From contig CBDUKN010000005.1 in NCBI GenBank assembly GCA_965367815.1, positions 32,001-96,000 of the forward strand: a DNA stretch of 64,000 nucleotides, in the 5' to 3' direction. This document shows positions 1 to 64,000 of the stretch, piece after piece (the first letter of the stretch is position 1; the number at the start of each line of letters is the position of its first letter). The position numbers were made by a program, and so were the translations under genes. The notes beneath the pieces were generated by a model that was not told where the DNA came from, did no database searches, and worked only from the letters and a program-made list of their open reading frames with translations. Origin of the DNA: an uncultured Thermoprotei archaeon (GTDB lineage Archaea > Thermoproteota > Thermoprotei > Thermofilales > B15-G2).

Positions 1-291
1 TCTTAAAGTAGCCCTCTTAAGACTAGCTGGTCTACCGGTAACTATAGCTACATGCCCCTTCTCTATTCTATCTAAAAGGAGGTCTATTCCAACCTGTCTA
101 GGCTTATCGTATATAATGTACTCTTCTGACAAAAACAGCTTCCAAAACTTAGACCGTGTTTTGATATCAAGGTCTCGAGGATCTTTTGCGTAAACACCTA
201 ACTCTTCCATAACTGCTCTTATTTTATCTCTTACATCTACTAGCACGCCGTCTATGTCGAAAACATATACTCTACTGTACTCGAACAGCAT
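1..291 (-). CDS. HAD-superfamily phosphatase, N-terminal part (runs off the window start)
   Basis: Manual translation from ATG at 291 gives MLFEYSRVYVFDIDGVLVDVR (HAD motif I, DxDG) and later VTGRP (motif II). Not in the ORF track. Confidence 0.75.
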   Translation of the reverse strand, partial: MLFEYSRVYVFDIDGVLVDVRDKIRAVMEELGVYAKDPRDLDIKTRSKFWKLFLSEEYIIYDKPRQVGIDLLLDRIEKGHVAIVTGRPASLKRATLR

Positions 292-343
292 TACATTAGT
301 GTTAGCGATTAAGATTTAATAAACTCTGAGACAATACTTACCT

Positions 344-865
344 ATGATTACAGGAGTAGCATCTGATTCTCACGATAACTTAAGTAAAGTATCTAGAGCA
401 GTTGAAGTTTTTAAAGAGCATGGAGTTGAACTAATACTGCATGCTGGAGACTATATAGCTCCCTTTACTTTGAAGAAGTTCTCAGAAGCTGGAGTAAAGC
501 TAATAGGAGTTTTCGGGAACAACGACTGCGAAAAACCAGTCTTGTATAAAATAGCTATGTCTTACGGATTTGAGTTACATGGACAGCCACTAGAGCTGGA
601 GCTCAGTGGAAGAAAAATCGTTCTCCTTCATGGCTGTGGAAATAAAAAGTTCACGAGAATATTCGTTGACGCTATTGCTGACACAGGTGAATACGATTTA
701 GTTGTCTACGGACACACTCATGAAAAAGACTATAGGGTACTAGAGAAAAATGGAAAAAAAGTAATTATACTCAACCCCGGGGAAGTCTTCGGAGGACTTA
801 CGGGAATATCGTCGGTAGCTATTGTTGACTTAAAGACGCTCGATGTGAAGATTATCGATATTTAG
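344..865 (+). CDS. Metallophosphoesterase, YfcE/MJ0936/Vps29 family
   Basis: SDSHDN, HAGD, GNND, LLHG, YGHTH and NPGE motifs. Confidence 0.9.
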
Positions 866-1245
866 CTTTCTTTGTAGGCAATGAAGCTTATTTCAATTAA
901 CGCGCCTTTAGGTAAGTTAGATACTTCAACAGTGGTTCTCGCTGGAGGTTTTTCTTTAAAGAACTTAGAATATTCTTCATTAAACTCGGGAAAATCTTTT
1001 AAGTCTTTCAAGTAAACAAAGGTAGCTACAACATCTTCGAAAGTATAGCCAGCTGCTTCAAGAATACTCTTTATGTTCTCTAGAACTCTTCTTGTCTGCT
1101 CTCTAATGTTTTCTCCAACAAGTTTCCCTGTTTCAGGGTCAATTGCTATTTGTCCTGCACCGAAAAGAAATGGTCCTGCTTTTATTGCCTGAGAGTAAGG
1201 GCCTATTGGCTTAGGAGCCTTCTCTGTAAAAACTACTTCTTTCAC
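862..1245 (-). CDS. ridA: RidA/YjgF/UK114 reactive-intermediate deaminase
   Basis: [27 protein letters not shown] and LPKGALIEI. Confidence 0.92.
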
Positions 1246-1324
1246 ATGTAGTATTCTTCTGAGAAGTAAATAAAACTTAGGAAGTAAGCGCTACATTTAA
1301 GGACTCTGAGAGAAAGTAGTTCAA

Positions 1325-2077
1325 GTGAATTTAGGAATATCTACGTGGGGTATTGAAGGAAAACTGATTGATGCTGCAAGAATTGCGGCAAAGTACTTCA
1401 ATGTAGTAGAAATATTTATTAGAAGCTACGAAGAGCTGAAGACAGTAAACGTACAGGGGCTCAAAAAACTTAATGTAGTTTTTACAGTACATGCGCCTGA
1501 ACAAGCTAGCTTAACTCTACCTAATTTGCAAGAATTAAAAAAGAGTATAGAAATAGTTAAATCGAGTATAGATTTAGCATATTCTCTAGACTCAGATATA
1601 GTTGTAGTTCATTCGGGAAGAAAATACGATGAGCAGAGCACCGATAGACTTGTTTATGCTCTTCGAGAATGTTCTTCTTACGCGGAAGCTCTTGGAGTGT
1701 ACTTATGTTTAGAAAACGGCTGGGGCAGAGGGTTAATTCACACACTGAGTCAGATAAGAGAAGTGATATCTAAAGTAGGCTCAGATTACTTAAAGGCTAC
1801 ACTCGATATAGGTCACTACTTTATAGTAGGCATGGATCCTGTAGACGAGTACCAAAAGAACTACGATATAGTTTTTCAAATTCATCTTCATAGCAACTAC
1901 GGTAATAAGGATGAACACTTGCCGCCATATGTAGGACTACTAGACCTACGTAGATTTGTTAAAGTCTTAAAGGAGAGAATGTACAATAGATGTATTGTTC
2001 TTGAAGTAAAGTGCGGCAAAAAACCCGAAGACTTTATTTCCGATATGAAAAAAGAGCTAGAGAGATACTTCATATAA
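1325..2077 (+). CDS. Sugar phosphate isomerase/epimerase (xylose-isomerase-like TIM barrel)
   Basis: VHAP, VVHSG, LEN, LDIGH, HLHSNYGNKDEHLPP and VLE metal-binding pattern. Confidence 0.8.
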   Translation: MNLGISTWGIEGKLIDAARIAAKYFNVVEIFIRSYEELKTVNVQGLKKLNVVFTVHAPEQASLTLPNLQELKKSIEIVKSSIDLAYSLDSDIVVVHSGRKYDEQSTDRLVYALRECSSYAEALGVYLCLENGWGRGLIHTLSQIREVISKVGSDYLKATLDIGHYFIVGMDPVDEYQKNYDIVFQIHLHSNYGNKDEHLPPYVGLLDLRRFVKVLKERMYNRCIVLEVKCGKKPEDFISDMKKELERYFI

Positions 2078-3055
2078 TATTACTCTATCTACTTCTAGGT
2101 TCACTCCAAGGTCTTTGCTGTAAGTAGGATCTATTGATTCAACGTATATCAGGTATCTTTCTTCAAATGGGTCGTAAACTATGTCTACATAGCTGTGTAT
2201 TGGATAGTCTCTGCGCTCAAAAGGAGACATAGGCTTCCATTCTCCTATGAAAACTGTCTCTAAGTTCAATGACCTGTAGTCTATAATATAGGATTCGAAG
2301 TGTTTTGCTACAGCAGCACCGTTTATAACAGTACGGCTTGCTACACCAACAAACATTGGTCCTAGTCCTGTCGAGAAAATATTTCCGTAAAGAAGAAGAT
2401 AATCTGGTTGAGAATCGCCGTCTATTTTTAATACACCAAGCTTACTCCAATGTATTCCGTCGCTACTAACAGCAAGAGCTACATTTACTTTCTTACCGTT
2501 ATTAGCTTTATATAGGGCAAAGTACTTTCCGTCAACAAAACTTATTGTAGCGTCTCTGGCTTCAAGGGAGTCGTACTCGGTTCCCCTCTCTAAAACTACT
2601 CCGAGAGAAGTCCAAGGGCCTCTAGGGTCGTCTGCAGCTAAGAGTAAAGTGCACCAGCCTTTTCTTTCAGCATCGTCTATTGCTAAGTAAAGGTAATATT
2701 TTCCTGTTAGAGGGTCTCGGAGGAGCTGCTGTCCCTCAATACTATTTATTTTAATTCCGCAGAGTTCGGATACTTCTTCTTTACTAATGTAGGCTACTAG
2801 ACTGTAGTCTTCGCCGTTAGTAGACCTGTATATTTCAACAGCATAGCCTCTCACGCCTACTTTTCTAGGTCTAGTGGTCATCCAAAATTCGTGTGAATCA
2901 TAGTCTACTACCACGTTTCCTGCGCCTCGCCAAGACCCTGGCTCAAAGGAAGGAGGGTCTAAAACTACTTTAAGGAACTTTCTTTGAGACAAAAGGTACT
3001 GCGGAGGAATTGCTCCATGTATTCTCCAGCCTTCAAGCTTATTTTTCATACTCAC
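2057..3055 (-). CDS. Five-bladed beta-propeller glycosidase-like protein (GH43/GH130-like)
   Basis: Asp-box-like motifs RSTNGEDY and VSSDGIHWSK; ARDATI and GKYFALYK blade motifs. Confidence 0.6.
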   Translation of the reverse strand: MSMKNKLEGWRIHGAIPPQYLLSQRKFLKVVLDPPSFEPGSWRGAGNVVVDYDSHEFWMTTRPRKVGVRGYAVEIYRSTNGEDYSLVAYISKEEVSELCGIKINSIEGQQLLRDPLTGKYYLYLAIDDAERKGWCTLLLAADDPRGPWTSLGVVLERGTEYDSLEARDATISFVDGKYFALYKANNGKKVNVALAVSSDGIHWSKLGVLKIDGDSQPDYLLLYGNIFSTGLGPMFVGVASRTVINGAAVAKHFESYIIDYRSLNLETVFIGEWKPMSPFERRDYPIHSYVDIVYDPFEERYLIYVESIDPTYSKDLGVNLEVDRVILYEVSL

Positions 3056-3086
3056 ACTTAATATTCGGGGCTAGGAATATATTATA

Positions 3087-3884
3087 TTAAGTAAGACCGT
3101 ATTTTCTGTAAACGTCCAGTTTTCTTTGATAAATTGCTGGAACTATTTTCCTAACTTCTTCTACTCTATTTAAATCTAAGTCTATTACAGCTACTTTTTC
3201 ACCTATACCTAAATCTATTATAACATAGCCTAGAGGGTCTACGGCAATACTTCTTCCTATAAAATCTTCTCCTGCATGACAGCAAGCAGCAACAAAAACT
3301 CCATTTTCATGAGCTCTCGCTTTGAGTAAAGTAAACCACTGTTCTTCTTTGAGAAGACCTCTGTACCATCCGGCACTTACTGCTATTACTTTAGCTCCTT
3401 TAAGTGCTAAAATTCTAGCTAATTCTGGGAAACGAATATCGTAGCATATTTCAAAACCTACAGGAGCTCCACGTACATCAGCTATAACTATTTCTTCTCC
3501 TGGAGAGAAGACCTTAGATTCTCTGTATTTAAATGCGTCAAAAAGATGTATTTTCCTATATATAGCCTTTATTTCACCTTTATCGCTAATAAGTACTGTA
3601 GAATTAAATATTTTATCATTTCTTTTTTCATGAACATTTACAGCTACATAGACCTCTTTTCCTTTGGCTGTTTCTTTAACTTTGCTCAAGAACGGGCCAT
3701 CGAGCGGCTCTGCTATTTTTTCTACAAATTTTCTATTAAAAGGCTTTGAGTAAGCCATAGAATACTCTGGAAATAATATTAAATCAGATAGTTTACTATA
3801 ATTTTCTATTATTTTGCAGATTTTATTTAAATTATCTTCTTTGTTCTCTACAGAAGCTATTTGAGCGAGCGCTACTTTAAACAC
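3087..3884 (-). CDS. Carbon-nitrogen hydrolase (nitrilase / Nit1-like amidase)
   Basis: Catalytic triad motifs FPEY, YRKIHLFD and ICYDIRFPE. Confidence 0.92.
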   Translation of the reverse strand: MFKVALAQIASVENKEDNLNKICKIIENYSKLSDLILFPEYSMAYSKPFNRKFVEKIAEPLDGPFLSKVKETAKGKEVYVAVNVHEKRNDKIFNSTVLISDKGEIKAIYRKIHLFDAFKYRESKVFSPGEEIVIADVRGAPVGFEICYDIRFPELARILALKGAKVIAVSAGWYRGLLKEEQWFTLLKARAHENGVFVAACCHAGEDFIGRSIAVDPLGYVIIDLGIGEKVAVIDLDLNRVEEVRKIVPAIYQRKLDVYRKYGLT

Positions 3885-3903
3885 AGTTTAAAATACTTTC
3901 CTC

Positions 3904-4998
3904 CTACTTAAACAGTTTCACAACATCCTCAGTCGAGGCTTTGACGCCTTTAGAAAGGATTGCCTTAAAGCAGTACATGTAAATAGGAGCTTGCCAAGCA
4001 GCTTTTTCGCCAATCCACTTCTCTTTAGTTATTTCTGAAAGTCTCCTTCCTTCAGGAATACTTATAGTAAAGTAGTGCTGTTCAAGTATTTTCCATAAAT
4101 CTTTTTCAGCTAAAATATCTACTTCTTCTGCTTCCTTCATTTCACTCAAAATATCTGCTAAAGATCGTCTTCTATTCAATGAATACTTCTCTATAGCTCT
4201 CTTCACATACTCGAGATTCTGCTCGATAAAGGCTTCGAGATTCCACTTTAAGTTAAGGAGCTCTACTGTTAACCCCAAGTTTCCTCCACATAAAGTCCAT
4301 AATTCGCTGAAGTCAAGGGGGCAAGATACTTCGCTCAGAAACTTTTCATAAGTGCTCTTATCGAAGTTCCATAAAATATTTAGTTCTATTTTTGGTAAAC
4401 CTAAAATATTTCTTGAAAATACGGCTAGTATTTTTATAGTGCCACCCGCTTTCTTAATGGATTCAGAGAGTTTGCCGCGTAGTTCCTGACCAAGCTTATT
4501 GACGACCTTAATTGTATTCTGGTCACTTAGTACTTCGTCCAGGCCGTCGACAATAATTATGTGCTTTAATTTAAGTCTTTTCTTAAATATGAACTTTATT
4601 TTAGTTGATATTCTTAAAGGCGCATAGGGGTCTATAAATCCCAGTAGTTCTAAGCCTTTAGCTGGATATGAAAATCTATCGACTACTCTGAAGTATTTTT
4701 TGGACCATTTAGCTATATCCTTAGATATTCCAGAGTTTGTTGAATATATTTGAGTATACAAGTTGAGTCCTCTTCTCATATAGCCTATGTATGTTACTTG
4801 AGTATCTCCTTTTTCTTTAAGTAAATATGATATAACGTGCATCAAGTTAGTTTTTCCACAGCCTCTGGGACCTATTATAGCATGAGTCTGGAAATCCTCT
4901 AGAGCCAGTATACTGGAGATTTCTTTTTCTCTATCGATAAAGTGTATCCCTATATTGGGTAGTCGATATTTTTTTAGTATTGGAGCTGATAGCTCCAT
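3904..4998 (-). CDS. Archaeal P-loop ATPase (Arch_ATPase/ATPase_2-like)
   Basis: FIDREKE, Walker A GPRGCGKT, Walker B IIIVDGLDE and LCGGN. Confidence 0.75.
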   Translation of the reverse strand: MELSAPILKKYRLPNIGIHFIDREKEISSILALEDFQTHAIIGPRGCGKTNLMHVISYLLKEKGDTQVTYIGYMRRGLNLYTQIYSTNSGISKDIAKWSKKYFRVVDRFSYPAKGLELLGFIDPYAPLRISTKIKFIFKKRLKLKHIIIVDGLDEVLSDQNTIKVVNKLGQELRGKLSESIKKAGGTIKILAVFSRNILGLPKIELNILWNFDKSTYEKFLSEVSCPLDFSELWTLCGGNLGLTVELLNLKWNLEAFIEQNLEYVKRAIEKYSLNRRRSLADILSEMKEAEEVDILAEKDLWKILEQHYFTISIPEGRRLSEITKEKWIGEKAAWQAPIYMYCFKAILSKGVKASTEDVVKLFK

Positions 4999-5047
4999 GT
5001 GCTACAGATATTACTCGAATTTAGCTATAAATATATAATTGTCATGG

Positions 5048-6604
5048 TTAACAGGGCTCAATAGTTGAAGGAGGCTTAGGAGTTATTGCGTAAGTTACCA
5101 TGGTGACATCATCTATTTCGTTGTAAATTCTGCTGGCTATTTTCTCGAGAATACTATAAGGTAGTTTTGCATAATCTGCGGTCATACCGTCTATGCTTTC
5201 TACAATTCTTATTGTGACAATGTATCCTTCAGCACGCTTATCGCCTTTAACTCCTACCCATTTATCTTCTCCTACTACAGCGAAAGCTTGCCACACTTTA
5301 TCATAGATTCCGTTTTTCTTCAGCTCTTCTTCAACTATTTTAGAGGCTTTTCTAACAATTTCTAGTTTTTTCTCATTTACTTCACCTATTATGCGGACAG
5401 CGAGTCCTGGTCCGGGGAAAGGATGCTTCTTTATGAGAGAATCCGGCAGATCCAATGCTTTAGCTATTTGCCGTACTTCATCTTTATAGAAGTATTTTAA
5501 AGGCTCTATAAGCTTTAAATTAAACCATTTCGGTAAACCTGCTACATTGTGGTGGCTTTTAATTCTGGCTGAGTGCTTTACTTTGCCGCTCTCAATTACA
5601 TCGGGGTAAATTGTGCCTTGAGCTAGCCACTTAATGGAAGAATCTCTTTCGACAATTTCCTTAAATATCTTAGCAAATTCTTCTCCTATAATTTTCCTCT
5701 TTTCTTCGGGATCTTTTACGCCTTTCAGTCTAAAGAGAAATCTTTCCTTTGCATTTACGAAGATATAGTTTACTTTAAGCCTCTTTAGCAAATTAAGAGT
5801 GATCTCTACTTCTCCTTCTCTCAGCAGTCCGTGGTCTACAAAAACTGCTACTAGTCTGTCTCCTATAGCTCTTTGAACTAATGCTGCTGTTACTGTAGAA
5901 TCTACTCCTCCGCTAACTGCACAGAGAACCTTTTCTTTACTGCCTACTTTTGCTTTAATTTCACTCACAAGTTTTTCTATCACTTGCTGAGGATTCCAGG
6001 AGGCTTTGCACTTCGCTATAGTGTAGAGAAAATTTTTGAGTAGGAGAAGACCTTTAGGTGTATGAGAAACTTCGGGATGAAACTGAACTCCATATATGGG
6101 TTTGTTTTTCACTTTGAATGCTGCAATAACATTATTTACTGAAACTGCTAAAATTTCAAGTGCTTCGGGTAGCGATTTGACTTGGTCTCGGTGGCTCATC
6201 CAGACTACTTCTTCTTGATTCCAGTTCTCGAAAAGAGCATTTCTTTTAACAATTTTTACTAAAGTTTTTCCATATTCTCCAGGACCTTTAGCTATAGTTC
6301 CTCCAAGCATGTAGGCTAACAGCTGATGCCCATAGCATATCCCGAGAACTGGTATTTCTCCGCGGAGAACTACTTTCAGTTTACTGGGATCAATGTCTGG
6401 AGGGCTCAGTGGGCTTCCTGAAAGTATTATTGCTTTAGGCTTTATTTCACGTAAAGTTTCCTCAGAGAAGTCAGCGTAATGGATTATCTCAGAGTATACT
6501 TTGAGTTCTCTTACTCTACGGGCTATCAGGTGAGCGTATTGTCCTCCAAAGTTAATTACAAGAGTTGTGTCGTGTGTAAAGTAAGGTCTCCAGTTATTCT
6601 GCAT
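5048..6604 (-). CDS. guaA: GMP synthase (glutamine-hydrolysing), fused GATase and ATPPase
   Basis: GICYGHQ, QFHPEV, SGGVDS, IKSHHNV, HPFPGPGLAVR and KPPSTIE. Confidence 0.97.
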   Translation of the reverse strand: MQNNWRPYFTHDTTLVINFGGQYAHLIARRVRELKVYSEIIHYADFSEETLREIKPKAIILSGSPLSPPDIDPSKLKVVLRGEIPVLGICYGHQLLAYMLGGTIAKGPGEYGKTLVKIVKRNALFENWNQEEVVWMSHRDQVKSLPEALEILAVSVNNVIAAFKVKNKPIYGVQFHPEVSHTPKGLLLLKNFLYTIAKCKASWNPQQVIEKLVSEIKAKVGSKEKVLCAVSGGVDSTVTAALVQRAIGDRLVAVFVDHGLLREGEVEITLNLLKRLKVNYIFVNAKERFLFRLKGVKDPEEKRKIIGEEFAKIFKEIVERDSSIKWLAQGTIYPDVIESGKVKHSARIKSHHNVAGLPKWFNLKLIEPLKYFYKDEVRQIAKALDLPDSLIKKHPFPGPGLAVRIIGEVNEKKLEIVRKASKIVEEELKKNGIYDKVWQAFAVVGEDKWVGVKGDKRAEGYIVTIRIVESIDGMTADYAKLPYSILEKIASRIYNEIDDVTMVTYAITPKPPSTIEPC

Positions 6605-6606
6605 AG

Positions 6607-8028
6607 TTATAGGCTAGTTAAAATGTCATGTGGAAGTACTTCTCTACGCCCTATTGGAGTTAATTTAGCGAACTTGGCTTTTAACCAGAGTTCCTTAATG
6701 TTGCGTGCTCCAACATACCCTAGTGCGGCTTGTAGACCTCCTTTAAATTCTTCTACGACGCTCGCTACAGAACCTCTGTAAGGTACTAATCCCTCTACTC
6801 CTTCCGCTATTTTCTTTGAAGGCAAAGAATATCTATCCATAGAGTACCTTTTTGCTAAGGCACTTTTACTACCCATTCCTCTGTAAAGCTTGTATAGACG
6901 CGAGCCGACCGGTATTAGCGGACTACAGGCTTCATCTGTACCTGCGAGGGCTCGACCCAGCATTACAGCAGAGGCACCTGCAGCAAGCGCTTTAGCTGCG
7001 TCACCCGGTGTCTTTATTCCACCGTCAGCTATTATCGGTATATGCGCTACCCCATAGTCTTCAAGAGCATCTCTGACGTTAGCTACTGCAAAGAGTGTTG
7101 GAGCAGCTACACCAGTAGCTATTCCAGTTGAGCATATGCTTCCGCTGGCTATTCCTACTCTCAGCCCCGCTACGTTCTCAAGCATGGTTAGTATATCTTC
7201 GCATGCTTCATATGTTCCAATATTGCCTACGACAATGTCTACGCTTATTTCACGAAGAAGTTTCTTAGTAGCCTTAATGCAGTTGAGGTTATGGAAGTGC
7301 GCTACATCTACTACCAGTACATCTACCCATTTTTCAAGCATTTTTGCTCTTTTCAAGTCATAGGGAGAGATGGCTGCACCGGCCATTAGTCTTCCCTTTT
7401 CGTCTACTAAAGGCGTTATTTCGCCGTTAAGGCCGTTATCTAGTGTTCCCCAGTATCTTCCGTTACTGTCTACTATAGCTAGAAAGCTCTTCAAGTGAAT
7501 TTTGTCTGCTCTGAGTATTTCTTCCTTTCTGAGAACGTCATCTTTGACAACGTACTTAGCTACAGGATCTTTGCTTTCAGCTTTTCTTATACAGCTGTAC
7601 TTAAAATACCCTAGGAATAAACCGTTGGAGTCGACTACAGGTAGAACTTCGGTATTCAGCTCTACAAGCTTTCTGTATGCTTCCTCAACAGTAGAGGTGG
7701 CTTCTAGGTAAACGTACTTTATAGGGAATACAGGAGCTTCTTTAACTTTTTTAACTAATTCAACTTGATTTTCTCTAGAACAGTTTCTATGAATTATGCC
7801 TAGTCCGCCTAGCCTCGCTAAAGCTATTGCCATTTCTGCTTCGGTAACGGTATCCATGGGAGAGGAAACTATCGGTATATGTGCCTTAATATTTACAGTT
7901 ATATTAGTGGATAAGTCTACTTCTCGAGGCTCTACACTACTTCTCGAAGGAAGTAATACTATGTCTTCGAAGGTGAGAGCTATGGGCGCGTTAACAAGTT
8001 TATCTATAAATTTTCCCACAGCCGACAC
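6607..8028 (-). CDS. guaB: IMP dehydrogenase with degenerate CBS subdomain
   Basis: SSPMDTVTE, GIASGSICST (catalytic Cys), IADGGI, YRGMGS and EGVEG; directly upstream of guaA. Confidence 0.95.
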   Translation of the reverse strand: MSAVGKFIDKLVNAPIALTFEDIVLLPSRSSVEPREVDLSTNITVNIKAHIPIVSSPMDTVTEAEMAIALARLGGLGIIHRNCSRENQVELVKKVKEAPVFPIKYVYLEATSTVEEAYRKLVELNTEVLPVVDSNGLFLGYFKYSCIRKAESKDPVAKYVVKDDVLRKEEILRADKIHLKSFLAIVDSNGRYWGTLDNGLNGEITPLVDEKGRLMAGAAISPYDLKRAKMLEKWVDVLVVDVAHFHNLNCIKATKKLLREISVDIVVGNIGTYEACEDILTMLENVAGLRVGIASGSICSTGIATGVAAPTLFAVANVRDALEDYGVAHIPIIADGGIKTPGDAAKALAAGASAVMLGRALAGTDEACSPLIPVGSRLYKLYRGMGSKSALAKRYSMDRYSLPSKKIAEGVEGLVPYRGSVASVVEEFKGGLQAALGYVGARNIKELWLKAKFAKLTPIGRREVLPHDILTSL

Positions 8029-8150
8029 CCTTTTGGGAGCTATTATTTAAGTAAAATATTTAAATTTTTCTCATAATAGAGGAATAGATTTTCATCATTT
8101 AATTGAAGACCAGTCTATGCGAAAACTATATCAGAGTAGAGCGCAATATC

Positions 8151-8213
8151 CTCTTAGATGATGAGCCATTGCAGATAGGAGCGGTGACTTGAGGTTTCCG
8201 GGCTGATTAAGAG
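8151..8213 (+). ncRNA. Box C/D methylation guide sRNA
   Basis: C box ATGATGA 8158-8164, D box CTGA 8203-8206, degenerate internal D'/C'. Flanked by a terminal stem CTCTTA (8151-8156) / TAAGAG (8208-8213). Intergenic. Confidence 0.75.
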
Positions 8214-8270
8214 CTTAATTATTTACAGAACTGAAGTAGAGCCGTAAAATTACATCTATTCTGAAGAGAT

Positions 8271-8284
8271 AAGTTTTATATTTA
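8271..8284 (+). promoter_or_regulatory. Probable TATA box of the membrane-complex operon
   Basis: AAGTTTTATATTTA about 30-40 nt upstream of ATG 8313, preceded by purine-rich BRE-like GAAGAGAT. Confidence 0.45.
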
Positions 8285-8312
8285 GTGGCTTAGAGAAAGC
8301 CCTACGTCTAAG

Positions 8313-11300
8313 ATGAAGGAATTATACAGAGCTCTAGTGCTACTGATGATACTTCTAGTATTTCTTCAGCCCGAAGTACTGGGCAAAGAAAATCCTTTTG
8401 ATCTTAGAAGCTTTATTTCTTCAATAGACTTCAATAGAGTGTGGAATTATACTAAAGTACTCTCTAGCTATAGATCTCGTGTACCAGGTTATCCAGGCTA
8501 CTATAAGGCAATTAGATTTATAGCTGAATACTTTAGGAAAATCGGCGTAGGGTATATTCTAGAGAATTTTTCTGTAACTTCTCCTATAGAAGAAAAAGTA
8601 TATATAAAGGTTATTGAGACAGGCGAAGTTTTAGAGGCTCATGCGCTTTGGCCCAACATGATTGTGACGTCTAATATTGATTACAAGGGGAGAATCGTTT
8701 ACGGAGGTAAAGGAAAGCTTCTTGATTTCAACGGAAGAGATTTAGAGGGATCTATTGTTTTACTGGATTTCAACTGTAGATGGTTCTGGACGAATGCTTT
8801 TTCCTTGGGTGCTAAAGCTGTAGTTTTCATAGAGAATAAGTCTACTTTGAGGTTCGATGCCTGGCTCAAAGTCTTTCATATGCCAGCATATTTTCCTAGA
8901 CTATATGTTGATAAAGAAGTGGGAGAAAAATTAATTGAGTACGCTGAAAAGGGGTATCATGTAAAAATATATTCTAAGGTCGAGTGGCGTGAAGTAACTG
9001 CTACAAATATTGTGGCCATGATTCCGGGAACAGATGTAATTTTGTCTAAGGAGGCTGTGTGTATAGTAGCTCATGTAGACTCTCTTTCTCCAGTTCCAGC
9101 AAAAGCTCCGGGGGCTTCAGAAGCATTTAACGTAGCTCTTGTACTTGAACTAGCTAGACTCTTCCTTAAGTTAAAGCCTAAGAGAAGTATAGCAATTTTG
9201 ATTACTGGGGCTCATGGCTTGGCTTTGGCTGGGGCTAGAGAATATGTTTCAGTGCATTTTAACGAACTTGGAGTTAGAATAAGGCTTGTAGTAGAGCTTG
9301 ATTTAGATTGGACAGGCTCAGAGCTAGCTGCACAGTACTATGGTTTGTTTTATAACTTGTTGGCCTTTGTTCCAGGCTATGAGGCTAGATATAGGTGGGT
9401 AAGAGACCGTATGATCAGATACATGGATTCGATAGATGAGGCTCTTGGAGAAAAAGTATTTGTATACGATACATTGTCGCTTACGTACTTCTTTTACGAG
9501 CCAATTCCCTGTTTCTTAGACAGCGAAGTATTCGCTTTAACAGGCATACCTGCTTTCACTTTAAGAACATTTTACAGCTTTAGACCATGGCTATACACGC
9601 CATATGATACTTTAGAGCATGCAGACATAGATTTTGCGGAAAAACAAGCTAAAATAGCTCTCTCTATCATCTATTGTTTTACAAAGGATTCAGAGAAAAT
9701 GCCTTCCTCAACCCCTACTACAAGAGGTGTAGGATACGGATTTTCGTACATAAAGGGAAGAGTGTATAGGTACAATAGAACAAAGGGGTGGTTTGAACCA
9801 GTTTCAGCTATAGTGGCTTTACCTATGTGGCCTTATCACATAGGAGTGCTAACAGACTCTAATGGGACTTTCATAATTAAGGGAGTGAGATACAGTGGAT
9901 ACTACTGGCTTTTAGGATTTAGGCTAAATGAAGAAGGAACTGTTGAAGCAGCTAATGAGTATGGTGGATTAGGGCCTGTACTGCCCATGCTTTTCGGTGT
10001 TAGTGTCTATAAGACTATTTCTGAAGTAAACATTAGAATAACTGACTGTGGCTCACTTGTTATTACTAATGCATATGATCCTAGGTTCTTTATTCCAGGA
10101 TATTTGTCTTTCTCGGTTCTTAATGCTACTTATCATACGGCGCTGATAAGCCGGGGGCCTCAATACTGGTACTGGTATTCTCAAGTACTTATTCTTCCAG
10201 CTGGCACAAGAATAGAAGTAGTTATGAAAAGAGGACTCGATGTAGTCGCAGTAATAAATAATGCTTCTCCCGAGAATCCTTTAGGAAAGGGCTACTCTAT
10301 TGAGAAAGGTAAGCAAATTTTGTTAGAGAACTTTCCTCTTGTGGCAGCAAGTACTCTTTATACAATACTAGACTATAGGATAAAGACGCTCAGAGTATAC
10401 AGCTATAGAGTTCTAGACTATCACAAAGAAGCAGGAGTCTTAATAAATGAAAGCAGAAGACTTCTAAGAGAGAAAAAGTATGGAGTAGCCTATGCGTCGA
10501 TGTTAAGAGCGTGGGCTATGGAGGCCCATGCGTATAATTCTTTCCAGTTTCTGTTAGGAGACATAGGTTTTGCACTAATAGTTATTGTTGTACTGCTTTT
10601 CATAGCTTCTATGAGATTGAAGCTTTTGTTTAGAAAGTCGTCTAATACTGTTGCATTTACTTGTTTTGCTTTATCGCTATTCGTAATTTCGCTATGTCAC
10701 CCGTCTGTAAGAGCATGCTCTTTAGGCCTCTTTATAGTTCCTTCAGCTGGAGCTCTGTTAGTAATAATAGTTGTTGTCATATCGCTACTTAAGACTTTTC
10801 TTTCTCAAATAATGAAGATTAAAAGAAAGCCTCCTAGAGTATTTTCTCGCAGAGTTTTTGCAGAAATACTTCTCTTATCTCTTGCCACTTCAGTAAGTTT
10901 CTTTATGTCTGGTAATCTTACATATGTAACTCATATAAGTGAAGCTAGGCTAGGGGCCAAAGGGTCTTATAGCGGCATAATGATAAGGACTTTTCCGTGG
11001 AGTGTTCTATGTGAGGCTGAATACGATATAATCAGGAGCGAAGTCAAAGCTCTCGGCGGGTACTCTTCTATGAGAGTATGGGCTTATCCTCACTATGGTG
11101 AAGTTCGAGTAAGCAATATGACTATTCTCAAAGCGTTCTTAGGGCTGGGATTAGAGGAAGTGAAGATATCGAACATAAAAAAAGCTATAGTCAAGGGAGG
11201 CTGGTTTAGTAGTGAATTCGCGAAGGAGTGTATAGTTAGCTCTTTCTTAGCTAAAACACTAAATATTAGTGTTGGAGACGAAGTTGTACTATATGGACTT

Positions 11301-12269
11301 AGGCTGAAAGTGGTAGGGATATTTAATGAAAGCATGTTGAGTGTATTTAAAGACCTAGACGGAGAGCTAATAACTCCGAGAGACATAATGATTCCTAGGA
11401 GTGAGGAAATTCCGGTACATACAGCTCCCAAGTACATAGTTATAGTGCCGGATGAACTAGCCCGCGAAATGGACGGCAATATTTATAGTGTAGCTATATC
11501 GTTTAACAACAGTAAGCTTTTAGTAGAGTACGCACGTCGTCTAGCTTATATCTTTGATGGAGTCTACGTTTATTTGTCAGTAGACGGTGAAAGATATATT
11601 GTCGCAGCTCATCATGCACTCGGATTCAAGATAATAAATCGGTTCTTCTTAATACTTGTACTTTTCTTTTCGTCAATTATTCTTATAGTCGCATCGGTAG
11701 AAAAGGAGTTTACTACATCTGATGCTCTTCAAGCAAGCTTCATAGGAGGAATCCTAGGCTATGTAGTACACTTAGCTTTAGCTGAACTTGGTTTATGTGA
11801 GCCTAGTGTCATAACTTTGGCGCCTATAGTTAGCTGTCTTATAGGCTTTGTTCCAGTTTCACTGTCGACGGCTTTCTCGAGGAAAGTAAGAGAATTAAGA
11901 GAAGCTGCTATAGAGGCAGTTCCAGTCGAATATAGGATTAAAATAGAAGAGCCTTTACCTAGAGCTCTTGATTTCATCGAAGAGGTCGTCAAAGAGGCTT
12001 TGACAGAAGAACACGGGTATTTGATTAAACGTAGAAAAAGAACAGGCGAGTATCTTGCTCTATTAGTTCAAATACTGCCTAGAGAACTTTTCCTCTTCTA
12101 TAAAATAGTATTTAAGCCAATTACAGTAGATGGAGAAACATATATAGTCTTAGAGATAGCAGGCAAAGGCCTAGGTGCTAAGAAAATTAAAAGACGTATT
12201 GTACCCGATATAGTTGAGCTTATTGAAAACAAGTTGAGGGAAAAAGAGGGTGAGAAGCTTGAGGAGTAG
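8313..12269 (+). CDS. Large membrane protein: signal peptide, PA/M28 peptidase-like ectodomain, carboxypeptidase-regulatory-like beta-sandwich, TM block, MacB/FtsX-like periplasmic core and TM block
   Basis: Signal peptide; SRVPGYPG; NIVAMIPG; VAHVDS; PGASEA; TPYDT; VLTDSNGTFII; GGWFS...LAKTLNISVGDEV...LKVVGIF...DLDGE (MacB core); multiple hydrophobic segments. Confidence 0.8.
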   Translation: MKELYRALVLLMILLVFLQPEVLGKENPFDLRSFISSIDFNRVWNYTKVLSSYRSRVPGYPGYYKAIRFIAEYFRKIGVGYILENFSVTSPIEEKVYIKVIETGEVLEAHALWPNMIVTSNIDYKGRIVYGGKGKLLDFNGRDLEGSIVLLDFNCRWFWTNAFSLGAKAVVFIENKSTLRFDAWLKVFHMPAYFPRLYVDKEVGEKLIEYAEKGYHVKIYSKVEWREVTATNIVAMIPGTDVILSKEAVCIVAHVDSLSPVPAKAPGASEAFNVALVLELARLFLKLKPKRSIAILITGAHGLALAGAREYVSVHFNELGVRIRLVVELDLDWTGSELAAQYYGLFYNLLAFVPGYEARYRWVRDRMIRYMDSIDEALGEKVFVYDTLSLTYFFYEPIPCFLDSEVFALTGIPAFTLRTFYSFRPWLYTPYDTLEHADIDFAEKQAKIALSIIYCFTKDSEKMPSSTPTTRGVGYGFSYIKGRVYRYNRTKGWFEPVSAIVALPMWPYHIGVLTDSNGTFIIKGVRYSGYYWLLGFRLNEEGTVEAANEYGGLGPVLPMLFGVSVYKTISEVNIRITDCGSLVITNAYDPRFFIPGYLSFSVLNATYHTALISRGPQYWYWYSQVLILPAGTRIEVVMKRGLDVVAVINNASPENPLGKGYSIEKGKQILLENFPLVAASTLYTILDYRIKTLRVYSYRVLDYHKEAGVLINESRRLLREKKYGVAYASMLRAWAMEAHAYNSFQFLLGDIGFALIVIVVLLFIASMRLKLLFRKSSNTVAFTCFALSLFVISLCHPSVRACSLGLFIVPSAGALLVIIVVVISLLKTFLSQIMKIKRKPPRVFSRRVFAEILLLSLATSVSFFMSGNLTYVTHISEARLGAKGSYSGIMIRTFPWSVLCEAEYDIIRSEVKALGGYSSMRVWAYPHYGEVRVSNMTILKAFLGLGLEEVKISNIKKAIVKGGWFSSEFAKECIVSSFLAKTLNISVGDEVVLYGLRLKVVGIFNESMLSVFKDLDGELITPRDIMIPRSEEIPVHTAPKYIVIVPDELAREMDGNIYSVAISFNNSKLLVEYARRLAYIFDGVYVYLSVDGERYIVAAHHALGFKIINRFFLILVLFFSSIILIVASVEKEFTTSDALQASFIGGILGYVVHLALAELGLCEPSVITLAPIVSCLIGFVPVSLSTAFSRKVRELREAAIEAVPVEYRIKIEEPLPRALDFIEEVVKEALTEEHGYLIKRRKRTGEYLALLVQILPRELFLFYKIVFKPITVDGETYIVLEIAGKGLGAKKIKRRIVPDIVELIENKLREKEGEKLEE

Positions 12270-14091
12270 TGCAGTTTTTCTTATTCTCTTTATTCTCTCA
12301 GCGATAATTATTCCTCTAATACTTTACTCGAATCTAATAGGAGCGGGATTTTCACAAATAAACGCTTGGCTTATAGTAATAGCTGTTTCAGAAATAGCTC
12401 TTTGGCTAGGGAAAAGGCTTACTCGAAGTGAAGCATTCTTAATACAGGTACTATTGCCTGTTATTACTGGTCAAGCTCTTCTATTCTACAATATTCTCTA
12501 CTACAGCTATATAGTGTGGAGCCCTTTCTCGAAAGAGTTCAGTTTCACCAAAATTATATGGTGGTTTCCCCAAGAGCCATTAGTAGCTTTGAATATAAGA
12601 AGTTTCATTCAGCCTACTTTTGCTCCTATAGTAGCGATTTTTGTTACAACATCTCTTATTAGTACTGTATCGGGACTTGCTTTAGGTTATATAGGATATG
12701 AATTACTGGTAGTCAAAGAGAAGCTTGACTTTCCTATGCAAGTAGCTGTAGCTGATGGTCTTTCAGCAGTAGTAGGAGAAGACCCCGTTAAAGTCAAGTT
12801 TTTCTCTATATCAGCCATTATAGGTATACTTTATGCAACATTAACTACACTAATACCTATTCTTGCTATGCGCCAAGTGCCTGCTCTGCTACCAATATTT
12901 ACCTACGACTTGACTCTAGTGGTAGAACATTTTCTTCCCGGAGCTACTTTAGGCATAGACTTTAATCTGCTTACATTCTCTTCAGGTCTAGTTATTCCTA
13001 TTAAAAGAGCTTTATGCCTGCTCATAGGCTCTCTCTTAGTATATGTAATCGGGAATCATTTGCTCGTAGTGACAGGCTACTGGACTAGTAGCCCTATAGG
13101 CAGATGGATGCCTGGGTCAAATATTTCCTACTGTATTAGATGGTCGTCGTTCAATTTCTGGACAAGCTTCAACATAGGTGTGGCTCTCTCTGCTGCACTA
13201 ATACCGCTTATTTTGAAGAGAGAAGTTGTCAAAGAAGTGTTCTCTACTATAGCTCAAGTAACTAAAGGTAAGGGAGGGTATGCTTCAAGAGCTCTTTTAC
13301 TGTTTATAGCTCTTTCTTTCTTAAATATCATGCTACTAGTGTTAGCTTTACCGGAGTTTCCCGTGTATTTAGTGGCATGTTTCATGCTACTATGGCCACT
13401 AGTCTCTACACTAGTATCAGCTAGCTCTATAGGTGCCTCAGTCTACAGCTTTAACATACCTTATGTCAAAGAAGGACTCATAATAGCGTCGAAGTATAAG
13501 GGTCTTGACGTGTGGATTTATCCGCTATACCTTGATCCAGGAGGAGCAGGATATACTGCTAACATGAAGACTTCTGTACTCTGTGGAGTAAAGCCAGGAG
13601 ACTACATCAAGTACACAGTGTTAGCAGTAATTATGGGCATAGCTCTCAGCTTTATTTTTACTACAATCCTGTGGTATATACATCCTATTCCATCATGGAG
13701 CTACCCTGCTACAGCATATAACTGGCAGATATCGGCCTATAATTTCCTCTTAAACATCTCGTGGATGAGTCACGGCGAGATCATTAAGCCGCATATAATA
13801 CTACTGGGAGTAATTATAGGAGGCATAGGCTATATTACAGCATATATCTTCAAAAAGGAAGCCCTTTTCTTCTCACTAGTAGCAGGTCTATCGCTAGCTC
13901 CTTCAGCTGCTCTAACAACATTCATAGGATCTCTAGTCAGTAGCCAGCTAATGTCGAGAATATATAAAGATAAGTGGCAAGAATATGTAGGAAGCGTGAC
14001 TTCAGGTTTAACTGCGGGCTGGGGAGCTGTTAGTTCATTTGCTTCAATAATAGCTTTTATCCAGAGGGGAGTATGGGTACTGCCATATTAA
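12250..14091 (+). CDS. OPT (oligopeptide transporter)-like polytopic membrane protein
   Basis: Many TM helices and the EKLDFPM motif of OPT-like families; overlaps the upstream gene by 20 nt. Confidence 0.7.
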   Translation: MRSLRSSAVFLILFILSAIIIPLILYSNLIGAGFSQINAWLIVIAVSEIALWLGKRLTRSEAFLIQVLLPVITGQALLFYNILYYSYIVWSPFSKEFSFTKIIWWFPQEPLVALNIRSFIQPTFAPIVAIFVTTSLISTVSGLALGYIGYELLVVKEKLDFPMQVAVADGLSAVVGEDPVKVKFFSISAIIGILYATLTTLIPILAMRQVPALLPIFTYDLTLVVEHFLPGATLGIDFNLLTFSSGLVIPIKRALCLLIGSLLVYVIGNHLLVVTGYWTSSPIGRWMPGSNISYCIRWSSFNFWTSFNIGVALSAALIPLILKREVVKEVFSTIAQVTKGKGGYASRALLLFIALSFLNIMLLVLALPEFPVYLVACFMLLWPLVSTLVSASSIGASVYSFNIPYVKEGLIIASKYKGLDVWIYPLYLDPGGAGYTANMKTSVLCGVKPGDYIKYTVLAVIMGIALSFIFTTILWYIHPIPSWSYPATAYNWQISAYNFLLNISWMSHGEIIKPHIILLGVIIGGIGYITAYIFKKEALFFSLVAGLSLAPSAALTTFIGSLVSSQLMSRIYKDKWQEYVGSVTSGLTAGWGAVSSFASIIAFIQRGVWVLPY

Positions 14092-16037
14092 AGCAAGACA
14101 GGATAAGAATATTGAGGAATTACGCACTGGTAGTGTTTATTTCAGCGACTTTATCCTCTATTTCAGTTAGAATGATATGTATTAGAGGTGCGGGACTAGG
14201 ATTAATGCTGCCTGTATACTTAAATTCATCAGCTATATTGCTGTTCTTCCTTCTGGCTATTCTCTCTGATCTTTTGCTAGAGCTAGGCTTTAAGCCCAGC
14301 AAATTCGATGTAGCTTTAGTCTATATATCAATATATGTGTCTACTTCTATTGGAGGAATATGGCTTCTAGCGGGATCTATCGGCAGAGCAATGTTTCTTT
14401 CTTATCAAGAACCCTTTAGATCGCTTACAGCTGAATATAGGCCGTACTTCTGGGCACCGCCCGGAAAGTACTTAGCTAAACTCATGGCATCTCCTATGTC
14501 TATTGACTGGAGCGTATGGACTGTACCTCTTCTTTACTGGTTTTCGTTAGCTTTCTTAGCATGCTTACTAGCTATTTCGGCAGGCCGTATTCTAGCACCA
14601 GTATTGGTAGATTTAGAGGAAATGCCGTTCCCTACAATTACATTATACAGAGGAATTAGAGATTCTTTCAAGAGGGATGGACTCATAAGAAGAATTTTCC
14701 TATACTCTGCGCTAGTGTCATTTTTGATAAACTTGCCGGCTTTAATTCGACTAGCAGTACCATGGTTCCCCCTGTTTCCGTTCCCTCAGGCCTATGGATA
14801 TACTATGACCATAGATTTAGCGGCCGTAAGAGAGCTCAGAGTATTTATTGCGCAAAACGCGGTTTTAGTTTTATCAATTAATCCGCTGTGGATTGCTGCA
14901 TGCTATTTGCTTCCACTGGATACTCTGCTAACGTGGTGGATTTTTTACATAATTTTTAATGTTGTGTACCCGCTACTAGCTGTTTACTCGAATCTGCTCC
15001 CTCCACTAACACTACCCTTTGGAGCTCGACGAATATGGGTCTTGCAAAACTTTCGATATGGATTGTTCATGCCGTATATAGCTATTACAGTCGGAGGACT
15101 TATTTCCTTAGGAGTAGTCTCTATAGCAAAACTATTCTTATTAGCTAAAAGAACTACACGGAAATTTCTCCTTTTAATTGCTTTAGCTATAGCGGGACTC
15201 TCAGTACTATCCGCTGTAAACAGATTTTCTCTAGGGCTTATTGTGTTCTCGCTACTTTCTACAATACTTGCTATGGCCATTTACTTAGGCATTCTTTCAC
15301 TTGTAGGAGAGAGCTTTATATTACCTGTAATGCTTGCAAGACCATTTAACGCGGCACTAGGACAGTACTTGAGCGAATACATAGGTTTATCTACGTCGCA
15401 GGCTTTCGTGCCAGTACATGTTCTCGGAGTACTGCTTCTCGGCGAAGCCTCCTACTCTATTCTGGCTCCGGGAGTAGCTCTACTTGAAAGCTATCGACTA
15501 ATAGCGTCGCCAAGGTATAGGCCTAGAGAAGTCAGAGTACTTAGAAATAGTCTAGCTAAGCTAACTATATTGTCGGTGGCAGTTTCGCTTTTCTCAGCGT
15601 ACTATACTATGATTTCAACAGCACATGAATACAGTATAGGGAGCTTACCCGGCCTTAAGACAATAGTCTTCGAGTACGGTAAAGCTGAAGCAGACTTCTT
15701 AATGGACGCCGCTAAAATAATGGTCAGCGAAAATTGGTGGACAAGTCTAGTACTCGGTATGCTGTTCTTATCTATAGTCTCGCTGATAAGGCTTAAAATA
15801 CTCGCTTTCCCCATATGCCCTGTAGGACTAGTTTTATCTACTTCAGAGTTATCGCTTTACGGAATGTGGTTTTCAGCTCTGCTTGCTTACATACTCAAGA
15901 GAACTACTCTGGCTTTAGGAGGACCAAGGCTTTATATGAGAGAAGGTAGGGCTATTGCAGTAGGAGTAATTTTAGGTTACTCATTAAGCTACATAGCGTC
16001 GTCTGCACTCAGTTTCGCTTTATACTTTATTCACTAG
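14073..16037 (+). CDS. Second OPT-like (DUF6785-like) polytopic membrane protein
   Basis: IDWSVWTVPLLYW, EEMPFP, FPICPVG and GGPRLY...IAVGVILG pattern; overlaps the upstream gene by 19 nt. Confidence 0.65.
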   Translation: MGTAILKQDRIRILRNYALVVFISATLSSISVRMICIRGAGLGLMLPVYLNSSAILLFFLLAILSDLLLELGFKPSKFDVALVYISIYVSTSIGGIWLLAGSIGRAMFLSYQEPFRSLTAEYRPYFWAPPGKYLAKLMASPMSIDWSVWTVPLLYWFSLAFLACLLAISAGRILAPVLVDLEEMPFPTITLYRGIRDSFKRDGLIRRIFLYSALVSFLINLPALIRLAVPWFPLFPFPQAYGYTMTIDLAAVRELRVFIAQNAVLVLSINPLWIAACYLLPLDTLLTWWIFYIIFNVVYPLLAVYSNLLPPLTLPFGARRIWVLQNFRYGLFMPYIAITVGGLISLGVVSIAKLFLLAKRTTRKFLLLIALAIAGLSVLSAVNRFSLGLIVFSLLSTILAMAIYLGILSLVGESFILPVMLARPFNAALGQYLSEYIGLSTSQAFVPVHVLGVLLLGEASYSILAPGVALLESYRLIASPRYRPREVRVLRNSLAKLTILSVAVSLFSAYYTMISTAHEYSIGSLPGLKTIVFEYGKAEADFLMDAAKIMVSENWWTSLVLGMLFLSIVSLIRLKILAFPICPVGLVLSTSELSLYGMWFSALLAYILKRTTLALGGPRLYMREGRAIAVGVILGYSLSYIASSALSFALYFIH

Positions 16038-16142
16038 TGCTTGGATACTAATGCTGAAGTCTTCTTCTCAGTATAGTGCTACTAGTCATAAAGAAAATTA
16101 GTGTTGTGTATAGTAAACAAATAAATATTTGTTAAAATAAAA

Positions 16143-16460
16143 ATGCCTGTGGAAATACCTCAGCAGGTACTCTCAAGAATGCAGCAACATATTAGGAAAG
16201 AAATAGTAGATTTATGTAAAAAAGAAGGAGTAACTAATATTCTCTACACAAAAGTAGGTATAGTTGAGAGAGATGGCAGAATGATGCTTTATGTTAAAAT
16301 AAAGCCGAAAGGCAAAATACCTTATGAGCTCTTAGATAAAATAGCTAAGTTAATGAGGATGAAGTACACAAGAAAAATACTCGTTGATTCTCCTCACTTA
16401 TATGCAATAAGGCTTAGTGGAGAGTTAAGAAAAGAAGTATTTAAAAGATTTAAAAAATAG
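16143..16460 (+). CDS. Small basic hypothetical protein
   Basis: 105-aa ORF with typical codon usage, AT-rich upstream region, K/R-rich. Confidence 0.6.
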   Translation: MPVEIPQQVLSRMQQHIRKEIVDLCKKEGVTNILYTKVGIVERDGRMMLYVKIKPKGKIPYELLDKIAKLMRMKYTRKILVDSPHLYAIRLSGELRKEVFKRFKK

Positions 16461-16474
16461 AGATGTGCTTGCAG

Positions 16475-16624
16475 TCACTTTAAATACTTTAACACTATTT
16501 CGCCTTCTTTGAGAAATACTTGTATCTTAGATCCTGCTTTTAAGCCGAGTTTTACTCTGATATCTTTAGGAATTACTATACGTCCTTTTGAATCCATTTT
16601 GACGACGTAGACATCTTCGTCCAT
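16475..16624 (-). CDS. Stand-alone AbrB/MazE/SpoVT DNA-binding protein (49 aa)
   Basis: Manual translation MDEDVYVVKMDSKGRIVIPKDIRVKLGLKAGSKIQVFLKEGEIVLKYLK; classic DSKGRIVIPKxIR signature; absent from the ORF track. Confidence 0.85.
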   Translation of the reverse strand: MDEDVYVVKMDSKGRIVIPKDIRVKLGLKAGSKIQVFLKEGEIVLKYLK

Positions 16625-16747
16625 TTAAATCCCACGCACATTAACTAGCCATCTAAATATTTTTTCCTACTCTTTTCAAGAGGGCTTCTAAAGATCTCTA
16701 CATGGAACACATTTATTACTCCGCTGAGAAAAACTCTAGCAGAGATT

Positions 16748-19700
16748 ATGAGAAATAAAGCCGCTATTGTTATTATTGTCTGGCTAGTTCTACTACCAGT
16801 CTTCTCAAAATTTATAGCTCATCCCTCCTCATCTACTATTAAAATTACTTTCATAGATGAGGACTCAGAAAACCCTGTTGTTGGAGTTTTCTTGATGAAG
16901 AGCGGAAATAAATGGTTATATGTTAAGACAAATAATAGAGGTGAAATAATTGTTAACAAGAACAGTTTAATTTATGGCCCAAGAATATCTCCTAAACCAT
17001 ATTTTCCAATAAAGATAATAGCCTTAAAGAACACTACTATAAAACTAAAGAAAGCATACTTCATTGTAATGAAAAAATACTTAGCTCTATATAATCCATA
17101 TGAAAAAATAGAAAAAATTTCTCCTATTGGAGCTATCTCCTTTGAAGTAAATAATATGAGATTTGGCTATAAGAGCGACGCAAGATATCTTGGACTTAAC
17201 TCTTCAACAGTACTAGTTCCAGTAAGCGGGGAAATCATATTAATAAAAACGAATAACTTTATATTAAGTATAAATGCCACTCAAGCAAAATGGGGTGATT
17301 ATATTGAATTAGATTTAGGGAAAGTCAGCTGCAAATATAACAAGATATTCTTAGATAACTCTATAGCCAAGCTAAAAGAACAAATGAGTATACTAGAAAG
17401 AAAAGGTATTTACGTGGGGTTCTGTAAAACACTATTTGAACAGCTGATTGAACTTAAAAATAAAGCTGAAGAATTCTATAAACGCGGAAACTGGGAAGAA
17501 GCCCTTGTCGCCTATAAGAAAGCTTTTCTAATATATGGCGATATAGTAAACAGAATTAATGTTCTTAGTACTAGATCAACTTTAACTGTTCCTACTATAT
17601 CATTAGTTCTAGTTTTTCTTTCATACTTCTTGGCTTCATTTATAACTGACAAGAAGTTCAAGAAAATATTATTATATTCTTGCATATACTTTATATTACT
17701 GTTAATTATATTTGCAGTATATCCTATTTTACTTGAAGGAAATCCCTATCTTACGATATCTCCTTTATTCATATACCTATTCTCTCTGATAATCTTTATA
17801 TTATCTGAAAAGATACCTGACCATTATATCAGAGAAGGATTTTCTTTCGCCGCTGCTACTTCAGCTTCTCTATCAATAGTTTTAAGGGAGAATAGGAGAC
17901 GTAAATTGAGGTTAACCTTAACTTTGTTAACTATAGCTCTTGTAGCGTTTGCTGTACATACTTTAAACACTTTAACTATTATTCAGTGGTTCTATGAAAA
18001 GGAAGTAGCTTATGTATCTTCAGCATACAATGGAAGTATCTTAGTGACAAAACTTAAAGAAAGTGTATTTCCATATTATTCTCTTTCAATAGTATTTGTA
18101 AGAACTATTTCGAATATAGATTCTCCTCAAATAATTTGTATTAAACGTGAATCTTCGCCTTATTCTAAAGAGTTTAAAATAAGTTATGGCGAAAAAGAAG
18201 TATATGCACTAGGAGCTATAAGCTTTACATCCGAAGTAAAGTATTTTCTCCCTCTAAAAGAAGCCGTAATAGAGGGTAAAATTCCAAGTCAGGAAAGTGA
18301 AGTTCTCTTAAGTCAAACAATGGCGAGTGCCCTTGGAGCAAAGTGCGGAGATAAAGTATCTATTAATGGTATTGAGGCCACTGTTGTAGGAATATTTGAT
18401 GAAGATAAACTTAGTGAAATAAGAGACCTTGATGGAGGAAAGATATTGCCAGTAATGATAACTCGGGAAGAAGGGTCATGGAGACTTGAAGTAATTCCTG
18501 CCAAATACACTATTATCTGTTCCGAGTTACTAGGAGAACGCCTTAAACTGCCGCGCTACAAAATCTACGTAAAAGTTTTGGGAAATCCAGAAGACTACGC
18601 AAGAAAAGCCGCTATTTTAACCGGTTCGTTGGTTTTCATAAACATGGGAGGAAAAGTAAAGTACTATACTGTATCTACAGTTATTGTAGTTAAGGGAGAG
18701 TCTCTTATTATTCCGATAGTGATTGCTCTTCTAACAGTATTTGTTTCAATAATGGAGAATGTATATGAAAGAAAAAGAGAAATAAGTATACTAGCATCCT
18801 TAGGTCTAAATCCATCGAATATAGCTTATCTCTTTTCGCTCGAAGGAGCAGTCTTGGGTTTTGTGGGATCTGCTCTCGGAATGTTTGCAGGATTTATTGC
18901 ATTTAAAGCATTTAGTTTAGCGGAAGTACTTGTTCCAGTAGACTTTAAGTTATCTCCAGTAGAACTATTGTTTACAGTAGTTGCAGCAACGCTAGTATCG
19001 ATTACTGCGTCTCTTCCTCCGGCGCTAAAAGCGTCGGTCATGGTTACTCCTAGTCTTGAAAGACGTTGGAAACTAGAAGAACAGAAAGATTTCATTGAAA
19101 GAGGATTGACACAAACACTTCCAATAAGAATACCAGCAAATAGAGTAGAAGACTTTGTGAACTATGTAGTAAGCAAGTTCAGAGAACTGAGTACAGGTCT
19201 TTTGCAGAAAGTAGACTTAATTTCTGTGGAAAAAATAGGTGAAGAATACAGAATATTATTCAAGTACTACAAGGGAAGCGATATTAGCTATAAGTCGTGT
19301 TTTACTGAGAATACTTTAATATTATATAAGATCAGTGATAATGTCTACGGAGCTAAGGCTACATCAAAGCCTGTTACCCAGCACAGTAAGCTGGGACTCT
19401 ACTATGTTCATGAAACACTATCTTTTCTACGTAAAATAGCCTTGGAGTGGAGTTCGAGAGCCACACGAATACTCGTGGCTCTAGGAGAAAACCCTGCAGT
19501 ACTATACACTATAGTGAAAAAATATGACCCGTATGAAGTAATAGTTCTAACTACTCCTGAGCGCATAGAAACAGTATCAAATGCTAAGAAAATTCTTGTA
19601 AAAGAAAAAATTCGAGTACCTGCTATTAGAGTCTATTCATTATCTTCCCTAAGCGAGTTATTTAAACTAAAGGAAGACTTAAGAATTTTACTAAGTGAAG

Positions 19701-27735: not shown

Positions 27736-28311
27736 TCACACAGATATTGACTCAAATCCTTTTTCAAATGCTAGTAAATTTAAGTCTATGTATTTTTTCT
27801 TAATATTTCGGCGTAAAGACTCTATGAGATCTTCTTTGCTTAAAGGAAATACCTTTAGCCTAGCGACGGCGCCTAGTATAACTGTATTTGCTATGAGTCT
27901 TGATCCTAGAGAATCAGCTATCTGGTTAGCTGGTACTACATAAATGTTCTTAGAGACTTTGTCTAAATACTTTAGAATGTAGTCTTTCGAAGGAACTTTT
28001 ACTCCTGGAATATTGGGTGGATATATCCAGTCGTTAACTACTATAGTTCCGTTCTTCTTAAGGAAGTAGAGGGATCTTAAGCACTCAAGCATTTCTAGCG
28101 AAATTACTGCGTCGGCCATGCCGTAGGAGGGCCTAGGGCAGTCGATATTACCGTATCTCACGTAAGTAACGACACTGCCTCCTCTCTGAGCCATACCATG
28201 TACTTCGGCAACTCTTACTCGAAGGCCTTTCTTTACTAAAGCGTCCCCTATGATTTTGGCTAAAGTGAGAATACCTTGACCACCTACACCTGCAATAATA
28301 ATAGTGCTCAT
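27736..28311 (-). CDS. iorB: Indolepyruvate:ferredoxin oxidoreductase beta subunit
   Basis: AGVGGQG, EVHGMAQRGGSV and NTVILGA. Confidence 0.93.
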   Translation of the reverse strand: MSTIIIAGVGGQGILTLAKIIGDALVKKGLRVRVAEVHGMAQRGGSVVTYVRYGNIDCPRPSYGMADAVISLEMLECLRSLYFLKKNGTIVVNDWIYPPNIPGVKVPSKDYILKYLDKVSKNIYVVPANQIADSLGSRLIANTVILGAVARLKVFPLSKEDLIESLRRNIKKKYIDLNLLAFEKGFESISV

Positions 28312-30161
28312 TTTCTCACCTTAATTGTTCCAAAAGGACATATTTGTGTACATACCATACAGCCGAAACACAAACCTTCATCTATCTTAACTTTTCCTTC
28401 CTCGACTATGAGCGCTGGACAAGCGAAAGTATTTATGCAGACCATACATCCGCGGCAGTCTTCTACAGTAGGTGGAGTTCCTCTAAGACCTTTTCTAGCT
28501 GCTACAAGAGCACAAAGCCTTCTCGCAACAACAACTGCAGGCTTTTTCTCGCGCCGAACGTACTCGAGAGCATCTTTGATCGCTTGCTTTGTTTCTCCTA
28601 CATTGTAGGGATCGACTACTTTAACGAACTCTACTCCACAGGCTTTCGCGATGTCTTCGATTTTAATTATTTTAGCGGGCTTGCCTGTAGCAGTAATACC
28701 TGTGCCTGGATGGGGCTGGTGTCCTGTCATAGCGGTTACACTATTGTCCATAACTACTACGAGGAGCGGTGCGCTAGTGTAAACTGCGTTAATTAGTCCA
28801 GGTATTCCTGCGTGATAGAAAGTAGAGTCTCCAATAACAGCTACAACTGGTTTGTCTGTAAATCTAGCTATAGCTGCTCCCTCACCTAAGCTAGCGCCCA
28901 TGCATGTGGAAGTGTCTTGTAGCTGGAAAGGCGGATTATATCCCAGAGTGTAGCATCCAATGTCGCCTGTGCAGGGAATCTTTAAGCCAAGTTCTCTTAA
29001 AGCCTGTTTAAGAGAATAGTAAGTAGCTCTGTGAGGGCATCCTGGACAAAGCGTAGGTGGGCGTACTGGAATAGCTTTCTCTAATTCTTCTTTAAGTTTA
29101 ATAGATTCGATTGGCTCAGGTACTGTTTTCTCACATATTTTAGCTACAGCTCTCATTACTGTCAGTAAATCTAATTCTCCTGCAAGAGGCAGTAAGTCAC
29201 CTTTTCCGTAAATAGGTATTCTGAGGTCGAAGTCGTAGAGTTTCTCTTTAACTCTTCGCAGAAGGAACAAGTCGCCTTCCTCTACCACTAGAATTTTCTC
29301 TAACCCATCAGTAAATTTCTCTAGAAGCTTGGTTGGAAGCGGATGAGGAGTAGAGAGTTTAAGTACTTTCACTTTTCCGCAAAGATCGAGTTCTCTTAAC
29401 GCGTCAATTGCATAAGCGTATCCTATGCCGGATGTTATAATACCTACTTTACCTTCTCCCTCTATCTTGTTGAACTTAAATTCAGTTAACTTTTCTTCTA
29501 TCCTGTTCAATCTTTCTATTATCTTTACTCTAAGTTTTCTAGAATTAGCTGGCAGTAAGACCCATTTCGACGGATTGTACTCGAACACTGCTTTTCTTTC
29601 AATTTTCTTTATTTCACCTAAAACAACTTCTCCTCTAGTATGGCAGATTCTAGTTGTTACTCTAAAGAGGATAGCTGTACCGTTTTCTTCGGAGAAATCG
29701 TAGGCAGCTACTATAAGGTCTTTAGCTTCCTGCGGGCAGTAGGGCTCAAAGCACGGTATATATGAAGCTAAGCTGTAGTATCTGTTGTCTTGCTCATTTT
29801 GGCTACTATGGCAGCCAGGGTCGTCTGCAGATACTATTACGAGACCGCCTCTTACTCCGCTGTAGCCTATCGACATAAAGACATCGGCTGCTACGTTAAG
29901 TCCTACGTGCTTCATTGTAGCAAGAGCTCTCAGTCTGCACATTGATGCAGCGTAAGCTGTCTCTAGCGCTACTTTTTCGTTAGTACTCCAGTCTACGGTC
30001 ATGCCGACTTTATCTGCTACTCCAGCTAGAGTATCGATAATTTCGGTGGAAGGTGTGCCAGGGTACCCTGCTGCTACGTGTACACCTGCTTCAATAGCGC
30101 CCCTTGCGATAGCTTCATTGCCTAGTAGAAGAAGTTTTTCTCCGGGAGCACCAAGTATCAA
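28308..30161 (-). CDS. iorA: Indolepyruvate:ferredoxin oxidoreductase alpha subunit
   Basis: GNEAIARG, YPGTPSTE, MKHVGLNVAAD, HSSQNEQD, LCPGCPHR, GDIGCY, GDSTF and a C-terminal ferredoxin. Confidence 0.96.
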   Translation of the reverse strand: MILGAPGEKLLLLGNEAIARGAIEAGVHVAAGYPGTPSTEIIDTLAGVADKVGMTVDWSTNEKVALETAYAASMCRLRALATMKHVGLNVAADVFMSIGYSGVRGGLVIVSADDPGCHSSQNEQDNRYYSLASYIPCFEPYCPQEAKDLIVAAYDFSEENGTAILFRVTTRICHTRGEVVLGEIKKIERKAVFEYNPSKWVLLPANSRKLRVKIIERLNRIEEKLTEFKFNKIEGEGKVGIITSGIGYAYAIDALRELDLCGKVKVLKLSTPHPLPTKLLEKFTDGLEKILVVEEGDLFLLRRVKEKLYDFDLRIPIYGKGDLLPLAGELDLLTVMRAVAKICEKTVPEPIESIKLKEELEKAIPVRPPTLCPGCPHRATYYSLKQALRELGLKIPCTGDIGCYTLGYNPPFQLQDTSTCMGASLGEGAAIARFTDKPVVAVIGDSTFYHAGIPGLINAVYTSAPLLVVVMDNSVTAMTGHQPHPGTGITATGKPAKIIKIEDIAKACGVEFVKVVDPYNVGETKQAIKDALEYVRREKKPAVVVARRLCALVAARKGLRGTPPTVEDCRGCMVCINTFACPALIVEEGKVKIDEGLCFGCMVCTQICPFGTIKVRK

Positions 30162-30292
30162 ATCGACACCATTTACATAGCTACAGCAGAGCTAATTTAA
30201 CTTATTACTAGAAATATGACTTCAAGAAATAGCCTCGTTTGACAGACTTCATTAAGTAAATTTACTAATGTAACTAGTATTATTGGTCGAGG

Positions 30293-30341
30293 TCAGAGCA
30301 CCGACTTACCATCATCTCTCGGCTTTTTCGCCGCTCATCAT
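30293..30341 (-). ncRNA. Box C/D double-guide sRNA
   Basis: Minus strand reads ATGATGA-GCGGCGAAAAAG-CCGA-GAG-ATGATGG-TAAGTCGGTGCT-CTGA, with two 12-nt guides; intergenic. Confidence 0.88.
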
Positions 30342-30404
30342 TCCGCTATTTAGTGTATTATGGGGAAGACTATATTTAAATAATGCTTTGTTTCACTTTA
30401 CTAG

Positions 30405-30833
30405 GTGAGTTCGCAGAAAGTATCTGTTTCAATAAGGCTTACATATATTCATGGAGAAAAGTTAGTTGAAGAAACACCTAAAGAGCTTCAAGTTCATCTT
30501 CAGGTAACTTTACCTAGCGGGGAAGTCATTTTAAAGAAGCAAGGGCTTGAGGTTCCTTACGTAGTGTCTCTTGCGACGAATCCTCCTGTAGCCAATATCA
30601 CGGTGAAGGGTGTAGTAGTTATATCAGGAGATTCTTCGGAGCTTAAAAAGATAGAAAAGGATATCAAAAACAGGAGAGTGCCGCCGTTTATTATTAACTC
30701 TCTTATGCAGTTTGCTTTCTTTGAAGTAATGTTACTATCGAGAGAGCTGGGATTACCTCCTCCTGTGCCAATACCAGCTATTGCTCCACAGCAGCCTCAG
30801 TCTAAGTCAGGTAAGCCGCCCTATATAACTTAG
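30405..30833 (+). CDS. Conserved archaeal protein, possible SecB-like fold
   Basis: Four beta-strands followed by helices and LSRELGLPPPVPIP. Confidence 0.55.
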   Translation: MSSQKVSVSIRLTYIHGEKLVEETPKELQVHLQVTLPSGEVILKKQGLEVPYVVSLATNPPVANITVKGVVVISGDSSELKKIEKDIKNRRVPPFIINSLMQFAFFEVMLLSRELGLPPPVPIPAIAPQQPQSKSGKPPYIT

Positions 30834-30916
30834 GCAAACTCTTTTTTGAAACCTTTCTTTAAAGTGTTCTCGATAAAATTTTTAAGTAAAGGGCTCTCAG
30901 TTCTATAGGTGTCTTA

Positions 30917-31930
30917 ATGACATTAGCGCTGGGCAAGGTCCCATACAACATACTCGAAGAAAAGGTCTTTACTAAGCTAGGTGCTAAGGACGAGGCAGTT
31001 CTCTACGGACCTGGAATAGGACTAGACTCAGCTGTAATAGATATAGGTCCCAGAGTTTTAGTGGTACACAGTGATCCTATAACTGAAGCTAGAAAGAGAA
31101 TAGGATGGCTTTCTGTACACATATCTGCCAACGATGTTGCTGTGTGTGGAGCTAAGCCAAGATGGCTACTACCCGTTATCCTGTTACCTGAAGGTGCTGG
31201 TGAAGAAGTACTAGATGAGATTACAAGCGATATAGATCAAGCAGCCAAAGAAATAGAGGCAAGTATTGTTGGAGGACACACTGAAGTTACTCCAAGACTG
31301 GATAGGCCTATTGTCATCACGACGGCTGCTGGAGTAGTTTCTAAGAAACGTTTTGTGACAGCAGCTGGAGCAAAGCCTGGAGACCTTGTATTAGCAACTA
31401 AAAGTGTTGCGCTAGAAGGAACTGCTATTATAGCAGAAGACTTTGAGGAAGATTTGCGGGGAAAAGCTGTGCCTATAAGAATTATTGAGCGAGCAAAAAC
31501 ATTCATAGATGAAGTGAGCGTAGTAAAGGAAGCTTTAGCCGCTATTTCGACAGGTGGAGTCACTGCGGCTCATGACCCTACTGAAGGAGGCTTTCTCGGA
31601 GGACTAGTAGAGCTAGCGAAAGCATCTAATGTAATGATTGAAGCATATGAAGATAAAATACCTGTAAGAAGCGAAACTAGAGTTATATGCGACGCACTCA
31701 ATATAGACCCACTTAAGTTAATAAGCTCAGGAAGCCTAATATTAACAGTTAAAGAAGAAATGTTTGAGTCGGTCATAAGCGCTATTAGGAGGGAAGGTGT
31801 TGAAGTGCGTATGATAGGCAAGGTAAGTGAAGGATCTGGCGTTAAAGTACATCGTAAAGATGGAAAAGTAGAAGTATATGAAGAAATGATTGTAGATGAG
31901 TTGACAAAACTATGGGAGAAAAAAGTATGA
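30917..31930 (+). CDS. AIR synthase-related (PurM/HypE-like) protein
   Basis: GPGIGLDSA, SDPIT, NDVAVCGAKP, GGHTE, HDPTEGG and DPLKLISSG. Confidence 0.88.
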   Translation: MTLALGKVPYNILEEKVFTKLGAKDEAVLYGPGIGLDSAVIDIGPRVLVVHSDPITEARKRIGWLSVHISANDVAVCGAKPRWLLPVILLPEGAGEEVLDEITSDIDQAAKEIEASIVGGHTEVTPRLDRPIVITTAAGVVSKKRFVTAAGAKPGDLVLATKSVALEGTAIIAEDFEEDLRGKAVPIRIIERAKTFIDEVSVVKEALAAISTGGVTAAHDPTEGGFLGGLVELAKASNVMIEAYEDKIPVRSETRVICDALNIDPLKLISSGSLILTVKEEMFESVISAIRREGVEVRMIGKVSEGSGVKVHRKDGKVEVYEEMIVDELTKLWEKKV

Positions 31931-32259
31931 CAATACCTACTGATGAAAACAAAAACAAAAGGGATATAGATAAACTGCAATTAATCAAGTGTATTTATAA
32001 TTTAAATGACTTAGATATAAAAGTATATAAAGCTTTAACAGAGCTTAGGGGAGCTACAGTAAAGGAGCTAGCAGAGAAACTAAACTACAGCAGGTCTTCT
32101 ATACAGAAATCGCTATACAAGTTAATATCACATAAACTAGTCGAGAGAAAGAAAATTCTAGGTAAGAGAAACTACAAGTATCTGTATTATCCCTTGCCCT
32201 TTACGATTTCTCCTGAAATAAAAAAGGCTGCTAAAGAGATCTTGGGAATAGAGCTTTAA
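31927..32259 (+). CDS. TrmB-like winged-helix regulator
   Basis: CIYNLNDLDIKVY...TVKELAEKLNYSRSSIQKSL...YKYLY; ATG at 31927 overlaps the upstream stop (ATGA). Confidence 0.75.
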   Translation: MTIPTDENKNKRDIDKLQLIKCIYNLNDLDIKVYKALTELRGATVKELAEKLNYSRSSIQKSLYKLISHKLVERKKILGKRNYKYLYYPLPFTISPEIKKAAKEILGIEL

Positions 32260-32290
32260 CTATTATATTTGGTTCGTAGTTTACGATTTT

Positions 32291-33598
32291 GTGTGGAAAA
32301 TAGGAGTTAGTGAAGCCGATATTACTCCGCCTAAAGGCGTTGAATTGTGGGGCTATACAGGCAGAATTACTTTTGAAGCAGAAGGTATACATGATCCCTT
32401 AAAGGTGAAGGCAGCAGTCTTTTCAAATGGAGAAACTACTGCCATTGTTATTTCAGCAGATTTAGGGGCCATTCCTAGAAAAGTAGTAGAGAATGTAAAA
32501 AGAAGAATTTTTGAGAAATACGGAGTTCCTGCAGAAAACATTATCATAGCTGCGACACATACACACTCTGGGCCTGCCGTCGTTCCTCTGAGAAGGGCTG
32601 GCGAGAAAGTCGATGAAAAATATGTGTATTTAGTTGAAAGAAAAATTATTACTGTTATTGAAGAAGCGTTAAGTAATCTCTCTGAAGGTGAAGTGTTTTT
32701 CGCTAAAGGTTTTGCTGAAAAGCTGGCTTTCGATAGAAGAAGAAAGGGAAGCCCAGTAGACTCGGAGGTACCTCTTATAGCTCTCTTTAAGAAGAATGCT
32801 CTTCAAGGACTTATAGTAAACTATGCTTGCCATCCTGTTTGTCTTGGAGAAGAAAACTTGCTCGTCAGCGCGGATTATCCTTGCTATCTCTACGATACTT
32901 TAAGCAGAGTTTACGGAAAACAGCTTACTACAGTCTTCTTGACAGGTGCTTGCGGAAACATAGATCCTGTATGGAGAGGACGAGGCTACAAGTACGCTGA
33001 GAGAATGGGGAGAGCCTTAGCAGGAGAAGTCATAAGAGCTCTTGAAACTTCAAGAGAAGCTCTACTTGAAGAAATTAAATGCGTTAAGACTGTAGTTAAG
33101 CTCGAGACTGAGGAACTACCTAGCTTAAATGAATTACTTAGTGAAAAAGCTAGACTTGAAGAAGAATTAAGAAAATTGAGAAAAGAAATTCCGGTAATAG
33201 CCGATGTTCGTGAAGCAGTCGAAATACATTCCAGAGAAGCCTTTTTATCATGGACCATGGAGGCAATCGAGCTAGTTAAGCGCGGAGAAGTTAAGTCAGA
33301 ATATGAGCTAGAAATACAGGTTCTTGAAATAGGCGACGTATTTATTGTAGGGCTGTCTGGAGAAATTTTCTCTGAGCTAGGGCTTGCTGTAAAGGAGCTC
33401 TGCAGAAAAAGAGCACTTGTAGTGGGATATGCTAACGGCGACATAGGATATATTCCAACAGACAAGGCTATAGATGAAGGAGGCTATGAGATAGAAAATG
33501 CTTTTAAGTACTATAAAGAATACCCGTATCCTCCCAAGAAAGGATGGGAGAAAATAATATTGAATGCAGTTAAGCGTCTACTTGCGGATCTTAAGTAG
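32291..33598 (+). CDS. Neutral/alkaline ceramidase-like amidohydrolase
   Basis: DITPP, IHDPL, ATHTHSGP, NYACHP, SADYP, GACGN and GYIPT...GGYE. Confidence 0.85.
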   Translation: MWKIGVSEADITPPKGVELWGYTGRITFEAEGIHDPLKVKAAVFSNGETTAIVISADLGAIPRKVVENVKRRIFEKYGVPAENIIIAATHTHSGPAVVPLRRAGEKVDEKYVYLVERKIITVIEEALSNLSEGEVFFAKGFAEKLAFDRRRKGSPVDSEVPLIALFKKNALQGLIVNYACHPVCLGEENLLVSADYPCYLYDTLSRVYGKQLTTVFLTGACGNIDPVWRGRGYKYAERMGRALAGEVIRALETSREALLEEIKCVKTVVKLETEELPSLNELLSEKARLEEELRKLRKEIPVIADVREAVEIHSREAFLSWTMEAIELVKRGEVKSEYELEIQVLEIGDVFIVGLSGEIFSELGLAVKELCRKRALVVGYANGDIGYIPTDKAIDEGGYEIENAFKYYKEYPYPPKKGWEKIILNAVKRLLADLK

Positions 33599-34339
33599 CT
33601 GTTCTGCGTACTCTCTACAAGTAATAATAGCGGCTTTTTCCATTTTCTTTGCTAGTTTCAATAGTTGTTCAAGTACTCTTGAGCGACTTCTTCTCCCTAT
33701 GACTTGGGGATGCATAGTTAATACAAATGATACATTTTCTTCTAAGCTCCACTCTAAGTCGTATATCCATGTTCTTAATACAAGGTCAGGTGGATATTGA
33801 TGATCCTCGAAAAGAACCCAGTCGTCTAGCTGATAGGATATAGGTATTTCTACGAGAGGTTTCCCCTCGATATCGACAATGTAGGCTTCATCAGAGTCCA
33901 TCAGGCTGCTATCGTAGACTATTTTCTTTTCTACAAGTAGCTTAAGGAGCCATTTGTGTATTCTCCAGTAAGGGGCTCTAAATCCTTCTATAGGGTTCTG
34001 AATTTTACTTAAAATAGCTATACTTTTTTCGAGTACTTTATTTGCGTCGCTAGGCATAAGTTGAGAAAAGTCTTCGTGAAGATATCCATGCAAAGCGATC
34101 TCGTGACCACTATTAGCTATTTCTTTTACTTCATCGAAGTGCTTTTCGGCAACATAAGCTGCTACAAAGAATGTTGACTTAATGCCGTATTTGCTCAGTA
34201 TGTTTAAGACCCGCTTAAGTCCAGTTTTTACTCCATATAGTCCTCTTGTTATTTGAACATAGTCTTCTCTTTTTCTAGTGAAAGATGACTCGCCGTCTAA
34301 GTCAAATGTAAAGAGAACGGGTATTTTCATAGCCATCAC
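33578..34339 (-). CDS. Polysaccharide deacetylase (CE4/PgdA-like)
   Basis: TFDLD, HEIALHGYLHE, GFRAPYW, YDSS and TMHP...GR. Confidence 0.9.
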   Translation of the reverse strand: MMAMKIPVLFTFDLDGESSFTRKREDYVQITRGLYGVKTGLKRVLNILSKYGIKSTFFVAAYVAEKHFDEVKEIANSGHEIALHGYLHEDFSQLMPSDANKVLEKSIAILSKIQNPIEGFRAPYWRIHKWLLKLLVEKKIVYDSSLMDSDEAYIVDIEGKPLVEIPISYQLDDWVLFEDHQYPPDLVLRTWIYDLEWSLEENVSFVLTMHPQVIGRRSRSRVLEQLLKLAKKMEKAAIITCREYAEQLLKIRK

Positions 34340-34617
34340 TTTTTAGTGAGGTCTTTTTCTCCTTGAAGAACTCTCTCTGTTTCTTCAGGCGTGAGTGTTA
34401 CTCTAGCACCTATTTTGTAGTGCCAGTCGTAGCAACACCACCTAACTACGCGTACTTCAGCTCCTTTAAGGTCTTCCGGCAGTTTTTCGTCAGGTGTACG
34501 CTTGCTGAATCCAATTAGCTTCACTGTAAAGTGGCATTTTTCCCACTTTTCGCTATCATAGTCTTTATACTCGCTTGTTCTCTCGATTTTCGTAACTATT
34601 CCTTGAAGCTTTCTCAC
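34336..34617 (-). CDS. Small hypothetical protein (possible OB-like fold)
   Basis: 93-aa ORF overlapping the deacetylase start; VVRWCCYDWHYK. Confidence 0.6.
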   Translation of the reverse strand: MRKLQGIVTKIERTSEYKDYDSEKWEKCHFTVKLIGFSKRTPDEKLPEDLKGAEVRVVRWCCYDWHYKIGARVTLTPEETERVLQGEKDLTKK

Positions 34618-34714
34618 ATAGTCTAAAAGACTTGAATATAAATAATACTACCTTTTTCAAGCCGATTTCGCGTAATTATTTTATTTCGTTGGGAGCAGTT
34701 ATAGACGCGGTAAA

Positions 34715-35701
34715 ATGAATAGACGAGAGCTAGTAGAGAGAGCTGTTGTTGGCGAGAACCTTGAAGCTGTTCCCGTGGCTCCATTAATAGGGGGGCACTC
34801 AGCTGTACTTTACGGTGCTTCTGTAGAAGAAGCCTACAGAAACTCTGAATTGATGGCGCGCCTTCAAATTAAGGCAGCTAAATTCTATGATGTAGACATG
34901 GTTTTTCACTACATGGACACTACAGTTGAAGCTGAGGCATTAGGAGCAAAAGCAAGTATTAAAAATGGTCTTCCAGCAATAGTTGAGCACTTACATGAAT
35001 TACCTGAGCCTATTTTCAGCGAAAAGGGTAGAATTAAGGTGTTCGTAGACGCACTAGCTAAAATATCTAGAGAGTTATCGTCGACAAAAATCATAGGAGC
35101 CTATGTTCTAGGACCCTTTACTTTACTATGTCAGCTATTAGGATTAACCAGAGTATTTAGAGAAGTCATGAGAGGCGAGGCGACTTTTACGGAAGAATAT
35201 TTAGTAAAGTTATCTGAGTACTCTAGAGGCTATGTAGACTTACTAGCAAGTGAAGGTAGAGTAGACTTAGTTATGGTGCTCGAGCCTTGCTTATCGCTGG
35301 TAAGGCCTGAAGTCTTTGAGAAATACTCGCGGAAAGCGCTAGAGACCCTGCTACACTACATCAAGAAAAAAGGTCTCTACTCAGCCCTGCATGTATGTGG
35401 AAGGTCTAACAAGATAATACCTCATCTCAAGTCACTTCCATTTGATATCATACAGTTGGACTACTATGTGAACATAAAGGAGGCAAAGAATATTTTAGTA
35501 GATAAATGCGTGCTAGGAAACCTCAATACAAAGCTCTTCGTAGACTCTACGCCGGATGAAGTATTTAATGAAGCTAAAAAGTGCATTGAAGACGGAGAGA
35601 GAAAGCTACATATACTAAGTGCTGGATGTGAAATTCCCTTACGTTCGCGACCAGAAAACATTAAAGCTTTAGTTAAAGCAGCGAGGGAGGAGTATGCCTA
35701 A
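34715..35701 (+). CDS. MtaA/CmuA-type methylcobamide methyltransferase (URO-D superfamily)
   Basis: DTTVEAEALGA, GPFT, Zn ligands LHVCG and AGCEIP, GNL and PENIKA. Confidence 0.82.
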   Translation: MNRRELVERAVVGENLEAVPVAPLIGGHSAVLYGASVEEAYRNSELMARLQIKAAKFYDVDMVFHYMDTTVEAEALGAKASIKNGLPAIVEHLHELPEPIFSEKGRIKVFVDALAKISRELSSTKIIGAYVLGPFTLLCQLLGLTRVFREVMRGEATFTEEYLVKLSEYSRGYVDLLASEGRVDLVMVLEPCLSLVRPEVFEKYSRKALETLLHYIKKKGLYSALHVCGRSNKIIPHLKSLPFDIIQLDYYVNIKEAKNILVDKCVLGNLNTKLFVDSTPDEVFNEAKKCIEDGERKLHILSAGCEIPLRSRPENIKALVKAAREEYA

Positions 35702-37451
35702 AATATATGTAAAAAATATAGATAAAGTCATAGTCTGCAATGAAAATGAAGTTCTTTTAAATGTTTTAAGAAAACATAGAATACAAGTGCAGGCAGTTTG
35801 CGGAGGACTAGGCTTATGCGGACTCTGCAGAGTACTGGTTGCTAAAGGAAATGTTTCTGAGCCTACTGATGCGGAGAAAAAGGTTTTAGGAGGACTTGTT
35901 CAAGAAGGCTGGAGACTGGCTTGTCAAGTGAGAGTTCTAGGAGATATCGAGGTAATAATTCCTAAAGTGCGTAAATATATTTTAGAAAACTATAGAATTC
36001 GAGTTAAGTACGATAGGTGTCCTTTAGCTGAAGTTGTTGAAGTAAAATATATGAAAAGCGATTTATCTTGTTTAGATTACTTACTTAAGGAGCTTGGAGA
36101 GAGAAATATTTCTGCTGAGAAAGTATCGCTTTGCGCTCTATCTAAGTTACCGGAAATATTCTATAAAGAGAAGAAAGCTGCAGTGCTTGTTGACAGAGAA
36201 TCGCATGAAGTACTGGACTTAATCAATGAGAGTGAAGTATATGGTATTGCAGTAGACTTAGGAACTACTACTGTTGTAGCTGGTCTCGTAGATTTGAGTA
36301 ACTGTAAGCTTCTGAAAACAGCTTCGACGTATAATAAGCAGCTGAGTTTCGGAAATAACATTATCTCAAGAATTTCTTATGCAATTAAAGGCGAGAAAGA
36401 ACTGAGAGAAGTTAGTAAAGCGGCTCTCGATACTATAGAAGAATTGATAGACGAGCTTGCTGGAAACAAAAGAGATAGAATATTCGAAGTAGTTGTTGCA
36501 GGAAATACTGCTATGACTTTACTTTTCTTGGGTATCTCTCCACATACTTTGGGATTCAAGCCCTTTACTCCACCTTTCACAGGCATGCTTACTATAAAAG
36601 CCAGAGAACTAGGCTTTAATCTTAATAAAGAGGCGATAGTGAGAACACTCCCTGTAGTGGGAGGGTATATTGGAGGCGATGTCATAGGAGATATTCTAGT
36701 TTCAGGAATGCTAGAAGATAAAACAGCTATTCTAGTAGACATCGGCACTAATGGAGAAATTGTATTGAAGAAAAACAATGAGCTCTACTCTACATCAGTT
36801 CCAGCAGGACCTTCTTTTGAAGGAGTAGGGTTAACTTCAGGAATGCTTGCTACTTATGGAGCTGTGCACAGAGTCTTTTCTACAAAAAGAGGCATACAGT
36901 ACGTAGTAATAGGAGGAGGAAAGCCCAAAGGAATATGTGGATCGGGATACATCGACTTGCTTGCTGAACTCATAAGACACGGAATATTAAATAGAAAAGG
37001 CAGACTTCTCGAAAACTATAGTAGTGTTAGAAGAAAAAGTGGCGTACTTGAATATGTTTTAGACTATGAGGAAAACGTAGTCTTATCGCAGAAAGATATT
37101 AGAAAACTGCAGCTAGCAATAACCGCATTTAAAGTGGGATACAAAATATTATTATCGAAAGCTGGTATATCACCAGACAAAGTAGAGAAAATATATGTTG
37201 CAGGAAGCTTCGGTTTTCACGTAAATCCGGTAAACGCTATAGAAATAGGTCTTCTTCCTAAAGCGGATCCTTCACAAATAGAATTCATAGGCAACGGGTC
37301 TTTAGGAGGAGCAATACTATACTTAACTTCAAGTGAAGCTAGAAAACTTTGCAAAGATGTATTCAGAAAAATAAAGGTAATCGAAGCTCCGATGGAGAAA
37401 GAATTCCAGAAACTGTTTTTAAGTAACTTAACACTAGAGCCTGTTGCTTAA
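35694..37451 (+). CDS. RACo/DUF4445 ASKHA ATP-dependent corrinoid reductive activator with N-terminal 2Fe-2S
   Basis: CGGLGLCGLC...RLACQ, VDLGTTT, AGNTAM, GYIGGD, VDIGTNGE, GPSFEG, GICGSG and SQKDIRKLQLA. Confidence 0.92.
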   Translation: MPKIYVKNIDKVIVCNENEVLLNVLRKHRIQVQAVCGGLGLCGLCRVLVAKGNVSEPTDAEKKVLGGLVQEGWRLACQVRVLGDIEVIIPKVRKYILENYRIRVKYDRCPLAEVVEVKYMKSDLSCLDYLLKELGERNISAEKVSLCALSKLPEIFYKEKKAAVLVDRESHEVLDLINESEVYGIAVDLGTTTVVAGLVDLSNCKLLKTASTYNKQLSFGNNIISRISYAIKGEKELREVSKAALDTIEELIDELAGNKRDRIFEVVVAGNTAMTLLFLGISPHTLGFKPFTPPFTGMLTIKARELGFNLNKEAIVRTLPVVGGYIGGDVIGDILVSGMLEDKTAILVDIGTNGEIVLKKNNELYSTSVPAGPSFEGVGLTSGMLATYGAVHRVFSTKRGIQYVVIGGGKPKGICGSGYIDLLAELIRHGILNRKGRLLENYSSVRRKSGVLEYVLDYEENVVLSQKDIRKLQLAITAFKVGYKILLSKAGISPDKVEKIYVAGSFGFHVNPVNAIEIGLLPKADPSQIEFIGNGSLGGAILYLTSSEARKLCKDVFRKIKVIEAPMEKEFQKLFLSNLTLEPVA

Positions 37452-37480
37452 TAAAACACACTTATATTTAACTGCAGGTA

Positions 37481-39472
37481 GTGAAACATGTGTTAAATAA
37501 TCGCAAGCTTCTTCTATTGGCGCTAAGCCTGACAATAGTTAATCTAGTTTACATAAAAGTTGAAAGCTATCCAAATAAATTAAATGCAGTAGTAGGTGTA
37601 TTGAGAGAAGGTAAAATCGAGCCAGCTCTCGTATTTTATCCCGGGAAAAATGTATACATTTACTGGAGCTATAGACCTAGCCTAAAAAATACTGGGAGCT
37701 ACTATTTCTACAATTTTTCTTAAACAATAAAAATACTTGATTCACTTAACTATACTCTATATAGTCTGATGAAAACATACTCGAATAAAACAAAGTTCGC
37801 CAGTATCTCACTTGAATACTACTTAAGCTTACCTGTAAAAGAGTATTATTTAAATGGTATATACGAAGTTAAAATAGTTATTAAAGACTTTATTGAGAAC
37901 AAGAAATATTCAGAAAATTTGTATTTCGTAGTAATTAATGCTACACCTAAGATACTTCATATTAAGTTAAAGCAAAAAGCATGTATTAAAAATATATCAT
38001 TTAAACCTACAGAAATATCAAAAGTATATTTAGCTATAATATCAAATTCAACGTTTCAAATAGTAAGGAGACCCGTGTTCAGCATTAAGACCAAGAGAGT
38101 TCTCGAAGATAGCTATGGAAATAAGTATGCCCTCTTCGAAAATCTGCATATTCCACCTCGTAAAGAACTTCAGATAATAGTTGAATATGACGTTACTCTA
38201 AGAGCAAGACACATAGATCTGAATAAAAGCCTAAGTGAACTTAAGGAAGTGCCAGCTGATGTTAAAAAATACTTAATGCCAAGCACTCACATAGAATGCA
38301 ATAACGAGCTTATTGCAAGGAAAGCTGTAGAACATTTGTCTGGTAAAAACAATTTGCTTTCAGTACTAGGGTCTTTCAGCAAATTTGTTAAAAATCACAT
38401 AAAGTATAAGCCTATGGAAAAAGAGACCAGCGCGTTAACAGCTCATTTGACTAGAGAAGGCGACTGCAATGAGTATTCAATGTTTTTTACAGCGTTTGCG
38501 AGAGCAGTGGGCATACCGTGCAGAGTAGTTTCAGGATACGCTCACTTAACTTACTCTACAAAAAGACTAGAAGAAGAACATGCTTGGTGTGAAGTCTATG
38601 TACCTGAGTTAGGCTGGGTGCCTCTGGAGCCTCAAGCACCAGGTAACATAGGCTATACTTACTTCTACGCCAATGGATTCTATGTAGCTTTAGTTAGATG
38701 TCAGGGAGAAGAAACTACTTTAGCTAATGAAAAGATGAAAGTAAGCTTGATGACTGCTTACTACAAAGGAGGAGAAGTTTCGCTAAGTCAGTTTATCGAA
38801 GTATATTTGATAAAACCGAAAATAAATAAAATTATTTTAGATAAAATTATTTGTGAAGATAATAAAATAATTGTAAAAGGCCATTTATTAATGCCTGTAA
38901 ACACTACTTTAAAAATAATAGTCTTATGGCCTAGCAACACGACAAGCCTCGCTGAAACATATGTCAGGAAAGGATTCTTCGAGAAGAGCATTCTGGTTAA
39001 AGAAAGAGGATTAATTAGGCTCTGCTTATATGCTCAGGGCACTGAATATTTGAAAGACTCGTATGCGGTAACTCAGGTATTCCTAGAAAAGAAGAAATCT
39101 AGCATAATCTTGGAGTATCCTGAGGAAGTTTATGCGGGAGATGAAGTAACCATATCAGGTCGTTTAGCTCCACCTTTAGCTTATCAAGTAATATCAATTA
39201 CAGTCGAGGGCCCTCAGACAACTATATTGGACTACCAGGTGATAACAGGGCCTAATGGAGCCTTTGTCTTCAAAATAAAAGTACCTTACGCAGGCAAATG
39301 GACACTTAAGTTCACTTGGAAAGGAAACGAGTACTATTCTTCGGCAATATCCTCGATAACAATTAACGTAAAAAAGTTTCACTGGAAGTACTTGAATGAA
39401 AGAACAGCTATAGCATTGCTCATTGTCGTGATATTTGTTGCTCTAGTGTATTTACTTAAAAGGGAACGCTAA
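37481..39472 (+). pseudogene. Secreted, membrane-anchored transglutaminase-like protein interrupted by an in-frame TAA at 37721-37723
   Basis: ORFs 37481-37723 and 37769-39472 share a frame (offset 288) and the linker is open. Signal peptide in part 1; GDCNEY, HAWCEV and GWVPLEP, Ig-like domains and a C-terminal TM in part 2. Confidence 0.75.
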
Positions 39473-39497
39473 TTAGAGTAAAATTGCTACTCAGATT

Positions 39498-39917
39498 ATG
39501 TTACGGAGATTAATAGACGTGAATGCATGTGCTAAAGAGATTAGAGAAAAACGAAGACTGCTTATCTACGGTAAGTGCGTATACGATGAGTACCCCGAAA
39601 TATTTCGCAAGTACTCTGAGAACAGAGTTTGCCTAGCAGTATGTCTTGAAGCAGAACACATGAATATAGTGGGATTTAAACTAGCATCTATAGTAGCTAG
39701 ATTGTCTTTAGAGGAAATAGTAGTATTGACTGTTGATGGGTCACCTCATTGCGTACAACTTCACTTTATGGTAGAAGAAGTAAATAAAATATTCGGCGGA
39801 AATCTTCCAGTAAAACATTTAGTTATTGAGGGAGGAGAAATAGTTGAAGTGGACCAGCGAGTAGTCAAAACCGCTAGATATTTAACAAAAGTTAAAAAAC
39901 TCTTATATCGAGAGTAA
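39498..39917 (+). CDS. Cys-containing Fe-S-binding-like protein
   Basis: GKC, VCLE and TVDGSPHCVQLH; resembles the C-terminal domain of archaeal/bacterial ferredoxin-like proteins. Confidence 0.55.
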   Translation: MLRRLIDVNACAKEIREKRRLLIYGKCVYDEYPEIFRKYSENRVCLAVCLEAEHMNIVGFKLASIVARLSLEEIVVLTVDGSPHCVQLHFMVEEVNKIFGGNLPVKHLVIEGGEIVEVDQRVVKTARYLTKVKKLLYRE

Positions 39918-40559
39918 ATGAGCGATCAAAAAAGACCAGAAATAAAGAAGAGATCAATAGTGCTTGCATCAAGGTCTAAAGCTAGAAGAAATTTACTTAG
40001 AATGCTCGGTTTTCGAGTACTGCTTGTAGTTCCTGTAATAGAAGAGATTATTGTGAGAAGAGGTTCGTTAAACTATGTTAAGAAAGTAGTTGAAGACAAT
40101 GCTCTTAAGAAAGCTTGGAAAGTACACGAAGTCGCTAAAAACATGCCTGTAGTAGCTGCAGACACGCTGATCTACATAGACGGTGTAGTCTACGGGAAGC
40201 CTAGAGACGAAGATGAAGCGAGGAGAATATTAAATCACTTAAGAGGAAGAGAACATATAGTTGTAACAGGCTACGCGGTCATATACAAAGACGAAGTATT
40301 ATCGGGCTACAGAAGAACAATAGTTAAAATGAGAAATTTCAGCGACAGAGAGCTTGAGTATTATTTATCAACAAAAGAGTATGTAGGAAAAGCTGGAGCT
40401 TATTCAATCCAAGGGCTTGGAGGAACTCTAGTCGAAGAAATTAGAGGATGCTATTTTAACGTAGTAGGATTGCCGCTACCAGACATTATTGAATGCTTTG
40501 TAAAACTGAAAATATGGCCTCCAATAGAATTTAAACGTACTCGTACATCTATTTTATAA
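39918..40559 (+). CDS. maf: Maf family nucleoside triphosphate pyrophosphatase
   Basis: VLASRSKARR, AADT, GKP, GKAGAYSIQG and NVVGLP. Confidence 0.93.
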   Translation: MSDQKRPEIKKRSIVLASRSKARRNLLRMLGFRVLLVVPVIEEIIVRRGSLNYVKKVVEDNALKKAWKVHEVAKNMPVVAADTLIYIDGVVYGKPRDEDEARRILNHLRGREHIVVTGYAVIYKDEVLSGYRRTIVKMRNFSDRELEYYLSTKEYVGKAGAYSIQGLGGTLVEEIRGCYFNVVGLPLPDIIECFVKLKIWPPIEFKRTRTSIL

Positions 40560-40611
40560 GCAAAGGTACTAAAATAAAGGCATTTATATTTTACTAAGTC
40601 AAAATTTAGCG

Positions 40612-41052
40612 TTATTCTTCCATTTTATCTATAATCTTTCTAATTAGAAGAAGTTCATCTTCGTCTATAGTATTTGAGTCGAGAAGACCCCACTTCACAG
40701 CAGCATCAATGATTCTCCGATAGAACTGTCTATTTACATCAATATCTTCTGTTCTCCCTAAAAATACTTGAGGTCCTTGGCCTGGAATGTAAACAACATA
40801 TATCTTTTCACCAGTCTCTCTATTTCGAAGAACCATAAAACCTTTTTCAACATTTATCTTAATAATATCTGAATTAAGTATATCTGAAAGCGAAAGAAAT
40901 ATTTGAGTAAGTTTAGCTCTAGCTTCTTTAAGCGCCTTACTTACAGCCTGCTTTGATATACCTAGTTCCTTAGCTATTTCCACTTCTTTTAGGCCACTTT
41001 CAGCTTTCTTAACTAGTATTTCTTCCATACGGGAAGGCAACTTAAGTATCAA
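40612..41052 (-). CDS. HTH transcriptional regulator
   Basis: GLKEVEIAKELGISKQAVSKAL. Confidence 0.8.
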   Translation of the reverse strand: MILKLPSRMEEILVKKAESGLKEVEIAKELGISKQAVSKALKEARAKLTQIFLSLSDILNSDIIKINVEKGFMVLRNRETGEKIYVVYIPGQGPQVFLGRTEDIDVNRQFYRRIIDAAVKWGLLDSNTIDEDELLLIRKIIDKMEE

Positions 41053-41845
41053 ATGCCATCACCTCTTTCACAACAATATTAACTAACTCTTGTGCAGTTT
41101 TCTCGTCAACAGCTACAATAGCGTAGTGTCTTCCCGCGCTATCTTCTATAACAATTAAGCGTCCTCTAGTCGAGAAGTAAAGTACCATTGCATAGAATAC
41201 GAACGTTAATAGCATGCCTGTCATCAAGAAGGCTAGTGTACGTAAGTCGCTTGTAATAGGTCTGCCGAAGACTTTATTGTAGATTGATGCTACTTGGAAA
41301 CATAGTATTGTAGAAATTGCTCCTAAAATGCTTCCCGTGTACTTAATGAATTTCATGAAATCAAAGTAAGTAAGCATGCATCTAACAGTTAAAATAAGTC
41401 CTGCAACTACTGGTGCTAGTAAGAAAGTCAAATACTCTATTGGGATAGATGGAGCAGTTAAAATCACGTAGATTACTGGAAGATGCATCATCATAGTTGA
41501 AGGAACTAAGTATAGCTTGAAGTACTTGAATATCTTTCCTCTACTAAGATTATCTAAAGCAGATATTTCTGTAATATTGGTGACAGAATACTTGAAAATG
41601 CTTACAGGGTAGCCGTACACAAGCACTAACCTTCCTTTCACTGCTAGTACTTCTTTCCCTACAGAAAGTAAAGCGAAGACTATACTAGCTAAGAATAGGC
41701 ATAGGGTGTACGCACTGAGAGTGCTCCGTGTTATATTTAGTAAAAAAGCTACGATAATTAATATCATCGATAAGGCGAAGAGAGCCCCCGGAACTCCACT
41801 ATACGGTGCAGGCCATGCTTCATGTGAACTAAATCGTCTACTCAT
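41042..41845 (-). CDS. Integral membrane protein
   Basis: About 6 hydrophobic segments; overlaps the HTH gene. Confidence 0.7.
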   Translation of the reverse strand: MSRRFSSHEAWPAPYSGVPGALFALSMILIIVAFLLNITRSTLSAYTLCLFLASIVFALLSVGKEVLAVKGRLVLVYGYPVSIFKYSVTNITEISALDNLSRGKIFKYFKLYLVPSTMMMHLPVIYVILTAPSIPIEYLTFLLAPVVAGLILTVRCMLTYFDFMKFIKYTGSILGAISTILCFQVASIYNKVFGRPITSDLRTLAFLMTGMLLTFVFYAMVLYFSTRGRLIVIEDSAGRHYAIVAVDEKTAQELVNIVVKEVMAFDT

Positions 41846-41855
41846 ATCAACTCCA

Positions 41856-41875
41856 GTAAACCTAGATAGGTTTAC
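41856..41875. promoter_or_regulatory. Palindromic operator candidate
   Basis: GTAAACCTA-GA-TAGGTTTAC, a perfect 9-bp inverted repeat between the TATA-like region and the 41845 start codon. Confidence 0.7.
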
Positions 41876-41956
41876 CTATATAAGTTTTTCTATTTTCTTA
41901 AACTATCTCCAAGTAAGTAAAACATATTTTCAGAGAGCAGTCAATTGTAGCTGAAG

Positions 41957-42007
41957 GTGATGAGTCTACCGAAAACCGATGGAAGTGAGGGAGGTCACCC
42001 TTACTGA
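41957..42007 (+). ncRNA. Box C/D sRNA
   Basis: C GTGATGA 41957-63, 12-nt guide, D' CCGA 41976-79, degenerate C' (GTGAGG), D CTGA 42004-07; intergenic. Confidence 0.78.
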
Positions 42008-42194
42008 ATGTTACAGTCTTTTGCAAGTGAACTCGTTAGCAAATAGTTTAACGTAAGTCGGTAATCCATACTTAAAGCAGTCTATGAGTTAAATGTGCTG
42101 ATTAAGTGTTACAGCATTTTGAGTCAAAGTACTTTTACTCTATAGTAGAGAAGCTAGCGCAAAGTTAAATTACTTCCTAAGCATAGTCGCTAAT

Positions 42195-42908
42195 GTGGCA
42201 TTGAAGAATACAAGTACTAAGAAAATAGTTTTTACTGCGATCGGCGCAGCTTTAGTTTTCCTAGGCACTGTTGCTATCTCAATATACATCCCTGAAACAA
42301 AAGGCTACTTTAACATAGGAGAATCTATGGTATATACTATTGCTTTGCTTTTCGGTCCTACTATAGGTGGAGTAGCTGGAGGACTAGGATCTGCTCTAGC
42401 TGATATAGCGTTAGGCTACTACCATTATGCTCCAGCTACATTTGTAATAAAGTTTATTGAAGGATTTTTAGCGGGATATATTTACTACAAGCTGAAAAGA
42501 TATTCTGAAAAAAAGTTGACTATAATAGGTTTTATTATTCCAGTAGGCTTAGTTGCTTTAGGAACATACTACTATAGCGCATACGCTGAGCTCACTTTAT
42601 TTGGTATAGCTACGCTAGGGCTTTATGTGGCGGCCTACCTATGGATAGCAGTTGCTGTAGCCGTTGCCTTAATTTTCATATATTTCATATATAAGAAAGA
42701 ATATGAGCTTTCAATTAAAGTAATGGCTTTAGGAATTGCTGGACTAGAGATGGTTCTAGGATACTTTCTCTATGAATACTATGTGCTGGGTTTTGGTCCA
42801 GCAGCATTAGCTGAAGTACCATTTAATATAATGCAAGTGATAGTGGGAAGTACTATAGCGATACCGTTAGCTGTTCAATTAAAGAAAACTGTTAAGGAAA
42901 TATTTTAA
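42195..42908 (+). CDS. ECF transporter S component
   Basis: IPETKGYFNIGE, GGLGSALAD, APATFVIKFIEG and EVPFNIMQ. Confidence 0.9.
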   Translation: MALKNTSTKKIVFTAIGAALVFLGTVAISIYIPETKGYFNIGESMVYTIALLFGPTIGGVAGGLGSALADIALGYYHYAPATFVIKFIEGFLAGYIYYKLKRYSEKKLTIIGFIIPVGLVALGTYYYSAYAELTLFGIATLGLYVAAYLWIAVAVAVALIFIYFIYKKEYELSIKVMALGIAGLEMVLGYFLYEYYVLGFGPAALAEVPFNIMQVIVGSTIAIPLAVQLKKTVKEIF

Positions 42909-45798
42909 TTTCTTTTAAAACAGTAGTTGTGTAGAATCCTGCTTTTATCTCTACTTTAGGTTTTTCTACTGTAGGTACACACATTACAGCTATTTTGTTT
43001 TCTTTCCTTACTAGAGGTTCTGGTACATAGAAGTCTTTTTGAGGGCCTTCGGGAACATATCTTCCTACTAGCTTTGAGTTAAAGTATATGAGGCATCTGC
43101 AGTTGCTGTCTATAGTTATTTTGAGGGGAGCTAGTATTTTCTGAGGAATATCTGTTTGAAGGGTCCAGTATTTCCAGAAACACTTTTCAATAGTCTTTAC
43201 TGCAGTTGAAGGCTTTTCTTCGAACCACTTTTCTCTAATACCTTGAGTTCCCTCGATTATATGCCATGTTCCCTCGATTTTAATCTGATATACTTTAAGC
43301 AGTACTTTGTTCACACCTTTACCTTCGATAACTATTAACTCTATTTTGTTTTCTCCGCTTCTTAGGTATCTTGAGATATCGAAGCTATACTTCTTTCCTC
43401 TATCCCATGAAAGCCATGATCCGGCGTGTCTTCCGTTAACGAATATTAGTATAGCTCCTCTTCCTTCATGTATCTCGAGAATATAGTTGTGTCTAAGATC
43501 TTCTTCAGTTAACTTGAAGGTGTACTCGTATATGCCTGGACCACTGAACTCTTTTACTTCTTTGGGAGCTTTCTTCAATCTTAGTAGTTTATTAAATTCT
43601 TCGGTATCTAGTGGGTTATTTAAGAGCATTGAATAATCTATTCTTGAAACAATACCTTTGTCATATACTTCTTTAAGCGACGGTATCTCATAGTACTTCC
43701 ACGAGGAAACTTCTTTTTCATCGATTTTACCCAAGTATATTCCATTGAGTACTCCGTTTAAAATCGGCAACATGCCATCATTGTTATGTCCTGTAGCCTC
43801 CAAGACTATGTATAGCTCGTTTTTGTTTTTCAAGTTTTCTGCCTTTAGCTCAAAGCATCTATAGCCGCATCCTATTTTCTTATTGTTTAAGAATACTACA
43901 GCATAGTCGTTTACTAAACTGAAGTACAGAGTATTATTAATGGGTTTTTCTTTAAGTTTAAACGAAATTAAGTACTCGTAGACCCCGTTTTTATAAAAGC
44001 CTACTTTTTCTAAAGGAGTATAGGGCTCGATTTCAGTCATAGCGTTCAACTGCGGTTTATTTTCATAGAATACTTCATTTAGTGGACTTAATTTGAGTGA
44101 AGGAAGCTTTTCTGCGTTAAACTCTATTTCAACGCTATACACTTTTTCTAATATTTCGTTGAAGTCTGCTAGTTTTATAGGAGATATTATAGTTGCTGTT
44201 CTCTTAGAGCTAATATAGTCTTCAAATACTACTTTGCTGTCCTCTGCTTCTCTCATAAAGTAGATATCTGATATAACAATGAATTTGCCTAAACTGTTTT
44301 CAAATATCCATGTTTTGCTTGCTCGCTCTTTTGTAGTAAACACTAGAAGTAGAGTTCTGCCACCTGAGGTAAGTTCCACTAAATAGTCTTTCTTACCTTG
44401 AATATGTCTAATTACTAGTGTTTTATCTTCTACATTAACGCTTATTTTCTCCGAGCTTACTGACTTGACTTTAATAGGAGTCTTACTCTCTAAAACTGTT
44501 TCATTTTCTTCGTTTTCATCACCGTAAAAAACTGCTACTATTCGATCACCTACTTTAGTTACTAGGAGTGGCTCGAAAGTAGAGTACTTCAATTTAAACA
44601 AGGTCTCAGGAAAAACATAGTTTACGAGAACTATTTTCATATACTTTGGAGGTACTGTGATCCGCGGGATCTCTATATCGCTTACTCTGATTTTAACGCA
44701 GGTACTTTCATCTCGAATATTTCGTATAAATACTAGAGCTGTGTCTCTGCTTTTTCTGCAGAAAACATCGGCGTCTCCTTCAAGTATCTCGACTTTACTT
44801 TCTTCAGCTTCTGTAAGTAGATCTTCAAAAGACTCAATGAATAAGCCGAGGCGCCTAATAGCATAGTATCTTGGCTTAAGTTCTCCCCACTCGCTTATAG
44901 CTGCATCATAGTCGTATGTAGTAGTAATGTACTTTGCGGTAAAGTACTCTGGATTTGTTCCGCCGTGAAACATGTAGAAGTTTATTGCTTTTACACCTCT
45001 GGCTATAGCAGTTTTGACAAGCATTTCTGTCCATCCTGCAGGAAAGCTTCCTCTCTCCGTAGGTAAAGGCTTGCCGAAGATACTAAACCATCCTCCTTCA
45101 AGCTCCATGAACATTAACGGCTTATCTTTCTGGCTCCTCTTAACTTCCTCTATTTTTCTCTCAAATTCACTTAATACCCATGGGTCAGGGTAGCTGTCAA
45201 TAGTATCGATAATAGGTGTTGAGTGAACATATTTGTTTTCGTTAGTAACTATGGGAACATCTTCGCCTAAATACTCTCGAGCTTTCTCGTACAGCACGAA
45301 GTGTAGTGGAACATTACCCCAGAAGTACTCGTTTTCTATCTGAAACATTATTGTAGCTCCGCCTCGACTGCACAGAGTTCTCTTTATGATAGGCAGTATT
45401 GCGTCATACCACCTTAAAGCATAGCTCAGATAAGGCTCTCTAATGGTTCTGAATATATTTGTTTTAGCATACAGCCAGTTAGGATGACCACCGCTGTCCC
45501 ATTCACTACAAATATAGGGACCTGGCCTAGCAATAAAGAAGAGTCCTAGCTCTTTACATAAATTAATATATGTTTCAATATCTCTATCGCCATTAAATCT
45601 AAATACTCCTTCCTCTTCTTCATGCCAGTTCCAAGCAATATAGCTTGCAATAGTATTCAAGTGAGCTCTCTTTGCTTTAAGAAGCCTATCGTACCATAGG
45701 CCCCTAGGAGTCCTAAAGTAGTGTATTTCGCCGCTGAAAATGAATTTCCTCTTGCCACCTATTTTAAACGACTTACTATCATAGCTAACTACACTCAC
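42892..45798 (-). CDS. GH35 beta-galactosidase / exo-beta-glucosaminidase-like glycosidase
   Basis: SGEIHYFR, WNWHE, RPGPYICSEW, QIENEY, ELEGGWF, YMFHGGTN and TTYDYDA. Confidence 0.93.
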   Translation of the reverse strand: MSVVSYDSKSFKIGGKRKFIFSGEIHYFRTPRGLWYDRLLKAKRAHLNTIASYIAWNWHEEEEGVFRFNGDRDIETYINLCKELGLFFIARPGPYICSEWDSGGHPNWLYAKTNIFRTIREPYLSYALRWYDAILPIIKRTLCSRGGATIMFQIENEYFWGNVPLHFVLYEKAREYLGEDVPIVTNENKYVHSTPIIDTIDSYPDPWVLSEFERKIEEVKRSQKDKPLMFMELEGGWFSIFGKPLPTERGSFPAGWTEMLVKTAIARGVKAINFYMFHGGTNPEYFTAKYITTTYDYDAAISEWGELKPRYYAIRRLGLFIESFEDLLTEAEESKVEILEGDADVFCRKSRDTALVFIRNIRDESTCVKIRVSDIEIPRITVPPKYMKIVLVNYVFPETLFKLKYSTFEPLLVTKVGDRIVAVFYGDENEENETVLESKTPIKVKSVSSEKISVNVEDKTLVIRHIQGKKDYLVELTSGGRTLLLVFTTKERASKTWIFENSLGKFIVISDIYFMREAEDSKVVFEDYISSKRTATIISPIKLADFNEILEKVYSVEIEFNAEKLPSLKLSPLNEVFYENKPQLNAMTEIEPYTPLEKVGFYKNGVYEYLISFKLKEKPINNTLYFSLVNDYAVVFLNNKKIGCGYRCFELKAENLKNKNELYIVLEATGHNNDGMLPILNGVLNGIYLGKIDEKEVSSWKYYEIPSLKEVYDKGIVSRIDYSMLLNNPLDTEEFNKLLRLKKAPKEVKEFSGPGIYEYTFKLTEEDLRHNYILEIHEGRGAILIFVNGRHAGSWLSWDRGKKYSFDISRYLRSGENKIELIVIEGKGVNKVLLKVYQIKIEGTWHIIEGTQGIREKWFEEKPSTAVKTIEKCFWKYWTLQTDIPQKILAPLKITIDSNCRCLIYFNSKLVGRYVPEGPQKDFYVPEPLVRKENKIAVMCVPTVEKPKVEIKAGFYTTTVLKEIKIFP

Positions 45799-45936
45799 GA
45801 AAATATCTAACTACATGAAAATAAATGACTACACAATTTTCTTCATATTGAGTATACTTAACTAAGATAGTTTAGTACGAGCATAGACTTAGTGGTCATT
45901 AACTTTAAAAGTACTTGCAGACATAAGTAAATATAG

Positions 45937-46749
45937 ATGAAGGTAGTTAAATACATTGCAGCAGCTCTTCTTGCTATTCTTGGGATACTAATGGCATTTA
46001 TAGTAAATATTCATTTTAGACAAAAAATAGAATACGAGTATACTCTAGAAGAGGGATTAATAGCACACTGGACTCTGGACAAAATAGTGGGCGGAAAAAT
46101 ACTTGATTCTATTGGAGAACTGCATGGAACAGTAGTTGGGTCAGTAAAAGTAGCTAAAGGTGTAATAGGTAACGCGGTATATTTCAATGGAAAGGGCTAC
46201 ATAAAATTCTCGAAGAAAACAATAGAAACATTAGGAAAACTAAAGAAAGGAAGTATTTCATTATGGTTTAAGTACATAGATGTTCTCAACAAACAAGAAA
46301 TATTACCCATATTCTATCTAGGCATATCAAGCGAAAAAACAGATAACATGTTTATAATCGAAATAGGACACGCGAAACCCGGCAATAAAAAGCTCTATGT
46401 CACTTGGGTTATAAACGGTAAACCCGTACTCTGTTTCGACAGCCGGGTCAACTTAGAGTCAGGCAAATGGTATCATCTCGTAGTAGTTGTAAGTTATCGC
46501 GGAAACACAGCTTACTTGAATGAAGTTGAGCTAACTAATCGACACTACAACTTTGGGTTCCCTAAGATGAGATTATTTTTAGCAGATATACCTTCAAAAG
46601 AGCTACTAGCAATAGGATACGGTAAAACAGCCAAAAAGAAATCACCACATTTCCTCTACTTCTACGGAGCAGTAGACGATGTACGAATATATAGTAGAGC
46701 ACTAACTGCAGATGAAGTGAAGAAGCTTTACGAAGAAGCAAAGGGATGA
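45937..46749 (+). CDS. Membrane-anchored LamG / concanavalin A-like domain protein
   Basis: N-terminal TM; LIAHWTLD, SISLWFK, GKWYHLVVV and GAVDDVRIYSRALTADEV. Confidence 0.88.
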   Translation: MKVVKYIAAALLAILGILMAFIVNIHFRQKIEYEYTLEEGLIAHWTLDKIVGGKILDSIGELHGTVVGSVKVAKGVIGNAVYFNGKGYIKFSKKTIETLGKLKKGSISLWFKYIDVLNKQEILPIFYLGISSEKTDNMFIIEIGHAKPGNKKLYVTWVINGKPVLCFDSRVNLESGKWYHLVVVVSYRGNTAYLNEVELTNRHYNFGFPKMRLFLADIPSKELLAIGYGKTAKKKSPHFLYFYGAVDDVRIYSRALTADEVKKLYEEAKG

Positions 46750-46823
46750 ATAAATCCATTAGTTCATAATACTTCTTTATAAATATCTCTACTATCGTAA
46801 ACTTTAATAATTTATATAAATAT

Positions 46824-47234
46824 CTAGTATATTTCGAAGTCTCTTGGATACATGTATTTTAATTCTTTAACACCAGAATATTTTCTATCATAGCTGACTA
46901 AGATATCATTTTCTTCAATAGCGGCTGCTGCATGAAGACTATCAAAGTATGTAAGGCCATATTTCTGTCTTAGCTTCCATGCTTTTGTAAAATGTAATGC
47001 TCGCTGTGGTAGCACTGAGATATTATAGTACATAAGCAGATCGTTTAATCTCTCGTAAAAATCAGGAAGTTTTACTACTATTAGTTTCGATGAAATTAGT
47101 AAATCCAGCTCAATTAAGGCGTACGGCGACAGCTTAATAGATTTAAGTCTACTTACTATGTTTTTTGCTTCACTGTGATGTTTATCTGTCTTAGAGGCAA
47201 GCGCTACTAAAATATCGGTTTCAATTATAACCAT
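46824..47234 (-). CDS. vapC: VapC PIN-domain toxin
   Basis: IIETDILVA, DKHH, LIE, LTYFDSLHAA and SYD. Confidence 0.88.
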   Translation of the reverse strand: MVIIETDILVALASKTDKHHSEAKNIVSRLKSIKLSPYALIELDLLISSKLIVVKLPDFYERLNDLLMYYNISVLPQRALHFTKAWKLRQKYGLTYFDSLHAAAAIEENDILVSYDRKYSGVKELKYMYPRDFEIY

Positions 47235-47482
47235 CTTTCTCTAACCTTTTCTAAAGCCTCTTTTTCTACTACTTTCCTGTACTTCGACATTTCTTTCTCT
47301 ATATCAGTTGAGCCCTTAATAACAGTCTCTGCTAGAGCCTCAATAGGGTCTTCTACAGCCTCAATAATTAATCGCTTCTCTTCAACACGTACTTTAACAA
47401 CATTTCTTAAATTCAGTTTCCTTCTAATGTCAGCGGGTATAAGTATTCTACCTCTAGAGTCAATTTTTAACAATAATTCCAT
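47225..47482 (-). CDS. vapB: AbrB/MazE-type antitoxin (VapB)
   Basis: KIDSRGRILIPADIRRKL; overlaps the vapC start. Confidence 0.88.
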   Translation of the reverse strand: MELLLKIDSRGRILIPADIRRKLNLRNVVKVRVEEKRLIIEAVEDPIEALAETVIKGSTDIEKEMSKYRKVVEKEALEKVRERWL

Positions 47483-47485
47483 ATT

Positions 47486-47505
47486 CCCACATATATAAAT
47501 GTGGG
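47486..47505. promoter_or_regulatory. Operator palindrome of the AbrB-VapC operon
   Basis: CCCACAT-ATATAA-ATGTGGG inverted repeat 3 nt upstream of the antitoxin start. Confidence 0.7.
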
Positions 47506-47642
47506 TAACTCACCTATAAATCTCACCATATTCAGCTCTTTCTTACCAAAATATTGCTTAATACTGACAGTCATCAGAAAAGCCTACTCTAGATAATTGT
47601 CTTAAAGGGCTTTATTTAACTCAGAAAACTGCACGAAGTTCA

Positions 47643-47693
47643 TCAGCGAGGGTGATAATCATCACTCGATCAGGCCGCTGAACAGATCATCAC
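47643..47693 (-). ncRNA. Box C/D double-guide sRNA
   Basis: Minus strand reads GTGATGA-TCTGTTCAGCGGC-CTGA-TCGA-GTGATGA-TTATCACCCTCG-CTGA; all four boxes match consensus. Confidence 0.93.
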
Positions 47694-47887
47694 CTACTAT
47701 ACTCATTACTTAAGAACTCAGAGGTCACTTATATGTTCTGACCGTTTACTGTATATGTGCTGTAAACCCGGGTAATTGGCTGAGGTAGTAGTTTACTAAA
47801 TGTTTCTACGGGGGTTTTAGGGGTATAAGTAGTCTTAAGTATGTTAAGATTTTATGAAGTGTACGAGCATTTGAGAGGTGGAGTTGA

Positions 47888-48085
47888 GTGAAACTTAAGT
47901 AACTTGTATCAACGGCTTTTCTAACCGCTGTCTTAGTTCACACGGCGCTCTGGAGCCTCGCTTCAAGTTCTATGCCCAGAAAACACTACGCGGCTAGCTA
48001 CATCGCCCATGTTGCTACTCGCTATAGTTTCTTAGGACTAATAACAGTATTAGCATTGCATATAATTAAAAGAAAAAGGCAATAG
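47888..48085 (+). pseudogene. Small two-TM membrane protein with in-frame TAA at codon 5
   Basis: SD-like GAGGTG then GTG; translates MKLK*LVSTAFLTAVLVHTALWSLASS...FLGLITVLALHIIKRKRQ*. Confidence 0.4.
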
Positions 48086-48259
48086 AGTCTTAATAACAGC
48101 TATGCATCTATAGAGTATCTCCTAGGAAGTAGTATTATATTTTTGTTCAGATATCGCTTTCTTAAATGCAGATGAACTAGAAATAGCCATTAAACAGACC
48201 GCGGAATGAACCATCACTCTACCATACTATAATATACCGGCCTCATTTATCTTTCCTAT

Positions 48260-48478
48260 GTGAAACGGATAGTCAAAGTAGGGTCTCGCAAAACTCCCGA
48301 CGGATACTTTATCGCGGTGGCTCCAAGAGAAGCTAAATTGCATCTAGACGGCTTTTCAAATATTGAAGTCGAGGAAGCTGGAGCAGAAGTCATTATAAAG
48401 AGTCGAAGCAGAAGCACCTTAAAGAAAGCTATTCTTAAACTGAAGTCTAAAGGCTTCTATATTGAAGGGTATTTATAA
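48260..48478 (+). CDS. Small basic hypothetical protein
   Basis: 72-aa ORF with typical codon usage, preceded by a TATA-like element. Confidence 0.6.
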   Translation: MKRIVKVGSRKTPDGYFIAVAPREAKLHLDGFSNIEVEEAGAEVIIKSRSRSTLKKAILKLKSKGFYIEGYL

Positions 48479-48506
48479 TTAAAGTATTTAACCTAACTGT
48501 AATATA

Positions 48507-48973
48507 TTATATTTCATTGAGATCCTTTAATAATTCTTGTATTAATTCTGTTTTTATATAAAACCTTTTCTCATTAAAATTTTAATAAATGGTCTGACTT
48601 CAGATACTATTCCTTTAAGTTTCATTATCTTCAGTAAACCTAAAGTACCAATAACATTAATTCCAAGTCTTTTACTACTTTTCTACCCTTTAAATCATCT
48701 ATTATTAATAACATATTATTTTCAATAGCCAATGCTATTGCCTCAGCTTCACCTTCATCTACTACGAGTTTTTAGTGCTGCAACTAATTGACGATTAATA
48801 GGATTCTCAATTTCTAAAAAATTCAGTTGCTTAAAGTAGTTTTCTTCTTTAATGCTGAGTTCTTTCATTAGAGCTGGTGGAATAATTATTTTACTAAAAA
48901 GTATTTCAAGTTTTTCAATAAGTTTAGCATGTTTTAAAGCTATGAGTGGAGAAGTATTCGAAACAGGCTTCAT
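48507..48973 (-). pseudogene. DUF3368 family PIN-domain toxin, frameshifted
   Basis: MKPVSNTSPLIAL... continues across three single-base shifts as VDEGEAEAIALA...IIDDLKGR / LGINVIGTLGLL / GFYIKTELIQELL. Confidence 0.85.
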
Positions 48974-48986
48974 GTAAATACTAGTG

Positions 48987-49236
48987 TTAGAGTTGTCTTG
49001 CAAGTTTTTCAGCATTTTGAGCTCCTCTTTTAGCTCTTCGAGTGTCCAGTTTACAATGCTTATTTTTCTTTTTGAGAGCTCTTTCATAAAATCTTCTACA
49101 CATAAATCCGCTAAAGAAGCTGCTTGTTTAATTGTTAGTCTACCTTCACGAAAGAGTTCTATAGCTAGAAGTACTTTAGCTTCATTTTCATCATATCCTC
49201 AGGGACGGTAATTCTTAATGTTCTAGTTGACTTCAT
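48987..49236 (-). pseudogene. UPF0175 family antitoxin, frameshifted
   Basis: MKSTRTLRITVPED / ENEAKVLLAIELFREGRLTIKQAASLADLCVEDFMKELSKRKI...ELKEEL / NAEKLARQL*, with two single-base shifts. Confidence 0.82.
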
Positions 49237-49360
49237 GGTATTCTCATGAATTATACCAGCTTTGAAGCTAATATTTCTATCCTAAAATTAAGGTGAAAGA
49301 TCTCTACTATGTAGTGTAAGCTCAGTTAAAGATTAATTTAATTTAAGGTATATTTAGAAC

Positions 49361-50137
49361 ATGCGTTATACAGGAGATTTAAGCGTAGATGAAGTTTATA
49401 ATGCTTTAAAAGAGACCGATATTGCTTATATCCCTATAGGCTCTACTGAAGGACACGGCTACCATTTACCTATGAGCACCGATACTTATGTAGCTGAAGC
49501 AGTTTCTCTTTTAGCTTCTGAAAAAACAGGCGGTCTCGTGTATCCTCCAATACACTACTCTTTTGCTGGGGCTACTTCTTCCTTTAAAGGCACAGTAACT
49601 ATACCGTTGAGGCTTCTTTCAGAGCTAGTTAAAGAAGTAGCTAAGTGTCTTTGGAGCCAAGGCTTCAGGAAAATATTTTTCGTAAGTATTCACGGTCCCA
49701 ATGAAATTGCTTTAAAAACTGCTGTAAGAGAGCTTTACGAGTACGACGAAGTCTTGGCAGTATATTTTAACCCGTATTCAGTGATTAGAGAAAAAGTGCT
49801 GAGAGAAGGCTTTGATGAAGCGTGGCTTGAAGCCTCTGTTCTATACGCTGCACTTAAAGTCTTAGGAAAAAGTCATCTTATTAAGAAATACCTTGAGAAG
49901 AAATCCGAGGAAAAGAAAATTCAGATTCCTGGATTAGGCGAAATAGCTAAGAGAGGAGGATATACTGGCTTCAGATACGTAGATTTTACTCAACATTTAC
50001 CTTGGAGACCTAACATCGACCCTGAGAAAGGATTAGAGCTATTAAAAGAAGCTGCAGACACATTAGTCGAGTTATCGATTTCACTAGAAAAATACATCAA
50101 TTATTTAAAAGAAAAAAGCTTCAAGTACTATATTTAG
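49361..50137 (+). CDS. Creatininase family amidohydrolase
   Basis: PIGSTEGHGYHLPMSTD, FKGTV and SIHGPN; the usual HA motif before the conserved E is not evident. Confidence 0.82.
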   Translation: MRYTGDLSVDEVYNALKETDIAYIPIGSTEGHGYHLPMSTDTYVAEAVSLLASEKTGGLVYPPIHYSFAGATSSFKGTVTIPLRLLSELVKEVAKCLWSQGFRKIFFVSIHGPNEIALKTAVRELYEYDEVLAVYFNPYSVIREKVLREGFDEAWLEASVLYAALKVLGKSHLIKKYLEKKSEEKKIQIPGLGEIAKRGGYTGFRYVDFTQHLPWRPNIDPEKGLELLKEAADTLVELSISLEKYINYLKEKSFKYYI

Positions 50138-50150
50138 ATATCATCGCAAG

Positions 50151-51542
50151 CTACACTTTGTCGTATACTGATGGATTCCAGTCACGTATTTCATATTCTT
50201 CTTTTTTCAATATTATCTTGAAAGGCGGTAAATTATGCATTAGCATTACACCTGGACCCACTATGCTACAGGGACCTACTATTCTGCCCGGCATAAGTAA
50301 TGCGCCGACTCCGGTGCGAGAGTAGTCTCCGAAGAAAATGCAGTTTCCTCGATAACCTGCGTTTCTAAATATCCCCTTGACTAGTACTTTAGCGGGCTCA
50401 TCGTCGAACCTAAGAGTACCTGTTATTGTTCCCGCGCCTATCTCACTTCTTTCACCTAGTATACCGCAGATATGTGAGAAGTGTACTATCCAGCTGTAGT
50501 CTAGGACCACACCAAAGACCTCGGCACAGTGTCCTATCCTAACTCGATTACCTATACATCCGCTTACCTCGCAGTACGGACCTATTATACACTCCTCACC
50601 TATGACTGTAGGTCCATAGATATGCGCTCCATTGAGTATTCTCGTATTCTTGCCTAGCCACACTGGGCCTTCAATACGTACATTATCCTCTATAATTACC
50701 CCTTCGCTTATGTAGACTTTACCTTTAATTACAGCTTTTTCACTGACTTCGGCTTTTTCGTGTATATATGTTTCACTTAGCCTATTCTCCATCTCTTTAA
50801 AAACTGCATCATTTGCATCAAAAACCTGCCATGGCACATCTACATCGATCCAGTAATCATCAACTTCAATACACTTAACACACTCTCCTTCTCTTGCAGC
50901 AACATTTAGGCTATCAGCCAGATCGTATTCTTGTGGAGGAGCTACACCATTCTCTACTTCCAGAAAAATTTCTGATGCTCTATCTGCATAGCAATATATA
51001 TCGGGGGAAAACACATAGACTCCGGTTAAGGCCTTTTTACTAGGAAAGTGTCCTATTCTAGCTTTCCATGCTGTTCTTTTTAGGATACCTTTATCGACAG
51101 CCACCGTAGTGTACTTCCACGGCTCATCTACTTCTTTAATCCAGGCGACTCCAAGTTCCTTACCTGTAAATGCCTTTAAAATGCTTGGAATAACTTTTTC
51201 GCCGAAAACAAGGTCTCCGTAAACAAGCACGAAGGGCTCATCTCTAGTAAAGTTTTCTGCTTTAAGAAGAGCGTCTGCCGTGCCGAGAAGTTCTTTTTGT
51301 TCAACATACGTTATGTTACAGTTGTGTCTTTTACCTGGGCCGAAGTAGTTCTTAATTCTGCCTTTTCTATAGCCTACAACAATGCATATCTCTTTTATTC
51401 CTGTCGAAACAAGTTTGTCCAATATATGTTCTAATATAGGCTTATTGCATACTGGAAACATGGGCTTAGGTCGAAAATAGCTAAATGGGTAGAATTTTTC
51501 TCCTTTTCCTGCAGCTAAGATAACCGCTTTACTCACTTCCAT
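50151..51542 (-). CDS. GlmU-like sugar-1-phosphate nucleotidyltransferase with left-handed beta-helix
   Basis: AVILAAGKG, PKPM, LGTADA, VYGD, WIDVD, hexapeptide repeats and LRFD. Confidence 0.88.
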   Translation of the reverse strand: MEVSKAVILAAGKGEKFYPFSYFRPKPMFPVCNKPILEHILDKLVSTGIKEICIVVGYRKGRIKNYFGPGKRHNCNITYVEQKELLGTADALLKAENFTRDEPFVLVYGDLVFGEKVIPSILKAFTGKELGVAWIKEVDEPWKYTTVAVDKGILKRTAWKARIGHFPSKKALTGVYVFSPDIYCYADRASEIFLEVENGVAPPQEYDLADSLNVAAREGECVKCIEVDDYWIDVDVPWQVFDANDAVFKEMENRLSETYIHEKAEVSEKAVIKGKVYISEGVIIEDNVRIEGPVWLGKNTRILNGAHIYGPTVIGEECIIGPYCEVSGCIGNRVRIGHCAEVFGVVLDYSWIVHFSHICGILGERSEIGAGTITGTLRFDDEPAKVLVKGIFRNAGYRGNCIFFGDYSRTGVGALLMPGRIVGPCSIVGPGVMLMHNLPPFKIILKKEEYEIRDWNPSVYDKV

Positions 51543-51641
51543 GAGTTAAAGTACTCTCGCGAATAATTAATAACTAATTCTCAAGAGATTCGGCTTGTTT
51601 AGAGAAGTACAGAAGGTTATTTAATATTTTAAAGAATAGTA

Positions 51642-52601
51642 GTGTTGATGGAAGTGGAAGTCTATGGTTTAGGTGAAGTGCTAGTAGATATTATTCCTGA
51701 GGAGCCGGGTAAATATCGTGAGGGAACTAGGCTTACTGTACATTTCGGCGGAGCGCCAGCAAATACTATTATAGGAGTATCTAGGCTTGGACATAAGGCG
51801 GGTTTAATAGCTGCTGTAGGCGAGGATCTTTTCGGAGAATTTATCTTGAGTACTCTTGAGAAAGAAGGTGTTTATATTAAGTGGGTTAAAGTCAAGAAAG
51901 CTAGAACAAGTTTAGCGTTTGTAGTGCTTGAGGAGAGTGGTGAGCGATCGTTTTTCTTCTATAGAAAACCTTGGGTCGAAACAGCTGACACGATGCTTGA
52001 GCCATCTGACGTTGATTTGAATGAAATACTAAAAGCTAAAGTAATACATGTATCAGGTGTTTCTACAGCGTATTCTCCTTTAAGCGATACCGTCTTCGAA
52101 ATAATGAAGGCTGCTTACGAAAACGGCCTCGAAGTATCATTTGACCCTAACTACAGACCCGATATCTGGGGCTCTGGTGAAAAGGCTTTGAAAACTTTTG
52201 ATAAGTACTTGAAGTATACTACTTTACTTACAATGGGTTTGGATGAACTTACAAGCCTCTTCAATACATCAGACTACAAAAAAGTATCAGAAAAAGTCCT
52301 AGAAAAATATCCTTCCTTAAAGTGGGTTGCTATAAGGCTTGGAGCGAAAGGAGCCTATGTTAAGACGAAGGAAGCTGAAGCATATCAGCCTGCCTTCAAG
52401 GTGAAAGTAGTGGATACTACTGGGGCGGGAGATGCTTGGACAGCAGGCTTTATTGTATTCCACATACTTGAAGGAAAAGACTTAGAGACCTCTATCAAGT
52501 ACGCTAATGCAGTAGGAGGACTTACTTGCACAAAATACGGTGCTACAACAGCACTGCCTACTAGAAAAGAACTGGAAGATTTCCTAAAATCTGTAAAGTA
52601 G
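51642..52601 (+). CDS. PfkB family carbohydrate kinase (fructokinase/KDG kinase-like)
   Basis: GGAPAN, FDPNYR and VVDTTGAGDAW. Confidence 0.93.
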   Translation: MLMEVEVYGLGEVLVDIIPEEPGKYREGTRLTVHFGGAPANTIIGVSRLGHKAGLIAAVGEDLFGEFILSTLEKEGVYIKWVKVKKARTSLAFVVLEESGERSFFFYRKPWVETADTMLEPSDVDLNEILKAKVIHVSGVSTAYSPLSDTVFEIMKAAYENGLEVSFDPNYRPDIWGSGEKALKTFDKYLKYTTLLTMGLDELTSLFNTSDYKKVSEKVLEKYPSLKWVAIRLGAKGAYVKTKEAEAYQPAFKVKVVDTTGAGDAWTAGFIVFHILEGKDLETSIKYANAVGGLTCTKYGATTALPTRKELEDFLKSVK

Positions 52602-52630
52602 TTATTTAAGCGCATAATAGCTTAAAATAA

Positions 52631-53701
52631 ATGGTTTCAATGATAGTTTCATGGGTTCATACACCTAAAGTACTAACTGAAGTAGGCGTAGATAGAGCAG
52701 TACGTGAATTAGTTGAATTAAAAGTAGAGAGAGCTCTACCGATTATAGTAGAAGGGTCTGGTGCGCTCTACGATACAAAGGTTTACGAGAAAAGCGAGCG
52801 AAGCTTAGGCGACGCTAAGATAGCTGAGTTCTTTATGAAACTACACGAAGCGGGTATAGAAGTACATCCATGGATAGTTTCACTCAATAGACCTCATGGA
52901 AAGTTTTCCCAAGAACACAGAGACTGGTATGTTGTAAATAAGAAGGGCGAAAGCTGCATAGATAAGCCTCCTTACATAGAGCACTATAAGTGGCTTTGTC
53001 CTACAAGAGAAGAAACAAGAAAATTCTTGGCGGATAACGCGCTTGAAATATTGGAGAAATTCGATGTAGATGGAATACACTTGGACTACATTAGGCTACC
53101 CGACATAAGGCTACCTATTCACTTCAGAAAACGCTATGGATTGCCTGAAGAAGACAAACTTTTCCCTGAATACGATTTCTGCTACTGTGAAGTCTGTAGA
53201 AGCAAGTACAGAGAGGAAACAGGTCTAGATCCCATAGAGATAGATTATTTAAATAAAAGAGATTACGAGAAATGGTTTAAGTGGAGAGCTAAACAAGTAT
53301 CTAAAGTTGTTGAAATAGCATATAATGCTATCAAAAAATACGACCCTAAACTGAAGCTATCAGCAGCAGTATTTCCTACACCGCTTATAGCATACAGATA
53401 TGTCTTCCAGCAGTGGGCTTCATGGAAAATAGACTTCTTGTGTCCAATGATATATCATAAGTACTACGAAAAGCCTGTAGAGTGGATAGGCAAAGCTACA
53501 CTTGAATGCGTAGCCACAGGCAAAGAAATATACTCAGGAATACATGCTTATATGCTAGAAGAGAAAAAAGAAGTTGAAAAAGCAATACAGTATGCTCTAG
53601 AAAACGGGGCAGACGGAGTATGCTTTTTCCTATACCCCTTCCCTCATAAAAACCAGCTAGAATACTTTAAGGAAGCAGTCAAGAAATATTATTGTCAGTA
53701 A
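52631..53701 (+). CDS. GHL10/DUF187 glycoside-hydrolase-like protein
   Basis: GIEVHPW, WLCP, DVDGIHLDYIR, LSAAVF, QQW and PMIY. Confidence 0.82.
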   Translation: MVSMIVSWVHTPKVLTEVGVDRAVRELVELKVERALPIIVEGSGALYDTKVYEKSERSLGDAKIAEFFMKLHEAGIEVHPWIVSLNRPHGKFSQEHRDWYVVNKKGESCIDKPPYIEHYKWLCPTREETRKFLADNALEILEKFDVDGIHLDYIRLPDIRLPIHFRKRYGLPEEDKLFPEYDFCYCEVCRSKYREETGLDPIEIDYLNKRDYEKWFKWRAKQVSKVVEIAYNAIKKYDPKLKLSAAVFPTPLIAYRYVFQQWASWKIDFLCPMIYHKYYEKPVEWIGKATLECVATGKEIYSGIHAYMLEEKKEVEKAIQYALENGADGVCFFLYPFPHKNQLEYFKEAVKKYYCQ

Positions 53702-53802
53702 ATTATTTTCTTAAACCCAAAGTATAGAAATTTGTTTTCTTTAATTGACTGTCTTACTACACTGCTTATAGCCTAATTTTTGAAAGATTCAGAATTGCTT
53801 AC

Positions 53803-53838
53803 TTTTTACCTAAATTCACCTTAATTATTAGGTAAAAA
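53803..53838. promoter_or_regulatory. Inverted repeat, candidate ArsR operator
   Basis: TTTTTACCTAA-N14-TTAGGTAAAAA; further TACCTA/TAGGTG half-sites at ~53876-53916. Confidence 0.6.
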
Positions 53839-53899
53839 TATAGAAAAATTTATATAAGCTATAAAATTTAATATATACCTAGAGAAAAAAATAATATAG

Positions 53900-54238
53900 G
53901 TGAAGCATATAGGTGATACATGTGTGCATGAACCTAAGGATCTTCGTGAGTTGGCGAAAATACTCTCTATTTTATCAAATCCTATTCGCCTGAGGATGAT
54001 AGCTATGTTATCTGAAAAGCCTATGTATATTTCGGAAATAGCGCGTCAATTGAATATTCCTTATCCGATAGCTCATCTCCATTTATCGGCTTTGGAGAGA
54101 GCAGGTTTCATTAAGGGAGAATACATAATGTACACAGGAAAACGAGCATACGTTAAAAAATACTACAGGGTTATTCCTTTTAAAATAACTATTACTCCTG
54201 ATAAAATAAGAAAATTAGCTAGAGGTGAGGAATTATGA
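53900..54238 (+). CDS. ArsR family winged-helix regulator (start possibly GTG 53924)
   Basis: ILSNPIRLRMI...MYISEIARQL...HLSALERAGFI...KYY. Confidence 0.88.
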   Translation: MKHIGDTCVHEPKDLRELAKILSILSNPIRLRMIAMLSEKPMYISEIARQLNIPYPIAHLHLSALERAGFIKGEYIMYTGKRAYVKKYYRVIPFKITITPDKIRKLARGEEL

Positions 54239-54612
54239 CTCTCGATGAGGCTACTGCATTAATGGGTGCAGCGATATTTATTGCTGTTTTTGCAGTGCCT
54301 ATAGCCATGTTTTACTATGTAGGTGAATTTGGATTAGATGTCTGGGTTGCGATAGGAGTTTCTGCGCTAGCTATAATTGTAGGAGGAGTTCTAGCTATGG
54401 TGACGATGGTGGTCGCTTATCAATCATTGAGTGAAAGAGGCGGCACTGTAAATAGAATAATGAAGAGAATATGGGAAGAATATGGAGAAAAGGGGCTGGC
54501 TTATAGTGCGCGGCAGAGAGCTATGCTCGAAGAATTAGATGAAATAGTTGAGCTACTTAGAGAGATTCGTGATTTACTTAAAGGTGAATATGATGAGACG
54601 AGAAAGTACTAA
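54235..54612 (+). CDS. Two-TM membrane protein with C-terminal coiled coil
   Basis: Two hydrophobic helices; ends in EELDEIVELLREIRDLLK. Confidence 0.75.
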   Translation: MTLDEATALMGAAIFIAVFAVPIAMFYYVGEFGLDVWVAIGVSALAIIVGGVLAMVTMVVAYQSLSERGGTVNRIMKRIWEEYGEKGLAYSARQRAMLEELDEIVELLREIRDLLKGEYDETRKY

Positions 54613-54745
54613 AGAGAAGAAGCTTAAGTACGCTGATTTAAGTGATAGTGAAGTAGAGGAGCTTATAATGAAGCGTCTTAGAGAAATGAAGGAGCTTTTG
54701 AAGGAAATAAGAGATATTCTGAAGGAGGCTGGTGGATATGAGTAA
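54590..54745 (+). CDS. 51-aa coiled-coil protein resembling the upstream protein's C-terminus
   Basis: SD AAGGTGA before ATG 54590; REMKELLKEIRDILK. Confidence 0.65.
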   Translation: MMRRESTKEKKLKYADLSDSEVEELIMKRLREMKELLKEIRDILKEAGGYE

Positions 54746-55529
54746 TTTATTTGACGAGTACTATGCTTATCTTAGCGAGAAAAAGTCTAAGTTTAGGGGT
54801 CCTGTAAAAGTTACTTCAAATACTTTATCAGTAGCGGGGTCTCTTGTACTAAGAGAGGACACTAATATTCCTGCAATTAAAGTTGCTGGGAGCTTAAAGC
54901 ATTTGGGGAGTATTAAGGCTGAAACCGTTAAGATTGCTGGTAGTCTTGAGGTGAAGAACGATCTTGAAGCTGAGAATGTAAGTGTTACCGGAAGTCTTTT
55001 TGTGGGAAATAATCTCACAGTAAATAATTTATTCAAAATTGCGGGTTCAGCTAACATAAAGGGAAATGTTAAAGGAGGCAGAGTAAAGATTGCGGGTAAA
55101 CTCAAAGCTACTGACGTTGAATGCGATTACTTCAGGTCTAGCGGGAAAGTAATACTAAGGAAACTTAAAGCAGACGAAGTGTTTATTGAGCTTCACTCAA
55201 GTACATGTCACATAAATGTAATTGAAGGAAATGATATTGAAGTAAGGCTTCAGGAAGAATATGAGGAAGATACAGTTACTAGAATAATTTCTAGAGCACT
55301 CAGTATTTTATTTGAATGTTTTAGTCTAGAAACTCTAGAGAAAGAAGGAAAACTATATTCAAGTAAAATAAAAGGCAAAAACATTTACTTAGAAAATACT
55401 GTATGTGAGCTAGTTGAAGGGGATTTTGTTGAAATAGGCCCTGGCTGTGAAATCGATAAAGTTGTCTATAAGTATGAGTTAATTGGTCATCCAGAGTCGC
55501 GTGTAAAAGAATCTGTTAAAATAAGCTAA
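54732..55529 (+). CDS. Bactofilin-like (polymer-forming cytoskeletal, YhbE/YhbF-like) beta-helix protein
   Basis: ~17-aa repeats (VAGSL, VAGSL, IAGSL, VTGSL, IAGSA, IAGKL); C-terminal IKGKNIYLENT...VEGDFVEIGPGCEIDKVVY. Confidence 0.8.
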   Translation: MDMSNLFDEYYAYLSEKKSKFRGPVKVTSNTLSVAGSLVLREDTNIPAIKVAGSLKHLGSIKAETVKIAGSLEVKNDLEAENVSVTGSLFVGNNLTVNNLFKIAGSANIKGNVKGGRVKIAGKLKATDVECDYFRSSGKVILRKLKADEVFIELHSSTCHINVIEGNDIEVRLQEEYEEDTVTRIISRALSILFECFSLETLEKEGKLYSSKIKGKNIYLENTVCELVEGDFVEIGPGCEIDKVVYKYELIGHPESRVKESVKIS

Positions 55530-56131
55530 GGATATATTTTGGCTCCCATAACGCGTGGGTTGTTATCGTATATTTCTTTTATATGAAATATATAGACTGG
55601 TGTTTTGCTCCAGTCTCGTTGCTTTTTCCCACCATGATATAAATCGTGTACTGCATTGACGTACTTCCAGTATACGTCGTTTTCATGTATAGTTACAGTG
55701 CATCTTACTTCATACGTTATATTAGGAGGTATATAGAATAAGAGAGTTGCAGTAGGGTTTTTACGAACATTAGTCCATGTATGGCGTTTAGCTAATTCAA
55801 TAGATGTTAATTTACTGAAATCTACTTTATTTTCATCATAAACGAGCTCTAAGAGTATTTTAAGAGCTTCTTTTGAGTCAATACCTTTCTCCAAGCATTC
55901 GAGTAATTTATTCGTAGTCTCTTCTAAGTACTCCTCCTTTAATATAAATCCAACACCCTTTATTGATGCATTGAGGCCTGCTGGACCATAGCTTACTACT
56001 GCTGGTGTATGCCTAAGAAAACCTATGAGAAAGTCTTCTCTAGTGCTTTTGCCTTTGAGGACACGCTGTATGAGTTCTTTTCTCTCAGTGAAGATATGTT
56101 TAATAAATTGAGCGGGAATACTGCTCATCAA
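55526..56131 (-). CDS. Pyridoxamine-5'-phosphate-oxidase-like split-barrel protein
   Basis: NASIKG, HTWTNVRKNPTATLLFY, YEVRC and YIFHIKEIYD. Confidence 0.6.
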   Translation of the reverse strand: MMSSIPAQFIKHIFTERKELIQRVLKGKSTREDFLIGFLRHTPAVVSYGPAGLNASIKGVGFILKEEYLEETTNKLLECLEKGIDSKEALKILLELVYDENKVDFSKLTSIELAKRHTWTNVRKNPTATLLFYIPPNITYEVRCTVTIHENDVYWKYVNAVHDLYHGGKKQRDWSKTPVYIFHIKEIYDNNPRVMGAKIYP

Positions 56132-56152
56132 AGAATATTGTAATTATGTTAC

Positions 56153-56854
56153 TTAAATATATTTGAGAGCTTTTACAGGAATCTTGTATAGTTGGGTTAA
56201 TTTATTTACTGTTGAACGCATAGCTACAAGAGCAAAAGCTCCTATAGGGTTTGCCTTAGCTATTTTACATGCATCAAGTAAAGCCGAAATTGTAGCCCCT
56301 GAGCGAATAATGTCGTCTACAACTAGTATTTTTTCATCTGGTTTAAGTATGTTCTTAGGTAAGTATAGGTACGAGTATAGTCCACTTGGAAAAACTCTTT
56401 TTATCTCAATAAAGTCTCTCACACCTATTTCTTTTCTATGTTTAGCTATAGCTATGTCGACTCCTATTTTCTCTGCTATAAGGACGGCTAGAGGTATGCC
56501 GTCTGTTTCTACAGTTAAAACTTTTTCTACTTCACTAAACTCTTCTACAACTACGCTTGCAACTAAACTTAAAAGCTGTGTATCACTAATGATTTTAGAT
56601 ACATCTACTACGCCATTAGTTAGTTTTAATTTTCTATCGAGTAATTTAGGCAGTAATGTTTCGTGAAATTTATTTATTATTTCTCTGGCTCTTTCTGTGC
56701 TTGGAAGTATTCTCCCATTGATATATTGGCTTAAAAGTGAGGGTGATAGATTAAATACTGGTGAAAGTTCATCATATGAGAATTCTTTCTTAAGTACCCT
56801 TAGTACTTCTACTGATATTAGCTTTAGTCTAAGAGAGTCTAGTTTTCCCGACAT
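56153..56854 (-). CDS. HTH plus type I phosphoribosyltransferase (archaeal PurR-like / purine PRT)
   Basis: N-terminal HTH (LSQYINGRILP); ETDGIP; PRPP motif LVVDDIIRSGAT. Confidence 0.88.
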   Translation of the reverse strand: MSGKLDSLRLKLISVEVLRVLKKEFSYDELSPVFNLSPSLLSQYINGRILPSTERAREIINKFHETLLPKLLDRKLKLTNGVVDVSKIISDTQLLSLVASVVVEEFSEVEKVLTVETDGIPLAVLIAEKIGVDIAIAKHRKEIGVRDFIEIKRVFPSGLYSYLYLPKNILKPDEKILVVDDIIRSGATISALLDACKIAKANPIGAFALVAMRSTVNKLTQLYKIPVKALKYI

Positions 56855-57044
56855 TCAAGTATATAATTGAGTGATAAGAGTTTAAAAATTTGTTTAACTT
56901 ATTTTAGTACTAAGAGTTCTGTTAAACTTATCCTGCTCTCTTAAACAAGTTAGTACATTATATAGTAGTGGTAAATGATAAAGATTTGCAGAAAAATCTC
57001 GGGGAACAAGGTAAATAATTTTATTAAAAAATAACACAGAATAT

Positions 57045-58166
57045 TTAGCCTGTTAATATTATCTTTTTAACGAAGTTTATTACTTCTGCTTGATCTCCTT
57101 TCTCTCTAATTGCTTCGAGTTCATCTTTTCTAGCGTATATTAAGAGCGCTTTCTTAAGGCAGTTTGCTATAAATTCTTTCGATAGTGCCATTGCTCTAAC
57201 AGGATTCATCCTATAGGTAAACTGGTCTTCACCATACCAGCCGTCGTAACCTATGTCGATTGTCGCGTAAAGGAAGTCTACATAGCGCCAAATATCTCCT
57301 GTTCCGGCTACTCTATCTTCATCGTTGCTATGTAGCTTAGCTGTGTTTGAATGTATGTTAAGTAGAGGAACTCCAAGTACTTTTAGTGCATACACTGTTT
57401 GAGAAGGCTCTGACGCATACATTTGTTCGTGACCATAGTCAATACAGACTCCCATGTTATCTACTCCGCATTCTCTATTTACTTCTTTAGCAATGAACGC
57501 CGCTAAGTGCGTTGTCGGTATCACCATATTTCCTTCACGAGGCTCATGAAGTTTTGCTTCGACGCAGAACTTTAATCCATTTTTATGAGCTTCTTTATTT
57601 ATTGTAATGCATGCATCTATAAACATTTCAAGCTGTTTACCGTAATTTACTTCAAAGTTGTAGTCCCAGCCATCAGAGCCAGGCCACAAGTTTACTGTTC
57701 CACAGCCTAATTTCTTAGCTATTTCAATAGCTTTAAGAGCTTGTTGTAGAGCTTCTTCTCTGATTTCTTTCTTTACATTGGTTACTCCACCCATTTTGTA
57801 CTTAGGGTCCGTCCAGAGATTCATGTTCATGTTTGTTGCAACCATGTCGTGTTCTTTCAAGAACTCTTTTACTTCAGCTATTTTATCTTCATTTATTTCG
57901 CCTTTTTCATTTAAAAATAGTACATCGTGGAACTCTACTCCCTTGATGCCAGCTTTATATACTCGCTCAAGCTGAGAAATAATGTCGCTTTTAAGCTCAG
58001 GGAAGTATCCTTTGGTAGCAAATCTGTCCATGAAGTCTCCTGCTGCCCAGTGTCCAGCAGCTATTTTTATGTCAAAGTCCTTTATGAATTCTTCAAGTTT
58101 TTCTCCTTCAAGGTACCCTACATAGTATGTTTCAAGTTTGCTTAAATTCTCTCTAGTTATTTTCAC
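57045..58166 (-). CDS. Xylose / L-rhamnose isomerase-like sugar isomerase
   Basis: GVEFHD, NLWPGSDG, EAKLHEPRE, DYGH and NDEDR. Confidence 0.8.
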   Translation of the reverse strand: MKITRENLSKLETYYVGYLEGEKLEEFIKDFDIKIAAGHWAAGDFMDRFATKGYFPELKSDIISQLERVYKAGIKGVEFHDVLFLNEKGEINEDKIAEVKEFLKEHDMVATNMNMNLWTDPKYKMGGVTNVKKEIREEALQQALKAIEIAKKLGCGTVNLWPGSDGWDYNFEVNYGKQLEMFIDACITINKEAHKNGLKFCVEAKLHEPREGNMVIPTTHLAAFIAKEVNRECGVDNMGVCIDYGHEQMYASEPSQTVYALKVLGVPLLNIHSNTAKLHSNDEDRVAGTGDIWRYVDFLYATIDIGYDGWYGEDQFTYRMNPVRAMALSKEFIANCLKKALLIYARKDELEAIREKGDQAEVINFVKKIILTG

Positions 58167-58300
58167 ATTTTTTTCTCAGCTACAAAATATTTAAAACTAA
58201 GTACCGAAGTATGATTTAAATCAGTTTGACAGAAACGTTTTCTAAATATCGAAGCTGTACCTCTGATTAAAGTAAAGAAGAAAAAATAATAGTTTAAAAA

Positions 58301-59209
58301 TTATAGGTATTCTTTCCAATACTTTACGCTTTCAACTAAATCATTTATAACTGTTTCTTCTTTTGCTTCAAATGGATGAATTACTTCTAAGAACAAGTAG
58401 ACTTTACTTGCTCCTCCTTTTTCTAAGGCTTTTATTACTTTATCTGGTTTGATTATTCCGATTTTATTATACTGTTCTGTGAATGGCCAGTGTCTGTCGG
58501 CTTTCCCGTCTGTTTGCTGTATATGCAGGCATGGCGTGTCTTTAGCAAGAGCTTTTAGCCATTCATAGGGATCAAGATCTTTCTTGGAAGCAGCTTTAGG
58601 ATTACACGCATGTCCTACATCAATGCATAGCTTTACGGGTATCGCTGAATACTTGTTTACTTCTTTCAGTATATTTTTAGCTTCTTCGATGCTAGCTGGA
58701 GGTTCTCGGCTTATGGGCATCGGCTCCCATAGTATATTCTCTAAGCCATATGCCTTAGCATACCTTGTTAATTCAGATACCTCTTCTAAAAGCACTTTAA
58801 GTAGGAAGTTTCTTCTCTCCTCGTTTTCATAGTCGTGTACAGTCATAGCGCCAATATGTCCGCCTGTAGCTTTAGCTCCAAGAATAGAGGTTATTTTTAC
58901 TGCTCTGCAGTACCAGTCTAGTGCATCGAGTCTGAACAAGGGATTTGGATGTAGAAGCATGTTGAAGCTGTATGCTGCTAAGCCTGTAAAAGTACTGTGA
59001 ATTTCTACACCATATTCTTTGAGAGCATCTATGCATTCATTTAAGTATACTTCAATTGAGTTCCAGGAAGATTTAGGGTCGAGTAAGTCGAAGCTAAACT
59101 GGACATATTTTACTTCAAGCTTAGTTGCAGTAATTTCGATCCATGCTTTAGGTTCAACTAATCTTTTTACAGCCCAACAATTATTTACTCCTAATAGAAA
59201 CTCTGTCAC
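58301..59209 (-). CDS. TIM-barrel sugar(-phosphate) epimerase, EryC-like
   Basis: LGVNNCWAVKR..EP, YVQFSFDLLDP, WEPM...REP, DVGH, HIQQTDG..DRHWPF and LEV. Confidence 0.72.
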   Translation of the reverse strand: MTEFLLGVNNCWAVKRLVEPKAWIEITATKLEVKYVQFSFDLLDPKSSWNSIEVYLNECIDALKEYGVEIHSTFTGLAAYSFNMLLHPNPLFRLDALDWYCRAVKITSILGAKATGGHIGAMTVHDYENEERRNFLLKVLLEEVSELTRYAKAYGLENILWEPMPISREPPASIEEAKNILKEVNKYSAIPVKLCIDVGHACNPKAASKKDLDPYEWLKALAKDTPCLHIQQTDGKADRHWPFTEQYNKIGIIKPDKVIKALEKGGASKVYLFLEVIHPFEAKEETVINDLVESVKYWKEYL

Positions 59210-59579
59210 ATTTCTTTATATTCTTAAAAAATATAAAAAACTAAGCGAGAGTAAATTCTGGTTAACAGCATTTATACTACCTCAAATATCTTTTTTGTCG
59301 TTGAACAGGTAATAATAGATGAAAAGAGATAAATAGAAATTGAGGAAAAGGTGAAGTGTCTAAAAAGGCTGAGGGTAAATACCAGAACATAATCAATGAA
59401 AAACCGATAAAGAATCTAAATAAACCAAATATTAATTTGGTTAAAATATTTAACAAATATCATAACACTAATATTTATTTACTAAAATTAAATGAAAAAA
59501 TAAGAACCAGTATTGGTAGTAGTAAGGGAAAAAATTCCTGCTTTTTGATATCTAGTCTAAAGACCCCCTCGGTGAGAAC

Positions 59580-59613
59580 GAAAAAGGTGCACTCTTTCAT
59601 GAAAAAGGTGCAC
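59580..59613 (+). repeat. 13-bp direct repeat GAAAAAGGTGCAC x2 with 21-bp period
   Basis: Exact copies at 59580-59592 and 59601-59613 in a long AT-rich divergent intergenic region. Confidence 0.8.
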
Positions 59614-59707
59614 GAGGTGGCTATATTCGAGATAGTTTTAATAAATATGCTTATATTGGTGTTTTTTCTAGTATTATTAAAAAATAGTGTTGCAAAGGTG
59701 TAGACAA

Positions 59708-60715
59708 ATGATGTTTGATAGCAAAACTTACAAAATATTAAGTACTCTACACTTGAATCCATTGAACTTAATGGAAATCTCAAGAGCTACAGGTATACCT
59801 TACTCTACGCTAAGGCGACGGATAAATAAGCTTAGAACACAGATCAGAGTCTTCGCTAGACCTAATTACTGGAGACTGGGCTTAGCCCCTATGGTATATC
59901 TTCTGCCTTTCAGTGAAAAAGACTTTGATGTCTTCAGTAAAGCATACTACACTAGAAGTTTAATTAAATTCTTCCATAGAGGAGGAAGAAAACTCTTCGT
60001 GTATTTGACAATACCAATGGAGTTTAAGAGCATAATAGATGTTGTACTAAGGTCTACTGCTGAAGTATATTTTGCTGATGAAGTAATAGAAATGACGTCT
60101 CCTAAGGAATTTAAGCCCGAGGTCGACTGGGAGGAGGTATTTAATATTGTTGTAAAAACAGAAGAAAAGAAGATAGAGATTGCAAAAGAAGAAGTATTTG
60201 ATGTGAAAGATCTGCTTATTATAAGAGAGCTTGAAAAAGATTCACTAATAACATTCAAGAACATAGCTGAAACAGTTGGAATAAGTGAGGAACTTTGTCT
60301 TTACCACTATTACAGGCATATTATTGAGAGAAAATTGATAAAAGAGTTTACAGTAAGAGTGAAGATAAGTAAAGAAGAAATACCTTCATTGCTATTTATT
60401 ATAGAAGCTAAAAGAAATATTACTGGTTTAATAAAAGGCTTTCAGAAAATACACTATGTAGAGGATATTTACTTAACGCGTAATAAGTATATTTTAGTTC
60501 AAATACAGCTTCCTTCAAGCTACTGGGTGAATTTATTCAGACTGCTAGATAGGCTACAAGAAGAAGACATAGTCAAGGAATATGATGTACTAGTACAAGA
60601 CCCTAAGGTATGCCTAGAGCTTCCACTAAACGATAAGGCCTGGAATGAGACCCATAGACGCTGGATGATAGACCCTGTTCTAGAAGAAATCATTAGGAGT
60701 AGACGTAAAGCCTAG
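59708..60715 (+). CDS. Tandem HTH / Lrp-AsnC-like archaeal regulator
   Basis: NLMEISRATGIPYSTLRRRI; PNYWRLGL; second HTH DVKDLLIIRELEKD...FKNIAETVGIS...YHY. ATG 59708 preferred over TTG 59687. Confidence 0.75.
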   Translation: MMFDSKTYKILSTLHLNPLNLMEISRATGIPYSTLRRRINKLRTQIRVFARPNYWRLGLAPMVYLLPFSEKDFDVFSKAYYTRSLIKFFHRGGRKLFVYLTIPMEFKSIIDVVLRSTAEVYFADEVIEMTSPKEFKPEVDWEEVFNIVVKTEEKKIEIAKEEVFDVKDLLIIRELEKDSLITFKNIAETVGISEELCLYHYYRHIIERKLIKEFTVRVKISKEEIPSLLFIIEAKRNITGLIKGFQKIHYVEDIYLTRNKYILVQIQLPSSYWVNLFRLLDRLQEEDIVKEYDVLVQDPKVCLELPLNDKAWNETHRRWMIDPVLEEIIRSRRKA

Positions 60716-61055
60716 CTTCACTGTAGCTTATTTCATGTTGCTTTTTCTTCCAATAGTACTTGTAGTAGTCTTTTACAAATTTCTTAACAAGCTGCTCAAA
60801 TCTAATAGGATCTCTTTTTCTCAGTTCTCTGAGCTCTTTCTCTAATTCAGGACAACTTAAGCCCCCATTAGGTTTAAGTAAAGTCTGAAACTGTTTTTCT
60901 ACATAAAGAACTAGCGGATGATTTTCTCTAAGGCGCTCGACTTCAGTAGTTAAAGTGCTTTCACCTATTTCATCTAGTGTTCTTAAAATCAGTTCGCTTA
61001 AAAGAAACCATACAACTAGGTTACTCATCAAGTAAATAGGGGAAGAGTCTTTCAT
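60693..61055 (-). CDS. Hypothetical protein
   Basis: 120-aa ORF with a 4-nt overlap to the FrhB-like gene. Confidence 0.55.
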   Translation of the reverse strand: MKDSSPIYLMSNLVVWFLLSELILRTLDEIGESTLTTEVERLRENHPLVLYVEKQFQTLLKPNGGLSCPELEKELRELRKRDPIRFEQLVKKFVKDYYKYYWKKKQHEISYSEARLYVYS

Positions 61056-61948
61056 ATCTTTTTCTTCGAGGCGATTTTCTCTTTGATTTTTTGCATTTTA
61101 AGTACTTGATATATGTTAACGTTGCTGTCTACTTCTAAGTACTTCTCTGCTACTTCTAGAGCTTTTAATCCATCATTACTTAAAACAAGTATTGTAGTTT
61201 CAGATGGAGAAGAGCCTGCGTTACCTAAAGCTATGTCTGCTTCAAAAGGTATAAAGCACTTGCAGCTAAGACACTTAGTGCTAGACTTAAGTTCTGAAAG
61301 CTTTATTGATACTATTGAGGAGCCGATATATATTTTTAAATCTTTTTTAACTACTTCCATTCTATTAATTTTTTCTACATTAATGTTATTTGATTCAAGA
61401 ATATTTTTAATACTTGATAAATAGAAGTTTTTAAAGCAGAAAAGCCCTATTTTTAAGAACTTTACTCCCATTAACTTCTCTAAGTTAAATGCAGCTCTAA
61501 TATGGCACGGCAAGCCTATAATGCAGACTTTCTTATCTTTGACTCTAGAGAAGTCTATTTCTTGAAGTATGGGTGTATAAAAGTACCTTGAACCAGATAT
61601 TTTAACAGCGTCGCTGCTATTGGTAATTGAAATAGCTCGAGGTGCATTAAAGTCTCTCGCAGCTGCCACGGCTTCGTCCACAGCTTTTTCTTCAAGTAGC
61701 GCGTAGACAATGGTTGAAGCGACTCCTCCGTTTTGAGCAATCTGAGCTATGTTTTCTAGTCTTGTTTTGGCTTTAGCAGAGTATTTAATGTTTATGTCTT
61801 TAGTTAAAGTCATGTCAGGACATACTTTTTTACATATACTGCATCCTATGCATTTTTCTTTATTTAAGTGTATTTTTTCATCAATAATAGATAGAGCTTT
61901 TGTAGGGCATACTGCTATACATGCTCCACAGAGCGAGCAGGGCTTCAT
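61052..61948 (-). CDS. F420-dependent hydrogenase/dehydrogenase beta subunit (FrhB/FdhB/FpoF-like) with 2x[4Fe-4S]
   Basis: CSLCGACIAVCP, CIGCSICKKVCP, AQNGGVAS, GSRY, IGLPCH, IGLFC, CLSC and ADIALG. Confidence 0.85.
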   Translation of the reverse strand: MKPCSLCGACIAVCPTKALSIIDEKIHLNKEKCIGCSICKKVCPDMTLTKDINIKYSAKAKTRLENIAQIAQNGGVASTIVYALLEEKAVDEAVAAARDFNAPRAISITNSSDAVKISGSRYFYTPILQEIDFSRVKDKKVCIIGLPCHIRAAFNLEKLMGVKFLKIGLFCFKNFYLSSIKNILESNNINVEKINRMEVVKKDLKIYIGSSIVSIKLSELKSSTKCLSCKCFIPFEADIALGNAGSSPSETTILVLSNDGLKALEVAEKYLEVDSNVNIYQVLKMQKIKEKIASKKKI

Positions 61949-62709
61949 TTAAATAACCACTTGTTTTCGGGCATATTAAGTTCTCTGGCGCTTGCTTTAT
62001 CTGAAGCCTTGTACTTAAGTCCCTTAATTACTGCGACCGGAATTCCTTCAGCACCGTTACCCATAACAAGTTCTGCTGCTGAAGCTATTTCGTCGGCTAT
62101 GGCTATTCTTTTTACTCGAAGAATATAGCCAAATAGATCTTCTGTGCCTCTATAATCTTTGAATACTTCAATGCCGGCGGCTCCTATAGCCATGTTTATG
62201 TGTCCCTCTCTTAGAGGTCTTCCATAAGTATCCGTAATTATTACTGCTACATTTTTCCCTGTAAGTTCTCTGATTCTTTTTCTTATTTTTCTCGCACTTT
62301 CATCTGGATTTTCCGGTAAAAGAGCAACTATTTCGGAAGTCCCGGCTACATTAGACTTATCTACTCCAGCATTAGCGCAAACTAATCCGTGCTTAGTTGT
62401 TACTATGAGATGTCCTCGAACAGCCTTAACGACTTTAATACTCTCTCTAAGTATTACTTCGACTAAACGAGGGTCTTTACCAGTTATTTCTGCTATTTTT
62501 AGGGCTTTTTCTGAAGGCACTATTTCGCTCAGCTTAACTACTCTGCCTTCGGCTTTAGAGACTATTTTACTCGAGACTACAATTATATCTCCGTCAGCTA
62601 TCTCAACGTTGTTCTTTTTTGCTGTCTCGACGATTAGTAAACCTAAGTCGTCGCCTTCACGCACTAAAGGGAAATTTTCTAGACCTATTATTTTAACTTC
62701 AATAGGCAT
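61945..62709 (-). CDS. cofE: Coenzyme F420-0:gamma-glutamyl ligase
   Basis: GDDL, KIVSKAEGR, VCANAGVDKSN, LPENPDESA, TDTYGRPLREG and ADEIASAAELVMG. Confidence 0.92.
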   Translation of the reverse strand: MPIEVKIIGLENFPLVREGDDLGLLIVETAKKNNVEIADGDIIVVSSKIVSKAEGRVVKLSEIVPSEKALKIAEITGKDPRLVEVILRESIKVVKAVRGHLIVTTKHGLVCANAGVDKSNVAGTSEIVALLPENPDESARKIRKRIRELTGKNVAVIITDTYGRPLREGHINMAIGAAGIEVFKDYRGTEDLFGYILRVKRIAIADEIASAAELVMGNGAEGIPVAVIKGLKYKASDKASARELNMPENKWLFK

Positions 62710-62825
62710 GTGTTACTTAATTCTAGCTCAGTATTTGTGATATTCGGTATACATATCCAAGCGAATACTTCTAATGCATAGGAGAAGTCAGATTTATGTG
62801 TCTGCACCCACTATAGCTATAGAGT

Positions 62826-63362
62826 ATGTCTACTGAAACTAAAAAGAAGAAGCTTGGAAGATTTCAAGTAATGGCGCTGCTTCAAGCAGCTCGCTTTTAT
62901 GTACTGACAGGAGACTTAAAGAAGGCCTACTCTTTTGGCTTAAATAGAGCTATTTTCTACGCTTGGGCAAAGTATTATGGGCGTTTTGCTCCGCGAAAAA
63001 GAGCCATAAAGAAGGGAGAAGAAGTAGTTACTGTGAAGGAGGGAGACAAGTACATGGCTTATGTAGGCAATGAGGGCGCGTTCATAACTAGGAACGGCTG
63101 GTTTATTATCGGAGATAAGGAACAGAGGCCTGAGGACTATGAAAGAGAGATAATAGCCAAAATAAATAGCGTAGTTCCCTACGAAGAAGCGTGGAAAGTC
63201 GCAGTAGAGTATGTAAAACAGTTCAGTAAAAGTGTTCTATTAGACCAGCAGAAATTCTATGAGAGAGTGTACAAGCCTGTGAGAGATAGTTTTCTAGAGC
63301 TTATGGAAAGATATAAGAAAGCTAAAAAGAGCACGCTTGAAGAGTTTTTCGGAGGAAGCTAA
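62826..63362 (+). CDS. Conserved crenarchaeal hypothetical protein with PIP-box-like C-terminus
   Basis: GRFQVMALLQAAR...GLNRAIFYAWAK; ends KKSTLEEFF. Confidence 0.7.
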   Translation: MSTETKKKKLGRFQVMALLQAARFYVLTGDLKKAYSFGLNRAIFYAWAKYYGRFAPRKRAIKKGEEVVTVKEGDKYMAYVGNEGAFITRNGWFIIGDKEQRPEDYEREIIAKINSVVPYEEAWKVAVEYVKQFSKSVLLDQQKFYERVYKPVRDSFLELMERYKKAKKSTLEEFFGGS

Positions 63363-63424
63363 AGTAAAAGACATGGTAATTTACTTAGTAGAATTCTCAT
63401 GTAGCAAGGGAAGTTGGTGAAAAT

Positions 63425-64000
63425 ATGGAAGAGTGGACAAAAGACCTCTTAGAGTTTTGGTATACTCACGTAGGAGACCCCTTCGATATAACTAAGGATC
63501 TAGGTGTTCTTAGACTAGAGTTCCTTAAGCAACGTTTTAAACGCATACTCAATAAACTCAAAATAAGTTTAAATGAGGAGTCTAAAGTACTTTCAGTCTT
63601 AGCAGGAACAGGGGTAGATGCCTTTGCTTTAGCAGAAACCTACGGCTGTAGAGTAGTGTGCGTAGAGTATTTGCAGAGTCTCGCTGAAAAAGGCAAGAAG
63701 TATGCTAAAAAGAATAGACTTAGAGTAGAGTTTATTGTAGGAGACGCAAAAAAGCTAGTAAATTTAATAGATGAAAAAGACTTCGACTTAGCAATACTAT
63801 GGGGCAATTCTCTTCCCCACATCGACATATATAGCTTAGACAAGATCGCGTCTCAAGTAAACCAAGTACTGGCTGACTCTTCACCATTTTTGTTAGAGTA
63901 CTTTGAGTCTGTGTACAGCAGAGAATATAGATTTGTTACTGCAGAGTTCGACCAGTATCCTATGATAAGTATTCATTTAGACTTCAATCCAATGAAGGGA
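63425..64000 (+). CDS. Class I SAM-dependent methyltransferase, truncated by the window end
   Basis: Manual translation gives KVLSVLAGTGVDA, VVCVE, EFIVGDA and FDLAILWGNSLPH; SD GGTGA upstream. Confidence 0.82.
   Translation, partial: MEEWTKDLLEFWYTHVGDPFDITKDLGVLRLEFLKQRFKRILNKLKISLNEESKVLSVLAGTGVDAFALAETYGCRVVCVEYLQSLAEKGKKYAKKNRLRVEFIVGDAKKLVNLIDEKDFDLAILWGNSLPHIDIYSLDKIASQVNQVLADSSPFLLEYFESVYSREYRFVTAEFDQYPMISIHLDFNPMKG

Follow-up and report, generated by a model that had tools for sequence, protein, structure and literature searches.

An M28-fold head with a remodelled and conserved pocket on a MacB/FtsX-type membrane protein of an uncultured Thermoprotei archaeon

The window analysed here, a stretch of 64,000 nucleotides from contig CBDUKN010000005.1 of an uncultured Thermoprotei archaeon, encodes a membrane protein of 1318 residues (P0001; open from ATG to stop, 8313..12269, plus strand), of which the stretch flagged in a first-pass annotation is the extracellular head, composed of a PA (protease-associated) domain and an M28 fold. 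This head has the fold of an aminopeptidase without the aminopeptidase site. Its pocket has been remodelled under strong constraint rather than decayed, and the altered pattern is fixed across several hundred sequence clusters from archaea and bacteria. The gene is translationally linked to the genes of an OPT-like permease and of a DUF6785/6784 protein, and this adjacency is conserved across phyla. On balance, we favour the reading that the head is the non-canonical ligand-capture part of an uptake module, and consider it somewhat probable.

P0001 is built of several parts, all read from the plus strand. At the N-terminus lies a signal peptide or membrane anchor (residues 1–24, 8313..8384), hydrophobic over residues 4–25 and modelled as a helix (2–17) with a low-confidence linker (19–24). 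The head follows (residues 30–465, 8400..9707) and includes the PA insert, for which the Pfam span is residues 137–207 (8721..8933). Between the head and the membrane are a beta-rich middle domain (residues 477–671, 9741..10325), with its strands in a confident model and no family assigned to it, and a helical stalk (residues 674–741, 10332..10535; modelled helices 674–693, 698–719, and 723–749). Three linking transmembrane (TM) helices occupy approximately residues 742–836 (10536..10820), as indicated by hydropathy (742–774 and 799–836) and by the helices of a second model, and lead into a MacB/FtsX-type module (10854..11918) that consists of TM1, a periplasmic core domain (867–1107), and TM2–TM4 (1110–1202) and lacks the TM2–TM3 coupling segment. 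The C-terminal cytoplasmic alpha/beta domain (residues 1205–1318, 11925..12266) has modelled secondary structure and is conserved in the family consensus; it matched no Pfam family, and a search of NCBIfam gave no family for P0001 or for its OPT-like partner. The homologues of P0001 number 250, one of them 91% and another 65% identical over the full length, and relatives at 91%, 68%, and 65% identity retain an uninterrupted ORF.

The assignment of the head to M28 is far above chance. Pfam Peptidase_M28 (PF04389) matched residues 232–451 (E 1.5e-13, 51.3 bits, cut-off 21.3), and the aminopeptidase 2ek8 was recovered by phmmer against the PDB (1.3e-20) as well as by Foldseek with the model of the head (3.7e-28; pLDDT 91.8, pTM 0.90). 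With VIA-align, the head was superposed on 267 of the 291 residues of the Aeromonas aminopeptidase (Z 29.5, rmsd 2.5 Å); nicalin and nicastrin were absent among the 50 matches listed, which does not speak for a different fold. The M28-like ectodomain of the first-pass annotation is thus borne out by all four methods, and both its sequence and its fold place the head in the M28 family (Pfam PF04389, with the clan MH fold). A PA-like insert had been proposed on the strength of the motifs YGGKG (residues 130–134), DLEGSIVLL (143–151), and GAKAVVF (166–172). These are present, and the insert lies inside the alignments to the PA domains of the aminopeptidases 2ek8 and 6hc6, but the Pfam PA model scored below its cut-off (E 0.015, 15.9 bits, cut-off 23.9).

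The motifs quoted for the active site were all found at the expected residues in the translation of ORF 8313–12269, namely VAHVDS (252–257, 9066..9083), PGASEA (266–271, 9108..9125), GAHG (299–302, 9207..9218), and LYTPYD (427–432, 9591..9608). H254-V-D256 (9072..9080) is the counterpart of the HxD motif and aligns to H97-L-D99 of the Aeromonas enzyme, and D330 (9300..9302) lies opposite the second Asp ligand, D179 in the same enzyme. The first zinc motif had been described as intact, which holds for P0001, where H254 is the first His ligand, but not for the family, in which this residue is Tyr in 109 and His in 76 of 210 relatives. The catalytic EE pair had been placed at A300-H301. It is indeed replaced, and GAHG is present, but the register was off: in HMMER alignments (pairwise to 2ek8, 6hc6, and 2anp, and with the family profile to these chains and to the canonical M28 protein of the same genome), the pair faces H301-G302 (9213..9218), with H301 opposite residue 151 and G302 opposite residue 152 of the Aeromonas enzyme. 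This register is anchored by the invariant G307, six residues past the first Glu. P0001 therefore has a His in place of the catalytic Glu and a Gly in place of the ligand Glu.

The loop that carries the bridging Asp (GAxD) is one residue shorter in P0001 than in canonical M28 proteins. The Asp was aligned to S269 (against 2ek8 and the M28 protein of the same genome) or to a gap between S269 and E270 (against the Aeromonas enzyme), leaving S269-E270 (9117..9122) with a register that is ambiguous by one residue. The proposed change of GAxDN to PGASEA is there, but the equivalence of E270 is ambiguous; E270 as the ligand Asp is possible and compatible with the sequence, which does not fix the register. 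The replacement of the last His ligand by Y428 stands, as this Tyr takes the place of the YHTP His of 2ek8 and 6hc6 in the alignments; the segment from R424 to Y428 (9582..9596) also holds an Arg, R424, that is specific to the family. The set of five M28 metal ligands (His, Asp, Glu, Asp, His) is incomplete in P0001: H254 and D330 are present, the Glu is G302, the last His is Y428, and the bridging Asp is S269 or a shifted E270. The catalytic (general base) Glu is absent, with H301 in its place. The Glu and the His that bind metal at site 1 have been lost from the head, and H254, E270, and D330 could still hold one metal.

Conservation was counted over 210 non-identical relatives of P0001, or over 207 aligned relatives for D256 and the PA residues. 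Asp or Glu was found at position 300 or 301 in none of the 210 and at position 302 in two, whereas H301 is retained in 195. D256 is retained in 207/207, S259 in 203 of the 210-sequence set, R424 in 173/210, and an acid at 269 or 270 in 205/210; position 330 is Asp in 181 and Glu in 12 (193/210 combined). W159, K186, and R196 of the PA domain are each retained in 202 to 206 of 207. Position 302 is variously F, W, G, Y, or H, and position 428 is D in 88, G in 63, and other residues in the rest of the 210. Among 150 representatives sharing at most 50% mutual identity, D256 is found in 150, H301 in 126 (with Tyr in a further 16), and D330 in 132, and the mean column identity across the archaeal and bacterial family is 28%. 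H301 is lost in two paralogs on contig C12 of the present genome.

The earlier label of a pseudo-peptidase agrees with the incomplete co-catalytic site, which lacks the catalytic Glu, the ligand Glu, and the last His, and with the family-wide loss of the catalytic pair, but it sits less easily with an altered pocket that is strongly conserved. Because D256, S259, H301, D330, R424, K186, and R196 are near-invariant, 'pseudo-peptidase' should be treated as an interpretation. A working altered enzyme would likewise be expected to keep a His almost invariant where the general base sits. Co-evolution within the pocket, with the states Y254/E269/D428/F302 and H254/D269-E270/G428/W302, was suggested by raw counts and failed a tree-aware test. 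A FastTree phylogeny was computed for 206 sequences after blanking the trait columns; on it, residue 254 switched between His and Tyr at least 20 times, and in 13 independent His/Tyr pairs on supported branches the other pocket positions were mostly unchanged (median p 1).

A search of 1.84 billion representatives gave 537 clusters of the family at E ≤ 1e-30, and 132 of the best 150 relatives have lengths of 1400–1599 aa. A search of seven longer relatives (2404–2905 aa) for fusions found no OPT-like or DUF6785-like region in any of them; what they carry is inserts in the head. In six long bacterial relatives, these head inserts contain LysM. Literature searches retrieved no paper on the M28-FtsX family and none on DUF6785/DUF6784.

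The nearest known proteins by sequence and fold are the bacterial PA-domain M28 aminopeptidases, such as those of Aneurinibacillus (AM-1, 2ek8), Bacillus subtilis (BSAP/YwaD, 6hc6), and Pseudomonas (PaAP), and the core of the Aeromonas/Vibrio leucyl aminopeptidase (1amp, 2anp) is also among the closest (VIA-align Z 29.4–29.5). The head shares with the PA-containing aminopeptidases the point of PA insertion, the Asp of HxD, the second Asp ligand, and the TPxDT motif. It differs from M28 aminopeptidases in having His for the catalytic Glu, no ligand Glu or last His, a bridging-Asp loop that is shorter by one residue, and a first His that alternates with Tyr among family members. Unlike these enzymes, it is not a free or secreted protein but the N-terminal part of a polytopic protein of the MacB/FtsX type.

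A prokaryotic analogue of transferrin receptor (TfR), nicalin, and nicastrin had also been suggested. TfR 1, nicalin, and nicastrin are not known to have peptidase activity, and the head resembles them in combining a PA (or apical) domain with an M28-like ectodomain, in having an incomplete catalytic set, and in belonging to a membrane assembly. TfR was matched by Foldseek at 1.6e-21 and by VIA-align at Z 26–26.7. The closer kinship is, however, with active enzymes: against the PDB, the family profile matched 2ek8 at 5e-33 and 6hc6 at 1.7e-24, in contrast to 3.4e-13 for TfR and 8.3e-12 for nicalin, and nicastrin was not matched at E ≤ 0.001. As TfR and nicalin are weaker matches than the active bacterial aminopeptidases, the loss in the head is independent, and any likeness to these receptors is convergent. 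The head also differs from them in the strong conservation of its altered pocket and in its covalent link to a transporter-type module. The setting in a membrane complex that such an analogy implies is supported by the fusion of the head to this module and by its co-encoding with OPT-fold permeases.

The C-terminal half of P0001 resembles the type VII ABC permeases (MacB, LolC/LolE/LolF, FtsX, YtrF, HrtB, YbbP, and BceB), whose architecture of TM1, periplasmic core domain, and TM2–TM4 it possesses. The family profile matched MacB (5lil) at 9.4e-21 over the core domain and TM2–4, LolF at 2.5e-13, and YtrF at 3e-13, and Foldseek with the model of the module recovered MacB and LolCDE at 2.5e-7 to 4e-7 (MacB 5gko at 2.5e-7). 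The Pfam model MacB_PCD (PF12704) scored under its cut-off on P0001 (E 2.9e-4, 21.6 bits, cut-off 27). Unlike these permeases, P0001 has approximately 840 extra N-terminal residues that include three extra TM helices, an extra C-terminal domain, and neither a fused nor an adjacent ATPase.

It also departs from type VII permeases in lacking the conserved TM2–TM3 segment and any match to Pfam FtsX (PF02687) at E ≤ 1. In MacB-type permeases, this segment is the site of the ATPase-coupling helix. P0001 has no residues in 16 conserved alignment columns after residue 1132 and in 21 after residue 844 (before TM1), and the TM2–TM3 turn in the model is 3 residues long. The 16 well-occupied columns after residue 1132 are missing in P0001, P0003, and P0004 only. 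PF02687 is present in all six other complete paralogs scanned, and P0001 alone among the paralogs of this genome lacks the TM2–TM3 FtsX signature. No match to ABC_tran (PF00005) exceeded the cut-off on contig C5, and at related loci an ABC ATPase was found in 1 of 47 assessable and 4 of 80 overall. Elsewhere in the genome there are a pair of a small FtsX protein and an ABC ATPase and an orphan ABC ATPase (contigs C9 and C4). Among homologues of the ATPase found in cis at three Armatimonadota loci, these candidates in trans rank best.

Downstream of P0001, the genes overlap. P0002, an OPT-like permease of 613 aa (12250..14091, plus strand), starts 20 nt before the stop of P0001 is complete, and is itself overlapped by 19 nt by the gene of a polytopic membrane protein of 654 aa with DUF6785 and DUF6784 (14073..16037, plus strand; Pfam 7.3e-8 and 2.9e-10). 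The operon encodes a second FtsX-type protein, of 1053 aa (16748..19909, plus strand), which has TPRs, MacB_PCD, and an intact FtsX domain (Pfam FtsX 1.1e-13), and the gene order, including this protein, is kept in a congeneric genome at 52% identity. P0002 resembles OPT/Yellow-Stripe-like transporters (PF03169), and its alignment covers positions 109–621 of the 623 of the OPT model, but its score is just under the curated cut-off (25.6 versus 25.8 bits). Seven of 15 relatives matched OPT at E ≤ 0.01, the best of them at 2.4e-16, and the paralog on contig C3 lies above the Pfam cut-off (2.4e-16). A profile of the 15 OPT-like partners matched nothing in the PDB at E ≤ 1, and in the literature searched there was no report of a characterised OPT transporter with an FtsX-type partner.

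The neighbourhood was assessed at 47 loci from many phyla, each flanked by 2.2 kb or more on either side. An OPT-like neighbour is adjacent in 39 of them, and 25 have a DUF6785/6784 relative no more than 6 kb away. Related loci also turned up in a record of Chthonomonas calidirosea, a species with cultured isolates. The present genome holds eight paralogs of P0001, six of which are directly followed by an OPT-like gene, and the genomes of relatives give up to eight matches. The paralog on C24 has GH130, phosphomannomutase, and TrmB as neighbours, and that on C7 has GH76/pectate-lyase-like genes.

In the reading we favour, the putative ligand pocket would be formed by D256, His or Tyr at 254, the acid at 269/270, H301, and D330, joined by R424, K186, and R196, which are specific to the family. 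The conserved half of the site corresponds to the part that holds the free amino group of the substrate in the Aeromonas aminopeptidase. Such a pocket might capture an oligomeric nutrient, peptides being the best guess, and hand it over to the OPT-fold permeases for import. Carbohydrate-related genes are often found beside the paralogs, which, like the LysM inserts of the long bacterial relatives, counts against peptides as the sole guess. The MacB-type base would act as a scaffold or force transmitter, and in P0001 the segments that normally contact the ATPase are deleted. This copy is probably passive, or works jointly with the other FtsX-type protein, which is intact and lies four genes further downstream. 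The fuller version, an importer of an undescribed kind, widespread in uncultured archaea and several bacterial phyla, in which an aminopeptidase-derived receptor head on a MacB-type mechanotransmission base captures oligomers and gates proton-driven OPT-fold permeases, with the ATPase in trans or, as in P0001, dispensable, is more tentative, and we hold it to be possible rather than probable.

A head that is still an enzyme, either a divergent, perhaps slow hydrolase or another M28-fold catalyst like glutaminyl cyclase, is a possible but rather doubtful alternative. H301 would be its general base, with a single metal on H254 (or Tyr), the acid at 269/270, and D330, and it would trim captured peptides or glycopeptides to size for the OPT-like permeases. 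The near-invariance of H301 precisely at the catalytic position speaks for it, as does the conservation of D256, D330, and the acid at 269/270. The best structural match of the head in VIA-align is the E151H mutant of the Aeromonas enzyme, which its depositors call 'functional' in the PDB title and whose His sits where the conserved H301 does. The paper on this mutant is reportedly that of Bzymek et al. (2005). Glutaminyl cyclases, which are M28-fold enzymes but not peptidases, match the head at Z of approximately 26. On the other side, both holders of metal 1 have been lost family-wide (302 and 428), and M28 enzymes that work with a single metal retain metal 1. A zinc ligand would not be expected to switch to and from Tyr, as the one His ligand that is left does, and the bridging-Asp position in P0001 is Ser or shifted.

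The module itself invites a different explanation, namely an envelope extractor or regulator like MacB, Lol, or FtsEX that, for example, helps surface proteins or lipids to mature or be released, with the M28-like head in a docking or regulatory role and the OPT-like proteins as accessories. The characterised relatives matched by the module are MacB, LolCDE, FtsEX, HrtBA, YbbAP, and BceAB, all of which, to our knowledge, work outward or as mechanotransmitters, and the FtsX and ABC ATPase pair and the orphan ATPase would be available in trans. Nevertheless, we think this unlikely: so many paralogs in one genome look more like nutrient systems for different substrates than like a single housekeeping machine, the partners come from an importer family (OPT), and the ATPase-coupling segments are missing in P0001. 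Simple decay of a functionless peptidase domain would account for the three of six canonical catalytic positions that differ in P0001 and for the loss of H301 in the two C12 paralogs; it is very improbable, given replacement residues that are near-invariant from archaea to bacteria despite the low mean column identity and an ORF that stays intact in the relatives named above.

If the reading of a ligand-capture head is true, an unstudied type of transporter would feed many uncultured archaea of sediments and hot springs, as well as several bacterial phyla; the carriers include Bathyarchaeia, Thermoprotei-class lineages, Brockarchaeota, Armatimonadota, Latescibacterota, and Omnitrophota, with up to eight or nine copies of the module per genome. 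Besides TfR, nicalin, and nicastrin, the M28 fold would then have been recruited independently a second time as the receptor of a membrane machine, with the old active site remodelled and kept by selection instead of being given up. For the question of whether the head 'binds' or 'cuts slowly', the invariant His in the place of the general base offers a sharp handle, and P0001, which lacks the ATPase coupling, is a natural experiment on motor-free MacB-type modules. Should the importer reading be true, the module would represent a third solution beside the binding-protein-dependent ABC importers and the TRAP/TTT systems.

The stretch at nt 8400–9700 falls within a single long ORF (8313–12269, + strand; 1318 residues), and its translation contains every motif quoted in the first-pass annotation, exactly at the residue numbers quoted: VAHVDS (residues 252–257), PGASEA (266–271), GAHG (299–302), and LYTPYD (427–432), as well as the PA-type stretches YGGKG (130–134), DLEGSIVLL (143–151), and GAKAVVF (166–172). 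As judged from sequence comparison, the assignment of the N-terminal head (residues 30–465) to M28 is solid, with a Pfam Peptidase_M28 match of E 1.5e-13 (51.3 bits vs. a cut-off of 21.3) and phmmer matches among PDB sequences to the PA-containing bacterial aminopeptidases 2ek8 (1.3e-20) and BSAP/YwaD 6hc6 (1.8e-11). The Pfam PA match is by itself weak (E 0.015, under its cut-off), and the PA region is covered in the PDB sequence alignments to both 2ek8 and 6hc6, in keeping with the PA-like insert described earlier.

When residues are counted along the PDB sequence alignment to the Aeromonas/Vibrio leucyl aminopeptidase (the Aeromonas enzyme), H254, D256, H301, G302, and D330 fall opposite residues 97, 99, 151, 152, and 179, respectively; residue 151 of the entry concerned, 2anp, is the His of a mutant titled "Glutamate 151 to Histidine." Four alignments (the pairwise ones to 2ek8 and to 6hc6, and two made with the family profile, one to these chains and one to the genome's own canonical M28 peptidase) agree in placing H301 at the first Glu of the EE pair and G302 at the second. 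The own-genome control (contig C18, 421 aa) possesses the full H...D...EE...D...H set, and the invariant G307, six residues past the first Glu, fixes this register with no gap in between. The first-pass annotation had set the EE pair at A300-H301, which is off by one, although it was right that neither site carries Glu. On these alignments, the catalytic Glu is replaced by His (H301) and the metal-ligand Glu by Gly (G302). The earlier proposal that Y428 stands in place of the last His ligand is upheld by the alignments to PDB chains and by the family profile. That E270 replaces the Asp of GAxDN holds only in part: the bridging-Asp loop is altered, having one residue fewer than its canonical counterparts, but HMMER sets the ligand Asp opposite S269 when the comparison is with 2ek8 or the own-genome M28, and in a gap separating S269 from E270 when it is with the Aeromonas enzyme; E270 is a possible replacement ligand. 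We take the metal 1 ligands of the Aeromonas enzyme to be the bridging Asp, Glu 152, and the last His, and those of metal 2 to be His 97, the bridging Asp, and Asp 179.

A word-index search found 250 relatives, the two nearest being 91% and 65% identical and the remainder ~1420–1700 residues long with M28, MacB_PCD, and FtsX Pfam domains. The sources named in their records are Bathyarchaeia, Thermoprotei, Heimdallarchaeota, Omnitrophota, Armatimonadota, and Planctomycetes, and database labels read "M28 family peptidase" or "FtsX-like permease family protein." For pocket counts, 210 non-identical sequences (word-index relatives, genes from 80 genome loci, and paralogs of the same genome) were aligned to an HMM of the head. 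Conservation of H301 among homologues, a check proposed in the first-pass annotation, is high, with His kept in 195 of 210. Asp occupies position 256 in all 207 sequences aligned there, Ser position 259 in 203, Arg position 424 in 173, and Asp position 330 in 181 (Glu in 12). At least one acid is present at 269 (E 87, D 63, S 23) or 270 (E 98, S 44, N 22, Q 21, D 18) in 205 sequences. Position 300 is usually small (G 158, A 37, S 12), position 302 is F 68, W 62, G 23, Y 18, or H 15, and position 428 is D 88 or G 63. Asp or Glu was found at 300 or 301 in none of the 210 head sequences and at 302 in two. Near-invariant residues of the PA domain are W159 (202/207), K186 (202/207), and R196 (206/207). 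A length-blind search over 1.84 billion cluster representatives returned 537 clusters at E ≤ 1e-30; in the best 150 of these (≤50% mutual identity), all 150 have D256, 126 have H301 (a further 16 have Tyr there), and 132 have D330; 132 are 1400–1599 residues long. Because pocket and PA residues are near-invariant family-wide, the site is remodelled and kept, not decayed: the family has given up the canonical chemistry of two metals and a Glu base but conserves the pocket in its remodelled form. In the genome, two of the eight paralogs, both on contig C12 (1–4192 and 18651–22883), lack His at 301 (Ala and Ser) and have lost other pocket residues too; these may be degenerating or repurposed copies.

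Raw counts suggested two co-varying pocket states, which a tree-aware test (206 sequences, trait columns blanked) rejected. Position 254 (Y 109, H 76 of 210) switches between His and Tyr at least 20 times on the tree, the two residues interchanging freely, and among 13 independent pairs joined by supported branches, the rest of the pocket is mostly constant (median p 1); the association is therefore one of kinship, and co-evolution is not claimed. The earlier view of H254 as an intact first zinc ligand stands insofar as this His aligns to residue 97, but with Tyr at the position in so many relatives, a hydrogen-bonding or stacking role would fit the swap better than that of a strict zinc ligand.

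Structure prediction and superposition, also proposed in the first-pass annotation, gave an M28 fold. The model of residues 1–750 (68-sequence alignment; pLDDT 91.8, pTM 0.90) retrieved by Foldseek 2ek8 (3.7e-28), BSAP, and PaAP, and next TfR (1.6e-21) and GCPII. Among the matches listed by VIA-align, the Aeromonas enzyme scores Z 29.4–29.5 (rmsd 2.5–2.6 Å over 267/291 residues), followed by the Streptomyces enzyme and GCPII (Z ~27), TfR (Z 26–26.7), and glutaminyl cyclases (Z ~26). The head thus shares the fold family of active M28 peptidases but lacks their defining catalytic features. The suggested likeness to TfR/nicalin-type receptors does not extend to kinship, since the family profile scores active bacterial PA-M28 aminopeptidases (5e-33) well above TfR (3e-13) and nicalin (8e-12); any likeness in working would be by analogy only.

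C-terminal to the head, the model shows a beta-rich domain (477–671) and three long helices (674–749). The model of residues 741–1318 (pLDDT 83.7) matches MacB (5gko, 2.5e-7) and LolCDE, and the family profile matches MacB (5lil, 9.4e-21), LolF (2.5e-13), and YtrF (3e-13); the M28-fold head is covalently joined to a MacB-type module. Two blocks of columns that are well occupied in the alignment are missing from the window protein and from its relatives at 91% and 65% identity: 16 between TM2 and TM3, which are the FtsX signature, and 21 ahead of TM1. In MacB-type permeases the ATPase-coupling helix lies in the TM2–TM3 segment, which in the window copy is modelled as a three-residue turn. Pfam detects an FtsX domain in each of the six further complete paralogs that were scanned and none in this copy. 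The short form (1318–1339 aa) was seen, out of 21 genomes from the order, only in the congeneric one. The window copy is a stripped version that has lost its ATPase-coupling segments.

On the same strand, an OPT-like permease gene (613 aa) overlaps the giant gene's stop by 20 nt and is itself overlapped by 19 nt by a DUF6785 + DUF6784 gene (654 aa), after which come a 105-aa ORF and a 1053-aa TPR + MacB_PCD + FtsX protein (16748–19909, +) with an intact FtsX domain. The congeneric genome preserves this order, its second FtsX protein being 52% identical and in the same position. By analogy with LolC and LolE, the 1053-aa protein might partner the coupling-less giant protein. Within the genome (2.45 Mb, 37 contigs, eight paralogs), an OPT-like gene lies directly downstream on the same strand of six of the eight paralogs, and a DUF6785-type gene is near six. 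The family occurs in 13 of 21 genomes of the order, several with 4–8 matches. From 406 stretches encoding relatives in the GTDB species set, 80 loci were kept, of which 47 were assessable (≥2.2 kb on both flanks): an OPT-like gene is adjacent in 39, a DUF6785-like gene is ≤6 kb away in 25, and one or both occur in 42, with an ABC ATPase at one (4/80 overall). Contig C5, which carries the window, has no ABC_tran match above cut-off. The giant gene is conserved beside OPT-fold permeases, with no ATPase in cis. Since the cis ATPases at three Armatimonadota loci have their best homologues in this genome on C9 and C4, a motor in trans is possible for paralogs retaining the coupling segment. The C9 locus (L096:4516–5876, −) encodes a minimal FtsX protein of 212 aa that lacks a periplasmic domain, and an ABC ATPase (240 aa) amid housekeeping genes; C4 (L097:4333–5061, +) encodes an orphan ABC ATPase (243 aa) with no adjoining permease.

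Positions 97, 99, 151, and 179 of the Aeromonas enzyme presumably form the half of the site holding the substrate's free amino group, and we take the half lost in the head to be that which activates the scissile carbonyl. Because the former is retained and the latter lost, we incline to reading the head as a capture module: its pocket, with the conserved basic R424, K186, and R196, would grip an oligomer (a peptide being the simplest case) and hand it on to the OPT-like permeases. The main rival reading, in which the head retains some catalysis using H301 as the base and a single metal bound at H254/E270/D330, seems to us rather unlikely; the E151H mutant of the Aeromonas enzyme was termed functional by its depositors, and its rate is reportedly lower by some three orders of magnitude. 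An outward-acting envelope machine agrees with what is known of the membrane module's relatives, but the many paralogs and importer-type partners fit it less well, and we consider it improbable.

As to what a capture module might bind, carbohydrate genes flank several paralogs, namely GH130, phosphomannomutase, and TrmB on C24 and GH76/pectate-lyase-like genes on C7. The C24 module (L091:1848–19305) has a TrmB sugar regulator on one side and, on the other, a divergent GH130 mannooligosaccharide phosphorylase together with a phosphomannomutase, a layout that resembles a polysaccharide-utilisation locus. Six long bacterial relatives from metagenomes (P0251–P0256, 2404–2479 aa) carry LysM (PF01476) and large inserts within the M28-like head, a hint that the ligands are glycans or muropeptides and not plain peptides.

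Several other genes deserve mention. Contig C3 encodes (L092:2340–5939, +) a 1200-aa protein with a Phospholipase B/AAT-type (Ntn-hydrolase-like) head and an FtsX domain (Pfam E-values 9.8e-17, 2.9e-6, and 6.2e-9), preceded by a penicillin-amidase gene (L092:208–2256) and followed by a 637-aa protein without assigned family (L092:5978–7888); it looks like the same design of a hydrolase-like head on an FtsX base, with another head. A reverse gyrase gene on contig C5, ~24 kb upstream of the window (L090:4555–8256, −; zf_Rg, helicase, Toprim, and topoisomerase domains), is consistent with a thermophilic host. The DNA datasets containing the gene are mostly hydrothermal-vent or sediment metagenomes, and no RNA dataset containing it was listed. 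Within the window, a 435-aa protein (32291–33598, +) matches neutral/alkaline ceramidase in its N-terminal part (Pfam 4.7e-18), a family unexpected in an archaeon. A corrinoid-dependent methyl-transfer system is suggested by a URO-D-family protein and, after it, a corrinoid reductive activator of RACo type that carries a 2Fe-2S domain (34715–37451, +).

Literature searches found no published account of the fusion or the module. What is new here is the corrected register, with His at the catalytic position; the quantification of the pocket family-wide, with H/Y toggling at 254 and a negative co-evolution test; and the loss of the ATPase-coupling segments from the window copy.
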